From positions 224,001 to 288,000 of the forward strand of contig JAVKHQ010000001.1 of NCBI GenBank assembly GCA_031459875.1: a stretch of DNA of 64,000 bases, read 5' to 3'. The translations under genes were made by a program, and so were the position numbers. The notes under the pieces are model-generated. The model was not told the DNA's origin, ran no database searches, and was given only the letters and a program-made list of their open reading frames with translations. Below are positions 1 to 64,000 of this stretch, one piece after another. This DNA comes from Candidatus Fervidifonticultor sextus (lineage in GTDB: Bacteria; Sysuimicrobiota; Sysuimicrobiia; Sysuimicrobiales; Humicultoraceae). Each line of letters begins with the position of its first letter. The stretch's first letter is position 1.

Positions 1-84
1 AAGACAGTCGCTTGCTCGGGTAACATATCACATGGCGCGACGATAGGTCCCCGGGTAACAGTTTAGGCGGCGCGATTCGCCACG

Positions 85-113
85 TTGTCAGCGCCCCGCG
101 CAGATGTTAGGAT
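85..113 (+). promoter_or_regulatory. sigma70-type promoter of the XRE-TPR gene
   Basis: TTGTCA (85-90), 17 bp, TAGGAT (108-113) with a TG extension; overlaps the ORF-track ATG at 104. Confidence 0.55.
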
Positions 114-121
114 GGATTGTC

Positions 122-1495
122 GTGGCTCGGTCCTCTCCTTCCGTCGCCGGAACTGCACGCCCTGATTGGCTCGTCCAGTTCGGCCGGCGCCTGCTCCTGG
201 CTCGAGGGCGCGCGGGCCTGACCCAGCAGGCGCTTGGCGCACCGGACCTCAGCAAGAGCTTCATCAGCCTGCTGGAAAGCGGGCGCTCGCACCCTTCGGT
301 GGAGACGGTCATCGCCCTCGCCCGTCGGGTCGGTAGTTCCATCGGGGCGCTGCTGCTCGATACTCCGGCGCTCCGCCTGGAGACCGCGCAGAACCTCGTC
401 CACTTGGCCGGCCAGATGGACCCCGGACCGCAGGGAGCCGAAGCGGTCACACTGGTCGAGGCGGCCCGGGTGCTGCTCCCGGATATGCCCGCAGACCTCC
501 GCGTGCGCGCTGCCCTCGTGCGGGCCAGGGTTGCCATGGCCGGCGGGCGTCTTGACGAGGCCGCACGCTGGGCGGAAGAGGCGTTGACCCAGGCCCGACG
601 CCATCGCCTGACGAACCTTGCCGGCATGGGCCTTGCGCTCAAGGGCGACGTGGCCCTCAAGCAGCGCTCGTTCAAGGCCGCCCTGCCGTTGCTGGAGGAG
701 GCCACGACGACCCTCCAGCGGACGAAGTCGGCCCGGACCGAGGAGAACGTGCGGGCCCTGATCTCGCTGGGGGCGGCGTGCTTCCAGCTGGGGCTGACCG
801 ATCGGGCGGGCCGGGCCTACAAGCGGGCCCTGGAAGTGGCCACCCGCCTGCGCCTCCAGGCGCTTGGAGGCAAGGCCCTCATGGGCCTCGGCCTAGTGGC
901 GCGGGCGCGGCGCCAGGCCGATCTGGCCGTCTCGCTGCTGCGGCAGGCGCACGAAGCGTTCGCCCAGGCCGATCAGGTCGCCGAGGCAGGCCAGGCGCTC
1001 AATGCCCTGGGTCTGGTCCTGCGCGAGCAGGGCCGGCACCAGGAGGCCCTGGCGGCCCTGGAACAGGCGCTCCAGCTCCGGGATCGGCTGGAGTCGCCTG
1101 GCGTCCGCAGCGCCACGTTGGACGAGATCGCCCTGGTCCACCTGGCGCTGGGCCGCCACGCAGATGCGGCCCGCGCGGCGCGCCGGGCCATCAGAGAGGC
1201 CGAGGCGGCCAGGGATCGCGGACGCGAGGCGGCCGCGCAGGTCACGCTGGCCCGGGTGCTCCGCGCCCGGGGCCGCCGGCGGGAAGCGGTCCACCTGCTC
1301 CGCGGCGCGATCACCGTCCTGATGCGGCTCGGCCTCGACCAGCAGGCGAAAGCCGCAGCCGCGGATCTGGGCCTGCTGTTGCGCGATGCCGGGAACCAGC
1401 AGGACGCTGAGAAGTACCTGGCGATGGCCCTGCGGAAGTCCCCGGCTCCCGCCTCCGCGCGCCAGGCCCCGGCCCTGGAGGAACTGCCCCACTGA
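122..1495 (+). CDS. XRE-family HTH plus TPR transcriptional regulator
   Basis: N-terminal LTQQALGAPDLSKSFISLLESGRSHPS HTH followed by many TPR-like helical repeats; start GTG122 (or ATG104). Confidence 0.8.
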   Translation: MARSSPSVAGTARPDWLVQFGRRLLLARGRAGLTQQALGAPDLSKSFISLLESGRSHPSVETVIALARRVGSSIGALLLDTPALRLETAQNLVHLAGQMDPGPQGAEAVTLVEAARVLLPDMPADLRVRAALVRARVAMAGGRLDEAARWAEEALTQARRHRLTNLAGMGLALKGDVALKQRSFKAALPLLEEATTTLQRTKSARTEENVRALISLGAACFQLGLTDRAGRAYKRALEVATRLRLQALGGKALMGLGLVARARRQADLAVSLLRQAHEAFAQADQVAEAGQALNALGLVLREQGRHQEALAALEQALQLRDRLESPGVRSATLDEIALVHLALGRHADAARAARRAIREAEAARDRGREAAAQVTLARVLRARGRRREAVHLLRGAITVLMRLGLDQQAKAAAADLGLLLRDAGNQQDAEKYLAMALRKSPAPASARQAPALEELPH

Positions 1496-1670
1496 CCGTT
1501 GGGGATCCCCGCCACCGGCGGCCCCGCAGAACCGCAGGCCGCCGGGACCGCCAGTATCTTCCTGACCGGCACGGATCCGGCAGGCGCCCCGATCAGGGCC
1601 CGATGCCCGCGCGGAGTCCCCCTGCCCACGACGGCGCCCGGCGGTGTATCCTTGTGCCCGAGGAGACCCG

Positions 1671-3401
1671 ATGAACCGCGAGACGAAAAGCCCGACCCGC
1701 AAGCGACACGTCAGCCCCAACTTCATCACCGAGATCATCGATGCCGATCTCCGCCGGGGGCGCTACCCAAAGGTCGTCACGCGCTTTCCGCCCGAGCCCA
1801 ACGGCTATCTGCACATCGGGCACGCCAAGTCCATCTGCCTGAACTTCGGGCTGGCCCTCGACTACGGCGGGGAGTGCAACCTGCGTTTCGACGACACCAA
1901 TCCCGAGACCGAGTCGCTCGAGTACGTCGAGAGCATCAAGCGGGACGTCCAGTGGCTGGGCTTCCAGTGGGCCCGGGAGTGCTACGCGTCGGACTACTTC
2001 GAGCAACTCTACGAATGCGCGGTCCAACTCATCAAGGAAGGTAAGGCCTACGTGGACAGCCTCACCGAGGAGGAGATCGGCGCCTACCGGGGCACCGTCA
2101 CCCAGCCGGGCCGCCCCAGCCCCTACCGCGACCGCAGCGTGGAGGAGAACCTGGACCTCTTCCGGCGCATGCGCGCCGGCGAATTTCCCACCGGCGCGCA
2201 CGTCCTGCGGGCCAAGATCGACCTGGCGAGCCGCAACATGAAGTTGCGCGACCCGGTCCTCTACCGCATCGTGCACGCCACCCACTACCACACCGGGGAC
2301 GCCTGGTGCATCTACCCGCTGTACGACTTCGCCCATCCGCTGTCGGACGCCATCGAGGGTATCTCCCACAGCCTCTGCACCCTGGAGTTCGAGAACAACC
2401 GGGCCATCTACGACTGGCTGGTGGAGCACCTGCGCGGCAAGTGCGGCCTGCCGGCCTCACCCCGTCCCCACCAGTACGAGTTTGCCCGGCTGAACCTGGA
2501 CTACACGGTGCTGTCCAAGCGCAAGTTGATCCGACTGGTGGAAGGGAAGTACGTGCAGGGCTGGGACGACCCGCGCATGCCCACCCTCTCGGGCCTGCGG
2601 CGGCGCGGGGTCACGCCGGAAGCCATCCGCGAGTTCGCCGCCCGGATCGGGGTGGCCAGGGCCGACAACCGGGTGGACGTCGCGATCCTGGAGGCCGCCA
2701 TCCGCGACGACCTCAACCCCCGCGCGCCCCGGGTGATGGCCGTGCTCAGGCCGCTGCGCGTCGTCCTGACCAACTTCCCGGAGGGACGGGTCGAGCACCT
2801 GGAGGCCCCCTACTGGCCCCACGACGTGCCGAAGACGGGCTCGCGGCGCGTGCCGTTCGCGCGGGACCTCTACATCGAGCGCGACGACTTCATGGAGCAC
2901 CCACCCAAGGGTTTCTACCGCCTCACACCTGGCGGGCGCGTGCGGCTGCGGCACGCCTACGTGATCCGCTGCGACCACGTGGTCAAGGGCTCTAGCGGCG
3001 AGGTCGTCGAACTGCGCTGCACCTACGACCCCGACACGCTCGGCAGGAACCCGGCCGACGGTCCCCCCAAGGGCACGATCCACTGGGTCTCCGCCGCGCA
3101 CGCGGTGCGGGCAGAAGTCCGCCTCTACGACCGCCTGTTCAGCGTACCCGATCCCGAAGCCGGCCCGGGCGAGTTCACCGACTACCTGAACCCCAACTCC
3201 CTGATCACGGTTGAAGGGTTCGTCGAGCCCAGCGTCCTCCACGACCCGCCGGAGGTCCGGTATCAGTTCGAACGGCTGGGGTATTTCTGGCAGGACCCGG
3301 CCGACTCCAGGCCCGAGCGCCTGGTCTTCAACCGGATCGTGCCGCTGCGCGACTCGTGGGCCAAGGTCGCCCGCGATGCAGCCGCTATCGAATCGAGATA
3401 G
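1671..3401 (+). CDS. glnS: glutamine--tRNA ligase
   Basis: [59 protein letters not shown] before ATG1671. Confidence 0.96.
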
Positions 3402-4284
3402 GGTTTGACTCAATCGCCTCGGGCATGTCCGGGGAGGGTCTGTGGCAGAACGAGAGGCGGACCCGAGCCCTGTCCAGGGGCGTCAGGCCCCTGGGGATGG
3501 TCCAGACCAGCGACCTCGCTGCCCCACGGTTCGGAATGATCACGCAGGTGGTCCGGGCGTGCTCCAGACGGGCGGCGGCGACCACGCGGCCGCGGTCGGT
3601 CACCTGGATGGCGGGACGCACGCCGATCGGATAGTCGGTGATCCGACCCAGGGCCATCCGGACCTGCTCCCCCGCCCGGTAGAGATCCCATTCGGTGCGC
3701 AGCAGGACGAGTCTGTTGCGGGCGCCGAGGTCCTGTTCGACCCCCGTGGAGGTCTCATCCCAAAACCGGCTTGGGCCAACGTCGATGTGCACGGCGCTCG
3801 CATGGTAGTACCCGGCCCCGCAGCAGTCGAGGCTGCGGACGAACTCCCAGAGTCGCTTCCCCTCGACCCCCTCCATCTCGATGTCGGCCGCCATCCCCTC
3901 CAGGTGCATGCTCGTGCGGGCCGCCAGCCTGCCTCTCCTCCGGAGCCCTTCATTGTCGGCGGGACTCCGATAGCCCGACACGATCCTGATCGGCCCGCCT
4001 CTCAGGTGGTCCTGGAGGTAGTCGAGGAGGGCGACCAGCCGGAGGGCAATCCCCTCAGAGGCGTGGGGCGGGACGCCGAAGATCTGGTTGATCCGCCTGT
4101 GAACCGATTTCGGATAGTCACCCCCCGGCGTTCGGTACGCCATCACACCGCCGCCGGTGTGCGCATTGACGAGATGGACGATCCCGTCTCCTTCGAGAAA
4201 GAACCGTCGCGAGGCCGAGGCCCCGGCGGTCAGGGGGAAGAGCAAGAGCAAGGCCGCCACCGAGCAGAGAGCCGCATTGGGCAT
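3385..4284 (-). CDS. exported YcbK/DUF882-like (peptidase M15) protein with C-terminal extension
   Basis: signal peptide [39 protein letters not shown] and VHIDVG Zn-ligand motifs. Confidence 0.8.
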
Positions 4285-4536
4285 CGGGGACCCACCCACA
4301 GCCACCGGGTTCCCAGTGGGTTCTTGAAAGAACCTGTGCCGTCCTTCCGGGAAGGGGCAGCATCTCAAGTCGCCGCGTGCCCGCAACCGGCCCGCAGACC
4401 CAGACCCACACCCGGCCATCGGCTGGATGGTGAAGACCAGATGCGACAAAGCGCGCCCCGGAGCTTCGCACTCCCGTGGGGGAGCCGGGGACCGACCCGG
4501 CAACGGCAGCACCGTGAAAGCGCAAGGTCCATGCCC

Positions 4537-4610
4537 TGGCTGGGGGAGGAGGATTCGAACCCCCACTAACGGGTCCAGAGCCCGTCGTCCTACCGTTAGA
4601 CGATCCCCCA
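4537..4610 (-). tRNA. tRNA-Gln(CUG)
   Basis: TGGGGGA acceptor stem, anticodon arm ACGGG-CT-CTG-GA-CCCGT, TTCGAAT T-loop, encoded CCA. Confidence 0.97.
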
Positions 4611-4689
4611 GCGCACACGCGCCGCGGCAGCCCGCGGCGCGTGTGCTATGCGGTTGCACGCTGATTATACGGGAGGCTTCAAAACAGGG

Positions 4690-6171
4690 TCAAGGCACGA
4701 CCGCCCCGGCAGCGAACGCGGCCGCCCGACGCAGCCGGTCCACGGCCCGCTCCCGACCGAGCACCTCGGTGAGTTCGAACAACCCCGGCCCGGCGGTCTT
4801 GCCGGTGAGGGCCACCCGCGCCGGATGGATGAGTGCCCGGGCCTCTGCGCCGGCACGGGCGCAGACACCGCGCAATGCGGCCTCGATCGTCCCGCGCTCG
4901 AAGGGCTCCAGGTCCGCCAGCGCGTCCGCATAAGCGGCCAGCAGGGGCGCCGAGGCCGGCGTCAGGTGTACCGCCGCAGCCGCCGGGTCGTACTCGACGT
5001 CCCGGAAGAAGAAGTCGCCGTAGGCGATGATGTCGCGGCCGGTCTTCAAGCGCTCCCCCACCACCTCCACCACCCGGGCCAGGTAGGCCCGCGCCTCGGG
5101 ACCCGGATCGGCCGGCAGCAGGCCTTCCCGCTGCAGGATGCCAACACAGAGGTCGACCACGCGGCCGGGGGCCTGCCCCATGAGCCGGCGCATGTAGACG
5201 CCGTTGAGCCAGGTGAGTTTGTCCAGGTCGAAGATCGGCGAGGCCCGGCCCACCTCCTCGAGCCGGAACTCCCGGACCAGTTCTTCCAGCGCATAGACCT
5301 CGCGCTCGGACTCGGGATGCCAGGCCATCAGCGCGAAGAAGTTCAGCAGCGCCTCCGGCAGGTAGCCCTGCTCCCGGTACTCCCGCACCGCGGTGTCGCC
5401 GTGCCGCTTGGACAGTTTCTTCCGGTCAGCGCCCAGGATCACCGGGAGGTGGGCGAATGCCGGCGGGGCCCATCCCAGCGCCCGGTACATCACCCACTGC
5501 TTGGGCGTGTTCGACAGGTGCTCGCTGGCCCGGATGACGTGCGTGATGTCCATCAGGTGGTCGTCGACGACGTTGGCGAAGTTGTACAGCGGCGTGCCGT
5601 CGGACCGCACGATGATGTAGTCGTCCAGGTGCTCGGGCTCGAAGACCACGCGACCCCGGATCAGGTCGTCCACGACGATCGGCTCAGCCAGGTCCGTGAC
5701 CCGCAGGCGCAGCGACGGACGGCGGCCGGCGGCCTCGAAAGCCGCCCGCTGGGCCGCGGTCAGGTCGCGGCAGCGGCCGGAGTACCGATGCGGCCGGCGC
5801 TCCCGCTCGGCCCGGCGGCGCTCGGCGTCCAGTTCGTCCGCGGTGCAGTAGCAGGGATAGGCGGCACCCCGGTCGGCCAGTTCGCGGGCAAAGCGGGCGT
5901 AGAGGTCCTGGCGCTCGGTCTGCCGGTAGGGCCCGACCGGCCCCCCGACGTCAGGGCCCTCCTGCCAGCCCAGGCCCAGCCAGCGGAAGTCCTCGAAGAT
6001 CGCCGCCTCATAGGCCTGGGTCGAGCGCGAGCGGTCGGTGTCCTCGATCCGCAGGATGAAGACCCCGCCGTGGTGGCGGGCGAACAGCCAGTTGAAGAAC
6101 GCGGTCCAGGCGCCGCCGATGTGGAGATACCCGGTCGGGGAGGGCGCAAAGCGCGTGCGGACCGCTGCCAC
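4690..6171 (-). CDS. gltX: glutamate--tRNA ligase
   Basis: RTRFAPSPTGYLHIGG, LRIEDTD, CYC, KLSKRHG. Confidence 0.97.
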   Translation of the reverse strand: MAAVRTRFAPSPTGYLHIGGAWTAFFNWLFARHHGGVFILRIEDTDRSRSTQAYEAAIFEDFRWLGLGWQEGPDVGGPVGPYRQTERQDLYARFARELADRGAAYPCYCTADELDAERRRAERERRPHRYSGRCRDLTAAQRAAFEAAGRRPSLRLRVTDLAEPIVVDDLIRGRVVFEPEHLDDYIIVRSDGTPLYNFANVVDDHLMDITHVIRASEHLSNTPKQWVMYRALGWAPPAFAHLPVILGADRKKLSKRHGDTAVREYREQGYLPEALLNFFALMAWHPESEREVYALEELVREFRLEEVGRASPIFDLDKLTWLNGVYMRRLMGQAPGRVVDLCVGILQREGLLPADPGPEARAYLARVVEVVGERLKTGRDIIAYGDFFFRDVEYDPAAAAVHLTPASAPLLAAYADALADLEPFERGTIEAALRGVCARAGAEARALIHPARVALTGKTAGPGLFELTEVLGRERAVDRLRRAAAFAAGAVVP

Positions 6172-6194
6172 GTCCCTATTCTACGCGACCCGGG

Positions 6195-7148
6195 CTACGT
6201 GAACAGCAGGCTGACGGACTGGTTCATGTGGATCCGCCGGATCGCCTCGGCGAGCAGCGGCGCCGCCGAGAGCACCGTGATCTTCGGCAGGAGACGGTCG
6301 GGAGGGATGGGGATCGTGTTGGTGACGATCACTTCGCGGATCTCGGGACGGGACAGCCGCTGCGTGGCCGGTCCGGCCAGGACCGGGTGGGTGGCGCACA
6401 CGTAGATCTCGGGCACGCAGCCGTGGGCCAGCAAGACGTCGGCGGCCTGCATGAGGGTCCCGGCGGTGTCGATGATGTCCTCGATGAAGATGGGGGTCTT
6501 CCCTTCCACCTCGCCGACCATCTGGATCGGCTCCTTGGAGTCGGCTCCGACCCGGCGCTGGAAGATGACCGCCAGCGGCAGGTCCAGCCGGTCGGCCAGC
6601 CGCTTGCTGCGCTTCACCGCGCCGTCATCGGCGGCCACGACCACGCCGTTCTTGAGGTCCCTGCGGAGGAGGCAGTCGGCGAACAGCGGCAGCGCCCTCA
6701 GGTGGTCCACCGGGATGGTGAAGAACCCTTCGACCTGCCCGGCGTGAAGGTCGAGGGTCAGCACCCGGTCGACGCCGGCCGTGGTCAGGAGGTCCGCCAC
6801 GAGCCGGCCGGTGATGGGCTCGCGCGGCGCATCCTTCTTGTCCTGGCGGGCATAGGCGAAGTACGGGACGACGGCGGTGATGCGCCCGGCCGAAGCGCGG
6901 CGGAGGGCGTCCACCATGATGAGCAACTCCATGAGGTGTTCATTGACCGGGTGACAGGTGGACTGGACGACAAACGCATCCTCGCCGCGGGCGTTCTCTT
7001 CGTAGCGGCAGTAGATCTCGCCATCTGCGAAGCGCATGAGCCTCACGCGACCGGGGTTGATCTGCAGGTACTCGGCGATCTCCCGACCCAGATCGGGCAC
7101 CGAGCTGCCGCAGAAGAGTTTCAGCTCGCCGTAGGTGGTATCGGTCAT
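6195..7148 (-). CDS. prs: ribose-phosphate pyrophosphokinase
   Basis: FADGE, PYFAYARQDKK, DLHAGQ, EDIIDTAGTL; start at MTDTTYGELKLF. Confidence 0.95.
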   Translation of the reverse strand: MTDTTYGELKLFCGSSVPDLGREIAEYLQINPGRVRLMRFADGEIYCRYEENARGEDAFVVQSTCHPVNEHLMELLIMVDALRRASAGRITAVVPYFAYARQDKKDAPREPITGRLVADLLTTAGVDRVLTLDLHAGQVEGFFTIPVDHLRALPLFADCLLRRDLKNGVVVAADDGAVKRSKRLADRLDLPLAVIFQRRVGADSKEPIQMVGEVEGKTPIFIEDIIDTAGTLMQAADVLLAHGCVPEIYVCATHPVLAGPATQRLSRPEIREVIVTNTIPIPPDRLLPKITVLSAAPLLAEAIRRIHMNQSVSLLFT

Positions 7149-7156
7149 GGCGCGGG

Positions 7157-7420
7157 CTACCGCGCCTGGACGAGGAACTTGATGGCCGTGCGCTCTTCGC
7201 CATCGATCTCCACTTTGGTGAACGCAGGGATGGTGACGAGATCGATGCCGTTGGGGGCGACGAAGCCACGGGTGATCGCAATCGCCTTCACGGCCTGGTT
7301 GACGGCCCCAGCGCCGACCGCCTGGATCTCCACCGAGCCCTGCTCGCGGAGTACTGCCGCCACGGCGCCCGCCACCGCCTTGGGCTTGGAATCCGCGGAG
7401 ACCTTGAGCACCTCCGCCAT
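7157..7420 (-). CDS. spoVS: stage V sporulation protein S family protein
   Basis: LKVSADSKPKAVAGAVA...GAGAVNQAVKAIAITRGF; GAGGAGG RBS. Confidence 0.95.
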   Translation of the reverse strand: MAEVLKVSADSKPKAVAGAVAAVLREQGSVEIQAVGAGAVNQAVKAIAITRGFVAPNGIDLVTIPAFTKVEIDGEERTAIKFLVQAR

Positions 7421-7472
7421 GGCCGACCGCTGCCTCCTCGAAATGCGGCGACGAAAGGGGGGTTCCGCAAGC

Positions 7473-7501
7473 GTATTCGTCTGGTCGGGCGGAACTCCTC
7501 C
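7473..7501 (-). promoter_or_regulatory. SigH-type promoter of spoVS
   Basis: GGAGGAGTT-N11-GACGAATAC matches RNAGGAWWW-N11/12-RNNGAAT. Confidence 0.6.
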
Positions 7502-7504
7502 CTT

Positions 7505-8590
7505 CTAGTCTACCAGCAGTCCCGCCGCGGCGGCGACTCCGGCGGCGGCCGCTCGGCGCCACTCCTCCAGGCGCGCCTGCAGGGCTGCCGGCTGCACCCG
7601 AGGTGCCGTCCAGGCCGCTTCGAGGGCCTGGAGGAGCGCCCGAGGAGACGCATCCACGGGCAGCAGCCCCTGAAGACCCTGCTCGGTCATGAAGGCCGAG
7701 ACCTTGGGATCGTAGGCCAGCCCGACCGCGGGGACGCCCGAGGCGGCGGCGAAGACGATGGCGTGGAATCGGACCCCGACCACCAGGTTCATGGCACCCA
7801 CGAGCCCGAGCAGTTCCTGGGGGGTGGAAGCGGCAATGACACGGCCGCCGGAGGCCCGGGCGACGGCGTCGCTGGCGGCCTGATCTCGACGGCGATCGAA
7901 CACCAGGACGGCGACCGAGGCCCCCCAGGAGGCGGTGGCGCGGCGCAGGATGCCTCCCAGGACCTCGGGGTCGGCCAGCCCCGGCCACGGTCGGACGGCG
8001 GCGGCCACGGTCGGACGGCCGGGTTCCAGGCCGGCGCGTCGGAGCGCGGTCTCCACCTGTTCCCGGGGCGCCGGGGAGAGCAGGACCGAGAGGTCGGCCC
8101 CGAGGTGGATCGGGCGGGACACGCCCAGGGCCTCGAGCGCCCCCAGGGAGTCCCGATCGCGGACGCTGATCACCCGGGCCGCCTCGAATGCCCGGGCCGC
8201 CACGTGCTGCACCCACCGGCGCCGGATCGGCCCGATCCCCTGTCCAACCGCAGCGACCGGGACGCCCCGCCGGGCCGCCGCGAGCATCGTGCCGAGATAG
8301 TAAAGAGCACTGCGGGCGCTGGTGACGTCCTGCACCAGCGATCCCCCGCCCATGATCAGCAGCCTGGCGCCAGCCAGTGCCTGCCACACCCGGGACGGTG
8401 TGCGCGGGATCGCCTCCACACCATGGAGGACCCGGGTGCCGGGCGGGTCGGCGGAGAAGACGATGGGGCGCGCCGAGGGCACGCGACCGCGCAGTTCCCC
8501 GAGCAATCCGGCCAGGACGGCCTCGTCGCCGAGGTTGCCGAAGCCGTAGTACCCGCTGATCAGGACCGGCCGAGCCGTCGCGCGACCCAG
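7505..8590 (-). CDS. csaB: polysaccharide pyruvyl transferase
   Basis: ISGYYGFGNLGDEA, GGGSLVQDVTS, GQGIGP, SVRDRDS, RFHA, YDPKV; start uncertain, overlaps upstream gene. Confidence 0.88.
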   Translation of the reverse strand: MGRATARPVLISGYYGFGNLGDEAVLAGLLGELRGRVPSARPIVFSADPPGTRVLHGVEAIPRTPSRVWQALAGARLLIMGGGSLVQDVTSARSALYYLGTMLAAARRGVPVAAVGQGIGPIRRRWVQHVAARAFEAARVISVRDRDSLGALEALGVSRPIHLGADLSVLLSPAPREQVETALRRAGLEPGRPTVAAAVRPWPGLADPEVLGGILRRATASWGASVAVLVFDRRRDQAASDAVARASGGRVIAASTPQELLGLVGAMNLVVGVRFHAIVFAAASGVPAVGLAYDPKVSAFMTEQGLQGLLPVDASPRALLQALEAAWTAPRVQPAALQARLEEWRRAAAAGVAAAAGLLVD

Positions 8591-10536
8591 AGCAGCATCA
8601 CGACCCCGGGGACCGCCAGGAGCGCGCCGAGCGCCAGGGCGTTGGCGGTCCGCCACACGGTGTACACCAGCGGCGTGTGCAGATGCGAGAACGAGTTGAT
8701 GGCGCCTGCCGTGCCGACGGTACCGGCCAGGGCCAGGCTGACGGCCAGGCGGCGCCACCCCAGACTGGCCGCGGTGCCCGCCAGGACCAGCGCCGGATAG
8801 CCCACCAGGAACTCCTTCGTCCGCGGACGGGCGACGAGGAACTCTTCCAATGTCGTCCGCAGCCGCTGCTCGAGTTCCGGCAGCGGGACGCTGATGTTGC
8901 CGGTGCGCGCCAGCAGCATCACGGCCGCGACGCCGACGGCCAGCACCAGCAGCGCCGAGCCCACCCGCAGCGGCTGGCTGACCCAGGCCCGCAGCTCCCG
9001 GATCGCCGTCCTCCAATCGTCCCGGCTGCGATCGTCGGAGGCGAGCCACAGCGCCACCAGCAGCACGGGGGCGACGTGCGCGGCCTTCACGCCGAGGAAC
9101 GTGGAGAACGCCAGCATGAACGACCACTGGCTGAGCAGCGCCGCGACGAAGAGGCCGGTGAGGGCCGCGAGCCCGACGGCGCGGACCAGGGTGAGGTATC
9201 CTGCGATCGCAGGCGCCGACCCGGGACGACCGGCCGGCCGCAGCGCCCAGACGGCGGCGCCCGCCGCCCCGGCTGCGGCCACGCCCAGGGCCAGCACCTG
9301 CCGCCAGAGCACTTCGAAGGCGGTGAACCCCGCGGCCACGGTCCCGCAGACGGCGGCGGCCACGATCACCCAGAGCCGTCGCGGGGACAGCCGGACCCCG
9401 ACCGCCGCGGCCAGATCAGCCAGCACCAGCACGGACAGGGAGGCGGCACCCATCGCCACGAGCCAGGAGAGCAGACTCGAGACCTGGGCCTCCAGGGGCG
9501 GCATCGGCCGGCTCCGTTCCGTGGCGAACCCCAGACTCCGCAGGGCCCGGGCGACCAACTCGACCATGCGGAGGTTGGCATCCAGCGCCGGCTCGCCGGC
9601 TGCGGTCGCCAGCAGGGGCCGCACGTAGAGGAGTCTGATGTTGCGCTCCTGCGCGGCACGCACGAACCGGCCGGCCGCCTCGTCCGGCCGCAGGACGAGG
9701 AGTTCCTCGGGCGTGATGCTGAAGACGCGGATGACGTCCGGCCGCATCAGGGCCGTCAGCCGGTCCTCGCCTCTCTGCTTGCGGCGCGCGGTGAAGACCT
9801 CGATGCGTCCAAACCGCGCGCCGATCCGCCGGTACTCGCCCGCCGCCTGATCGAGCAGTCCTTCGTACCCCTGCACCTCGGTCAGGGCGAAGATGAGGGT
9901 CGGCGCGGGGCCGGCCTGCGCGTAACTGTCGGCCAGCATGCGCAGGCTCTGGGGGGTCAGCCCACGGAAGTTGCGCGGCCGCAGGACGACGCCCAGCCCG
10001 GCGGCGCGGACGACCCGGGCGTCCTGGGGCCTGAACCCGAGGCCCAGTTCTTCCACGTCGGACGGCGTGCCCAGCACCTCGAGGACCTGGCCCCTGCGCC
10101 GCACGCGCTCTTCACCCAGCAGGATCCGCAGCCGACCGTGCACGAAGCGCAGGTCCTCCGGCGGCCCGGTCACGTACACGGCGCCGTGGCGGATCTCGCC
10201 TGATGCCAGCAGCGGGCGGAACGGTTCGGCCAGCGGCGCAAGCCGCGCCAGGGCTGCCAGCGTGCCCCCCGCGGCGTAGGTGACGGTCCCTTCGTCAGCC
10301 AGCCGCTTGAGGGTGCTCTCGCCGAGGGCGACCGACACTGCCCCGCGCTGGCGGAGGGCCTGGAGCACCTGCACCGGGTCGCGGCCTTCCCGGCGAGCCA
10401 GGCCGATCCAGTCATCCCCGTCCAGGACGATCTCGACCGCGCGGTAGCGGGCCTCGAGGCGGAAGCGCATGCCCAGCACCGCGACCGAGGCCACCAGGCC
10501 GCAGAGCACCAGGGCCAGGAGCCCGAAGCGCGTCAC
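8560..10536 (-). CDS. DUF5693-like membrane protein
   Basis: N-terminal TM, RAAQERNIRLLYVRP, FLGVK, RPRTKEFLVGYP, NSFSHLHTP; adjacent to csaB. Confidence 0.8.
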   Translation of the reverse strand: MTRFGLLALVLCGLVASVAVLGMRFRLEARYRAVEIVLDGDDWIGLARREGRDPVQVLQALRQRGAVSVALGESTLKRLADEGTVTYAAGGTLAALARLAPLAEPFRPLLASGEIRHGAVYVTGPPEDLRFVHGRLRILLGEERVRRRGQVLEVLGTPSDVEELGLGFRPQDARVVRAAGLGVVLRPRNFRGLTPQSLRMLADSYAQAGPAPTLIFALTEVQGYEGLLDQAAGEYRRIGARFGRIEVFTARRKQRGEDRLTALMRPDVIRVFSITPEELLVLRPDEAAGRFVRAAQERNIRLLYVRPLLATAAGEPALDANLRMVELVARALRSLGFATERSRPMPPLEAQVSSLLSWLVAMGAASLSVLVLADLAAAVGVRLSPRRLWVIVAAAVCGTVAAGFTAFEVLWRQVLALGVAAAGAAGAAVWALRPAGRPGSAPAIAGYLTLVRAVGLAALTGLFVAALLSQWSFMLAFSTFLGVKAAHVAPVLLVALWLASDDRSRDDWRTAIRELRAWVSQPLRVGSALLVLAVGVAAVMLLARTGNISVPLPELEQRLRTTLEEFLVARPRTKEFLVGYPALVLAGTAASLGWRRLAVSLALAGTVGTAGAINSFSHLHTPLVYTVWRTANALALGALLAVPGVVMLLWVARRLGRS

Positions 10537-11216
10537 GGCGCAGCCCCGGCGCGGGCACCGACGGTCATGCGGCCCTCACGGTAGGCGATCTGCGTCACCG
10601 TCACCGCCACCGGCAGCGAGCGTAACGAGAGCACCGGCCGTCCCGCCACGCCCAGCACCGCGGTCAGCCCGGGCGGCAGATCTGTGCCGTTGAGGTTAAG
10701 GGATGTGATCTGAAAGTAGAGGTCGGTCCCGCCCGACACATAGAACTGCCCCCGCAGGTGGGCGGCGGCGACGAGGGGGCCTGCGCGGAGTTCACCGCTG
10801 GCCGCGACACCCCCGGTGTCGATGGTGACCGAGGGACGCTCCACGCCGCGGGCCCGCAGGTACGCTTCGAGATCGTGCTGGCCGACCTCAACCTCCAGCG
10901 TCCCGCCTTCCACCCCGGTCACGGTCCACCGGCGAGGCGGCTTGAGGCGGACGGTCACGCCGCGCAGCCTCCCCGACAGCCGCTCGGCCGTCACGTCGCC
11001 CAGCCTGACCCTGGTGGCGTCGATCTCCAGCCACGCGATCCGTCCCCGGAGGAGGCCCCACGCGGTGGCCCGCGCCCTGACGTGCAGCGTGCCGGCCGCC
11101 TCCACATGCGGGCGCAGGGCCGCGGCCACGGTCTGCTGGAGGAGCAGGGAGGGCAGCAGGACCCACGCCGCCAGCAGCGCGGCGAGGCCGGCAGCGATCC
11201 ACACCACCCGCCGCAT
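10533..11216 (-). CDS. DUF2993/LmeA-like protein
   Basis: N-terminal TM then beta-rich domain (GLLRGRIAWLEIDA); 4-bp overlap with next gene. Confidence 0.6.
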   Translation of the reverse strand: MRRVVWIAAGLAALLAAWVLLPSLLLQQTVAAALRPHVEAAGTLHVRARATAWGLLRGRIAWLEIDATRVRLGDVTAERLSGRLRGVTVRLKPPRRWTVTGVEGGTLEVEVGQHDLEAYLRARGVERPSVTIDTGGVAASGELRAGPLVAAAHLRGQFYVSGGTDLYFQITSLNLNGTDLPPGLTAVLGVAGRPVLSLRSLPVAVTVTQIAYREGRMTVGARAGAAP

Positions 11217-11217
11217 G

Positions 11218-12313
11218 CTATCGCGCTCGCAGCGCGGCGTCGATGAAGCGGTCGAGGTCGCCGTCGAGCACGCCTGAGGCGTCGCCCGTCTCCACGCCGG
11301 TGCGATGGTCCTTCACCAGCTGGTAGGGGTGCAGGACGTAGGAGCGGATCTGGTTGCCCCAGGCCGCCTCGCGGTGCTCGCCCCGCAGTTCGGCGATCTG
11401 CTGGCGCTGGCGGGCCTCGGCCACCTCGGCCAGGCGCGCCTTCAAGACGCGCAGCGCCGTGAGCCTGTTCGCATGCTGCGACCGCTCGTTCTGGCACTGC
11501 ACGACGATGCCGGTGGGCAGGTGGGTGATGCGGACGGCGGTCTCGACCTTGTTCACGTTCTGGCCTCCGGCGCCACCGGCCCGGTAGGTCTCGACCTTGA
11601 GCTCGTCGTCGCGGACCTCGACCTCGGCCTCCTCGACCTCCGGGATGACGTCCACCAGGGCGAAGGAGGTGTGCCGGCGGTGCGCCGCGTCGAACGGGGA
11701 GAGGCGCACCAGCCGGTGGACGCCCCGCTCGGTGCGCAGATACCCGTAGGCATACGGTCCGGCGACGATGACCGTCACGCTCTTGATCCCCGCCTCTTCG
11801 CCCGGTGAGACATCCACGATCTCCGCCTTGAATCCCCGGCGCTCGGCCCAGCGCAGGTACATGCGCAGCAGCATCGCCGTCCAGTCCTGGGACTCGGTGC
11901 CGCCGGCGCCCGCATGGATCGAAAGGATGGCGTTGGAGGCATCGTGGGGCCCCGAGAGCAGCGCCTCGGTCTCCAGGCGCGTCAGCCCTTCGGTCAACGC
12001 CCGCGCCTCAGCGGCGAGCTCACCGGTATCCAGGCCGCCGGGGGACTCGGCGGCCAGCTCGAGCAGGACGCCGAGGTCCTCCACCCGCCGCTCCAGCGCC
12101 GCCACGGTCTCGACGGTTGAGCGCAGCGCGCTCAGCTCCTGGCCGATGGCGCGCGCGCGCTCCTGATCGGCCCACAGCGAGGGCTCCTGCATGATCTTCT
12201 CGAGTTCGGCGATACGGGCGTGCTTGGCGGCTAGGTCAAAGATGCCCCCGCAGGTCCTGGAGGCGCCGCCGGCTCTCGCTGAATTGGGCCAGGAGGTCGT
12301 CGAGTTGCATCAT
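11218..12313 (-). CDS. prfB: peptide chain release factor 2 (programmed +1 frameshift)
   Basis: SPF and GGQ motifs; short 5' ORF MMQLDD...RGHL ends at CTT TGA C and continues in the +1 frame. Confidence 0.96.
12235..12250 (-). promoter_or_regulatory. RF2 +1 frameshift site
   Basis: CGGGGG-CAT-CTT-TGA-C: internal SD-like run, 3-nt spacer, slippery CTT TGA. Confidence 0.92.
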
Positions 12314-12396
12314 GGCGCCTGCCATTATAGCAAACGCACCCGGTGCGCTCCAGGGCGCCTCGCCGGGGGCCGCGGCGGAAGCCGGGCCAGTCCTGC

Positions 12397-17030
<4,634 letters not shown>

Positions 17031-17143
17031 CCGACACCTCAGGCCAGAGAGCCGACGCTCTGGGCTAACGACCCCATTATATGCCGGTCAGGGGAGACCC
17101 GCAGCAACGCCTCTGCCTCCCGCGGAGGCTCTGGCTCGCTCAC

Positions 17144-17545
17144 CTATGCGGGCAACACGCGCACGGGCACGTCCCGCGTGACGATGTCGAAATGCCGCCG
17201 GTCCAGCGTCAGGACGTTCCCCCCCGACCGCTCTGCACAGGCGATGACCGCGGCGTCGGCGATCCCCAGGGGGAGGTTGCGATACCGTGAGACGAGTTCA
17301 CCCATCCGGGCCAGGTCCTGCTCCCCGCAGTCCAGGGAGAAACTCCCCGATTGCAGGTCATCGAGGAAGGCCAGCAGGACGTCGGTGCCCAGGCGGCGCT
17401 CGACAAGGTAGCCGACCTCGCAGAGCACGGTGGCAGGCACGACGTACGGGCCCGGATCGGCCATCAGGCCCTCGCGGACCCGAGCGTGATCCGGATCGAG
17501 GCGGTCGATGAGGGCGTAGATCGCGGAGGTATCGAGGGTGATCAC
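17144..17545 (-). CDS. vapC: PIN-domain (VapC-type) toxin
   Basis: LDTSA, LCEV, IADA, TLDRRHF acidic residues; GTG overlaps the antitoxin TGA. Confidence 0.88.
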   Translation of the reverse strand: MITLDTSAIYALIDRLDPDHARVREGLMADPGPYVVPATVLCEVGYLVERRLGTDVLLAFLDDLQSGSFSLDCGEQDLARMGELVSRYRNLPLGIADAAVIACAERSGGNVLTLDRRHFDIVTRDVPVRVLPA

Positions 17546-17766
17546 GGCTTCGACCACTCGCGTTCCAACCAGGCCTCGTCCTCTGCTGCCGGCAGCGTGC
17601 CATCCCGCCCCGCCCCGAGGGACCGGAACGTGGGGCGCTCGAGGTTCTTCAGGTAGTGCTCGACGGCTTCGCGCACCATCTCCGCCTGCGACCTTCCGTG
17701 GCGCCGGGCCGCATCCTTGAGGGCTCGATGCAGGTCGGGGGGGAGGTAAAGTGTCGTCTTCTGCAT
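17542..17766 (-). CDS. ribbon-helix-helix (CopG-like) antitoxin
   Basis: MQKTTLYLPPDLHRALKDAARRHGRSQAEMVREAV; directly upstream of the PIN gene. Confidence 0.85.
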   Translation of the reverse strand: MQKTTLYLPPDLHRALKDAARRHGRSQAEMVREAVEHYLKNLERPTFRSLGAGRDGTLPAAEDEAWLEREWSKP

Positions 17767-17772
17767 ACTCTG

Positions 17773-17801
17773 ATTGTGCCATATATGGTATATGGCGTCA
17801 A
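17773..17801 (-). promoter_or_regulatory. vapBC promoter with palindromic operator
   Basis: TTGACG-17bp-CACAAT; perfect inverted repeat GCCATATA-tgg-TATATGGC (17778-17796) fills the spacer. Confidence 0.75.
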
Positions 17802-17850
17802 CCGCGGCTATCGGGAAGCTCGCAGGCGCCGGGACGGGGGCGAGGGCGGG

Positions 17851-18504
17851 CTACCGGGTCGCCGTCAGCCAGGAGATCGGCCGATTCACGGCCGCCAGCA
17901 CCGCCCGGACCACCGCTTCCCGGGGGTCGTCACGGATCACCGAGGCCCCGGCCAGCGTCTCGTGTTCTTCGCCGGCCAGCGTGACGGTCACCACCGCCAC
18001 CTCGTGCTCGCCGACCGGGTGCGTGGCCACCGCCTCGAAGACCAGCAGGCCCTGGGCGCGCAGGAAGACTTCGACGGCGCGCAGCGTGGCCTGGGCCACC
18101 AGGGCCAGGCGGTGGCGGGGAACGCCGGGGCCGGAGGCGACGCCCTCGTAGAGCATCCCGCGGTCTTCCAGGTGGACCTTGACCTCGGCGGTCTGGCGGA
18201 TGAGGCTGACCGACAGCCCGACGAACTTGAGGCGGGCCTGGGGGACCGCGGTGGTCTGCTCCTCGGGCCGCAGCGCCGCAACCCGCACCTGCCGGGGGTC
18301 GACCGTCAGGCCCAGCTCGGCGGCCAGCGCCGAGACCACGTCCACGGCGATCAACTTCGGGCTCCGGTCGGCCTGCCCAAGGACGTGGATGACGTCGATA
18401 TCGCCGTGATCGGTGGGCACCACGCGCGCCGCCACGACGCCCCGCAGGCGGCGGACGATCTCCTCGGCGGCCTCCGCGACCGACCGGGTCCCATCACGGG
18501 CCAC
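17851..18504 (-). CDS. conserved hypothetical protein
   Basis: globular-looking alpha/beta ORF in operon context after hpf; RBS-like AGGGGGTG. Confidence 0.7.
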   Translation of the reverse strand: MARDGTRSVAEAAEEIVRRLRGVVAARVVPTDHGDIDVIHVLGQADRSPKLIAVDVVSALAAELGLTVDPRQVRVAALRPEEQTTAVPQARLKFVGLSVSLIRQTAEVKVHLEDRGMLYEGVASGPGVPRHRLALVAQATLRAVEVFLRAQGLLVFEAVATHPVGEHEVAVVTVTLAGEEHETLAGASVIRDDPREAVVRAVLAAVNRPISWLTATR

Positions 18505-18535
18505 GCTGCACCCCCTGGTGTGCGGCTACTGGCCG

Positions 18536-19129
18536 CTAGTCGGCTTCGATCAGCCCAAAGTTGCCATCACGCCGTCGGTAGAGCACGTTGATCTTCTCCG
18601 TCCCCGCGTGGCGGAAGACGAAGAAGGCATGGCCCAGCAACTCCATCTGGAGGATGGCGTCCTCGACCGTCATGGGCTTCATGGGGAACCGCTTGGTCCG
18701 CACCACCGCGGGCTGCACCCCTTCGACGGCGGTCGCCCGCAGCGCCGCCTCGGCCGACTGCTGGGTGCGCCGGCGCCGGCGGGACTCGTCCAGTCGGCGC
18801 TTCTCGATCATCCGGCTGCGGTACTTCTCGATCTGCCGCTCCAGTTTCTCCGCCGCGCCGTCGATGGACGCATACATGTCTTGGGAGGCTTCCTCGGCCC
18901 GCAGGACCAGTCCGTCGCACCAGACGGTGATCTCCACCGCGTGAGAGTGGCCCCGGTTCCGGTCCCGGGCCACGCTGAGGACGACCTGCGCATCCTGCAC
19001 CTGATCGAAGAACCTGGGCAGCCTGCCGAGTTTTGCCTGCAGGTAGCGCCGCAGGGCGTCGGTCACCGCGATGTTCTTGCCCTGGACGCGGATCGGAATC
19101 TCCTCAAGTCGCTTCTGCGCTGCCACCAA
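18536..19129 (-). CDS. hpf: ribosome hibernation promoting factor (long HPF)
   Basis: [61 protein letters not shown] start. Confidence 0.93.
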
Positions 19130-19174
19130 TGGACCTCCTCAGTGCGCGATCCGCGACCGGCGGGACGGTGCTCC

Positions 19175-19202
19175 ATTCTGCGGTCGGCCGAAACCCTCCT
19201 CC
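19175..19202 (-). promoter_or_regulatory. SigH-type promoter of hpf
   Basis: GGAGGAGGG-N12-GCAGAAT. Confidence 0.55.
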
Positions 19203-19234
19203 AGCCCGCCGGCCAGACGGCCAATGCGGCCTGC

Positions 19235-21187
19235 CTACCGAAACAGCGGCGCAAACACCAGCGCGACCACCGTCATGAGCTTGATCAGGATGTTGAGGGC
19301 CGGCCCCGCGGTGTCCTTGAAGGGATCGCCGACGGTGTCGCCGATGACCGCCGCCCTGTGCGCCTCACTCCCCTTTCCGCCGTGGTGACCTTCCTCGATG
19401 TGTTTCTTCGCGTTGTCCCACGCCCCGCCGGCGTTGGCCAGGTAGAGCGCCAGCGGCACGCCCGTGACGATGGCGCCGGCCAGCAGGCCCCCCAGGGCCT
19501 CCTTGTGCAGGAAGATGCCCACCGCGATGGGGATCAGGACCGCCGACAGTCCGGGCACGATCATCTCGCGCAACGCGCCGCGGGTCGCGATGTCCACGCA
19601 CCGGGCGTACTGGGGCCGGGCCGAGCCTTCCATCAGCCCCTTGATCTCCCGGAACTGCCGGCGCACCTCGTCCACCATGCGCTGTGCGGTCCGCCCCACC
19701 GCGCGCATGGCCAGGGCGGCGAAGTAGAACGGGACGATGCCGCCGATGAACAGGCCGGCGATGACCTCGGCGTCCAGGATGTTGAGCGTCTCCAGGCCCA
19801 CCGCCTGCCGGTAGAAGAAGAACAGCGCCAGCGCGGTGAGCGCGGCGGATCCGATGGCGAACCCCTTGGCGATGGCCGCCGTGGTGTTGCCCGCGGCGTC
19901 CAGGGAGTCGGCCGTCCGTCGGACGTCGGCGCCCAGGTGGGCCATCTCCGCGATCCCGGCCGAGTTGTCGGCGATCGGACCGTAGGCATCCACGGAGACC
20001 GTCATACCGGTGATGGACAGCATCCCCACGGCCGCCAGGGCGATGCCGTAGAAGTCGGCGAACCGAAAGGCGAAGATCGTCGTCAGGCCGATGACCACCA
20101 GGGGCAGCACGGTGCTGAGCATGCCCTGGGCGGTGCCGGCGATGACGACGGTGGCGGGCCCGGTCGTGGCCGCATCGGCCAGCGTCTGGACCTGCCGGCC
20201 CGAGGTGTAGTACTCGGCCACGAGCCCGATGATGATCCCGGAGCCCAGCCCCAGGACGACGGCCCAGAACGCGGCCAGGTCGCCCAGGACCGCGCCCACC
20301 ACGAAGTAGGAACCGACGGCCATGGCCGCGCCGCTGGCGAGCGTGCCGTACCGCAGGGCCCGCTGCGCATCACTGCCGCGCACGAAGAGCGTGCCGACGA
20401 TGGACGCGAGGATGCCGACCCCGGCCAGCAGGAGCGCGGCCAGCGCGCCGGGGGCCTGGCGCTGCGCGGCGCCGATGGCGATGGCGGCGATGACCGACCC
20501 CACGTAGGACTCGAACAGGTCGGCGCCCATGCCCGCCACGTCGCCGACGTTGTCACCGACGGCGTCGGCGATCACCGCGGGGTTGCGGGGGTCGTCCTCC
20601 GGGATGCCGGCCTCGACCTTCCCGACCAGGTCGGCGCCCACGTCGGCGCCCTTGGTGTAGATCCCGCCGCCCACCCGCGCAAAGAGCGCGACCGAAGACG
20701 CGCCCAGGGAGAACCCGATCACCTGGTTGGCATCCCGGTAGATCAGGTAGAGGGCGCCCACGCCCAACAGCCCCAGGCCCACCACGGTCATGCCCATGAC
20801 CGCGCCGCCGGGGAACGCCACGCCCAGGGCGTGGACGAGCCCGGCCCGGGCGGCCTGCGCGGTCCGGGTGTTGGCCAGGGTCGCCACACGCATCCCGGCG
20901 AACCCGGCCCCCACCGAGCAGGCGGCCCCGATGACGAACGCGACAGCCGTCTTCAGTTCGATGCCCGGGGTCACCTTCGTGGCCAGCACGACGAACATGA
21001 CGGCCACGAAGAGCCCGATGGCCCGGTACTCGCGGGCCAGGAAGGCCATGGCGCCCTCCCGGATCGCCTCCGAGATGGACTGCATCTGCGGCGTACCGGG
21101 GTCGCGGCGGCGCACGCGCTGCGCCAGGCTCGCAGCATACACCAGGGCGGCCAGGCCTGCTGCGGGTCCAAGCCACAGGGGTTCCAT
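19235..21187 (-). CDS. hppA: membrane-bound Na+/H+-translocating pyrophosphatase
   Basis: [61 protein letters not shown]. Confidence 0.95.
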
Positions 21188-21211
21188 CGTCTTCCCATCA
21201 CCTCCGCGGAC

Positions 21212-22276
21212 TCACCGACTCTCGATCCCCTGTACGACGAACACCTCGGTAAACGTCCGGATGGCGAACCGGTCGGTCATCCCGGCCAGGAAATCGCACA
21301 CGGCCCGCTCGGGTGGATCGCCGGATGCGGCCTGGCGGATTTCGCCCGGGACGGCGTCCGGGTGGGCCACGAAGTACTCGAACAGCAGCGCAAGCATGCG
21401 CCGGCCCCGGGCCGCCTCCGCCGTGGCCGACGGGCTGAGATACACCTGCTCCGTGAGGAAGTCCTTCAGACGGTTGAGGGCCCCCCGGATCGGCTCCGAG
21501 ACATCGATGGCCCCGCCGTCCCCGGCCACGGCGACGATGTCGCGCACGATGACATCCAGCCACCGGCCGCGGCGTTCCCCCAGCACCGCCGTGACCTCGG
21601 ACGGCACCTTCCCCTCGTCCACCAGGCCCGCCCGGACGGCGTCGTCCATGTCGTGGTGCAGGTAGGCCACGCGGTCGGCGAGCCGGACCACCTGTCCTTC
21701 GAGCGTGGCGGGGACCGACGGCTCGGCGTCCGATGTCACCAGATCCCGAAGACCCTTGGAGTGCCCGCCGACGCCGTCCCGGACCTCCCAGGTGAGGTTC
21801 AGTCCCGGCGCCACCGTCCCGTCCGAACGCCTGCGCTGCTCCAGCCGCTCCACGATGCGGAGGCTCTGCCAGTCGTGGCGGAAGCCTCCCCAGGCGGCCA
21901 TGGCCTCGTCGAGGGCGGCCTCCCCGGCATGCCCGAAGGGCGGGTGCCCCAGGTCGTGGGCCAGCGCGATGGCTTCGGTGAGGTCCTCGTTCAGCCGCAG
22001 GGCCCGGGCGATGGTCCGCGCGATCTGCGCGACCTCCAGCGTGTGGGTCAACCGCGTGCGGTAGTGATCGCCCTCGGGCGCCAGGAACACCTGGGTCTTG
22101 TGCATCAGGCGCCTGAACGCCTTGGCGTGGATGATCCGGTCGCGATCGCGCTGGAAGGCGGTGCGCAGGTCGTCGTCGGGCTCGGGCTCGGCGCGCCCCC
22201 GCGAGGCGGACGCGCGGGAGGCGCGCGGGTGCAGCGCGGCCGCCTCCCACTGCTCGGTGACCTCCCGGGGTCGCAC
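21212..22276 (-). CDS. dgt: dGTP triphosphohydrolase (HD family)
   Basis: FQRDRDRIIH, KTQVF, RTRLTHTLEV, HDLGHPPFGHAGE. Confidence 0.93.
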   Translation of the reverse strand: MRPREVTEQWEAAALHPRASRASASRGRAEPEPDDDLRTAFQRDRDRIIHAKAFRRLMHKTQVFLAPEGDHYRTRLTHTLEVAQIARTIARALRLNEDLTEAIALAHDLGHPPFGHAGEAALDEAMAAWGGFRHDWQSLRIVERLEQRRRSDGTVAPGLNLTWEVRDGVGGHSKGLRDLVTSDAEPSVPATLEGQVVRLADRVAYLHHDMDDAVRAGLVDEGKVPSEVTAVLGERRGRWLDVIVRDIVAVAGDGGAIDVSEPIRGALNRLKDFLTEQVYLSPSATAEAARGRRMLALLFEYFVAHPDAVPGEIRQAASGDPPERAVCDFLAGMTDRFAIRTFTEVFVVQGIESR

Positions 22277-22280
22277 GCCG

Positions 22281-25175
22281 CTAGACGTCCTTCGCGGCCT
22301 GGACCCGCTCGCGCAGCGCCGCCTGAGCCGCGGCCAGCCTCGCCACCGGAACCCGGTAGGGCGAGCAACTCACGTAGTTCAGCCCCACCTGGTGGCAGAA
22401 CTCCACCGAACTCGGGTCCCCGCCGTGTTCCCCGCAGATGCCGACCTCCAGGTCGGGCCGCTGCATGCGGCCGCGGGTCACGGCAATCTGCATCGCCTCG
22501 CCCACGCCGGTGCGGTCGAGGGTCTGGAACGGATTCTCCGGCAGGATCCCCCGCTGGACGTACTGGAGCAGGAACTTGCCTTCGGCGTCGTCACGGGAGA
22601 TCCCGAAGATGGTCTGGGTCAGGTCGTTGGTGCCGAAGGAGAAGAACTCGGCGTACCGGGCGATCTCGCCGGCGGTGAAGCAGGCCCGCGGAATCTCGAT
22701 CATGGTGCCGAACTTGTACGCAAGCGCCACGCCCTCGCGCGCCAGCACGGCCCGGGCGACGTCTTCCAGTTCGCGCTTGGTCTCCCGCAGTTCATTGACG
22801 TGCCCGACCAGGGGGATCATGATCTCCGGCATGGCCGCAATCCCCTGCTTGGTGACCCGGCACGCCGCCTCCAGGATGGCCCGGACCTGCATCTTGATGA
22901 TCCCCGGATAGAGCAGGCCCAGGCGGATGCCGCGCAGGCCCAGCATCGGGTTGGCCTCGCGCAGGGCCGCCACGGTCCGCAGTTCGGCCTCCTTGCGCCG
23001 CAGCCGTGCCCGCAGCGTCTTCAGTGAGGGCTGGCCCTTCCGCGGCCGGTAGCGAGGCAGCGCGTCCAGCGCGGCGATGCGGCCCCGCAGGTCGCTCGTC
23101 TCCTCCAGCAGCGAGTCGTAGGAGGGCAGGAACTCGTGCAGCGGCGGGTCGATCAGCCGGATGATGACCGGCAGCCCGTCCATTACCTTGAAGATGCCCT
23201 CGAAGTCGCGGCGCTGCAGCCGGCCCAGATGCGCCAGCGCCGACTCGTAGCGCCGCACCGCCGCCGACCTCCGGACGGCCCTGGCCGCCTCCCTGGCCCT
23301 GGCGCGCAGCGCCCTGTCCTCGGGCGCGGCGCTGGCGGCGCGCTCGGCGTCGCGCTGCCGGTCGTAGAGGGCCTGCGCTTCGGCGGCACTGAGGATCATC
23401 TGGCGGACGATCGGCAACCGCTCCTCCTCGAAGAACATGTGCTCGGTCCGGCACAGGCCGATGCCTTCCGCGCCAAACGCCCGGGCCCGCTGGGCGTCCC
23501 TGGGGTAGTCCGCATTCGCCCACACCCCGAGGCGGCGGGCGCCGTCCGCCCAGGTGAGCAACTCGACCAGTTCCCGCTGCTCTTCCAGGCGCGGCTCGAC
23601 GGCCGGGAGCCTGCCGGCGAACACCTCGCCGGTGGCGCCGTCGATCGAGATGAAGTCGCCTTCCTTGATGACGCGGCCGTTGGCGACGAACCGCCTGGCG
23701 GCGGGTTCCACCCGGATGGCCTCGCACCCGGCCACGCAGGGCACGCCCAGGCCCCGGGCCACCACCGCGGCGTGGCTGGTGGCGCCGCCGCGGCTGGTCA
23801 GGATGCCCTTGGCGTGCAGCATCCCGTGGACGTCGTCGGGATTGGTCTCGGGGCGGACCAGGATCACCGGTTTGCCGGCCTTGCCCCAGGCCTCCGCCAG
23901 GTCCGCGGTGAACACCGCCATCCCCACCGCAGCGCCGGGCGAGGCGTTCAGCCCCCGCGAGAGGAGCCGCCCCTCCTTCACGGCGGCATCCTTGGCGGCG
24001 GGATCGAAGCGCGGGTGCAGGAGCATGTCGATGTGGCCCGGCTCCACCCGCAGCACCGCCTCCTCCTTCGTGATCAGGCCCTCGTGGGCCATGTCCACGG
24101 CGATCTTCACCGCGGCCTGCGCCGTCCGCTTGGCAGTCCGGGTCTGCAGCATCCACAGGCGGCCGCGCTCGATGGTGAACTCCAGGTCCTGGACGTCCCG
24201 GTAGTGCCGTTCCAGCAACTCGCAGACCTTCACGAACTCCTGGTAGGACTCCGGCATCTCCCGGGCCAGGTCGGCGATCGGCTTCGGCGTGCGGATCCCG
24301 GCCACCACATCCTCGCCCTGGGCGTTGGTCAGGTACTCGCCGTAGACCTTCCGCTCGCCGGTGGCCGGGTCCCGCGTGAAGGCCACGCCGGTCGCCGAGT
24401 CCGGTCCCATGTTCCCGAAGACCATCGTCTGCACGTTGACCGCGGTGCCCAAATCGTGGGGGATGCCGTGGAACGCCCGGTAGTCCACCGCCCGCTTGCC
24501 CATCCAGGAGTCGAAGACCGCCTCGATGGCCATCCGGAGCTGCTCCCACGGGTCCTCGGGGAAGGCGATCCCGCGCTCCGCCTTGATGATCCTCTTGAAG
24601 GTCTGGGCCAGGGCCCGCAGGTCTGCCGCGTCGAGCTCCGTGTCCTGCGTGACCCCCTTGCGGTGCTTGAGGCGCTCGATCTCCCGTTCGAAGCGCTCAC
24701 CCGGAATGTCCAGGACGATCTTCCCGAACATCTGGACGAACCGGCGATAGGCGTCCTGGCCGAACCGTTCGTTGTTCGTCAGGCGGATGAGCCCTTCCAG
24801 CGTCTGCGCGTTCAGCCCCAGGTTGAGGACGGTGTCCATCATGCCCGGCATGCTGAACTTGGCCCCCGAGCGGACGGAGACCAGCAGGGGATTGGCTGGA
24901 TCGCCGAACCCCTTCCCCGTCTTCTCCTCGAGGGTCCGCATGCGGGCGCGCACTTCGTCCATGAGCCCCTCGGGGAACTGGCGCCCGGACCTCATGAACT
25001 CGGTGCAGGCCTTGGTCGTGATGGTGAACCCGGGCGGCACCGGCAGCCCGACCCGGCTCATCTCGGCCAGTCCGGCGCCCTTGCCGCCCAGCAGGTCCCG
25101 CATCTGGGCGTTGCCTTCCTCGAAGAGCAGCGTCCAGCGGAACTCCGTACGCCGCCCTTCGGTCGTGATGACCAT
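22281..25175 (-). CDS. ppdK: pyruvate, phosphate dikinase
   Basis: LLGGKGA, VSVRSGAKFSMPGMMDT, GGATSHAAVVARG, GLCRTEHMF, GTNDLTQ, GICGEHGGDP. Confidence 0.97.
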   Translation of the reverse strand: MVITTEGRRTEFRWTLLFEEGNAQMRDLLGGKGAGLAEMSRVGLPVPPGFTITTKACTEFMRSGRQFPEGLMDEVRARMRTLEEKTGKGFGDPANPLLVSVRSGAKFSMPGMMDTVLNLGLNAQTLEGLIRLTNNERFGQDAYRRFVQMFGKIVLDIPGERFEREIERLKHRKGVTQDTELDAADLRALAQTFKRIIKAERGIAFPEDPWEQLRMAIEAVFDSWMGKRAVDYRAFHGIPHDLGTAVNVQTMVFGNMGPDSATGVAFTRDPATGERKVYGEYLTNAQGEDVVAGIRTPKPIADLAREMPESYQEFVKVCELLERHYRDVQDLEFTIERGRLWMLQTRTAKRTAQAAVKIAVDMAHEGLITKEEAVLRVEPGHIDMLLHPRFDPAAKDAAVKEGRLLSRGLNASPGAAVGMAVFTADLAEAWGKAGKPVILVRPETNPDDVHGMLHAKGILTSRGGATSHAAVVARGLGVPCVAGCEAIRVEPAARRFVANGRVIKEGDFISIDGATGEVFAGRLPAVEPRLEEQRELVELLTWADGARRLGVWANADYPRDAQRARAFGAEGIGLCRTEHMFFEEERLPIVRQMILSAAEAQALYDRQRDAERAASAAPEDRALRARAREAARAVRRSAAVRRYESALAHLGRLQRRDFEGIFKVMDGLPVIIRLIDPPLHEFLPSYDSLLEETSDLRGRIAALDALPRYRPRKGQPSLKTLRARLRRKEAELRTVAALREANPMLGLRGIRLGLLYPGIIKMQVRAILEAACRVTKQGIAAMPEIMIPLVGHVNELRETKRELEDVARAVLAREGVALAYKFGTMIEIPRACFTAGEIARYAEFFSFGTNDLTQTIFGISRDDAEGKFLLQYVQRGILPENPFQTLDRTGVGEAMQIAVTRGRMQRPDLEVGICGEHGGDPSSVEFCHQVGLNYVSCSPYRVPVARLAAAQAALRERVQAAKDV

Positions 25176-25181
25176 CCACCC

Positions 25182-27416
25182 TCACTCCTTTACCGAATAT
25201 CCGGGGCGTCCGGCTTCCTGTGGAGCGGACGCGCCCGTCCTTCCGCTTGAATTCGGTGCGGGGGCTCCCCCTGCCTCCAGACGGACCAGCCGGCTGAAGT
25301 CGGCAATCTGCAGGAACGTAGCGGTGATCTCGCGCAGCAGCGCCAGGCGGTTCCCCCGGACCGCCGGCGCGGGGGCCATGACCAGCACCTCGTCGAAGAA
25401 CCGGTCGATCGGGTCGGCCAGCTGCGCCAGGATTTCGAGGGCCTCCATGTAGCGGCGCTCGCGCTCACCCGCCCCCTCCCGCGTCCCCGCCGCCTCCGGG
25501 ACCAACGCCCGGGCGATCTCCGCGTTGGCGTGCTGCCACGCCTGGTAGAGCGCCACTTCGGCCGGCTCGGTCAGTTTCGACTCGTCCACCGCCGGAGCCG
25601 GAGCGCCCTGGCCGAGAATCCGCGAGGCGCGTGCGAACCCCGTGGCCAGCCGGGCCATGACCGGATCCCCGCGCATCCGGTGCAGCGCGCGGACGCGGGC
25701 GGCCAGATCCGTCACCCGGTCGCCGCGGGTCGCGAAGACGGCATCTACCGCATCGTAGGCCATCCCCTGGTCGAGCAGCGACCCGCGGAACCGCTGTAGC
25801 ACGAACTCTGCGCAGGCGCGCGCCATCGGGCCCCCGGTCTCTGCGGGGGCCTCGAAGGTCCCCACCGCGGTGGTGAAGAGGTCGCCCAGTCCTACCGGCA
25901 GATCGTGTGCCAGCAGCACGGCGGCGATCCCCGAGGCCGCGCGGCGCAGGCCGTAGGGGTCCTGGGACCCGGTCGGCTCCAGGCCGGCCAGCAGCGCGCC
26001 CGCCAGCAGCACGGCCCGATCGGCCACGGCCAGCAGCGCGCCCGCCAGCGTCTGTGGAGGCGTCCCGCCCGCCGCCTTCGGCCAGTAGTGCTGCTCGACG
26101 GCGCTGGCCACGTCTGCGGGTTCGCCCCGCTCCAGCGCGTAGATCCGCCCCATGGTGCCCTGGAGGTCGGGGAACTCGCGGACCATGGCGGTCACCAGGT
26201 CCGCCTTGCACAGGCGCGCCGCCCGCTCGACCGTCTGCCGCCCCGTCTCGTCCAGTCCGACGACCCCGGCCAGCCAGGCTGCGACGCGCTCGAGGCGCCG
26301 GACGTGGTCGGCCATGGAGCCGAGCCCCTCGACGTGCGCCAGACGGGCCAGTTCGCCGATCCACGCATCAAAGTGGCTCCGGCGGTCCTCCTCGAGGAAG
26401 AACCGGGCGTCTTCGAGCCTGGCCCGCACCACCCACTCGTGGCCGGTCCGCACCGAGTCCAGGTGCGCGGTGCCGCCGTCGCGGACCGCGATGAAGGCGG
26501 GCAGCAGATCACCCGCCGGACTCTCGACCCCGAAGCACTTCTGGTGGTGTTGCAGGGTGACCAGCACCACCTCGCGGGGGAGTGCCGCGGACAGCGCCGG
26601 GTCGAAGGTGCCGAGCAGCGGCGTGGGATGCTCGGTGGACCAGACGAGTTCGTCCAGCAGCGCCTCGTCCAGGACCGGTCGCCCGCCGACGCCGCCGGCC
26701 AGGGCGCCGGCGCCGTCGGCGATGCGCCTGCGGCGCTGCTCGGGATCCAGCAGCACGTGGGCCCGTCGGATGGCCGCCGGGTACGCCCTGGCCCCCCGGA
26801 CCGTCACCGGGCCGGGGGCGAGGAACCGATGGCCTCGGGTCCGTCGGCCCGCCCTCACCCCGGCCACCGCCAGGGGAATGAGGCGGTCGCCCAACAGGGC
26901 CACGACCCACCGGATGGGCCGTCCGAAGCGGAAGCCGTGAGATGCCCACCGCATGCTCTTGGGAAACGAGAGGCCCGCGATCACGCGCGGCAGGATCTCG
27001 GCCAGGACCACGTAGGAGGGACGGCCGGCCTCCCTGACCTCGGCGGTCACATAGCGGCCCCCCTCGAGGTCCCGAACCTTCAGAGCCTCCACCGCCACCC
27101 CCTGCGATCGGGCGAATCCCACCGCGGCCTGCGTCGGCGCACCGGCCGCATCGTAGGCGATCCGGGCGGCGGGTCCGCGCACGATGGTCAGACGGTCAGC
27201 CTGGCGGGACGCCACGCCCTCGGCCATCAGGACCAGCCGGCGCACGGTGCCGGTGGTCTGTACCGCCCCCGCTGCGATGCGCGCCTCGCGCAGCGCCGCG
27301 CGTGTCTCCCGCGCCAACTGCTCCAGCACCGGTGCCACCGAGCCGGGCGGGAGCTCCTCGGTCCCGATCTCGACGAGCAGGGCGGCCGGCGCGCCCGACA
27401 CGCGGCGCCTAGGCAA
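25182..27416 (-). CDS. glyS: glycine--tRNA ligase beta subunit
   Basis: [27 protein letters not shown]...[23 protein letters not shown]; start TTG27416 or GTG27401. Confidence 0.94.
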
Positions 27417-28323
27417 CGCCCCCGCCTCCGGCGGGCTCGCCCCCTGACTGGCGGACCGGCGGTGCACCCTGCTGCAGGTACGCCACCGCCGCCCCCCGCG
27501 CCAGCGCCCGGATCCGGCCCATCAGTTCCACGCGCTGCGTCACGCTGACGGCGCCGCGCGCGTCCAGCAGGTTGAACAGGTGCGAGCACTTCAGCACGGC
27601 GTCGTAGGCCGGCAGGACGAGCGGGATCTCCAGCAGCCGACGCGCCTCGGCCTCGTGGGCCTCGAACAGCCTCCGCAGCGCCTCCGGATCGCCGTACTCG
27701 AATCCATACGTCGAGTGCTGTCGCTCTTCGTCCCTCCGCAGGGAACCGTAGGTCACGCCGGGCGCCCACTCCACCTCGAAGACCGACGTCTTGCGCTGGA
27801 GGTACATCGCCAGCCGCTCCAGGCCGTAGGTGAGCTCGACCGAGACCGGGTCCAGGTCCAGCCCGCCCATCTGCTGGAAATACGTGAACTGCGTGATCTC
27901 CTGGCCGTCCAGAAAGACCTGCCACCCGACACCCCACGCCCCGAGGGTCGGCGCCTCCCAGTCGTCCTCCAGAAAGCGCACGTCGTGGTGCTCCAGGACC
28001 AGGCCCAGACGCTCCAGGCTCTTCAGGTAGAGGTCTTGAACGTCGTCGGGCGCCGGCTTGAGGATCACCTGATACTGGTAGTGTTTGTAGAGCCGGTTGG
28101 GATTCTCCCCGTAGCGGCCGTCGGCGGGTCGGCGGCTGGGCTGCACGTAGGCGACCCGCCAGGGCTGGGGCCCGAGCGTGCGCAGGAACGTGGCCGGGTG
28201 GAACGTACCGGCGCCCACCTCCACATCGTAGGCTTCTTCCAGCACGCAGCCCTGACCGGCCCAGAACCGGTCCAGGGCCAGGATCGTGTCTTGAAAGGTC
28301 AGGACCTTGTCGCGTTTAGGCAT
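27409..28323 (-). CDS. glyQ: glycine--tRNA ligase alpha subunit
   Basis: [38 protein letters not shown]. Confidence 0.97.
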
Positions 28324-28346
28324 CGGTCGCGAACCGTGCACACAAC

Positions 28347-28376
28347 AAAAGAGCGCCGTCTCAGGGACGGGCGCTC
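28347..28376 (-). terminator. T-box attenuator terminator
   Basis: GAGCGCCCGTC-cctga-GACGGCGCTC-TTTT. Confidence 0.8.
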
Positions 28377-28562
28377 CGCGGTTCCACCCTGATTCCCGCG
28401 GCACGCCTCGCACCGCGGGCTCTCGCTCCGCGCTCTCGGGCGGATCCCGGCAGGGGCATTGACCTGCGGCTTGGGAGCGCCGTTCACCGCGCCCCGCGCC
28501 CGTTCCCACCACCCACGGGCTCTCTCAAGCGGTTTGGCGGCTACTCCTCTCCCGCATCGCCG
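28347..28562 (-). ncRNA. glycyl T-box riboswitch leader
   Basis: T-box AATCAGGGTGGAACCGCG (28377-28394); stem I with AGTA/GAA, AGAGA and GGTGGGA motifs; GGC specifier at 28479-28481; terminator follows. Confidence 0.9.
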
Positions 28563-28582
28563 TGCGTGATACAGCCTGGGCC

Positions 28583-28611
28583 ATTCTAGCAACCGGGACC
28601 GGCGCGGTCAA
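28583..28611 (-). promoter_or_regulatory. glyQS sigma70 promoter
   Basis: TTGACC-17bp-TAGAAT just upstream of the T-box leader. Confidence 0.75.
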
Positions 28612-28838
28612 CGCGCAAGCGACGCCCAGGGGCACACTCACGAGCGGCGCACTCTGGTTCGCTCGCAGAGGGGCGTCTCGAATCTCGTTCATCGCCTGTT
28701 TCCAAGCCACCCGCCGTTCCGGGAGCGCCCCCTGGCTGCGCAGGCGTCCCGGCCGCGGTTCGAGATCCACCACCGGCTGGTGACGCAGCGAGCTCAACAG
28801 CGCTTGCCGCCACATCGCCGTGTGCGGTCATCAATTGG

Positions 28839-29591
28839 TCAAGACCGGCCCCGTTGAAGAACAGCCTGCGTCTGCCGCGTGAGACGCATGCCCAGATCGT
28901 GCAGGTCGCGGAAGCCTTCCGGCGACGGGAGGTTAATCTCGCTGGCCAAAAGCCGCAGATTCGGGCCTCCGGCCCAGACTCGGAGAGATCCGCCCTGGTT
29001 GGCATGCCACCGTTTGATCACAGCGATGACCTCATCTGACACAATCTCCAGTGCCACACGGGCATCGTCGGCGAACACGCGGTAGCCTTCCGGAAGCCTT
29101 CCGACGGCTGTGGTCACCTCTCGTGCGGTCCGGGCAAAGGCGATGACAGGCGGAAGCCGAACCGCGGTCCTCTGTCCGGCTGCGACGGGCCAGGACCCGG
29201 GAGTGACGCCTGCTGTGGGATCAACATCAAGTCGGTACCCGGACCCGGCCAGCCAGCCCCACGCCGACTCGCTCGTCTTGATATCGTTGCCGACGATCGC
29301 GAGCACATGTTCCGAGCGCACCGAGTCGGTCGTCCAAATCAACGTCGTGCGGCGGGGTGTCTCGGCGTCGTCCACACTGACGACACGAAGCGTCCACTCG
29401 ACGCCGTCCGTGGCGCCCGCGTACCGGGCGACCTCGCCCTCTCGGAACGGCTCTGTGACCCGTCCGCCCATGGCAAGGGCCCGTGCCGCGTGTATGGTAT
29501 GCTCCTTCCCCCGGGTCGCGCCTCTCCATCGCGCCAGCATGATCACGGCGATGACGACGACAATGAGAATTTCTACCAGCCCGAGCGACAC
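28839..29591 (-). CDS. hypothetical single-pass membrane protein (island)
   Basis: N-terminal TM GLVEILIVVVIAVIMLA followed by a ~220-aa alpha/beta domain; start uncertain. Confidence 0.6.
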   Translation of the reverse strand: MSLGLVEILIVVVIAVIMLARWRGATRGKEHTIHAARALAMGGRVTEPFREGEVARYAGATDGVEWTLRVVSVDDAETPRRTTLIWTTDSVRSEHVLAIVGNDIKTSESAWGWLAGSGYRLDVDPTAGVTPGSWPVAAGQRTAVRLPPVIAFARTAREVTTAVGRLPEGYRVFADDARVALEIVSDEVIAVIKRWHANQGGSLRVWAGGPNLRLLASEINLPSPEGFRDLHDLGMRLTRQTQAVLQRGRS

Positions 29592-29635
29592 GCCAGAACG
29601 GCCACGGCGACCCTCATTCTGGATGCCGGCCCGTA

Positions 29636-30862
29636 CTACCGCCCGGTCACGACGGTGATCGACGAACCCGGGCTTCCGGCACCAGGAGGAGTAATCGGGG
29701 ACGGTGTCTGCCACGGTCCAACGGCCCAGTTCGTGGCGATGGCACCGTCGGACCCTTGGTAGAAGACGTGCAACTGGTCACGGCGCAACACGGCTGCAAG
29801 ACGGGATCCGGCCCCGGCCGCACCCGCCGGCGTGATAGCGAAAGGCTTCGCCCACGGCCCGACGGCCCATGTCGTTGCGATCGCGCCGTCGCGAGCGATG
29901 TAGAACACGTGGAGTTGGTCGCCGCCACGGACCACGGCCGCCAGCGGCGAGTCCCCACGGGCTGCGCCGGGCGGGGTGATAGGGAACGGACTTGCCCAGG
30001 AGTGCTGACCATCCTTCCAGGTCGTCGCGACCGCGCTGTCGGGGCGCACGAAGAACACGTGAAGCTGGTCGTTCCCACGGGTCAGCACCGCAATCGGCGT
30101 CTGCGGGTTTCCCACACCGGGCGGAACAATCGGCTGCCGCCCTGTCGTCTTCTGGAGGGGGTTGACAGGGCGGCAGCTCAGGATGTCGATAGACCAGTCC
30201 TCAACGAGTGCGCCGTCGACGGCCTGGTAGAACACGCTCCACCCGCAGGGGTTCGGGATGAAGGCCAAGCCGGAACCGTTCCCCACCGAGCTGGCCGAAA
30301 CGACTTCCAAAGCATACACATGAGAGGCCGTGGCGGTCACGGGCTGCTCATCCATACCTGCGACTGAGTTGCGCGGGGTGACGAAGAATATCCAGCCGCG
30401 GCGGCCCCACTTGGCAGCCGTCAGCGGTGAGTCGCCGCGCACGAGGCCAACCTGTGTAATGGCGTTCGCTCTCCACTGGCGACCGACCTGCATCGCGCTC
30501 CCAATCGCGCCGTCGGGCTGGACGTAGAAGGCTTGCAAGAAGCCCTGTTCGTTGACCGCCGCGGCGATTGGCGAGTTTGGCCTCCCCGCGCCGGGCGGGG
30601 CAATCTGGGACGGCGTGCTCCATGGCCCCACGGCCCAGTTCATGCCCAGGGCACCGTTGGGGGCCTGATAGAAGACGTCGAGTTCGTCAGGGTTCCTGGT
30701 CAGGGTGCGCTCGATACGACCTCCCGGGAGGCCAGGCGCGGCCGCCGCAGCAATGACCGTCGCATCCGTGCTCTTCTTCGCCATCCCCGCCGGAGAGAGC
30801 AGTATCGAGGTCACGACAAGAGCGACTACCCCGATCTTCATGGCGCCGGCTTGGAGGAGCAT
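29636..30862 (-). CDS. secreted 7-repeat beta-propeller lectin-like protein
   Basis: signal peptide; seven LHVFYxxPDGAIATxW...W..P.PITPPGA repeats; AAAGGAGAG RBS. Confidence 0.75.
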   Translation of the reverse strand: MLLQAGAMKIGVVALVVTSILLSPAGMAKKSTDATVIAAAAAPGLPGGRIERTLTRNPDELDVFYQAPNGALGMNWAVGPWSTPSQIAPPGAGRPNSPIAAAVNEQGFLQAFYVQPDGAIGSAMQVGRQWRANAITQVGLVRGDSPLTAAKWGRRGWIFFVTPRNSVAGMDEQPVTATASHVYALEVVSASSVGNGSGLAFIPNPCGWSVFYQAVDGALVEDWSIDILSCRPVNPLQKTTGRQPIVPPGVGNPQTPIAVLTRGNDQLHVFFVRPDSAVATTWKDGQHSWASPFPITPPGAARGDSPLAAVVRGGDQLHVFYIARDGAIATTWAVGPWAKPFAITPAGAAGAGSRLAAVLRRDQLHVFYQGSDGAIATNWAVGPWQTPSPITPPGAGSPGSSITVVTGR

Positions 30863-30876
30863 CGGCGACTCTCCTT

Positions 30877-32136
30877 TCACTTGCCCGTCACCGCGACAAT
30901 CGGGGAGCCTGAGCTTCCCGCTCCCGGCGGCGTGATGGGCAAGGGCGTCTGCCACGGTCCCGATGGATACGGCAGCGGCGCCACGGCCCAGGTCGTCGCC
31001 AGCGCTCCGTCGGGCCCCTGGTAGAAAACGTGCAACTGGTCGTCGCGGTGCTCGACCGCTGCTATCCGGGAGCCTCGCCCGGCCGCGCCCGGCGGCGTGA
31101 TGAGGAAGGGCGTCCGCCAGGGATACAGTGGTCCGATTATCACATTGGCCCTCACCATCGAGGTCGTCGCCAGGGAGCCATCGGAACTCACATAGAAGAC
31201 GTGGATCACCTCGTCGCGATGAATGGCCGCTGCTAGCGGCGAATCGCCGCGAGATGCGCCAGGCGGTGTGATTGTGACCGGCGCAATACGGAAGAGCTCG
31301 TCAGTTCCATACGTCGTTGCGACAGCGTTGTCGGGCTGCACAAAGAAGACGTGGACCTGGGTATTGTTGCGGGTTAGCGACGCGATCGGCGACCGCGGAG
31401 CCGCCACAAACGGTGGGGCGATTTGGACTGGCGACTGCCATCCCGGCGCTGCCACGCGTGGTGCAAATCGGGCCCCCACCGGCACAAAGAAAACGTCCAC
31501 GATCGCTCCGGTGGTCGTCTGGTAGAACACGTGCCACTCGTTGTTGCGGCGCAGGGCCGCGGCAAGATCGGTGCCGTTGCCCGCCGAGCCGGCCGGCGTG
31601 ATCGCCTCAGCGGTCACGTGGGGGATCGCATCGGTCACCAGGCCCGCGAATATCCTCGAGACTGAGCCGTTCGGGGCGACGAAGAACACGCTGATCTCCC
31701 TGCCGAGCCTGACGGCTGCCAGCGGCGAGTCGACGCGCACGAGGCCGGGCTGTGTGATGGCGCTCGCCCTCCACCGGCCACCGCCGACCTGCATCACGCT
31801 CCCAATCGCGCCGTCGGGCTGGACGTAGAAGGCCTGAAACATGCCCTCCCTGTTGATCGCAGCAGCGATGGGCGAGTCCGGCCTCGCCTCGCCGCGCGGC
31901 GTAATCGACGTGGGCGCAAACCATGGCCCCCCCACTGTCGAGTTCGTGGCGAGCGAGCCATCAGGTCCCCGATAGAAGACGCGACGTTCATCGGGGCCTG
32001 GAGCCAGGTTGCGGCCGAGCCCCCGGGGCTCGAGACCGGGCTGAGTCACGGCGGCTCGGATTGCGCCCCCCTGCGCGGCGACCAAAGCCCAGAAGAGCAT
32101 GGAGGTCACAGCGAGCAGACGCACCCCGGTCTTCAT
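30877..32136 (-). CDS. secreted 7-repeat beta-propeller lectin-like protein (paralogue)
   Basis: signal peptide MKTGVRLLAVTSMLFWALVAA; seven repeats; ATGA overlap with upstream gene. Confidence 0.75.
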   Translation of the reverse strand: MKTGVRLLAVTSMLFWALVAAQGGAIRAAVTQPGLEPRGLGRNLAPGPDERRVFYRGPDGSLATNSTVGGPWFAPTSITPRGEARPDSPIAAAINREGMFQAFYVQPDGAIGSVMQVGGGRWRASAITQPGLVRVDSPLAAVRLGREISVFFVAPNGSVSRIFAGLVTDAIPHVTAEAITPAGSAGNGTDLAAALRRNNEWHVFYQTTTGAIVDVFFVPVGARFAPRVAAPGWQSPVQIAPPFVAAPRSPIASLTRNNTQVHVFFVQPDNAVATTYGTDELFRIAPVTITPPGASRGDSPLAAAIHRDEVIHVFYVSSDGSLATTSMVRANVIIGPLYPWRTPFLITPPGAAGRGSRIAAVEHRDDQLHVFYQGPDGALATTWAVAPLPYPSGPWQTPLPITPPGAGSSGSPIVAVTGK

Positions 32137-34418
32137 CGGCCCGTCACCGCGACGATCGGCGAGCCCGGGCTTCCCGCGCCTGGCGGCGTGATCGGGAAGG
32201 GCGTCTGCCACGGACCCACCGCCCAGTTCGTGGCGATGGTACCATCGGAGCCCTGGTAGAACACGTGCAACTGATCACGGCGCACGACAGCACCGAGGCC
32301 GGATCTCGGCCCGGCCGCGCCCGGCGGCGTAATGGCAAAAGGCTTCGCCCACGGCCCGACGGCCCAGTTCGTCGCCAGGGCCCCGTCGGGGCCGATATAG
32401 AAGATGTGCAACTGGTCGCCGCCGCGAACAACGGCGGCGAGCGGTGAATCGTTTCGAGCTGCGCCCGGCGGGGTAATGGGGAACGGCGCGGCCCAGGGAC
32501 GGTCGGCGCTCCACGTGGTCGCGACGGCGCCATCAGGCCCGATGTAGAAAGCATGAAGTTGGCCCGCGCGGAGCGCAACCGCGATCGGCGAGCCGGAACG
32601 TCCTGCTCCCGGCGGCGTGATCGGGAACGGCCGCTGCCACGGTCCTACCGCCCAGTTCGTGGCAATGGCGCCGTCGGGCCCCTGGTAGAACACATGCAAC
32701 TGGTCGGGTCCTCGCAGGACTGCCCGCAACTGAGACCCGGGCCCGGCGGCACCGGATGGCGTGATCGGGAAGGGCGTCTGCCACGACCCGACGGCCCAGT
32801 TGGTCGCCACGGCGCCGTCTGGGGCGATGTAGAAGACATGGAGTTGGTCGCCGCCGCGGACAACAGCAGCCAGGGGCGAATCTGCACGAGCCGTGCCCGG
32901 CGGCGTGATGGCGACCGGAGCCGTCCACGGACGGCGAGGGTCACTCCAGGTCGTCGCGATCGCGCCGTCGGGCTGGACGAAGAACGCGTGGATCTGCGCT
33001 CCACGGTTCACGACGGTTATCGGCGTGTTCGGCCGTCCCGCGCCGGGCGGCGTGACCGGCTCAGGCGTCTGCCAGGGCCCGACGGCCCAGTTTGTGGCGA
33101 TCGCGCCGTCACGCCCCTGGTAAAAGACGTGAAGCTCATCCGGACTCCCGGCCACGTTGCGCTCGAGTCTACCGCTGAACGGGCCGGGGCGGGCCACGGC
33201 CTCGCTGGTGATCCACTCAATCCTCACGCTCGTCGCACCTGGATTGAAGGTCCCAACCCGGATCGTGGTGCGGGTCATGCTGCCGTCGTGCCACCGCAGC
33301 GTCGGCGTCGTAGTCCTGCTGCCCCAGAGCATGTTGCCGCCTCGCCGGAGCGTCGGCGCGGCTTCAAGGTACACCCCAAGATGATTGCCCTCACCGCCGG
33401 TGAGGTTGGGAACCGTGGCGGGATTCTTGTCGCGGTCGTGAAGCACATGCCAGATGGCCACACCCTCGCCGCACACGTTCCGGTCGTAGTGGAACCCCGG
33501 TTGCCCTGGCGCGCGGTACTCCACGATGAAGTACTCGTTCGGGCCCCGCGCCGGATCGTAGAGGATCACCGCCGAGTCCGTGGCCACATTGTTCGCCTGC
33601 AGGGTCTCGCTCCCTGAAGCCGCCAGCGAGCGGATGCGAGGCTCCGCCCAGCCGAGTTGGAGCTTGTGCCACGGATCGAGGTGGACCGATTCGCGCCCGT
33701 CGGCGCCTCCGATCATCGGCCCCATCAATGTACAGCCTGCGTTGAGATTGTCGTTCGTCCCCCAGCGACCATAGAGATCCTTGGTGCCAAGGAAGTGACT
33801 CAGTTCGTGAGCGAGCAGAAACAGATTCGGCCGGTCCCCGACCAGCAGAACTGTCACGCACACTGAGACAGACGAACTGCCTGCCTTGATGCAGGCCGGA
33901 TCAGTCCCTCTCGCGGCCCCGCTAGGGTAGCTCTCGATGATGAGAACCGCGAGCTCGCTTGCGGTCACTCTCCCGTCCCTGTTCGCGTCGAACGGCGCGA
34001 AGTCGAACCCGGACATCACCGCAGCCTCGATGACTCGCGCCGGCCGCTTGTTGTCGTTGGTCTCCTGGCCCACGGCCGCTGGGAGTTGAAGGGGACCGAT
34101 AATCCCTTGACCCGCACGCGACCAGAAGAAGCGCCCTCTCGAGTTCTCGAGGAAGTAGCCGTTCACGCTCGGGGGGCGCAACTGGTTGAAGACCAGTTCG
34201 TCGTAGAAGGCGTTGGTGTGAGCCAGCGGCGGCCGGCCCGCGTACTGTGCCGTGATCACGAGCAGGGAAACGCTTGAAGGCGGCTTCATCTTCTCGTGCC
34301 CGAAGTCGCGCAGTGTGAACTCAGGCGCACCTTCTGCGGGCACGAGCGCGAGCACGAGCGCGGCCGCGACGACGAGGGCGAGGGCCCAGATCTTCGTGAA
34401 GACCGCTTTCTGAGACAT
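32133..34418 (-). CDS. secreted M6-family-like metalloprotease fused to a 7-repeat propeller
   Basis: signal peptide; SVNGYFLENSRG, DANRDGRVTASE, HELSHFLGTKDLY, CTLMG, HLDPWHKLQLGW, EYFIVEYR, GVAIWHV; seven C-terminal repeats. Confidence 0.82.
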   Translation of the reverse strand: MSQKAVFTKIWALALVVAAALVLALVPAEGAPEFTLRDFGHEKMKPPSSVSLLVITAQYAGRPPLAHTNAFYDELVFNQLRPPSVNGYFLENSRGRFFWSRAGQGIIGPLQLPAAVGQETNDNKRPARVIEAAVMSGFDFAPFDANRDGRVTASELAVLIIESYPSGAARGTDPACIKAGSSSVSVCVTVLLVGDRPNLFLLAHELSHFLGTKDLYGRWGTNDNLNAGCTLMGPMIGGADGRESVHLDPWHKLQLGWAEPRIRSLAASGSETLQANNVATDSAVILYDPARGPNEYFIVEYRAPGQPGFHYDRNVCGEGVAIWHVLHDRDKNPATVPNLTGGEGNHLGVYLEAAPTLRRGGNMLWGSRTTTPTLRWHDGSMTRTTIRVGTFNPGATSVRIEWITSEAVARPGPFSGRLERNVAGSPDELHVFYQGRDGAIATNWAVGPWQTPEPVTPPGAGRPNTPITVVNRGAQIHAFFVQPDGAIATTWSDPRRPWTAPVAITPPGTARADSPLAAVVRGGDQLHVFYIAPDGAVATNWAVGSWQTPFPITPSGAAGPGSQLRAVLRGPDQLHVFYQGPDGAIATNWAVGPWQRPFPITPPGAGRSGSPIAVALRAGQLHAFYIGPDGAVATTWSADRPWAAPFPITPPGAARNDSPLAAVVRGGDQLHIFYIGPDGALATNWAVGPWAKPFAITPPGAAGPRSGLGAVVRRDQLHVFYQGSDGTIATNWAVGPWQTPFPITPPGAGSPGSPIVAVTGR

Positions 34419-34533
34419 GGCGACTGTCTGGCCTTCGTGTGAGGTGCGCCGCGAGGGGTCGATCAAGGGCGAAGGCAAACGAGCGCTCCTGGGCGATCGC
34501 CGCGACTGGCTGGACCAGGGGGCCGAAGGCATT

Positions 34534-34911
34534 CTAACGCCCAAGGAATAGCGCGGCAGGCCCGCTAATGCTCGTGCTGGGGCCCCCGATCGTGCGGATC
34601 GGCGCGACGTTCCCGTTCGCGCCGGGGGCGAAGACCGTCACGGTGTTGGTAGCAAGGTTGGTCACATAGATGTTCCCGGCCGTGTCCTGTTCGACGTCCC
34701 GGGGGGTGCTGAGACCCGTATTCGCGCCGCCGATCGTCCGAACCGGGGGTGCGTTCCCGCTCGCCATCGCGTCGTACACGGTTATCGTACTGGGGAGGGA
34801 ATTGGCAACGTAAAGCATGGTGGCGCTTGGAACCTGGAGCGTCACCAAACCACACGCCGAGGCCAGAAGTGCGCTTACGGCCAGCAGGGTTACCCTGCGC
34901 ATCTTGCCCAT
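34534..34911 (-). CDS. small lipoprotein with two NHL/YVTN-like blades
   Basis: lipobox LASAC; two copies of (L/I)YV.N....(I/V)TV(Y/F)...A.GN..P.RTIGG..T..S.P. Confidence 0.75.
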   Translation of the reverse strand: MGKMRRVTLLAVSALLASACGLVTLQVPSATMLYVANSLPSTITVYDAMASGNAPPVRTIGGANTGLSTPRDVEQDTAGNIYVTNLATNTVTVFAPGANGNVAPIRTIGGPSTSISGPAALFLGR

Positions 34912-34975
34912 GGGCTCACCACCCCCCATCGGGTCCTTTTCACTGAGAGGAGCATAGGATGCTGCGGCGGCTGGT

Positions 34976-34997
34976 GCATCGCCCGGTTCGGGCCATT
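34976..34997. repeat. 22-bp box, copy 1 (putative activator site)
   Basis: GCATCGCCCGGTTCGGGCCATT, identical to 37969-37990; 19 bp upstream of TATGCT on the minus strand. Confidence 0.85.
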
Positions 34998-35026
34998 CTC
35001 CCCAGGAGGGGACGGGCGGGCGAGCG

Positions 35027-37681
35027 TCAGACGATACCCAGTTCGTGCGCGCGCAGCGTCGCCTCGTGGCGCGATCCCACGCCCAGCTTGTCGTAGATGT
35101 TGGCGACGTGGCGCTTCGACGTGTGCGGACTGATGGTGAGCGCTGCGGCGATCCTGGAGACACTCGCGCCGAGGGCCAGCAGGCGCAGGACCTCGATTTC
35201 ACGTTCGGTCAGGTTCGCGGGATGCGTCTGAGGCACCCGCTGCCCGTCCTCGGCCAGGTCGACGGCGACGTTGTCCGGCAGGCGCCGCCCCTCTGCCCAC
35301 AGGCTGGCGAACCTGACTCCACCAAGCGCAGCCTTCGCCAACTGCTCTGCGCGCTGAATGCACGACCGTTCTTGAGGAAACGCGATCGCCCCGGTCCGTT
35401 CGCGAATGGAGGACGCAGCCGCGAGCAGCAGTGCCACGCGCGCGTGATCCTGTTGCGCTGAGGCGATCCAGGCGAATCGTTCCAGACATCGGGCGAGGCC
35501 ATGACGGCGGCCGACCCTGACAAAGAACCCTGATGCTTCCCGCAACATCGATGCCGCCTGCTGATGCTTCCCGACCTTGATGGCGACCTCCGCCGCCGAC
35601 ACCAGAGCCTGCGCCGCCAGTCCCTCATGCCCCGACGAGCGGGCAGTCTCCAGCGCCTGGGCGAGCAGATCGCTGGCGGCCAAGGGGTCCCCGCGGTCTG
35701 CCGCAACACCTCCCAGTTCGACCTGCGTCAGAAACACCCACCTCGTAGCCCCGCAGGTGTGCGCGAGGCTCAGGGCACTGTCCAACAGGGACGCCGCGCG
35801 TGCCAAGTCACCCTGATGCCTGGCCAGACGGCCGAGGCCCCAGGTCGCCTGCGCCACGCCAAGCGCGTCGCCAAGCCGTCGCCGGAGGGCCAGACTCTCT
35901 TCGTACAGAGCGGTCGCACGGCCAAAGTCCGCGAGATCGACCGCGATCGCGGCCAGGGTCTGCAGCACCCGAGCCACGCTCCCAGGCGGACCCGTCCGGC
36001 GGAGGATCCGAAGGCTCTCGGTATTCAGGTCGGCGCTTCGCCGGAGATGTCCGCGGAGGGACGCCAGGAATCCCAGATGGTGCAGGCACAGCGCCGCACC
36101 CCGTTCGTCGCCCGCCTCGCGCATCAGCCCAAGCGCCTCGCCCCACGCGCGCTCGGCAGCTTCGTACTCGCCCTGTTCGAGCCTGATGCTGGCAAGGAGG
36201 CTCAGGGCGTGCGCAACGGCCCGGCGGTCGTCGTGTTTCCGGAAAAGGGCCAGGCTGTCCACGAGGGCGCCTTCTGACTCCCTGAGGTCCCCGTGACGAT
36301 GAAGCAGCACGGCGGTGGCAAACAGGGCACTCCCGCGCACCGCGTCGGGTGCCGCCTTGTCGGCGTCCAGGAGGCTCGTCAGCCACCGCGAGCCGGCAGC
36401 GAACTGGCCTCGGAGTTCCCAGTAGGGCAGTAGCGCCGTGGCCATCCGAAGGCCTCCCACGGTGTCTCCGCTGTCGCGAAAACCCTCGAGGGCCGCCCGC
36501 AGGTTGTCGTATTCGAGATCGAGACTCGTCGCCACCTCAGCCTGCCGGGGACCGTTCATCTCGTGCCCGGCCTGCTCGGCCATGGCCAGGAAGAACCCTC
36601 GATGCCGCCGGAAGACCTCGGCAGCCTCATCGGCTTGCAGAAGCCATTCGCGCCCACGGGCTCGGACGGCGGCGGGCAGCCGACATCGGATCTGTCCGTC
36701 GCGGACCTCGCGAACCGCGAGTGACTGATCCACAAACTCGCCGATCATCTCCAGGATATCCGAGGGGCCGATCACGCCGCCAGCGCAGACGGTCTCCGCA
36801 GCGGTGATGGTCCAGCCGCCCGCAAACGCCGTAAGTCGCCGCAGCAGGACCCGTTCCTTGGCCGAGAGCAGGCTGAACCGCCACTCCAGCGTGTCAGGCG
36901 GCCCGCCGAGTGGAGGCGCCGCATGGCCGGAAACGGACAGCCTCGCTCCCGCGGCCAGTCGCGCGTCGATCTCCTGCACGGACATGAACCGACACCACGC
37001 TGCGGCGAACTCGATCGCAAGCGGCACGCCGTCAAGCCGGCGGCAGATCCGCGCCACCGTCTCGCCGTTCTCGACTGTCAGCCGGAAGGCAGGCAGCGCG
37101 ACCGCCGCTCGCTCGGCAAACAAGCGGACCGCCTCGTGCGACAGCAGGCTCATGGTCGTGACATGGAGAAACTCCGTGGGTGGAACCGAGAGCGGCGCAA
37201 GACTGTAGGTGTGTTCCTCTGCAAGACCGAGGCTCAGCCGGCTGGACGCGAGCACACGAAGATCGGTCGTCTCACCAAGCACGTCGCCAACGATGTCCGC
37301 GCAGGCCGCCGCCCAGTGCTCGCAGTTCTCAAGCACGAGCAGCGCCGTTCGGGGGCGCAGGAACGCCTTGAGCACCAGGCGAGACGCTCTTCCCGGTTCG
37401 TCGCGCAGGCCGATCGCCGCACAAAGCGCCTCAGGAATTGAGTCGGGGGCGGACAGCGCGCTCAGGTCCACCCACCACACGCCGTCGGTATACCGATCGG
37501 TCATGCGGCTGGCTACTTCGAGCGCCAGCCGCGCCTTGCCAACTCCAGGAGGCCCGATCAGGGTGACCAGCCGGGATGCCGTCAGAAGGTCACAGATTTC
37601 CCGAATCTCACGGTCTCGCCCGACGAAGCTCGTCAAGTAGGTGGGTAGGTTGTGGTTGGAAACTCTGATCCGGCCCGGCAT
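35027..37681 (-). CDS. STAND-type ATPase-TPR-LuxR transcriptional regulator
   Basis: HNLP..LTSFVGR, GPPGVGKAR, LLVLENCEH, ICRRLDGVPLAIE, TPRs, C-terminal LTEREIEVL...HVANIYDKLGV.SR. Confidence 0.88.
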   Translation of the reverse strand: MPGRIRVSNHNLPTYLTSFVGRDREIREICDLLTASRLVTLIGPPGVGKARLALEVASRMTDRYTDGVWWVDLSALSAPDSIPEALCAAIGLRDEPGRASRLVLKAFLRPRTALLVLENCEHWAAACADIVGDVLGETTDLRVLASSRLSLGLAEEHTYSLAPLSVPPTEFLHVTTMSLLSHEAVRLFAERAAVALPAFRLTVENGETVARICRRLDGVPLAIEFAAAWCRFMSVQEIDARLAAGARLSVSGHAAPPLGGPPDTLEWRFSLLSAKERVLLRRLTAFAGGWTITAAETVCAGGVIGPSDILEMIGEFVDQSLAVREVRDGQIRCRLPAAVRARGREWLLQADEAAEVFRRHRGFFLAMAEQAGHEMNGPRQAEVATSLDLEYDNLRAALEGFRDSGDTVGGLRMATALLPYWELRGQFAAGSRWLTSLLDADKAAPDAVRGSALFATAVLLHRHGDLRESEGALVDSLALFRKHDDRRAVAHALSLLASIRLEQGEYEAAERAWGEALGLMREAGDERGAALCLHHLGFLASLRGHLRRSADLNTESLRILRRTGPPGSVARVLQTLAAIAVDLADFGRATALYEESLALRRRLGDALGVAQATWGLGRLARHQGDLARAASLLDSALSLAHTCGATRWVFLTQVELGGVAADRGDPLAASDLLAQALETARSSGHEGLAAQALVSAAEVAIKVGKHQQAASMLREASGFFVRVGRRHGLARCLERFAWIASAQQDHARVALLLAAASSIRERTGAIAFPQERSCIQRAEQLAKAALGGVRFASLWAEGRRLPDNVAVDLAEDGQRVPQTHPANLTEREIEVLRLLALGASVSRIAAALTISPHTSKRHVANIYDKLGVGSRHEATLRAHELGIV

Positions 37682-37735
37682 ACCGCGACCCCGCTGATTT
37701 CGTAGGTCTACTACGCCGCGGCGCCGACTCCTTCA

Positions 37736-37933
37736 TCAGCGAGGGCGAGGACGCTCGGGCGCGTTCGCCACCCTGAAAAGAAAGCGCACGAGGCTGCGGG
37801 GCCCGGAGAACTCGAATGTCTGTTGCGTGGCTGCGTTGGTGACAGACCCGCACCACGTCGGTCGACTGCGGTCGGGTGCGCGCACCTCCCTCCACAGGCG
37901 CACGATGAACACTCGCTGGTCCACGCGGTACAT
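37736..37933 (-). CDS. small hypothetical protein upstream of the STAND regulator
   Basis: 65 aa, FIVRLWRE...WCGSV...TQQTFEF...LVRFL; starts 10 nt after a putative -10. Confidence 0.65.
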   Translation of the reverse strand: MYRVDQRVFIVRLWREVRAPDRSRPTWCGSVTNAATQQTFEFSGPRSLVRFLFRVANAPERPRPR

Positions 37934-37968
37934 CGTGCCGTGAAGCATGCGCCCCCACGGTCGTCGGC

Positions 37969-37990
37969 GCATCGCCCGGTTCGGGCCATT
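37969..37990. repeat. 22-bp box, copy 2 (putative activator site)
   Basis: identical to 34976-34997; 19 bp upstream of CATGCT on the minus strand. Confidence 0.85.
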
Positions 37991-38298
37991 TGACCATGGA
38001 CCGCCATCGCGACCGAACGAGTTCCTCGCGATTGAGGCCCAGCAGCCGCGGGCCGCCGATGACGGGGTATTGCGCCAGATCCTGTCCGCCACAAGCGGCG
38101 TGGCCTTGGGGCGAGCACGAGCACCCAGAGGTCGTGGGGGTTGCCGGTTGGTACGGACCAACGCTGAACGGAGCAAAAACGGATGTTTTGCTCCATGCTG
38201 TGGGGAAGGGGACGTACCATCAGGGGAAGTGCACTGTTTGGCCTCGCGCCAGGCGCGGACCCGTTCAGGCCCCGCTTGGGTTCCTCTCAAGGGCGACC

Positions 38299-38430
38299 TC
38301 AGGCCCCGCTGTGGCACTCCAGCCGCTGGAAGGCGCCCAGCAGAGCCTTGAGCTCCTCTGCGGGTAGCTCACCGAGGATCTCCAGCAGGACCGTCCGCTG
38401 GGTAGCGGGGAAAATCAGGATCCAGGCAGA
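38299..38430 (-). pseudogene. possible 3' remnant of a MarR-like gene
   Basis: frame ...IFPATQRTVLLEILGELPAEELKALLGAFQRLE..* has coding-like codon usage but no start. Confidence 0.25.
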
Positions 38431-38486
38431 ACCGCTCGTCCCCTGGGGGATGTCGCGCGCATTGCAAACCCGGGGAGGTGGACGAC

Positions 38487-38741
38487 CTACCCGATGCCCA
38501 GCGGCTCCTCTTCGCGCTGACGGCGGCGGATGGACGGCGCCGGCATGGACGCGATCAGGGCCGCCGCGGCAAAGGCCACCAACCCGGCGACCGCCCAGGA
38601 GGCCGGGAGCTCAATGACCTCGGTCTCGGTCTTGACGCGCACCGTGGATCCGGGCCCGATGCGGACGACGCCGCGCGCTTCGGCGAGCGCGGCGCCAAGC
38701 TCGATGATGGCGCGACGCATCCGGTCGAGGTCGATCTCCAT
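38487..38741 (-). CDS. small membrane-associated protein, possibly DUF4342-like
   Basis: GGAGGT RBS; VRVKTETEVIELP followed by a hydrophobic stretch; lies after recO. Confidence 0.55.
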   Translation of the reverse strand: MEIDLDRMRRAIIELGAALAEARGVVRIGPGSTVRVKTETEVIELPASWAVAGLVAFAAAALIASMPAPSIRRRQREEEPLGIG

Positions 38742-38761
38742 CCCGGCACCTCCCGTCAAGA

Positions 38762-39565
38762 CTATACCACAGGAGCCCGCCGTTCAGTCCTCGGCGGGAC
38801 CGCGGCGGGGGCAGGCACGCGCGTTGAGGCACGGAGACGGCCGACGATGCCCGGCGCCCGCAGCCGGACCTCCCACCGCGCCTCGGCATACCCCCGCAGG
38901 ATCTCGGACGCAGCCGCCAGGTCGCGCGGGGCCGGCGCGACGCGCGCCACGGCCGCCGGTCGGGCGTCCAGCAGGAAGGTCAACAGGGCCACGGCGCTCT
39001 GGGCCACCGGGACGGCCTGCGGGTCCTTCGCGCTGCAGCCGGCGTGGAGGCAGCCGCCCTGGGAGGCACTCCACACCACCGGGGCGCGCAGCCGCCGGCC
39101 GCAGACGGCACACCGCTCCACCGCCGGCCGGTGCCCGGTGGCGGCCAGCAGCCGGGCCGCAAACCACACCCAGGCCGTCTCGCCGGCTCCGGCGTCAACA
39201 AGGTCCAGGGCCCGCCCGAGCAGCCGGTACACGTCGGGATGGGGGTGCCGCTCGGCCAGGGCCCGGTCGGCGAGTTCCAGGATCACCGCGGCCGTCCCCA
39301 TGCGCTCCAGGTCCGACCGCAGAGGCGCGTGGGCGTCCAGCACCTCGACCTGCGAGATCACGTCCAGCGTGCGGCCCTCGGCGACCAGCGCGCGGAACCG
39401 CATGGCCGGCTCCAGGCGGCCGGCCAGGCGGCTGCGCGGCCTGCGCGCCCCGCGCGCCGCGACGGTCAGCTTTCCCCGGTCTGGGGTGAGGACCACGACG
39501 AGCCGGTCCGCCTCCCTCAGATTCCGCCGGCGCAGGACGATCCCTTCGATCGTGTAGACGCCCAC
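38762..39565 (-). CDS. recO: DNA repair protein RecO
   Basis: EGIVLRRRNLREADRLV, ARGARRPRSR, CAVC...CLHAGC Zn finger. Confidence 0.93.
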   Translation of the reverse strand: MGVYTIEGIVLRRRNLREADRLVVVLTPDRGKLTVAARGARRPRSRLAGRLEPAMRFRALVAEGRTLDVISQVEVLDAHAPLRSDLERMGTAAVILELADRALAERHPHPDVYRLLGRALDLVDAGAGETAWVWFAARLLAATGHRPAVERCAVCGRRLRAPVVWSASQGGCLHAGCSAKDPQAVPVAQSAVALLTFLLDARPAAVARVAPAPRDLAAASEILRGYAEARWEVRLRAPGIVGRLRASTRVPAPAAVPPRTERRAPVV

Positions 39566-39602
39566 GGCTAGCCGGGCGCGCGGCGCGCGGCCCCCGGCGC
39601 GT

Positions 39603-40835
39603 TCACCGCCGCACCAGGAGCAGGGCCAGGCTGAGGGCGATCAGCAGCCCTGTCGTCGCCCTGGCGATCCCGTTGGAGGCGGTGCGGTTGGTCCACGGCC
39701 CCATCAGACGCCGGTCGTTGACCAGGCGAAGCATGATCACCAGCACCGCAGGCAGGAGGATGCCGTTGAGGGCCTGGGAGGCGACCATGATGGCCACCAG
39801 GGGCAGGCCGGGCCAGAGCACCACAAGCGCGCCCCCTCCGAGGATGGCGAAGAACAGGCCGTAGAAGACCGGCGCCTGGGCAGTGGTGCGGTCCAGGCCG
39901 GCCTCCCAGCCGAAGGCCTCGCACACCGCGTAGGCGGTCGACAGGGGAATGATTGCGACCGAGAAGACCGCCGCGTTCAGCAGGCCGATGGCGAAGAGCG
40001 CGGAGGCGTAGGCCCCGGCCAGCGGCGCCAGGGCCCGGGCGGCATCCTCGGCGCGCTCGACGTGGATCCCGTGGGGGAAGAGGGTCGCGGCCGTGGCCAC
40101 GATGATCGATCCGGCGACCAGCCCGGTGACCAGCGCGCCCAGGGCCACGTCGATGCGCTCGAACCGCAGGTCATCTGCCGTCAGCCCCTTGTCCACGATG
40201 GCGGCCTGGTGGTAGAACTGCATCCACGGAGCGATCGTCGTCCCGACGAGCGCGATGACCATGTAGATGTAGCCCGGCTCCCACCTGAAGGCCGGCACCA
40301 CGGTCGCCTGCAACACCTCTCCCCACTGCGGCCGGGCCAGGACCGCGGAGACCGCGTACAGCACGTACAGGGCCGAGGCCACGAGAAAGATGCGCTCCAC
40401 CAGGCGATAGCCGCCGCGCACGACCAGGAGCCCCACCGCCACCGCCACGATGGGCACGCCGACCAGCCGGGGGACGCGGAAGATCTCCAGAGCGCCGGCC
40501 ACGCCGGCGAAGTTACCGATCGTGTTCGCCAGGTTCGCCAGCAGGAGCACGGCCATGACCCACGCGGTGACGGGGACCCCGAACTGCTCGCGGATCAGGT
40601 CCGCCAGCCCCATCCCGGTGACCGCGCCCATGCGCGCGACCATCTCCTGCACGACGATCAGGGCCACGACGGCCACCGGGATCGTCCACAGGAGGACGTT
40701 CCCGAAATCCGCCCCGGCGGTGGCGTAGGTGGCGACGCCGTTGGCATCGTTGTCCACGGCCGCGGTGATGATCCCCGGACCGGCCACCGACAGGAAGACC
40801 GCCAGGCCCGCCCAGCGCTGCCGAGCCCAGCGCAC
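39603..40835 (-). CDS. Nramp-related divalent cation (probably Mg2+) transporter
   Basis: GPGIITAAVDNDANGVATY, QEMVARMG, GTTIAPWMQFY; about 11 TMs. Confidence 0.85.
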   Translation of the reverse strand: MRWARQRWAGLAVFLSVAGPGIITAAVDNDANGVATYATAGADFGNVLLWTIPVAVVALIVVQEMVARMGAVTGMGLADLIREQFGVPVTAWVMAVLLLANLANTIGNFAGVAGALEIFRVPRLVGVPIVAVAVGLLVVRGGYRLVERIFLVASALYVLYAVSAVLARPQWGEVLQATVVPAFRWEPGYIYMVIALVGTTIAPWMQFYHQAAIVDKGLTADDLRFERIDVALGALVTGLVAGSIIVATAATLFPHGIHVERAEDAARALAPLAGAYASALFAIGLLNAAVFSVAIIPLSTAYAVCEAFGWEAGLDRTTAQAPVFYGLFFAILGGGALVVLWPGLPLVAIMVASQALNGILLPAVLVIMLRLVNDRRLMGPWTNRTASNGIARATTGLLIALSLALLLVRR

Positions 40836-40841
40836 GCGCCC

Positions 40842-42128
40842 CTAGCCCCTGTGCAACCGGCGGATGCGGTCGAGCCGCCGGGGCACGCGGCCGCCCAGGC
40901 GCTCGGCCAGCAGGTCCACGACGTCATCGACGGTCACGATCCCCAACAGCCGGTCCTCGGCGTCCACCACTGGCACGGCCAGCAGGTCGTACTTCATCAG
41001 GAGCGCCGCGGCGGCTTCGTCGCTCTCGTCGGCGCGCACGGCGACGATGTCGCGGGAGGCGATGGCGGTCACCGGCGTCTTGGGATCGGCGATCAGCAGG
41101 CCGCGCAGCGAGAGCACGCCGACCAGGCGGCCGGACGGATCCACGACGTACAGGTAGTAGATCGTCTCGGCGTCCGGGGCCAGTTCCCGGAGGCGGGCGA
41201 TGGTCTGTTCCGCGGTGTAGGCGTCGGGGACGGCGATGTAGTTGGGGTTCATGCGGCCGCCGGCCGAGTCCGGCGGGTACTCCAGCAGCCGGGAGACCTC
41301 GGCCTTGGCCTCGGGCTCCATCCGGATCATGAGGTCGGTGGCGGTCTCCTCCGGGAGTTCGCCCAGCACGTCGGCCGCCACGTCGGCCTCCATCTCCTCG
41401 AGGATGTCGGAGGCCCGCTCGGCGGGTAGCGAGCGCAGGATGCTGGCCTGCACCTCGGGCTCGGCGGCTTCGAGCACCTCGGCGGCGTCCTCGTGGCTGA
41501 GCGCCGACATAACCTCCACGCGTTCCTCGCGATCCATCTCCTCGAGGAGTTCGGCCAGGTCGGCCGGATGGATGGCCTCCAGCCGCTCCCGCGAGATGCG
41601 CAACTTGAGCGGCGTCACCGGACCGCCCAGCGCGGCCACGTAGGTCCACGGCAGCGCCTGGTCCGCCAGCGGGCGCCCCAGACGGGCCAGCAGCCAGCGC
41701 ACCGGCCTCTCGGCGCCCAGGCGACGCAGCAGTCCGCTGGCGCCGACGTCCACGCCGGTCAGCAGCAGGTCGCCGTTGGTCTGAGAAAGGAACAGGTCGT
41801 TGACCTTCACCACCCTCAGCCCGTGGGTGTCCACGACCTGCTTATCCAGCAGCGACTCCCGGAGCGTGATCTCGTCGGGCTGGAGCGGACGGGGCCGCAG
41901 CCCTGTCCGGTCGGTGTTCAGGCGGATCTCGGGCTCGAGATCGGCGACCGCCCCCCAGGGGATGAGCGCCACGCGCGGGCGATCAACATCGAGGAGGAGC
42001 CCGACGATCCGCGGGCGGGCAGGATGGACCTCGGCGACCAGGTCGGCCAAGCGGCCCAACAGGAAGCCGCTGGCGTCCCGCACGCGCCTGCCCAGAAGCC
42101 GGCTGAAAGGCAGCGAGGTGACATCCAC
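40842..42128 (-). CDS. PRC-barrel plus MgtE N-terminal plus CBS protein (no TM domain)
   Basis: LLDKQVVD...VNDL, HPADLAE, SAGGRM, TIYYLYVVD, GIVTVDDVVD; ends right after the CBS pair. Confidence 0.85.
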   Translation of the reverse strand: MDVTSLPFSRLLGRRVRDASGFLLGRLADLVAEVHPARPRIVGLLLDVDRPRVALIPWGAVADLEPEIRLNTDRTGLRPRPLQPDEITLRESLLDKQVVDTHGLRVVKVNDLFLSQTNGDLLLTGVDVGASGLLRRLGAERPVRWLLARLGRPLADQALPWTYVAALGGPVTPLKLRISRERLEAIHPADLAELLEEMDREERVEVMSALSHEDAAEVLEAAEPEVQASILRSLPAERASDILEEMEADVAADVLGELPEETATDLMIRMEPEAKAEVSRLLEYPPDSAGGRMNPNYIAVPDAYTAEQTIARLRELAPDAETIYYLYVVDPSGRLVGVLSLRGLLIADPKTPVTAIASRDIVAVRADESDEAAAALLMKYDLLAVPVVDAEDRLLGIVTVDDVVDLLAERLGGRVPRRLDRIRRLHRG

Positions 42129-42247
42129 AGTCCCGCGTTCCCCCGCGCATGTGGAAGGAATCGCCTGACAGTCCCGGACTACTATAAGGTTCGCCCGAGA
42201 CGGGCGTCAAGAAACGGCGGCGAACAGGCCGGGGAACCGGGACGGAC

Positions 42248-42676
42248 CTACCGGCGCCGCAGGGCCCCTCCGGCGAAGGGACGGGCCAGCAGTTCCGACA
42301 GCGCAAAGACCTGGGGCGGCCGACCGGGTCGGTCGATGAGCACGGTCCGGACCCCGAACTCGGCCATGACCTGCCGGCAGGCGCCGCACGGCATCGAGGC
42401 CCGGGCCCCGGTCGCCACCGCGACGGCGCGCAGCCGTCGGTGGCCCTCGGCCACGGCGCGGTGGATGGCGGCCCGCTCGGCGCAGATGGACAGGCCGAAG
42501 GAGGCGTTCTCAACGTTGCAGCCGGTGACGACGGCGCCCGACGCGGTCAGCACCGCGGCCCCGACCCGGAAGCGCGAGTACGGAGCGTAGGCCCGACCGC
42601 GCGCGGCCCGCGCGGCGCGGACGAGCGCCGCGGTTGCCGCCGGCGTCGGGGGGGCCGCAGAGCGCCGGGGGCTCAC
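42248..42676 (-). CDS. cdd: cytidine deaminase (homotetrameric type)
   Basis: AYAPYSRFRVGAA, GCNVENAS, CAER, PCGACRQ. Confidence 0.93.
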   Translation of the reverse strand: MSPRRSAAPPTPAATAALVRAARAARGRAYAPYSRFRVGAAVLTASGAVVTGCNVENASFGLSICAERAAIHRAVAEGHRRLRAVAVATGARASMPCGACRQVMAEFGVRTVLIDRPGRPPQVFALSELLARPFAGGALRRR

Positions 42677-43299
42677 TCGAACCGGTCCGGCCCCCCGATG
42701 GCGGCCCCGGTCGGCCGGTAGGGGGGCGACACGATCCCGGCGGAGACGACGAGTTTGAGGGCGTCCTCGACAGTCATCTCCAGCGGGGTGACCTGGCTCT
42801 CCGGGACCAGGCAGAGGAACCCGGTGGTCGGGTTGGGGGTGGTCACGACGAAGACATTGATCACCCGCTCGGCGGTCTTGGCCTGGGCCTCCCCGCGCGT
42901 CTCCCCGGTGACGAACCCCACCGTGTAGAGCCCCGGCCGCGGCCACTCCAGCAGCACCGCCTGCTTGAAGGCCGCCCGGTTCTGCTGGAGGAGCGAGTCG
43001 GACAGTTGCTTGGTGGCCGAATAGATTGTGCGGGCAAACGGGACGCGCAGCATCACCCGGTCAAACGCCTGGACGATCCGCCGGCCCAGCACGTTGCTGG
43101 CAAAGGCCCCGGCCAGCAGGATGAGCGCAATGCCCGAGAGCAGGCCCAATCCCGGCACCTGGATACCGAAGACCCGAAACACCGGGCTGAGGAAGTTGTC
43201 CAGGAGCCGGAAGAGGAAGACGAGGACGTAGGCGGTGACGACGACCGGCAGGGTGACCAGGAGGCCCGTGAACAGCCAGGTGCGGAGCCGATGGCGCAT
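42673..43299 (-). CDS. DUF502 membrane protein
   Basis: two TMs, RVPFARTIY, TTPNPTTGF, MTVEDALKLVVSAG. Confidence 0.88.
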   Translation of the reverse strand: MRHRLRTWLFTGLLVTLPVVVTAYVLVFLFRLLDNFLSPVFRVFGIQVPGLGLLSGIALILLAGAFASNVLGRRIVQAFDRVMLRVPFARTIYSATKQLSDSLLQQNRAAFKQAVLLEWPRPGLYTVGFVTGETRGEAQAKTAERVINVFVVTTPNPTTGFLCLVPESQVTPLEMTVEDALKLVVSAGIVSPPYRPTGAAIGGPDRFE

Positions 43300-44579
43300 C
43301 AGTCGTCGAGCGCAGGCGTCGGTACCGCCTTGGTGATCTTCACCTGCACGATCCGGTGCCCGTCCACCCGTTCCACCGAGAGTTCCACGCCGTCGTAGGT
43401 CACCCGCTCGCCCTGGGCCGGCACGTGGCCGAGCAGGCTGATGACGAACCCGCCCACCGAGTCCACCTCGCCCGCGGGCAGGGCGATCCCCAGCGCTGCG
43501 TTGACGTCTTCCAGGTGGACGGCGCCCTGAACGACGGCCACGCGGTCGCTGAGGACCTTGATGGGCGCCTCTTCGGCATCGTACTCGTCCTGGATCGGCC
43601 CGACGATCTCCTCGAGGAGGTCCTCGATGGTCACCAGTCCGGCGACCCCGCCGTACTCGTCCACCGCGATGGCCATGTGGACTTTCTTCCGGCGCATCTC
43701 GCGAAACAGCTCGTCGAGGCGCTTGGTCTCGGGCACGAAGTAGGCCGGCCGCACGAAGTCCCGCGCCCGGCCGGACAGCCGGCCCCCGTCCGAACTCGAC
43801 AGCAGGTCCTTCACGTGGACCAATCCGATGATGCGGTCGATGGTCTCCTCGTAGACCGGGATGCGCGAGTGGCCGTGGGTGCGGACGACCTCCAGGAGTT
43901 GCTCCACTGGGTCGTCGGCTTCGACGCCCACGATGTCCACCCGGGGCACCATGACCTCCCGCACCACCGTGTCCCCAAACTCAAAGATCGAGTGGATCAT
44001 CTCGCGCTCGTCCTGCTCCAGGACCCCCTGCTCCTCGCCCATGCGCACCAGGTACTGAATCTCGTCCTCGGTGACCAGCGGCGCATCGGGCCGCACGTGG
44101 CCGCCCAACGGCCGCAGGAGGACGTTGGTGACCAGCGAGAGCAGCCGGCTGACTGGCGACAGCACGACACCGACCCACTGGATCGGCCGCGCGGCCAGCA
44201 GGGCGAACCGATCGGCGCGGTGGGCGGCCACCGTCTTGGGGGTCACCTCGCCGAACAACAGCAGGACGATGGTGATGGCCACGAAAGCGTAGAGGGAACC
44301 TCGCTCCGGTCCCAGCAAGCGCACCAGCGTCGCCGTGGCGACGACGGCGGCGGCCGTGTTCACCATGTTGTTGCCGATGAGGATCGTGGACAGGAGCCGG
44401 GCTGGATTCTCCAACAGGGCCACGGCCACCCGGGCGCGTGGGTTCCCCTCGTCCTTCAGCTGCCGCAGGCGCAGCCGGTTCGCCCCGAACAGGGCCGTCT
44501 CGGACCCGGAGAAGAACGCCGAGAGCAGCAGCAGGACCCCCAGCACCGCCAGTTCGAGCGCATAACTTGACGCGTCCAA
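43299..44579 (-). CDS. CNNM/hemolysin-family (CBS-CorC) protein
   Basis: SAFFSGSETA, FGEVTPK, VREVMVPR, HSRIPVY, VDEYGG...TIEDLLEEIVG. Confidence 0.92.
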   Translation of the reverse strand: MDASSYALELAVLGVLLLLSAFFSGSETALFGANRLRLRQLKDEGNPRARVAVALLENPARLLSTILIGNNMVNTAAAVVATATLVRLLGPERGSLYAFVAITIVLLLFGEVTPKTVAAHRADRFALLAARPIQWVGVVLSPVSRLLSLVTNVLLRPLGGHVRPDAPLVTEDEIQYLVRMGEEQGVLEQDEREMIHSIFEFGDTVVREVMVPRVDIVGVEADDPVEQLLEVVRTHGHSRIPVYEETIDRIIGLVHVKDLLSSSDGGRLSGRARDFVRPAYFVPETKRLDELFREMRRKKVHMAIAVDEYGGVAGLVTIEDLLEEIVGPIQDEYDAEEAPIKVLSDRVAVVQGAVHLEDVNAALGIALPAGEVDSVGGFVISLLGHVPAQGERVTYDGVELSVERVDGHRIVQVKITKAVPTPALDD

Positions 44580-44651
44580 GGAAAGTATGGCCTGCCTTTC
44601 GGGCCAAGGCGCCCTGCGGAATCGCTTGAATTATATCACAAGATGCCCGGC

Positions 44652-45119
44652 CTATCGGGCGCCGGGCAGGCGCCGCCACAGCGGGCGGGGCGCGGCGGCG
44701 ATGGTGATGGCGGTGCCGTCGCGAAACTCGGCGACCAAGTCGACCTCCCGGGGGCCGACCTGCACCCGGTGCCCCGCCAGGGCCGAGACGCGCACCGGCA
44801 GCGCGCCGATCCGGCGGGGGCCTCTTTGGACGAACTGATTGCCCTCCCGCACGTACCCCTCGGTGGGAAGGCCGGCGCCCTGCGAGGCGAACCGCATCTC
44901 CACGAACCACAGGCCGTCGGGTTCGATGCGGAAGACCTCCACGACCGGCGTCCGCTCCACCGAGTGCTGGTAGTGGAGGGCGATGGTGTCTCCGCGCCGC
45001 ACATCGAGGCGCAGGACGCGGCGGTCCCCCTCGGGGGTCAGGCGCACCTCGAGGTCGGAGGGATCCCCAAACAACGTCGCTGCGGCGAGGACCGCCGCAG
45101 CGACGACGACCGCAGGCAC
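44652..45119 (-). CDS. DUF1850 protein (TAXI-TRAP associated)
   Basis: HSVERTPVVE and FASQGAGLP motifs; start uncertain. Confidence 0.75.
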   Translation of the reverse strand: MPAVVVAAAVLAAATLFGDPSDLEVRLTPEGDRRVLRLDVRRGDTIALHYQHSVERTPVVEVFRIEPDGLWFVEMRFASQGAGLPTEGYVREGNQFVQRGPRRIGALPVRVSALAGHRVQVGPREVDLVAEFRDGTAITIAAAPRPLWRRLPGAR

Positions 45120-45136
45120 CCACGCCCGGCGCGTGG

Positions 45137-46108
45137 CTATTTCCGCACACCCCTCTCGCGGTAGTAGCGGTCGGCGCCCGGGTGGACCGGAATCGGCATG
45201 CCGTCCAGGGCCTTGGCCAGGTCCAGGTCCCGGCCGCGGGCGTGGGCGGCCCGCACGCGGTCCAGGTTCTCCCACAGCGCCTTCGTCAGGTTGTAGACGA
45301 GGTCCTCGGGCAGATCGGCGCGCGCCACGAGCATGGCCATCACGGCCACCGTCGCCACCGGCTCCGTCTGCCCGCGGTAGGAGTTGGCGGGGATGACGTG
45401 GCGCGTGTAGAACGGCCACCGGGCCCGCAGCGCCACCAGGGCCTCGTTGCTCACGGGGACGATCACCACGTCGCGGGACGCGGCGATGTCGGTCACCGCG
45501 GCCGTCGGCACGCCCGCGGTGAGGAAGACGGCGTCCACGATGCCGTCGCGGAGTTGATCGATGCCCGCCGCAAACGACAGGAAGTCGACCCGCAACTCGC
45601 GGTAGTAGATGTCGTGGACCTGGAGGATCTGGCGGGCGTTGGCCTCGGTCCCGCTTCCCGGCGCGCCGACGACGACCCGCTTGCCGCGCAGGTCTTCCAC
45701 GCTCCTGATGCCCTTACCGCGCAGCGTCACGATCTGAATCGTCTCGGGGTAGAGCATGGCGATGCCGCTGATCCCGGCGATGGGCCGCGGGCGGTTGCTG
45801 CCGGGTTCGGCAAACACCTCTGTCCCGTGCTGGGCATAGTAGGCGATGTCGTTCTGCACCAGTGCCAGGTGGGCATCGCCCCTGGCCAGCGCCTGGATGT
45901 TGACCACCGAAGCCCCGCTGCTCTGCGAGGCCACGCGCACGTTCGGGACGCGGGCGTTCCAGATCTCCGCCATCGCGCCGCCCAGCGGGAAGTAGACCCC
46001 GGCAGTCCCTCCGGTGACCAGGGACAACAACCGGACCTGCGCGCCGGCGGGCGCCGCCACACCTGCCACCAGCAGGGCGGCGGCCGCGAGCACGAGCCAT
46101 CGTGCCAT
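45137..46108 (-). CDS. TAXI-family TRAP solute-binding protein
   Basis: signal peptide, TGGTAGVYFPLG, GASVVN, LYPE, GAPGSG, PVHPGA. Confidence 0.92.
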   Translation of the reverse strand: MARWLVLAAAALLVAGVAAPAGAQVRLLSLVTGGTAGVYFPLGGAMAEIWNARVPNVRVASQSSGASVVNIQALARGDAHLALVQNDIAYYAQHGTEVFAEPGSNRPRPIAGISGIAMLYPETIQIVTLRGKGIRSVEDLRGKRVVVGAPGSGTEANARQILQVHDIYYRELRVDFLSFAAGIDQLRDGIVDAVFLTAGVPTAAVTDIAASRDVVIVPVSNEALVALRARWPFYTRHVIPANSYRGQTEPVATVAVMAMLVARADLPEDLVYNLTKALWENLDRVRAAHARGRDLDLAKALDGMPIPVHPGADRYYRERGVRK

Positions 46109-46178
46109 CACACATATCCCTCCCTTCACGTCCACCGACCTGCGCCGGATCCGGCCCGGCGCCGGGTGCATCTTCTGG

Positions 46179-48209
46179 TCAGTCCCTGGCGACTCCTGCC
46201 GGCAGGTGCCCGGCCGATGGCGCCCCGCGGCGCCGGAGCACCTGTATCGCCGAGACGACGACCAGCATGGCGAAGCCGGCAACGTCCGCCCGGAGGTCGT
46301 GGAAGATCAACGCCAGGGCGGTGGCGGCCAGCAGCCCGCGTTCAGGCCAGGTGGCCGGCCCCCAGAAGTAGCCGGAGACCCCAGCCGACAGAGCGACCAC
46401 CCCCACCACGGCGGTGGCGGTGGTGATGACGATCTCCGAGAGGGTGGCGCCCTGCAGCAGGATCGTCGGCGAGTAGACGAAGACGAAGGGCACGATGATG
46501 CCGGCCAGGGCCAGGCGGGTCGCCGTGAGCCCGGTCTTGAAGGGGTCGGTCTTGGCGATCCCGGCCGCCGCGTAGGCGGCTAGCGCATCGGGCGGCGTGA
46601 TGTCGGCGATGACGCCGAAATAGAAGATGAACATGTGGGCCGCCAGCGGCGGTACGCCCATCTGGACCAGCGCGGGGGCGGCAATGGCGGCCAGGATGAT
46701 GTAGGTCGCGGTCGTCGGGATACCGGAGCCGACGATCGTGCAGGCGATCATGATCCAGATCATCGTGAGGAACAGGATGCCCCCGCCCAGGCTGATGGTG
46801 AGGCTCACGAACGCCAGCCCCAGGCCGGTCAGGGTGATGATCCCGATGAAGATCCCGACCACCGCCGTCGCGACCGCCACCGGAAGCGCCAGCCGGGCGC
46901 CGTAGACCAGGATGTCCCAGAGGTCCCGCGGCCAGGCGAGAGGGCGGCGCTCCAGGACGCAGGTGATCAGGTGGACGCCGGTCGAGACCATGATCCCCCA
47001 GAACGCTGCCCGCATGGGGCTGGCGCCGTGCAGCAGGAACCCCACCAGGACCACCAGGGGAACGACGAGGTAGAAGCGCCGGACGACGATGTCGCGAAGC
47101 CGCGGCAACTGGTCGCGCGGCAGGCCGGCCAGCCCCAGGCGCTTGGCCTCAAAGTGGATGATGAAGGCCAGCGACAGGTAGTATAACGCCGCCGGGATGG
47201 CGGCGGCCTTGACGATGGTCAGGTACGGGACCCCCAGGAACTCGGCCATGACGAAGGCCGCCGCCCCCATGACCGGCGGGACGATCTGGCCGCCGACCGA
47301 TGTGGCGGCTTCGACCCCGGCGGCGAATCGGGGGTCGTAGCCCAGTTTCTTCATCAGCGGGATGTTGAACACGCCGTCGGCGACCACGTTGGCCACGGAG
47401 CTGCCCGAGACAGTGCCGATGAACGCGCTGGAGAGCACCGACACCTTGGCCGGCCCGCCGGTCATCCACCCCGCCACGGCCATGGCGATGTCCACGAAAA
47501 GCTGTCCCAATCCGGTGCGCTCCAGGAACGCGCCCAGCAGCACGAAGAGAAAGACGAACGTGGCCGAGACGCCGATGGGGATGCCGAAGATCCCCTCGGT
47601 GGTGAAGAAGATCTGCTCGATGACGCGTGGCGCGGAGATGGGCGCGATGGCCAGCGCACCGGGCAGGTACTGCCCCACGAACGGGTAGAGGAGCGCCAGG
47701 GCGGCGATCACCGGGACGATGGCCATCAGGCGCCGCCCGGCCTCCAGGACCACCAGGATGCCGACGACGCCGATGATGAGGTCGGTGCGCGTCAGGTTGC
47801 CGGCCCGGACCGCCAGGTCGGCGTGGTTGACCAGCACGTAGAGCATCGGGACCACGGCGGCGACCACCATCGCGATGTCGGCGATCCCGATGCGGGACGC
47901 CGCCGCGCCCCTGCGGCGGAACGGATACAGCAGGAAGACCAGGGCGAGGGCGAACGCCACATGCACGGCCCGCTGGCGCAGCGCCTCCAGGGTGCCAAAG
48001 CGCGCCGTGTAGAGGTGGAACAGCGCCATCGCCACGGCAATGGTCGCCACCACCCCGGCCCAGAAGCCGGTCAGCCGGCGGTAATTGTACTCCGGCTCCG
48101 CTTCGCGCAGGAGCGACTCGATCTCGGTGGAGGACGGGAGCCCTTCCTCGAAGGCTGGGGGCCGGGGCCCGGACGGCTCCTGGGCTCCGCCCGCCACGGG
48201 GGCGCTCAC
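46179..48209 (-). CDS. TRAP transporter fused (4TM/12TM) permease
   Basis: EGIFGIP, GGPAKV, SGSSVAN, GGQIVPPVMGAAAF, DITPP; GTG overlaps the dgkA stop. Confidence 0.92.
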   Translation of the reverse strand: MSAPVAGGAQEPSGPRPPAFEEGLPSSTEIESLLREAEPEYNYRRLTGFWAGVVATIAVAMALFHLYTARFGTLEALRQRAVHVAFALALVFLLYPFRRRGAAASRIGIADIAMVVAAVVPMLYVLVNHADLAVRAGNLTRTDLIIGVVGILVVLEAGRRLMAIVPVIAALALLYPFVGQYLPGALAIAPISAPRVIEQIFFTTEGIFGIPIGVSATFVFLFVLLGAFLERTGLGQLFVDIAMAVAGWMTGGPAKVSVLSSAFIGTVSGSSVANVVADGVFNIPLMKKLGYDPRFAAGVEAATSVGGQIVPPVMGAAAFVMAEFLGVPYLTIVKAAAIPAALYYLSLAFIIHFEAKRLGLAGLPRDQLPRLRDIVVRRFYLVVPLVVLVGFLLHGASPMRAAFWGIMVSTGVHLITCVLERRPLAWPRDLWDILVYGARLALPVAVATAVVGIFIGIITLTGLGLAFVSLTISLGGGILFLTMIWIMIACTIVGSGIPTTATYIILAAIAAPALVQMGVPPLAAHMFIFYFGVIADITPPDALAAYAAAGIAKTDPFKTGLTATRLALAGIIVPFVFVYSPTILLQGATLSEIVITTATAVVGVVALSAGVSGYFWGPATWPERGLLAATALALIFHDLRADVAGFAMLVVVSAIQVLRRRGAPSAGHLPAGVARD

Positions 48210-48694
48210 GGCGACCCGGGGCCCGGTCGGTCTCCGGCCCGCCGCATCGTCACCACGGCCAGCGCCAGGATGGCGGCCAGGACGCCGGCCCGGCCGGCGG
48301 CGAGGGCGTCGAGGCGGCCAAACCCGAACGCGACCATGACCGGGGGCGCCAGCACCAGGAGCCCCACGATCGCCGCGCCCGCCGCCATGACGAGCACCGC
48401 GGCGGCGCTCAGATCCTTGGCCCGGCCGGCCAGCGCATGATGATTGTCGCCGACCTCCAGGTCGACGACGGCCTCGACGGCCGTGTTGAAGAGTTCGGCA
48501 GCCAGCACGCCGGCTGTGGCCACCACCAGCAGCGCGGTTTCGCCCACCGGGAGGTCCAGCCAGACCACGGCCAGGATCACGGCGGCCGCCAGCAGGATGT
48601 GGATCCGCATGGTGCGCTGCGACCAGAAGGCCGCCTGGAGGCCCCGGCCTGCGTACTGGAAGCTCTGCCACAGCGTGTGGCGCATCGCCCTCAC
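48206..48694 (-). CDS. dgkA: diacylglycerol/undecaprenol kinase family protein
   Basis: SFQYAGRG, ELFNTAVEAVVD, AKDLSAAAVL. Confidence 0.88.
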   Translation of the reverse strand: MRAMRHTLWQSFQYAGRGLQAAFWSQRTMRIHILLAAAVILAVVWLDLPVGETALLVVATAGVLAAELFNTAVEAVVDLEVGDNHHALAGRAKDLSAAAVLVMAAGAAIVGLLVLAPPVMVAFGFGRLDALAAGRAGVLAAILALAVVTMRRAGDRPGPGSP

Positions 48695-49122
48695 CTTCTC
48701 GTCCGGAAGATCTGCGCGAGGATGCGACGTTCGGCCGCTCGCATCCGGGCGGCCTGCGCGGGCGTATGGTCGTCGTAGCCGCCCAGGTGCAGCACGCCGT
48801 GGACCAGCAGTAACGTCACCTCGCGCCGCACGGCCCAGCCGGCCTCGCGCGCCTGCACCCGCGCCCGCCCCACCGAGATCACCACCTCGCCCAGGATCCG
48901 GTCTGCCCCCCCGTCCCCGGGAAAGGTCATGACATCGGTGGACCCGCGCGCACCCAGGAAGCGCCGGTGGAGCCGTGCCATGGTCGCGTCGTCGACGAGC
49001 GCGACCTCCAGTTCGGCATCCGCCGGCGCGCCGATGGCGCGCAGGGCGGCCCGGCCCGCGGCCTCCAGCAGCCGCCGGGGGACGGGGGCCCGCAGCCCGC
49101 GGGTGGCGACGTGCACCCGCAC
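48691..49122 (-). CDS. ybeY: rRNA maturation RNase YbeY
   Basis: TDVMTF, LGEVVIS, HGVLHLGGYDDH. Confidence 0.92.
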   Translation of the reverse strand: MRVHVATRGLRAPVPRRLLEAAGRAALRAIGAPADAELEVALVDDATMARLHRRFLGARGSTDVMTFPGDGGADRILGEVVISVGRARVQAREAGWAVRREVTLLLVHGVLHLGGYDDHTPAQAARMRAAERRILAQIFRTRR

Positions 49123-49126
49123 GGCC

Positions 49127-51226
49127 CTATCGCACCCGAGCCACCTGTTCCCGACGCCGCCGAACCAGTTCGCCCTCGAGGTCGGGGTATTCCACCCGCG
49201 GGTGCAGCATGCCGCTGAGGATGCGCACGAAGGCGGCGGCGATCCGGTCCAGTTCGCGGAACGTCAGCCCGCACTCATCGAGCTGGCCGTCCTCCAGCTT
49301 CTCGCGGATGAGGCGCCGGACGACCTCGTGGAGCCGTTCCGGCGTGGGCCGGTTGAGGGTGCGGACCGTGGCCTCTGTGGCGTCGGCCAGCATGACGATG
49401 GCCGTCTCGCGCGTCTGCGGCTTGGGGCCGTCGTATCGGAAGGCCGCCTCGTCCAGCGGATCGCCACGCTCCAGGGCCTGATGGAAGAAGTACGTCAGCA
49501 GCGCGGTGCCGTGGTGCTGGGGGATGAAGTCGGCCACCGCCTGCGGCAGGCCGTACTCGCGCGCCAGCTCCAGCCCATCCCGCACGTGGGCGCCCACCGT
49601 CAGGGCCGAGAGGCTCGGGCTCATCTTCTCGTGAGGATTCTCGATGCCGACCTGGTTCTCCACGAAGAACGCCGGCCGCCGCAACTTGCCCACATCGTGG
49701 TAGTAGGTCCCCACGCGGACCAGCAGGGCGTCTGCGCCGATCGCCTCGGCCGCGGCCTCGGCCAGGTTCCCGACCATGATGCTGTGGTGGTAGGTGCCAG
49801 GCGCCTCCAGCTGGAGGCGCCGCAGCAGCGGGTGCGCGGGGTTGGCCAGTTCGAGGAGTTTGATCGGCGTGATCAGGCCGAACAGCTGCTCCAGGAAGGG
49901 CAGCACACCAATCGTAATGACCGCCGCCAGCAGACCGTTGCCCAGCGCGTAGGCAGCGTTGATGGCCAGGGTCTGATACTCCGACGGGCCTTCCGGGAGC
50001 CCGGCGCCGATCGCCGCGGCGGCGTTGACCAGCCCCACCAGGATCCCGGCTTTGCCGAAGTCCGACCGGCGGTGGATCTGACGGGTGGCGTACACCGCCA
50101 CCAGGCCGCCGACGAAGGCCACGACCACCGGACCCAGGTCGCCTCCGGCGGCCAGACCCGTGAGGATCGCCAGCACCGGCGTAGAGAACAGCGCGAGCGG
50201 CGGCCGGAGCAGAATCGCCAGCAACATCGAGCCGGCGGCTGCGGGGGCCAGGAAGTTGGAGAACCGGGGGGCGCCCAGCACCTGGGCCAGGCCCACCGTG
50301 CTGACGACGAGCAGGCTCCACAGGATCACCAGACGGTCGCGCGCCCAGACCTCGGGCTGGAACTGCCAGAGGTAGGCGCCGGTGATCGCCAGCAGCAGGG
50401 CCACGATGACGATGAGTCCCGCGACCGCTCCCAGGGTGACGCGCGGCGGGTAGAGGCCAGCGATCCGCAGGATCTCCAGGTGCGCCCGCGTGACCACGTC
50501 GCCCTTGCGCAGGATGCTCTGCCCCCTCTGGACCCGGACGCGCACCGGCGCCACCAGGTTGGCGGCGGCCTGGCGCACCTCCAGCGTCCGGGCGGTGTCC
50601 ACCTCCATCGTGGGGCGCAGCACCCCCACGGTGACCTCGCTGGCCAGCAGGGTCAGGCCCGGGGCCAGTCCCGCCGCCCGCACGATGGCGCGGGCCCGTT
50701 CCCGGGCAGAAAGCAGCGCATCCTCGCGCACGCCGTCGGCGAGGGTCTGCTCCACCGCGGTCATCGCCGTGCGCCGCGCGGCAGCCAGGCCGGCGGCGCT
50801 GGCACCGGCCGCGGCCGCCGCGGCCGCCGGGGACAGAGGGACTCCGACGGCCTGCTGGATGGCCTCGGCCCGGCCTGCTGGACCGGAGGCCACCCGCGCG
50901 GCCTCGATGGCGTCGAACGCGACCGCCGCGGCCGCCACAGCCGCGGCCACCTGCGCAGGCGAGGGCCGCAGCACGGGCGGCGTGGCCCGCATCGCCTCGG
51001 CCCGCATGGCCTCGGTGCGGGCCTGGTCGACGAACTCGATGGTCCGCGGGGATTCCACGTCCCGCGGGCTGGGCTGCCCGACCTGCACCATCACCCCCGG
51101 CTGCAGGTAGTCGCCGGCCAGCATCCCCACCAGCAGGACCAGCGTCACCAGCCCGACGGAGGCGCGACGGACCCACAGCGGTCTAGAGCCCATCCAGGTG
51201 GCCAGGCGGCCGGACCCCCGGCGCAT
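49127..51226 (-). CDS. 7TM-HDIG phosphohydrolase (PgpH-like)
   Basis: 7 TMs, EAPGTYHHS, YYHDVGK, HHGT, FRYDGPKPQ. Confidence 0.9.
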   Translation of the reverse strand: MRRGSGRLATWMGSRPLWVRRASVGLVTLVLLVGMLAGDYLQPGVMVQVGQPSPRDVESPRTIEFVDQARTEAMRAEAMRATPPVLRPSPAQVAAAVAAAAVAFDAIEAARVASGPAGRAEAIQQAVGVPLSPAAAAAAAGASAAGLAAARRTAMTAVEQTLADGVREDALLSARERARAIVRAAGLAPGLTLLASEVTVGVLRPTMEVDTARTLEVRQAAANLVAPVRVRVQRGQSILRKGDVVTRAHLEILRIAGLYPPRVTLGAVAGLIVIVALLLAITGAYLWQFQPEVWARDRLVILWSLLVVSTVGLAQVLGAPRFSNFLAPAAAGSMLLAILLRPPLALFSTPVLAILTGLAAGGDLGPVVVAFVGGLVAVYATRQIHRRSDFGKAGILVGLVNAAAAIGAGLPEGPSEYQTLAINAAYALGNGLLAAVITIGVLPFLEQLFGLITPIKLLELANPAHPLLRRLQLEAPGTYHHSIMVGNLAEAAAEAIGADALLVRVGTYYHDVGKLRRPAFFVENQVGIENPHEKMSPSLSALTVGAHVRDGLELAREYGLPQAVADFIPQHHGTALLTYFFHQALERGDPLDEAAFRYDGPKPQTRETAIVMLADATEATVRTLNRPTPERLHEVVRRLIREKLEDGQLDECGLTFRELDRIAAAFVRILSGMLHPRVEYPDLEGELVRRRREQVARVR

Positions 51227-52221
51227 CAGCCGCTCCCCGACGACGGCTCGGCGCGCATCGCCTCGTAGCGCTCGTAGGCGCGCACGATGGTCTGGACGAG
51301 CTCGTGGCGCACGACGTCCCCTTCACCCAGGGACACGAAGGCGATGCCCTCGATGGCTCTGAAGATCTCCCGCGCCTCGACGAGGCCCGAGGTCCGGTCC
51401 CGCGGCAGGTCGATCTGCGTGATGTCGCCCGTCACCACCGCCTTGGAGCCGAACCCCATGCGCGTCAGGAACATCTTCATCTGCTCCCGCGTGGTGTTCT
51501 GGGCTTCGTCGAGGATGATGAAGGCGTCGTTGAGGGTGCGACCGCGCATGAAGGCCAGCGGCACCACCTCGATGACGCCCCGCTCCATCAGACGCGCCAC
51601 GCGCTCGGGGCCGACCATCTCGTAGAGTGCGTCGTAGAGCGGCCTCAGGTAGGGATCTACCTTAGCCGCGATGTCGCCGGGCAGGAATCCGAGCTTCTCG
51701 CCGGCCTCGATGGCGGGCCGCGTCAGGACGAGCCGCTGGACGGACCGGGCCCGCAGGGCGACGGCGGCCATCGCGACGGCCAGGTACGTCTTCCCCGTCC
51801 CGGCCGGCCCGATGGCGAAGGTCAGGTCGTGGGTGCGGATGGCCTCGACGTAGGCCCGCTGCCCCGCGGTCCTGGGCGCGATCGGCTTCCCGGTCGGGGT
51901 AGTCAGCAGGACCTCTCCGCTGATCGTGATGCCGCCAGCTTCCGGCGGGGTGGGCCGGTTGCGCAGGGCGCGGCGGACATCGGCCGGCGTCACAGACTGG
52001 CCGCGGCGGGCCAGGGCCAGGATCTGGTCGAAGACGCGGACCGCGGCACCCACCTCGTCCGGGGTCCCGCGGATGACCAGGGCGCCGCCGCGCACGGTCA
52101 CGGACGCACCGAGCTCCTTCTCCACGACCTCCAGCAGCGCGTCGTGCTGCCCGAGGACAGCGACCGCGTCCGCACCGGAGGGGAGCGGAATCGTCGCCTC
52201 GCTCACCGAAGGGTGGGCCAC
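51226..52221 (-). CDS. phoH: PhoH-family ATPase
   Basis: [32 protein letters not shown]. Confidence 0.95.
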
Positions 52222-52243
52222 CCCGACCTCCTATCCGTTCGCC

Positions 52244-52271
52244 TTTCGGCAGGGAACAGGACCCCTCCTCC
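52244..52271 (-). promoter_or_regulatory. SigH-type promoter candidate of phoH
   Basis: GGAGGAGGG-N12-GCCGAAA; -35 identical to the hpf element. Confidence 0.45.
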
Positions 52272-52282
52272 ACCCCTGTGGG

Positions 52283-52735
52283 TCAGAGCAGGCGCCGAAG
52301 CCTCCGGAGGACCGCCGCCCGGTGGGCGGGCTTGCGGGGGACCACGATGATGGTGTTGTCGCCGGCGACCGTGCCGGCGATCTCCGGCCAGGCGGCCTCG
52401 TCGATGGCCTCGGCCACCGTGCCGGCGCTGCCGGTGGTCGTCTTCACCAGGATCAGGCCCGAGCCTTCCTCGATGTCGGTGGCGTAGTCTGTCAGGGCGC
52501 GCCGCAGCCGGGCCTCCAGCGCCTGGGGGGACGGGCGCGCCGTCTGCGGAGCCTGGTACCGGTAGGCGCCGTCCCCGGTGGGGACCTTCACCAGGCCCAG
52601 CCGCTTGATGTCACGGGAGACCGTGGCCTGCGTGACCCGGATGCCCTGGCTGCGCAGCGCCGCCACCAGCGCGGCCTGGGTGGTGATGGGCCGGCTGGCG
52701 ATGATCTGGAGGATGCGACGCTCGCGCGGGCGCAC
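52283..52735 (-). CDS. argR: arginine repressor
   Basis: VTQATVSRDI, GTVAGDNTI. Confidence 0.94.
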   Translation of the reverse strand: MRPRERRILQIIASRPITTQAALVAALRSQGIRVTQATVSRDIKRLGLVKVPTGDGAYRYQAPQTARPSPQALEARLRRALTDYATDIEEGSGLILVKTTTGSAGTVAEAIDEAAWPEIAGTVAGDNTIIVVPRKPAHRAAVLRRLRRLL

Positions 52736-52743
52736 GAACGTCC

Positions 52744-54222
52744 CTAGCCGGGGGAGGCGTCAAGCAGGCGCGCCTCGGCGGCCCGCTGGTCGGCGGCGAC
52801 CTGATCGAGCCAGGCGCGCTGCACGGCCAGCGCCGCCCGCGCACCGGCGATGGCCTCGCGGACCCTGCCCGGCGCCGTGCCGCCCGGAACGTCCTTGGCC
52901 GCCACCGCCCCCTCCGGGGTCACGGCCTCCAGAACGTCCGCCTCGAACAGCGGCGAGATCCGTCGGTAGGCCTCCAGGGGGAGTTCCCACAATTCGCACC
53001 GGGCGGCCTCAGCGGCCTGCACCACCCGGCCCGCCAGGTGGTGCGCCTCCCTGAACGGGACGCCGCGGCGGACCAGGTAGTCAGCGACCTCGGTGGCGGT
53101 GAGGAACCCACCCCGCAGCGCCGCGGCCATGCGGTCCCGGTGGACGACCATCCGCGAGACCACCAGGTGCATCGCCGCCAGCGCCGCCTCGGCGGCGGCG
53201 AACGCGGTCGCTGCGGCGGCCTTGTCCTCCTGGAGGTCCCGGTTGTACCCCGGCGGCAGGCCCTTGAGCACGGCGGCCAGGCCCGTCAGGGCCCCGATCC
53301 CGACCCCGGCCTGGGCGCGGGTGAGTTCCAGCAAGTCCGGGTTGCGCTTCTGGGGCATCAGGCTGCTGCCGGTCATCAGGGCGTCGGGGAGCCCGATGAA
53401 GCCGAACTCCTGGGTGGTCCACAGGATGAGCTCTTCCGCCCACCGCGAGAGGTGGATCAACAACCCCGCCACCGCGGCGACGGCCTCCAGCACGAAGTCG
53501 CGGTCGCCGGTGGCGTCGACGCTGTTCTCGCTGATCTGCGCGAAGCCGAGCATGGCCGCCTGCGCAGCCCGGTCCACGGGAAAGCCGGAGCCGGCAATCG
53601 CCCCGGACCCCAGGGGTGAGACGTCGAGGCGGAGGAAGGCGTCGCGCAGCCGTCCGGCGTCGCGGGACAGCATCCAGAAGTAGGCCAGCCAGTGGTGGGC
53701 GAGCAGCACGGGCTGGGCGCGCTGCAGGTGGGTATAGGCCGGCAGCAGCACCTCGTCTGCCTCCCCGAGGCGGTCAGTGATCGCGGCCTGCAACCCGGTG
53801 ATCCCGGCCACCAGCCGTCGGATGCGGTCCTTCAAGGCGAGGCGGAACGCGGTCACCACCTGGTCGTTGCGGCTGCGGCCGGCGTGCAGCCAGCCCGCCG
53901 CCGGCCCCAGGCGGGCGGCGAGCGTGGCCTCGATGAAAGAGTGCACATCCTCATAGTCGCCGTCAGGGACCAGCGTGCCGGCCTCGGCCTCGGCCAGCAT
54001 CGCCCGCAGCGTGCGGCCCAGCGAGGCGGCGGCGTCCGCCGGGACGACCCCGGCCGAGGCCAGCGAGGTGAGGTGCGCCAGACTGCCCAGCAGATCCCAG
54101 CGCAGCAGGGAGCGGTCCACCGGCAGCGAGGTGAGCAGCGGGGCGATGCGGGGGTCCGGCTCTTCGGTGAACCGGCCCCCCCACATCAGGTAGCGCTCGG
54201 ACGGCTCAGCGGACGGGCTCAC
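52744..54222 (-). CDS. argH: argininosuccinate lyase
   Basis: WGGRF, GRSRNDQV, YTHLQRAQP, TGSSLMPQKRNPD, YNRDLQEDK. Confidence 0.96.
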   Translation of the reverse strand: MSPSAEPSERYLMWGGRFTEEPDPRIAPLLTSLPVDRSLLRWDLLGSLAHLTSLASAGVVPADAAASLGRTLRAMLAEAEAGTLVPDGDYEDVHSFIEATLAARLGPAAGWLHAGRSRNDQVVTAFRLALKDRIRRLVAGITGLQAAITDRLGEADEVLLPAYTHLQRAQPVLLAHHWLAYFWMLSRDAGRLRDAFLRLDVSPLGSGAIAGSGFPVDRAAQAAMLGFAQISENSVDATGDRDFVLEAVAAVAGLLIHLSRWAEELILWTTQEFGFIGLPDALMTGSSLMPQKRNPDLLELTRAQAGVGIGALTGLAAVLKGLPPGYNRDLQEDKAAAATAFAAAEAALAAMHLVVSRMVVHRDRMAAALRGGFLTATEVADYLVRRGVPFREAHHLAGRVVQAAEAARCELWELPLEAYRRISPLFEADVLEAVTPEGAVAAKDVPGGTAPGRVREAIAGARAALAVQRAWLDQVAADQRAAEARLLDASPG

Positions 54223-55435
54223 GGAGCGTGCGGATCAGATGGGGGTTGACCTGTGCGAAGGTCTTGGTCGGCAGGCCCCACAGGGTGATGAAGGCGCCGG
54301 CGTCGCGCTGGTTGTAGACCGCGTCCTCCCCGAAGGTGGCCAGGTCGGGGTTGTACAGCGAGCAGGGCGACCGACGGCCCACGGCCGAGGCGGTGCCCTT
54401 GTACAGGCGCATGCGCACGGTTCCGGTGACGGTCCGCTGGGTGGCCGAGACGAACGCGTCGAAGGCCTGGCGCAGCGGTGAGAACCACTGGCCGTAGTAG
54501 ACCAGTTCGGCATAGCGCGGCCCGATCAGCATCTTGTAGTGGGCGCACTCACGCTCCAGGGTGATCGCCTCCAGGTCCCGGTGGGCGGCGGTGAGCACCG
54601 TGCCGCCCGGGGTCTCATAGACGCCGCGGGTCTTCATCCCGACCAGACGGTTCTCGACCATGTCCATGCGCCCGACGCCGTGCCGGGCACCGGCGGCATT
54701 CAGCCGCTCCATCAGCACCAGGGGATCCAGCCGCTCCCCGTCCAGCCCGACGGGGCGACCTTCCTCAAAGTCCAGGTCCAGGTACTCCGGCTCATCCGGC
54801 GCCGACCGCGGGTCGGCCGTGTACTGGTAGAGGTCGTCGGGCGGCTCGGCCCAGATGTCCTCCAGGATCCCGGCCTCGCTGCTGCAGTGCCAGAGATTCC
54901 GATCCACGCTGTAGGGCCGGGCCCGGGTTGCCGGGATCGGCACACCATGGGCCTCCGCGTACTCGATGGCCTGTTCGCGGCCGCGGATGTGCCACTCGCG
55001 CCAGGGCGCGATGACCCGCAGGTGCGGGGCCAGCGCCTGGTAGGCGAGTTCAAAGCGGACCTGGTCGTTGCCCTTGCCCGTGCAGCCGTGCGCCAGCGCG
55101 TCCGCGCCCTCGGCCAGCGCGACTTCGACCTGGGTCTTGGCGATGAGCGGCCGGGCGATCGCCGTCCCGAGCATGTAGCGGCCCTCGTAGACGGCGCCGG
55201 CCTGTACCATCGGGATCAGGTAGTCGGTCACGAAGGTCCGGCGGACGTCCACGACGTGCGCAGAGGCAGCGCCGCTGGCCAGCGCCTTGGCCCGGATCGC
55301 CGCCAGGTCCTCGCCCTGCCCGATGTCGGCGATGACCGCGATGACCTGGCACCCGTAGGTCTCGCGCAGCCACGGGATGGCCACCGAGGTGTCCAGCCCT
55401 CCAGAATACGCCAGTGCAACCTTCCTGATGCTCAT
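54206..55435 (-). CDS. argG: argininosuccinate synthase
   Basis: LAYSGGLDTS, HGCTGKGNDQVRFE, ENRLVGMK. Confidence 0.97.
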   Translation of the reverse strand: MSIRKVALAYSGGLDTSVAIPWLRETYGCQVIAVIADIGQGEDLAAIRAKALASGAASAHVVDVRRTFVTDYLIPMVQAGAVYEGRYMLGTAIARPLIAKTQVEVALAEGADALAHGCTGKGNDQVRFELAYQALAPHLRVIAPWREWHIRGREQAIEYAEAHGVPIPATRARPYSVDRNLWHCSSEAGILEDIWAEPPDDLYQYTADPRSAPDEPEYLDLDFEEGRPVGLDGERLDPLVLMERLNAAGARHGVGRMDMVENRLVGMKTRGVYETPGGTVLTAAHRDLEAITLERECAHYKMLIGPRYAELVYYGQWFSPLRQAFDAFVSATQRTVTGTVRMRLYKGTASAVGRRSPCSLYNPDLATFGEDAVYNQRDAGAFITLWGLPTKTFAQVNPHLIRTLREPVR

Positions 55436-55462
55436 CGTCCTGCTCCTCTCGACCCGTGGTCG

Positions 55463-56683
55463 TCATGGTGACCGGGCGGGAATGCCGGTCCCGGCCGCAG
55501 TGTGCACGGCTGACAGCACCCGTTCCAGGATGGCGACCGCCTGGTCGATCTCATCGGGCCCGACGATCAGCGGCGGGGCCAGCCGCAGCGTGGTGGACTG
55601 CACCGCGTTGACCAGCAGTCCTTCGGCGCGGCAGCGGTCTACCACCGGGGCGGCCTCGCCGTGGAGGTCCAGACCCACCAGCAGCCCGCGCCCGCGCACC
55701 GCCGCTGCCAGCCCCCGGTCGACCAGCCCCCACAGCCCTGAGGCCAGGCGCGCCCCCATCGCCGCCGCGCGCTCGGGCAGGCGCTCCTCGATCACGGTGG
55801 AGAGCACCGTCAGGGCCGCGCGGCAGGCCAGCGGATTGCCGCCGAAGGTGCTGCCGTGATCGCCAGGCGCAAACACCGAGGCCGGCTCCCGGGCCAGCAG
55901 GGCCCCGATGGGGAATCCGCCGCCCAGCCCTTTGGCGAGCGTGAGCACGTCGGGGACGACCCCCTCGTGCTGGTAGGCGAAGAGGGTCCCGGTCCGGCCG
56001 ATGCCGGTCTGGACCTCGTCGAACATCAGCAGCAGGTCGCAGGCGTCGCACAGCGCGCGTACTCCGGCCAGGTAGCCGGGCGCGGCCGGATGGATCCCGC
56101 CCTCGCCCTGGATCGGTTCCAGGAGCACCGCACAGGTGCGTTCCCCGATTGCCCCCCGCAGGGCGTCCAGGTCGTTGAAGGGCACCGCGGCGAACCCCGG
56201 CGGCAGCGGGGCGAATGGCTGCTGGTACTTGGGCTGCATGGTCGCGGCCAGCGTCCCCATCGTACGGCCGTGAAAGGAGTGCTGCGCCACGATGATCTCG
56301 AACCGGTCCCGCCCGTCGCGCCGGCCCCACTTGCGCGCCAGCTTGATGGCCGCCTCGTTGGCCTCGGCCCCGCTGTTGCAGAAGAAGGCGCGGTCGAACG
56401 CCGAGTGCTCCACAAGCCACTGGGCCAGGTCGGCCTGCTCGGCGATGTGGAACAGGTTGGAGACATGGATCATCCGGGCGGCCTGGGCCGAAATCGCGCC
56501 GACCAGCCGGGGGTGGTTGTGGCCCAGCACGCTGGTGGCGATCCCGCCGATGAAGTCCAGGTAGCGCCGGCCCTCCAGGTCCACCAGCCACACGCCCTCC
56601 CCGTGGGAGAAGGTCACCGGCGCCCGCCGGTAGGTGGGCATCAGGTAGCGCTCCGTCTTCGCCATGACCTCCTCGGTCGTCAT
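55463..56683 (-). CDS. argD: acetylornithine aminotransferase
   Basis: NSGAEANE, SFHGRT, EPIQGEGG, DEVQTG, AKGLGGG, HGSTFGGNP. Confidence 0.94.
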   Translation of the reverse strand: MTTEEVMAKTERYLMPTYRRAPVTFSHGEGVWLVDLEGRRYLDFIGGIATSVLGHNHPRLVGAISAQAARMIHVSNLFHIAEQADLAQWLVEHSAFDRAFFCNSGAEANEAAIKLARKWGRRDGRDRFEIIVAQHSFHGRTMGTLAATMQPKYQQPFAPLPPGFAAVPFNDLDALRGAIGERTCAVLLEPIQGEGGIHPAAPGYLAGVRALCDACDLLLMFDEVQTGIGRTGTLFAYQHEGVVPDVLTLAKGLGGGFPIGALLAREPASVFAPGDHGSTFGGNPLACRAALTVLSTVIEERLPERAAAMGARLASGLWGLVDRGLAAAVRGRGLLVGLDLHGEAAPVVDRCRAEGLLVNAVQSTTLRLAPPLIVGPDEIDQAVAILERVLSAVHTAAGTGIPARSP

Positions 56684-57663
56684 CCTCCACCTCCCGGCGT
56701 GATCATGGTCCCGATGCCCTCCTCGGTGAACAGTTCGAGCAGCAGGGCATGGGGCGCCTCGGTCCCGATGATGTGGGCGCTGGGCACACCCTGATCCAAC
56801 GCGGCCAGGCAGGCTTCGACCTTCGGGACCATCCCCCGCGAGATGGTCCCGTCGGCGAGCAGCCGGCGGGCCTGGGCGGCGGTCAGACTGGAGAGCAACA
56901 CCGACCGCCCGCCGTCGGAGCGCATGACGCCCGGGACGTCGGTCAGGATGATGAGTTTGCTGGCACCCACGGCGGCGGCCAGCGCGCCCGCCGCATGGTC
57001 GGCGTTCAGGTTGAGGCTGACCCCGTCCTCGCCGATCCCGATCGAGGCGATGACCGGAATGTGCCCGGCCCCGCTGATCGTCTCGAGGACCGCGGCGCGG
57101 ACCTCCACGACCTCGCCCACCAGCCCGAGATCTGTCGGCCCGGACAGCCGGCGCGCCCGCAGGAGGCCGGCATCCTTCCCCGAGAGGCCCACGGCGCTGC
57201 CGCCTGCCCTTCCGATCATGGCCACCAGGGCCTTGTTGGCCCGTCCGGCCAGGACCATCTCGACGATCTCCATCGTCTCCTCATCGGTCACGCGCAGCCC
57301 GTCGACGAACCGGGTCTGCTTGCCGACCCGGTCGAGCATCCGGGTGATCTCCGGCCCGCCGCCATGGACGAGGATCGGGTTGACACCGGCGGCCTTGAGC
57401 AGGACCAGGTCTTCGACCACCGTGCCGGCCGTGCCGGCCTCCAGCACGCTGCCGCCGTACTTGATCACGACGGTCTTGCCGCGCCAGGCCGCCGCATACC
57501 GCACACCGGCCGCGATCAGCCGGGCCTCAGTGGCGAGAGCGATGGTCGATCCTGCGGTTGGCCCGGAGGCCTGTCCCCCCGCCGACGCCGCCAGCGCCGC
57601 GGTGCCGCCTGTGGCCCCCGGCGGGATCGGCTTAGTCCGCTGCGGCGCGCGGCGCGGCGTCAC
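56680..57663 (-). CDS. argB: acetylglutamate kinase
   Basis: VIKYGG, VHGGGPEI, GLRVTD, NLNAD, GMVPK; GTG overlaps the argJ stop. Confidence 0.94.
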   Translation of the reverse strand: MTPRRAPQRTKPIPPGATGGTAALAASAGGQASGPTAGSTIALATEARLIAAGVRYAAAWRGKTVVIKYGGSVLEAGTAGTVVEDLVLLKAAGVNPILVHGGGPEITRMLDRVGKQTRFVDGLRVTDEETMEIVEMVLAGRANKALVAMIGRAGGSAVGLSGKDAGLLRARRLSGPTDLGLVGEVVEVRAAVLETISGAGHIPVIASIGIGEDGVSLNLNADHAAGALAAAVGASKLIILTDVPGVMRSDGGRSVLLSSLTAAQARRLLADGTISRGMVPKVEACLAALDQGVPSAHIIGTEAPHALLLELFTEEGIGTMITPGGGG

Positions 57664-58877
57664 GTCAGGTACCCGCTGTTGATCCGGACGTAGGTCTCGC
57701 CCAGATCGCTGGTCCACCCTGTGAAAGCCCCCTCGCCCAGGCCCAGGTCGATCACCACGCGCACCAGGGCTTCGCGCACCAACGGTTCCGCCAGCGGGTA
57801 GGCCTCGGCGATCCCCACGCCATCGCGCACGATGACCACGTCGCCGATGGCGATGGCGAGGCGGCCGGGATCCACCTCGGCCCCGCTGCGGCCGACCGCC
57901 GCCGCGAGACGGCCCCAGTTGAGTTCGGCGCCGTGGAAGGCGGTCTTGACCAGCAGCGACGTCATCACGGTCTGTCCGGCCCGGCGGGCGTCCGCGTCCG
58001 AGCGCGCGCCGCGCACCGTGACCTGGATGACCCGCGTCGTCCCTTCGCCGTCCTCCACGATCCGCCGGGCGAGCCGGCCGGCCACCTCGGTCAGACCCGC
58101 GAGGAAGGCGGCGTAGCGGGCGTCCTGCCCGGCAATGGGCGAGATGCCGGCGGCTCCGTTGGCCAGCAGGAAGACGCTGTCGCTGGTGCTGGTGTCGCCG
58201 TCCACGCTGATGCAGTTGAACGTCTGGTCGACCGCCGAGCGCAACGCCGCTCGCAGCAGCGCCGGGTGGACCGCGGCATCGGTGGTGAGCACCGCGATCA
58301 TCGTCGCCATGTTGGGGTGGATCATGCCCGCGCCCTTGGCGATCCCGCCGATGCTGACCAGGCCGTCGCCCAGATGGACCTGTGCCGCCGCGGTCTTCGG
58401 GAAGGCGTCCGTCGTCATGATGGCCTGAGCCGCGGCCAGGCCGTCGGACCCCAGCGCGCCGACCAGTGCCGGCATCGCGGCGGTGATCTTCTCGATCGGC
58501 AGCGGTCGGCCGATCACGCCGGTGCTGGCCACCAGCACCAGGTCGGGCGCGATGCCCAGCGCCGCGGCCGCGGCATCAGCCATGGTCTGCGCGTCGGCGG
58601 CGCCCCGGGCCCCGGTACAGGCGTTGGCGTTGCCGCTGTTGATCACCACGGCCTGGGCGCGACCTGAGGCGAGCCTGGCCTCGCTCAGGATCACGGGGGC
58701 CGAGCGCATCAGGTTGGTCGTGAAGGTGCCCGCGGCCGCTGCTGGGTGCTGGGAAACGATCAGGGCCAGGTCGCTGCCGGCCGGCTTGATGCCGCAGCGG
58801 ATGCCGGCGGCCCGATAGCCCCGGGGGGTCGTCACGGTGCCCTCCACCGGCGTCACCTGCAGGGGCAGCGTAGCCAT
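57660..58877 (-). CDS. argJ: ornithine acetyltransferase / N-acetylglutamate synthase
   Basis: NSGNANACTG, STGVIG, IMTTD, KGAGMIHPNMATM, VDGDTST, DGEG. Confidence 0.95.
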   Translation of the reverse strand: MATLPLQVTPVEGTVTTPRGYRAAGIRCGIKPAGSDLALIVSQHPAAAAGTFTTNLMRSAPVILSEARLASGRAQAVVINSGNANACTGARGAADAQTMADAAAAALGIAPDLVLVASTGVIGRPLPIEKITAAMPALVGALGSDGLAAAQAIMTTDAFPKTAAAQVHLGDGLVSIGGIAKGAGMIHPNMATMIAVLTTDAAVHPALLRAALRSAVDQTFNCISVDGDTSTSDSVFLLANGAAGISPIAGQDARYAAFLAGLTEVAGRLARRIVEDGEGTTRVIQVTVRGARSDADARRAGQTVMTSLLVKTAFHGAELNWGRLAAAVGRSGAEVDPGRLAIAIGDVVIVRDGVGIAEAYPLAEPLVREALVRVVIDLGLGEGAFTGWTSDLGETYVRINSGYLT

Positions 58878-58894
58878 GAACTCACCTCACCGCG

Positions 58895-59932
58895 CTAGGG
58901 GAACAGGGGCGGGCCATCGAGCCCCATGCGCTCGGGGAACCCGCACATGATGTTCATGTTCTGGATCGCCTGTCCGGACGCGCCCTTGACCAGGTTGTCG
59001 ATGGCGGCCATGACGATGAGCACCCCGGTCCGGGAATCGACCCGGACCGCCACATCGCAGTAGTTGGAGCCGTAGGTCGCCTTGGTCTGCGGCAGGCCGC
59101 CCGGCAGTACGCGGACGAACGGCTCCTTCGCGTACGCTTCCATCAGGATGCCCTCGGCCTCGGCTGCGGTCAGGCCGTGGGCCAGGCGCAGGTAGGCGGT
59201 GGCCAGGATGCCGCGGGTCATGGGGATCAGGTGGGGCGTGAAGGTCACGGGCATGGGCCTACCGGCCAGCGCCGCCACCTCCTGTTCGATCTCGGGGATA
59301 TGCCGGTGCGCGGCGACGTTGTAGGGTCTGACGTTCTCGTTGACCTCGGAGAAGTGCACACCCGGCGACGCCCCCCGGCCTGCGCCCGAGATCCCGGACT
59401 TGGCGTCGATGATGAGGCCGTTGCGCTCCACGACACCCGCCTTGATGAAGGGGGCGATGGCAATGAGCGCGGCAGTGGGATAGCATCCCGGGTTCCCCAC
59501 GATGCGCGACCGGGCGATCTCCTCGCGATGGAGTTCCGGCTGGCCGTAGACCGCCTCAGCCAGCAGGTCGGGGGCGGCGTGCTCCGTCTGGTACCACCGC
59601 GCGTAGACCGCCGGGTCGCGGAACCGGAAGTCGGCGCCGAGGTCGACCATCCGCGTCTGCGGCCCCAGCCTGGGGGCCATCTGCATGGCCATCCCGTTGG
59701 GCAGCGCGAAGAAGACCACGTCGGAGTCGGCACCGATGGCGTCCAGGTCGGCGCCCTCGGTGGTGTGCGGCACCAGCCCCCGCAGGTTGGGGAAGACCTC
59801 ACCGTAGGGCTCGGCCTTGCGGCTCTCGGCGGTCAGGTGGACCAGGGTGACCTCGGGGTGCGCGTAGAGCAGCCGGACCAGCTCTCCGCCGCCGTACCCA
59901 GAGGCGCCGATGATGCTCACACGGACCGGCAT
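58895..59932 (-). CDS. argC: N-acetyl-gamma-glutamyl-phosphate reductase
   Basis: GASGYGG, NPGCYPT, SGISGAG, DNLVKGASGQA. Confidence 0.96.
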   Translation of the reverse strand: MPVRVSIIGASGYGGGELVRLLYAHPEVTLVHLTAESRKAEPYGEVFPNLRGLVPHTTEGADLDAIGADSDVVFFALPNGMAMQMAPRLGPQTRMVDLGADFRFRDPAVYARWYQTEHAAPDLLAEAVYGQPELHREEIARSRIVGNPGCYPTAALIAIAPFIKAGVVERNGLIIDAKSGISGAGRGASPGVHFSEVNENVRPYNVAAHRHIPEIEQEVAALAGRPMPVTFTPHLIPMTRGILATAYLRLAHGLTAAEAEGILMEAYAKEPFVRVLPGGLPQTKATYGSNYCDVAVRVDSRTGVLIVMAAIDNLVKGASGQAIQNMNIMCGFPERMGLDGPPLFP

Positions 59933-59968
59933 ACTATTTTTATACACCAGATCGAATATTCATACAAG
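59931..59968 (-). promoter_or_regulatory. tandem ARG boxes overlapping the arg operon promoter
   Basis: CTTGTATGAATATTCGAT and GGTGTATAAAAATAGTAT, 2 bp apart; overlap TTGTAT-17bp-TATAAA; AT-rich patch in GC-rich DNA. Confidence 0.8.
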
Positions 59969-59995
59969 AGCCGAATGAGGCCGCGGGGCGGCGGG

Positions 59996-60739
59996 CTAGC
60001 CCCGAGGCCGCAGCAGGCGCTCGTAGAGCACCATCGCAGCCGCCACCAGCCCGGCGGTCTCGGTGCGCAGGATCAGCGGTCCCAGGGAGACCACGCGGCC
60101 GCCTGCGGCGTGGGCGGTTGCGACCTCCTCCTCCGTCAGGCCTCCTTCGGGGCCCACGAGCACCGCCGCCGTGGCGAACGACGTGCCCGCGATGACCTCG
60201 CCGATGGGCCGGACCGCCCCCTCCCACAGGACGAGGAAGAGATCCTGGGGGCCCAGCGCGTGCAGCGTCGCCTCAAGCCCGGCCGGCGGCGGGATCTCGG
60301 GCACGTCGCCTCGACCGCACTGCCTGGCCGCTTCGGTGGCGATCCGCCGCCACCGCGCCAGGCGCGCGGGGAGGGGGGCCGACAGCGACCGCGCGGTCAG
60401 CACCGGATGGATGGCCGCCAGACCCACTTCCGTGCCCATGCGGACCACGAGATCCATCCTGGGCGCGCGGGCCACGCCCTGCAGCAGCGCAACGTCCACC
60501 GGACGCCGTGAGGCCCGGGGCGCCCCGATCAGGCGCGCGCTCACGCGTGCCTGATCCACCGCCGTCAACTCGGCTTCGGCCTCCCGCGAACCGTCGAAGA
60601 CGGCCACGGGCGTCCCGGCGGACAGCCGGAGGACCGTGGCGATATGATGCGCCTCCCGCGGGCCGAAGACGATGGGATCGGTATCCAGCGTCTCGGGCGT
60701 CACGTAGAACCGACGGAGCGGGCGATCAGGCCGCGGCAT
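59996..60739 (-). CDS. rsmE: 16S rRNA m3U1498 methyltransferase
   Basis: HHIATVLRL, EAARQCGR, VGPEGG, LGPLILRTETA. Confidence 0.93.
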   Translation of the reverse strand: MPRPDRPLRRFYVTPETLDTDPIVFGPREAHHIATVLRLSAGTPVAVFDGSREAEAELTAVDQARVSARLIGAPRASRRPVDVALLQGVARAPRMDLVVRMGTEVGLAAIHPVLTARSLSAPLPARLARWRRIATEAARQCGRGDVPEIPPPAGLEATLHALGPQDLFLVLWEGAVRPIGEVIAGTSFATAAVLVGPEGGLTEEEVATAHAAGGRVVSLGPLILRTETAGLVAAAMVLYERLLRPRG

Positions 60740-61562
60740 GCACGGCACTCCAACCGCGCAGGTGCTCGGTCCCCACCAGCCGGAGGCCGGCGGCCTCGAA
60801 TCCGCGCGCGACCTCTCGGGCACGTGCCGGCGCAAACCCGGATCCCACGATGCGGCCACCGGGCGCCAGGCAGCGCCGGAGGTCCGGGGCGACGGCCGCC
60901 AGCGTCTGGGCGGTCAGGTTGGCCACGATCAGGTCTGCGCGCAGGCGCACGCCGCGGAGTCCGTCGGCCTGGCGCACGGTCACGCGCGCGCCCACCCGGT
61001 TGGCGCGCACATTGGCGCGCGCCGTCTCGACCGCGACCGGATCGTTGTCCAAGGCCAGGACGCGAGAAGCCCCCAGACGCGCCGCGGCGATCGCCAGGAC
61101 GCCGGAGCCGGTACCGAGATCGATCACGACCGCCCCGCGGCGCACCAGACGCTCGACCGCCGCCAGGCACAGCTGCGTGGTGGGATGCTCGCCGCTGCCG
61201 AACGCCATGCCGGGGTCCACCCGCAGCACCACGCGGCCCCGCGTCGCCGGAAGTGGCATCCCTGAGGGGACGACCAGCACCCGCCCGACGGCAATCGGCC
61301 TGGCGCGCGCCTTCCAGGCATCAAGCCAGATCCGGTCATCGATCGTGCGCGTCGTCGGGGTCACCGGCGCCAGTTCGCGACGGAGGCGCGCCAGCGCCGT
61401 GCGCCCGGCCCTCCCGACGGGCAGGTAGGCCCGCAGGATCCTGCGCCGGGGTGTGCCCTCAGACACCTCCGCGAGGCCGCGCGGGCAGTGCCGCAGGAGC
61501 ACGTCGGCCGCCCACGCCGCCTGGGAGGGAGGCACACGCACCGAGACCTCGGTCCACCTCAC
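60726..61562 (-). CDS. prmA: ribosomal protein L11 methyltransferase
   Basis: DPGMAFGSGEHPTT, DLGTGSGVLA, ANL. Confidence 0.92.
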   Translation of the reverse strand: MRWTEVSVRVPPSQAAWAADVLLRHCPRGLAEVSEGTPRRRILRAYLPVGRAGRTALARLRRELAPVTPTTRTIDDRIWLDAWKARARPIAVGRVLVVPSGMPLPATRGRVVLRVDPGMAFGSGEHPTTQLCLAAVERLVRRGAVVIDLGTGSGVLAIAAARLGASRVLALDNDPVAVETARANVRANRVGARVTVRQADGLRGVRLRADLIVANLTAQTLAAVAPDLRRCLAPGGRIVGSGFAPARAREVARGFEAAGLRLVGTEHLRGWSAVHAAA

Positions 61563-61570
61563 CGGGACGC

Positions 61571-62695
61571 CTACTGAAGCAGGTCCTTGACCCTCTTGAT
61601 GACGGGCTTGCGCCGGATGCCCTTCTCATGGGGGGGCCGTCTGCCGTCATCTCCGGCGCGTGCGAACTCCTCCAGCAACGCCCGCTGCTCGGCCGTGAGG
61701 GTTCTCGGCACGACCACCCGCACCTTCAGGTGCAGGTGGCCTCGGCCGCCGTGCAGATCCGGCAGCCCGCGGCCGCGCACGGTGATGGTCTCGCCCGGCT
61801 GTGTCCCCGGGGGGATCGTCACCGCCTCATCGCCGTCGAAAAGCTGCAGGCGGACCTGGCCGCCGAGCGCGGCCTGGACCATCCCGATCTCGAGGTCGGC
61901 GTAGAGGTCACGGCCGCGCCGCACAAACGTCGGGTGGGGCTTCACGTGCACGACCACGTACAGATCGCCCCGGCCGCCGCCGCGCACGCCGGCCTCACCC
62001 TCACCGGGCAGGCGGAGTTGCATGCCGTCCTCGACGCCGGCAGGGATCGTCACCGTGACCTCGCGCTCCACCTGGGCGCGGCCGGATCCCCGGCACTTCT
62101 TGCAGGGACGGGCGATATAGGTGCCGGTGCCGCCGCAGTCGGGACACGGCCCGATCTGCGTCATGACGCCGAAGACGGTGCGGGAGGTGACGCGGGCTTC
62201 GCCGGTGCCGCGGCAGGCCGGACACTCCTGCGGGCTGGATCCGCGCTCGGCGCCGGTGCCGAAGCAGGTCGGGCAGGTCTCCAGGCGCGGAATGGTGAGA
62301 CGACGCTCGGTGCCCCTGGCGACCTCCTCCAGGCTGATCTCGAGGTCATAGCGCAGGTCGCTGCCGCGTACGGGCGCGTCCCGCTCGGCCCGCGCCGGCT
62401 GGACCCTACCGCCGAAGAACATGTCGAAGAGATCCTCGAAGGGGCCGAAGCCGCCGCCGACCGGACCGGTCTCCATCCCGACCCGCCCGAACCGGTCGTA
62501 CTGGCTTCGTTTGACCGGGTCGCTGAGAACCTGGTAGGCTTCGTTGATCGCCTTGAACCGCTCCTCGGCCTGCGGGTCATCCCGGCGCACATCGGGATGC
62601 ATCTCCCGCGCGAGCCGCCGAAAGGCCTGTTTGATCTCCTCCTGGCTCGCCCGGCGATCCACGCCGAGGATCTCGTAGAAGTCCTGGGAAGCCAT
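61571..62695 (-). CDS. dnaJ: chaperone DnaJ
   Basis: HPD J-domain, G/F region, four CxxCxGxG repeats. Confidence 0.96.
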   Translation of the reverse strand: MASQDFYEILGVDRRASQEEIKQAFRRLAREMHPDVRRDDPQAEERFKAINEAYQVLSDPVKRSQYDRFGRVGMETGPVGGGFGPFEDLFDMFFGGRVQPARAERDAPVRGSDLRYDLEISLEEVARGTERRLTIPRLETCPTCFGTGAERGSSPQECPACRGTGEARVTSRTVFGVMTQIGPCPDCGGTGTYIARPCKKCRGSGRAQVEREVTVTIPAGVEDGMQLRLPGEGEAGVRGGGRGDLYVVVHVKPHPTFVRRGRDLYADLEIGMVQAALGGQVRLQLFDGDEAVTIPPGTQPGETITVRGRGLPDLHGGRGHLHLKVRVVVPRTLTAEQRALLEEFARAGDDGRRPPHEKGIRRKPVIKRVKDLLQ

Positions 62696-62740
62696 CAGCA
62701 CCTTCCGATCTGGCGACGGGCCGGCGGCCCGGACGGGTGC

Positions 62741-63772
62741 CTAGGCGGTCGCATCGAGAACTTCGCTCAGGCGGTCCGCCACATAGCGCACCGCCGCGAC
62801 CGCCCTCCGGTAGCGCATGCGGGTGGGCCCCACCAAGCCCACGACCCCGGCCAGGCGACCGCCGGCGCGATAGCCGGCGACCACCAGACTGCACGCGCGC
62901 AGCTCCTCGAACCGGTTCTCCGTCCCGATGGAGACCCACACCCCTTCTCCCGGAGCCGCGGCCAGGGCCTGTCCCAGCACAGACTCCTCGTCAAGCAGCG
63001 CCTCCAACACCGCGCTCGCGACATCCGGCCGTCGGAACTCGGGCTCGCGCAGCAGGTGGCGAACGCCCTCCACGCGCAGTCTGGGGCGCGCCCCGCGGGC
63101 CAGGTCCCGGCGCAGCCAGGCCCGGAGTGCTTCCAGGAGTTGGTGGTATCGCGAGGCCTCACCCACCACCCGTTCCAGCCGTTCGTCGGTGAGATCGGCC
63201 AGCAGACTGCCCTGCAGCCGCTGGGTGATGACCCGGGAGAGTTCGTCCAAGTCCTCGGTGGCGATGCCCGCTGGCAAGGTGATGGGCCGGCCCTGGACCG
63301 CGCCGGTGCCGGTGATGATGACGGCCAGCGCCCGTTGCTCGCCCAGCGGCAGCAGATGGAGCGCCTGGAAGCGCTGCTGCCGCAGACCGGGTGAGGCGAC
63401 CACCGACGCATACTGGGCGATGGCGGCCAGGACATGGGCGGCCTGGTCCAGCAGATCGACCGGCGTCTCCGCGGCGCCGCCCAGCCGCCGGCGGATCGCC
63501 TGCCGCTCGGCCTGGGAGAGGGGCTCGGCCTCCAGCAGCAGGTCCACATACACGCGGTAGCCGCGGTCGGTGGGAACCCGGCCGGCCGAGGTGTGGGGAT
63601 GGGTCAGCAGGCCCATCTCCTCGAGCCCCGCCATCGCGCTCCGGATCGTCGCCGAGCTGACCCCCAACTGCTCGCGGAGCGCGCGGTGCTCGGACCCCAC
63701 GGGCTCGGCGGATCGGATGTGTTCCTCCACCACCGCCCTCAGCACCGCCCGCCTTCGCGCATCGAGGTACAC
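62741..63772 (-). CDS. hrcA: heat-inducible transcription repressor HrcA
   Basis: EPVGS, SSATIR, PHTSAGRVPT, GPTRM; GGAGG RBS before GTG63772. Confidence 0.95.
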   Translation of the reverse strand: MYLDARRRAVLRAVVEEHIRSAEPVGSEHRALREQLGVSSATIRSAMAGLEEMGLLTHPHTSAGRVPTDRGYRVYVDLLLEAEPLSQAERQAIRRRLGGAAETPVDLLDQAAHVLAAIAQYASVVASPGLRQQRFQALHLLPLGEQRALAVIITGTGAVQGRPITLPAGIATEDLDELSRVITQRLQGSLLADLTDERLERVVGEASRYHQLLEALRAWLRRDLARGARPRLRVEGVRHLLREPEFRRPDVASAVLEALLDEESVLGQALAAAPGEGVWVSIGTENRFEELRACSLVVAGYRAGGRLAGVVGLVGPTRMRYRRAVAAVRYVADRLSEVLDATA

Positions 63773-63789
63773 CGTGGGGCCTCCGGCCG

Positions 63790-63816
63790 TTAGCACTCAA
63801 AGCCCGAGAGTGCTAG
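63790..63816. promoter_or_regulatory. CIRCE element (HrcA operator)
   Basis: TTAGCACTC-N9-GAGTGCTAG, one mismatch from consensus. Confidence 0.95.
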
Positions 63817-63827
63817 ACGCCGCCTTC

Positions 63828-63857
63828 AACGTAGCACCGCGGTTTTTCGAGTGTCAA
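63828..63857 (-). promoter_or_regulatory. hrcA sigma70 promoter
   Basis: TTGACA-18bp-(TG.)TACGTT upstream of CIRCE. Confidence 0.65.
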
Positions 63858-64000
63858 GGAAGTCCACCAGGCCACCGCATCTGCCACGCCGCCCAGACCG
63901 CGGTGACGGAGGCCAGGAATGGGGAAGGTCATCGCGAGGGCGGACGACGGAGCAGGCTGCGCAACAGACCGATCTCCTCGACCCGCAGCCGCGCGCACGC

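Follow-up and report, generated by a model that had tools for sequence, protein, structure and literature searches.

Gene content and insertion site

Seven co-oriented genes, all on the minus strand, are present at positions 28839–37933 of the window, the 64,000-nt stretch of DNA analysed here (Table 1). Their order is as originally predicted: a 65-aa protein, a STAND-LuxR regulator, a lipoprotein, a protease-propeller fusion, two stand-alone propellers and a membrane protein.

Table 1. Features of the islet and its immediate flanks.
Feature	Position	Strand	Basis or remark
glyQ promoter and T-box leader	28360–28611	−	core, intact left flank
250-aa single-pass membrane protein, unnamed family	28839–29591	−	one TM segment
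408-aa (or 401-aa) secreted stand-alone seven-bladed propeller	29636–30862	−	NF052348, E = 6e-36
419-aa secreted stand-alone seven-bladed propeller, variable loop insertions	30877–32136	−	NF052348, E = 7e-36
761-aa secreted M6-like zinc metalloprotease with symmetric BP39L-type seven-bladed propeller	32133–34418	−	TIGR03296, NF052348
125-aa lipoprotein, two NHL-type blades	34534–34911	−	lipobox-like LASAC; PknD/Pizza NHL matches
Candidate operator 2	34976–34997	−	-10-like TATGCT, 34956–34951
884-aa STAND NB-TPR-LuxR/GerE regulator	35027–37681	−	Pfam
65-aa protein, unnamed beta-beta-beta-alpha family; near-leaderless first cistron	37736–37933	−	homologue search
Candidate operator 1, 22-bp near-palindrome, arms 7/8	37969–37990	−	-10-like CATGCT, 37949–37944
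3′-end scar of phnD-like phosphonate-binding-protein gene	38006–38066 (approximate)	−	DNA match to G001
84-aa conserved core membrane protein	38487–38741	−	right flank, outside islet

The islet has a GC content of 0.672, compared with 0.713 in each flank, and is within the lowest 4.9% of 993 10-kb windows of the genome. GC3 is 0.74–0.80 in its five long genes and at least 0.85 in all 40 other long genes of the window. The higher A/T content that had been noted by eye is thus borne out by computation.

The gap between recO and glyQ is 10.4 kb here, and 1.1 kb or less in 38 of the 40 relatives that have both genes on one contig. An insert in the recO–glyQS backbone, as first described, is therefore present, but an 84-aa core gene separates it from recO. 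This core gene is 76%–98% identical in the eight relatives where it is found and adjoins recO and/or glyQ in all eight. The insertion point lies between it and the intact glyQ promoter/T-box. The same glyQ promoter (28611–28583) is present in relatives with an empty site; the T-box matches RF00230 with E = 7e-11, which is under the gathering score. At the other end, a DNA match to genome G001 extends to position 38066; the stretch concerned forms, in G001, the 3′ end of a PF12974 gene that is intact there and immediately precedes the small gene.

Contigs of run X1 (possibly the source sample) cross both junctions at a flank-like depth, and one contig of run X2 crosses the left junction; this rules out misassembly. 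A core operon is ruled out by the empty site and the absence of the genes in relatives. There is no integrase or transposase among the islet open reading frames, nor a terminal or border repeat among the repeats listed for the islet, and a self-mobile element was rejected, although the composition is foreign and the site empty in relatives. Rfam matches within the islet are at chance level only, and a non-coding RNA there was rejected. The PADLOC search gives generic TPR/HTH matches for the regulator and none for the other six proteins, and thus does not support an anti-phage defence system. The seven genes are foreign to this site; the module is horizontally acquired and non-core.

A conserved unit, consisting of the M6-like protease-propeller fusion, the stand-alone propellers and the membrane protein, is found in 3 of 94 genomes of the phylum (G000, G001 and G020), at three different genomic sites. 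The genes thus co-occur elsewhere, in keeping with the original prediction of a self-contained island. The regulator and the 65-aa gene accompany the unit in two of these genomes; a regulator orthologue is found only in G000 and G001 among the 94. The cassette is missing from the remaining 91 genomes, including four of the five congeners. The G020 copy has no regulator orthologue, small gene or operator, on a contig with only about 100 nt ahead of the protease gene; judged from this copy, the effector cassette need not be accompanied by the regulator. In G001 a stand-alone propeller gene is frameshifted. No other module gene is present within the DNA examined around each of 34 metagenome M6 loci, and two of these loci, at 85% identity, have unrelated upstream genes.

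The secreted protease, propellers and membrane-associated proteins

All five products downstream of the regulator have N-terminal hydrophobic segments, as shown by hydropathy only. This agrees with the signal peptides and the TM anchor attributed to them.

The M6 domain of the protease matches TIGR03296 across 270 residues with E = 4e-22 (79.3 bits, below the cutoff of 110.8). Pfam M6 gives no match in this protein, and the domain has no sequence match in the PDB. The AF2 model of this part, made from a 4-sequence alignment, has a pLDDT <50 and is unusable for judging an InhA-like fold. The M6 zinc motif HEXXHXXGXXD (PMC3890501) is intact, i.e. HELSHFLGTKD. The H, E, H and D residues are kept in all three orthologues, with Arg replacing Gly in G020. 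The dN/dS values of the protease-propeller gene are 0.18 and 0.14. The assignment as an M6-like protease with a seven-repeat propeller thus holds, though with a TIGR03296 score below its cutoff. Other proteins carry the M6 domain joined to PLL-like or tectonin repeats.

The fused propeller has its best PDB match in 6GXR, by sequence (E = 3e-21, 29% identity) and as the top hit by fold (TM(target) 0.82, rmsd 2.5 Å over 345 columns). Each of the three propellers has exactly seven blades. Both Trp residues are present in 7/7 blades of the fused propeller; the pair is intact in 4/7 blades of the 408-aa propeller, where blades 2–4 have diverged, and in about 1/7 of the 419-aa propeller. Scores are 189.5, 124 and 124 with NF052348 (cutoff 200) and 163, 116 and 104 with NF052349 (cutoff 400). 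The term “lectin” is therefore supported by propeller fold and family, but not by the NCBIfam cutoffs or by most stand-alone blades, which are without the Trp pattern. The protease-fused propeller is a probable sugar-binding domain; lectins of the BP39L class have L-fucose and mannose as ligands (PMC11186620).

The lipoprotein has two NHL-type blades, as predicted. It is absent from the G001 and G020 copies, and its homologues in 14 of 93 other genomes are mostly longer, multi-repeat proteins. It is a local add-on to the module, with an accessory role, and may have arisen by shortening of a multi-blade lipoprotein.

For the membrane protein, the GTG at 29591 is the most likely start (250 aa). 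Its one TM segment is followed by basic residues, and the C-terminal domain is probably cytoplasmic. Strong matches are found only in G000, G001 and G020 among the 94 genomes, and it follows the cassette in 3/3 copies. The nearest Atlas clusters are unnamed, with a TtfA-like lead at 0.90.

These proteins could remodel the cell's own surface or biofilm: the lectins would adhere, the protease would release, and the stand-alone propellers might bind the protease or hold it in check. Multivalent propellers commonly act as adhesins. The signal peptides, the lipoprotein and the translational coupling of the protease and first propeller (the 419-aa propeller gene overlaps the protease gene via ATGA) agree with this, and the stand-alone propellers have asymmetric loop insertions of a kind suited to binding proteins. 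However, no matrix or S-layer gene is linked to the islet, and a housekeeping surface role is disfavoured by the absence of the module from 91 of the 94 genomes. This purpose is considered improbable.

Under the same regulation, the module may instead be a weapon against living neighbours, in antagonism or predation. The variable stand-alone propellers would then recognise different targets, and the membrane protein would protect the producing cell. This is unlikely, but not strongly so. The module is patchy and mobile, the membrane protein accompanies every copy, and characterised M6 proteases act against hosts (PMC2613228). The stand-alone propellers are 55%–67% identical to each other, compared with 77%–83% for the protease-fused ones, but this faster divergence is seen as percent identity only. 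There is also no toxin-domain or defence-system match beyond generic TPR/HTH, and a membrane-anchored domain in the cytoplasm would be no shield from an external protease.

The regulator, the small protein and the candidate operators

The regulator has Pfam matches above cutoff to TPR_12 (2e-22), GerE (1e-14) and AAA_16 (4e-8). Its Walker A motif reads GKA (Thr50 to Ala, with the Lys retained) and its Walker B motif LENCEH (Asp118 to Glu). The canonical residues are found in 32/32 other loci (Walker changes 0/32) and in 117 of 119 database homologues; Ala is present in one homologue and Glu in two, every one an orthologue. The Walker B Glu is common to three orthologues, down to 68% identity. 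No degenerate-Walker or pseudo-ATPase STAND or LuxR case is among the best 10 of 82 literature matches.

In P-loop NTPases, the two Walker residues altered here form the catalytic hydrogen-bond pair (PMC9599734). In AfsR, activation follows from ATP binding, not hydrolysis, and ATP still changes the conformation of the T337A protein (PMC10936776). The islet regulator probably still binds nucleotide and hydrolyses it poorly. Its dN/dS is 0.24 overall, 0.17 in the NB domain and 0.13 in the HTH, which is under the strongest constraint. Both catalytic Walker residues are lost, yet purifying selection is maintained; thus the regulator may be a slow-resetting switch. The NB/TPR/GerE layout expected of a ligand-gated STAND-LuxR activator holds, but the label “ligand-gated ATPase” has to be qualified, since both Mg/hydrolysis residues are replaced. 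In G020 the effector cassette occurs without an orthologue of the regulator.

The Walker substitutions could also mark decaying passenger DNA with no current function, as could the two-blade lipoprotein with its longer homologues, the upstream gene scars and the G001 frameshift. This is very improbable: all seven frames are open with dN/dS of 0.14–0.40, the Walker B Glu has been kept among orthologues, and the operators are conserved.

The 65-aa protein belongs to a family of 51 representatives at E ≤ 0.001 (two long ones were excluded as unrelated), with no Pfam match across the 51 aligned rows. Throughout the phylum, the family recurs as first cistron next to genes for STAND/BTAD activators. 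The dN/dS of the gene is 0.38. The AF2 model (pLDDT 88) has no clear PDB match, and Foldseek gives none at E ≤ 0.001; the best VIA hit (Z 5.8, rmsd 3.8, 62 aligned) is within background, and a fold assignment was thus rejected. The model resembles DNA/RNA-binding three-stranded folds, as a lead only.

An identical 22-bp near-palindrome is found upstream of the small-gene/regulator unit and of the secreted-protein unit. This 22-nt shared word compares with a maximum of 13 nt in 200 shuffles. Operator 1 is exact in G001. Operator 2 is kept, with one mismatch, ahead of the G001 M6 gene, where the adjoining 20 nt on each side match at only 3/20 and 6/20 positions. A search of the 94 genomes with the operator pattern (≤1 mismatch) yields two sites in G000, two in G001 and one elsewhere; a reversed-pattern control yields 0. 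In G020, a palindrome ahead of the protease gene looks operator-like by eye; it gives no pattern match and was left out of the counts.

A -10-like hexamer lies exactly 19 nt past the palindrome in 4/4 copies from two species, although two of the four hexamers are CATGCT and lack the first T. No consensus -35 was found by promoter scan at the islet promoters. This spacing is the geometry of a LuxR-type activator site, and implies positive autoregulation; the 20-bp inverted repeat known as the lux box has its centre at -42.5 (PMC3376562). The shared palindrome also suggests co-regulation of both units, so that the co-regulation first proposed has gained sequence evidence in two species.

The palindrome could, however, be a repressor operator or a duplication relic, with the degenerate regulator not an inducible activator of the islet genes. 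The footprint comes from only two related species, a site overlapping -35 can repress too, and G020 has the cassette without the regulator. The fixed spacing without a consensus -35, the unrelated flanks of operator 2 between species, the strict co-occurrence of operator and regulator and the constraint on the HTH make this quite improbable.

Proposed function and comparison with known systems

The favoured explanation, held with slightly more confidence than doubt, is a horizontally moved, inducible regulon with two promoters that serves glycan-guided proteolysis outside the cell. At each promoter, the STAND-LuxR protein would bind the palindrome, whose centre lies near -43. Activation of promoter 1 would express the small gene and the regulator itself, a positive feedback loop, and activation of promoter 2 the lipoprotein-protease-propeller-propeller-membrane-protein operon. 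Induction would act through the TPR sensor, with poor hydrolysis giving a slow reset. The secreted enzyme would dock via its symmetric seven-site propeller on glycosylated surfaces, whether of cells (dead or alive) or of S-layer or matrix glycoproteins, and cut protein there, the most plausible gain being peptides as food. The stand-alone propellers would be diversified binders of altered specificity. No peptide or sugar transporter is present within the islet. The inducible glycan-targeted secreted module originally proposed thus agrees with the acquired, co-occurring genes and the shared palindrome, but less so with the lectin scores below cutoffs and the G020 cassette without the regulator.

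A more speculative extension, which is doubtful, is that a hydrolysis-dead regulator in positive feedback forms a latching switch. The 65-aa protein, as a dedicated partner, would replace ATP turnover as reset or trigger, and cells would be committed to secreting the protease together with diversifying propeller adaptors, which would redirect it from one prey glycan to another.

Every part is of a recognised kind; the combination is apparently undescribed in the literature searched. In that search, mainly of open-access papers, no description of an M6/immune inhibitor A metalloprotease combined with a propeller lectin was found. The paper describing the phylum (PMC11604079) has 0 occurrences of the words protease, peptidase, lectin, LuxR and secreted in its main text. 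The islet is a compact regulon in an uncultured phylum with a predicted regulator-operator pair, and would indicate that a group known chiefly for autotrophy also has a biomass-degrading or antagonistic side. It offers a natural STAND variant without both catalytic Walker residues, i.e. a route to asking how switches reset without hydrolysis. It also adds members to a lectin fold of which few examples have been characterised, and brings to light an unnamed small-protein family recurring at activator-driven promoters. The host is a hot-spring bacterium, and the protease-lectin fusion is probably thermostable.

The regulator resembles the STAND activators (MalT, AfsR, large ATP-binding LuxR proteins) in its NB-WHD-TPR-HTH layout, C-terminal GerE HTH and adjacent activated promoters; as expected, an inverted-repeat site lies at activator distance upstream of the targets, its position here being inferred. 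It differs in the substitution of both catalytic Walker residues (Thr in motif A, Asp in motif B), in apparent autoregulation via a duplicated palindrome, in predicted co-transcription with a 65-aa protein of an unnamed family, and in having secreted hydrolase/lectin genes as putative targets.

The protease shares with M6 proteases (immune inhibitor A, PrtV) the signal peptide, the HEXXHXXGXXD motif and the TIGR03296 match. Unlike these, it has a compact catalytic part of ~375 aa scoring under the TIGR03296 cutoff, a C-terminal seven-bladed propeller where they have PKD domains, and an environmental thermophile as host. As in lectin/CBM-bearing secreted hydrolases (astacin-, M35- and DUF4185-propeller fusions), the same propeller is an exchangeable appendage, but here it occurs in an operon together with its stand-alone paralogues and a membrane protein, and with a regulator dedicated to them.

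The propellers have the seven ~48-residue blades and two Trp of BP39L/CV39L (PropLec7C) and PLL/PHL lectins. In contrast to BP39L/CV39L, they fall under the family cutoffs, are secreted, and include one protease-fused copy and two with asymmetric variable loops. Finally, the islet is like polymorphic toxin loci with orphan modules in that the effector gene precedes diversified copies of its own C-terminal part, and in being mobile and patchily distributed. Here, however, no immunity family is recognised, the variable part is a binding domain and not a toxin, and the paralogues carry their own signal peptides.

Insertion site and composition of the islet

The host genome (3.05 Mb, 96% complete, with the window on its contig C1) is of the genus Fervidifonticultor, which is placed in the phylum CSP1-3/Sysuimicrobiota (PMC11604079). 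Seven co-oriented genes are present on the minus strand, running from 37933 to 28839, as the original prediction had them. The protease and first-propeller genes are joined by an ATGA overlap, the gaps that follow are 14 and 44 nt, and a gap of 115 nt precedes both the lipoprotein gene and the protease gene. The A/T richness that had been noted by eye is borne out: GC is 0.672 in the islet vs. 0.713 in both flanks, and GC3 is 0.74–0.80 in the five long islet genes vs. at least 0.85 in 40/40 other long genes of the window. A prfB-like gene elsewhere in the window shows the usual CTT-TGA-C programmed frameshift site, an ordinary feature.

The window DNA is present in hot-spring metagenome runs, all from one study. 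Both islet junctions are covered without differences by contigs of run X1, which may be the source sample of the genome, and the left junction by one contig of run X2. Contigs of run X3 match parts of the first propeller and of the regulator at ~90–94% identity, which points to a further, related carrier of the module in that sample. The module is also found in the record of Candidatus Fervidifonticultor quartus (L048; not counted as a separate genome).

Window coordinates of features discussed in the text
Feature	Position	Strand	Description
Operator 1 (candidate)	37969-37990	minus	22-mer upstream of small gene
Operator 2 (candidate)	34976-34997	minus	identical 22-mer upstream of lipoprotein gene
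84-aa core gene	38487-38741
Reading-frame remnant	38180-38420
prfB-like gene, frameshift site	12232-12310
X3 match, first propeller	30876-31213
X3 match, regulator	37140-37614

In a tally made by hand, glyQ was matched in 45 of 60 relatives, and recO and glyQ share a contig in 40. The two genes lie at most 1.1 kb apart in 38 of these 40 (1.5 and 3.9 kb in the remaining two) and 10.4 kb apart here, in agreement with the predicted interruption of this backbone. The neighbours of the insert are a conserved 84-aa core gene, which precedes it, and the intact glyQ promoter and T-box, which follow. The closest congener, G002, displays 95.5% DNA identity across recO, then diverges at 38485, the same point as the insert, into DNA unrelated to the islet, which suggests that the insertion site after the core gene has been reused. 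The G002 cargo (L056:2786-4638), of low GC, differs from the islet: it encodes a coiled-coil protein and, where the contig ends, has a gene that looks HicA-like by eye.

The G001 locus is elsewhere. Preceded by a phnD-like gene that is intact, it has the small gene and the regulator, the protease-propeller, a single stand-alone propeller and the membrane protein. In the window, ~60 nt from the 3′ end of that phnD-like gene remain upstream of the small gene; together these suggest that the block was derived from a setting next to phnD. Neither an integrase or transposase nor a border repeat was found at the islet, thus it was moved by other means.

The core gene, which encodes an unnamed single-TM protein with no above-cutoff Pfam family, is conserved in this position, recO on one side and glyQ on the other, across the relatives examined. 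Between it and the phnD scar is a short unexplained reading-frame remnant that matched nothing in either the genome or the loci compared. The glyQ T-box leader is full length in G000 (the window genome), G003, G005, G012 and G020, internally shortened in G004 (L060), and nearly all missing in G001 (L058:3482-3553).

The regulator, its candidate operator and the small protein

Pfam places NB, TPR and GerE domains in the regulator. Its Walker A motif reads GKA and its Walker B motif LENCEH; GK[T/S] and the Asp are kept in 32/32 other STAND loci examined. Among 119 database homologues (the best 120 listed of 548, the protein itself left out), Thr/Ser is found in 118 and Asp in 117, and those that depart from the consensus are the orthologues P0144 and P0145. 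P0145 (68%) displays the Asp-to-Glu change alone, thus the loss of Walker residues looks stepwise. In a single comparison, G000 with G001, a simple counting method gives a dN/dS of 0.17 in the NB part and 0.13 in the HTH, and by this measure the gene is still constrained. The Thr and Asp concerned form the catalytic hydrogen-bond pair of P-loop NTPases (PMC9599734). AfsR is described as activated by ATP binding, not hydrolysis, and with the same Thr-to-Ala change its conformational change by ATP persists (PMC10936776). The likeliest consequence would be that switching on is retained and switching off is weak; a fully inert or constitutive regulator is less likely.

The candidate operator is a near-palindrome whose arms match at 7/8 positions around 3 nt. 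Its 19-nt core has no further exact copy in the genome (the next best has 3 mismatches), and shuffled intergenic regions shared a word of 13 nt at most in 200 trials, vs. 22 observed. In G001 the palindrome recurs in both corresponding positions; there the second copy stands immediately ahead of the protease gene, and its flanks are unrelated (3/20 and 6/20 identical). With no more than 1 mismatch the pattern gives 5 matches in 94 phylum genomes, four in G000/G001 and one in G032, and the reversed-pattern control gives 0. A -10-like hexamer (CATGCT, TATGCT, CATGCT, TACGCT) is found exactly 19 nt after the palindrome in 4/4 copies. If this hexamer occupies -12 to -7, the palindrome centre would be near -43, similar to the lux box with its centre at -42.5 (PMC3376562). 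We infer from this placement that two promoters are activated through the operator, of which one would drive the regulator itself together with the near-leaderless small gene; that the palindrome is a repressor site or a relic seems improbable.

The family of the 65-aa small protein is unnamed, has 51 representatives (of which 2 long ones were dropped) and gives no Pfam hit. The fold of the small protein, confidently predicted as three strands and a helix, has no clear structural match. The family is present in 20/94 phylum genomes; of its 19 matches outside G000 and G001, 18 loci were annotated, the other match standing at a contig edge. A MalT-like or BTAD regulator lies no more than 2 genes upstream in 9 of the 18, and several of these loci also have direct repeats ahead of a -10-like element, with exported proteins encoded downstream; the other 9 are among exported-protein or unrelated genes. 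As 7 of the 9 regulator-adjoining loci are related to each other, there are about three independent contexts. Hypothetically, the small protein may be a regulatory partner.

In L129-L132 and L134-L137 (G007, G022, G021, G026, G058, G070, G072, G065) a MalT-like/BTAD regulator comes first; a TTTCACC-like direct repeat and a -10-like element are next, and then the small-family gene and a gene for an exported protein, either a double rhodanese or a beta-propeller. L132 has lost the regulator gene, of which the 3′ end is still present along with the repeat. Exported proteins surround the small-family gene in L120-L123 (G011, G019, G014, G005), with no regulator adjoining it; PrsW-type intramembrane proteases are near it in L120 and L123.

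Secreted proteins and the conserved unit

The HEXXHXXGXXD motif (for M6 background see PMC3890501, PMC2613228) is intact in the 761-aa protein, whose TIGR03296 match is below cutoff. Its fused propeller resembles BP39L by sequence (E 3e-21) and by fold; a table in PMC11186620 lists the BP39L class as L-fucose and mannose binders. Both Trp are present in 7/7 blades of the fused propeller and in about 1/7 and 4/7 blades of the stand-alone ones, which have variable insertions, all at one and the same hairpin position. Identity across three genomes is 77–83% for the fused propellers and 55–67% for the stand-alone ones. There is support for a predicted targeting role of the propeller. The membrane protein has a single TM helix; its domain, probably cytoplasmic, is from a family without a name. 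Many metagenome proteins (P0026-P0088) carry the propeller within a DUF4185 D-arabinanase-family domain or next to it, and this is a candidate module for the targeting of arabinan/mannan.

Among the 94 phylum genomes, both the propeller and the membrane protein show strong matches in G000, G001 and G020, with weak ones in G081 and G066, respectively. The G020 cassette (protease-propeller, two propellers, membrane protein) is split across two short contigs whose adjacency is inferred. Downstream is a different LuxR-STAND with canonical Walker motifs (L016:1667-4006; 32% identity). A perfect palindrome of its own, TAGGAA-A-TTCCTA (L016:1430-1470), precedes it and may be its operator. The lipoprotein is missing from the G001 and G020 copies; homologues, mostly longer, are in 14/93 other genomes. 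M6-like homologues are present at 34 metagenome loci, several of them short contigs, and at none of these was a further module gene found within the DNA covered. The expected co-occurrence holds in G001, where regulator, small gene and propeller are together, but not in G020, the regulator orthologue being found only in G000 and G001. Thus, as judged from this distribution, the conserved unit is the protease-propeller with the stand-alone propellers and the membrane protein, and the regulator is exchangeable.

Proposed switch and comparison with known systems

The reading favored, with modest confidence, is an inducible switch. The regulator would activate two promoters, its own included, making the switch self-amplifying; with changed Walker sites it would still turn on but turn off weakly. 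Under its control the cell would export a protease guided by glycans, along with accessory binders; scavenging is the most plausible use. Against this stand the operator footprint from two species, the G020 copy without this regulator, the family scores below cutoff, the lack of a transporter linked to the islet, and the frameshift in the stand-alone propeller of G001. Decay of the module, to which such a frameshift might point, is very improbable beside the constraint on the regulator. Antagonism or predation is an unlikely purpose, though the likeliest of the rival readings, and remodelling of the cell's own surface is a distinctly unlikely one.

Searches of open-access main text found no description of the gene combination, of the operator, of a STAND site degenerate at both Walker positions or of the recurring small protein. 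Every large part of the module belongs to a known kind, and a hydrolase that carries a lectin appendage and is controlled by a local activator is a familiar arrangement.
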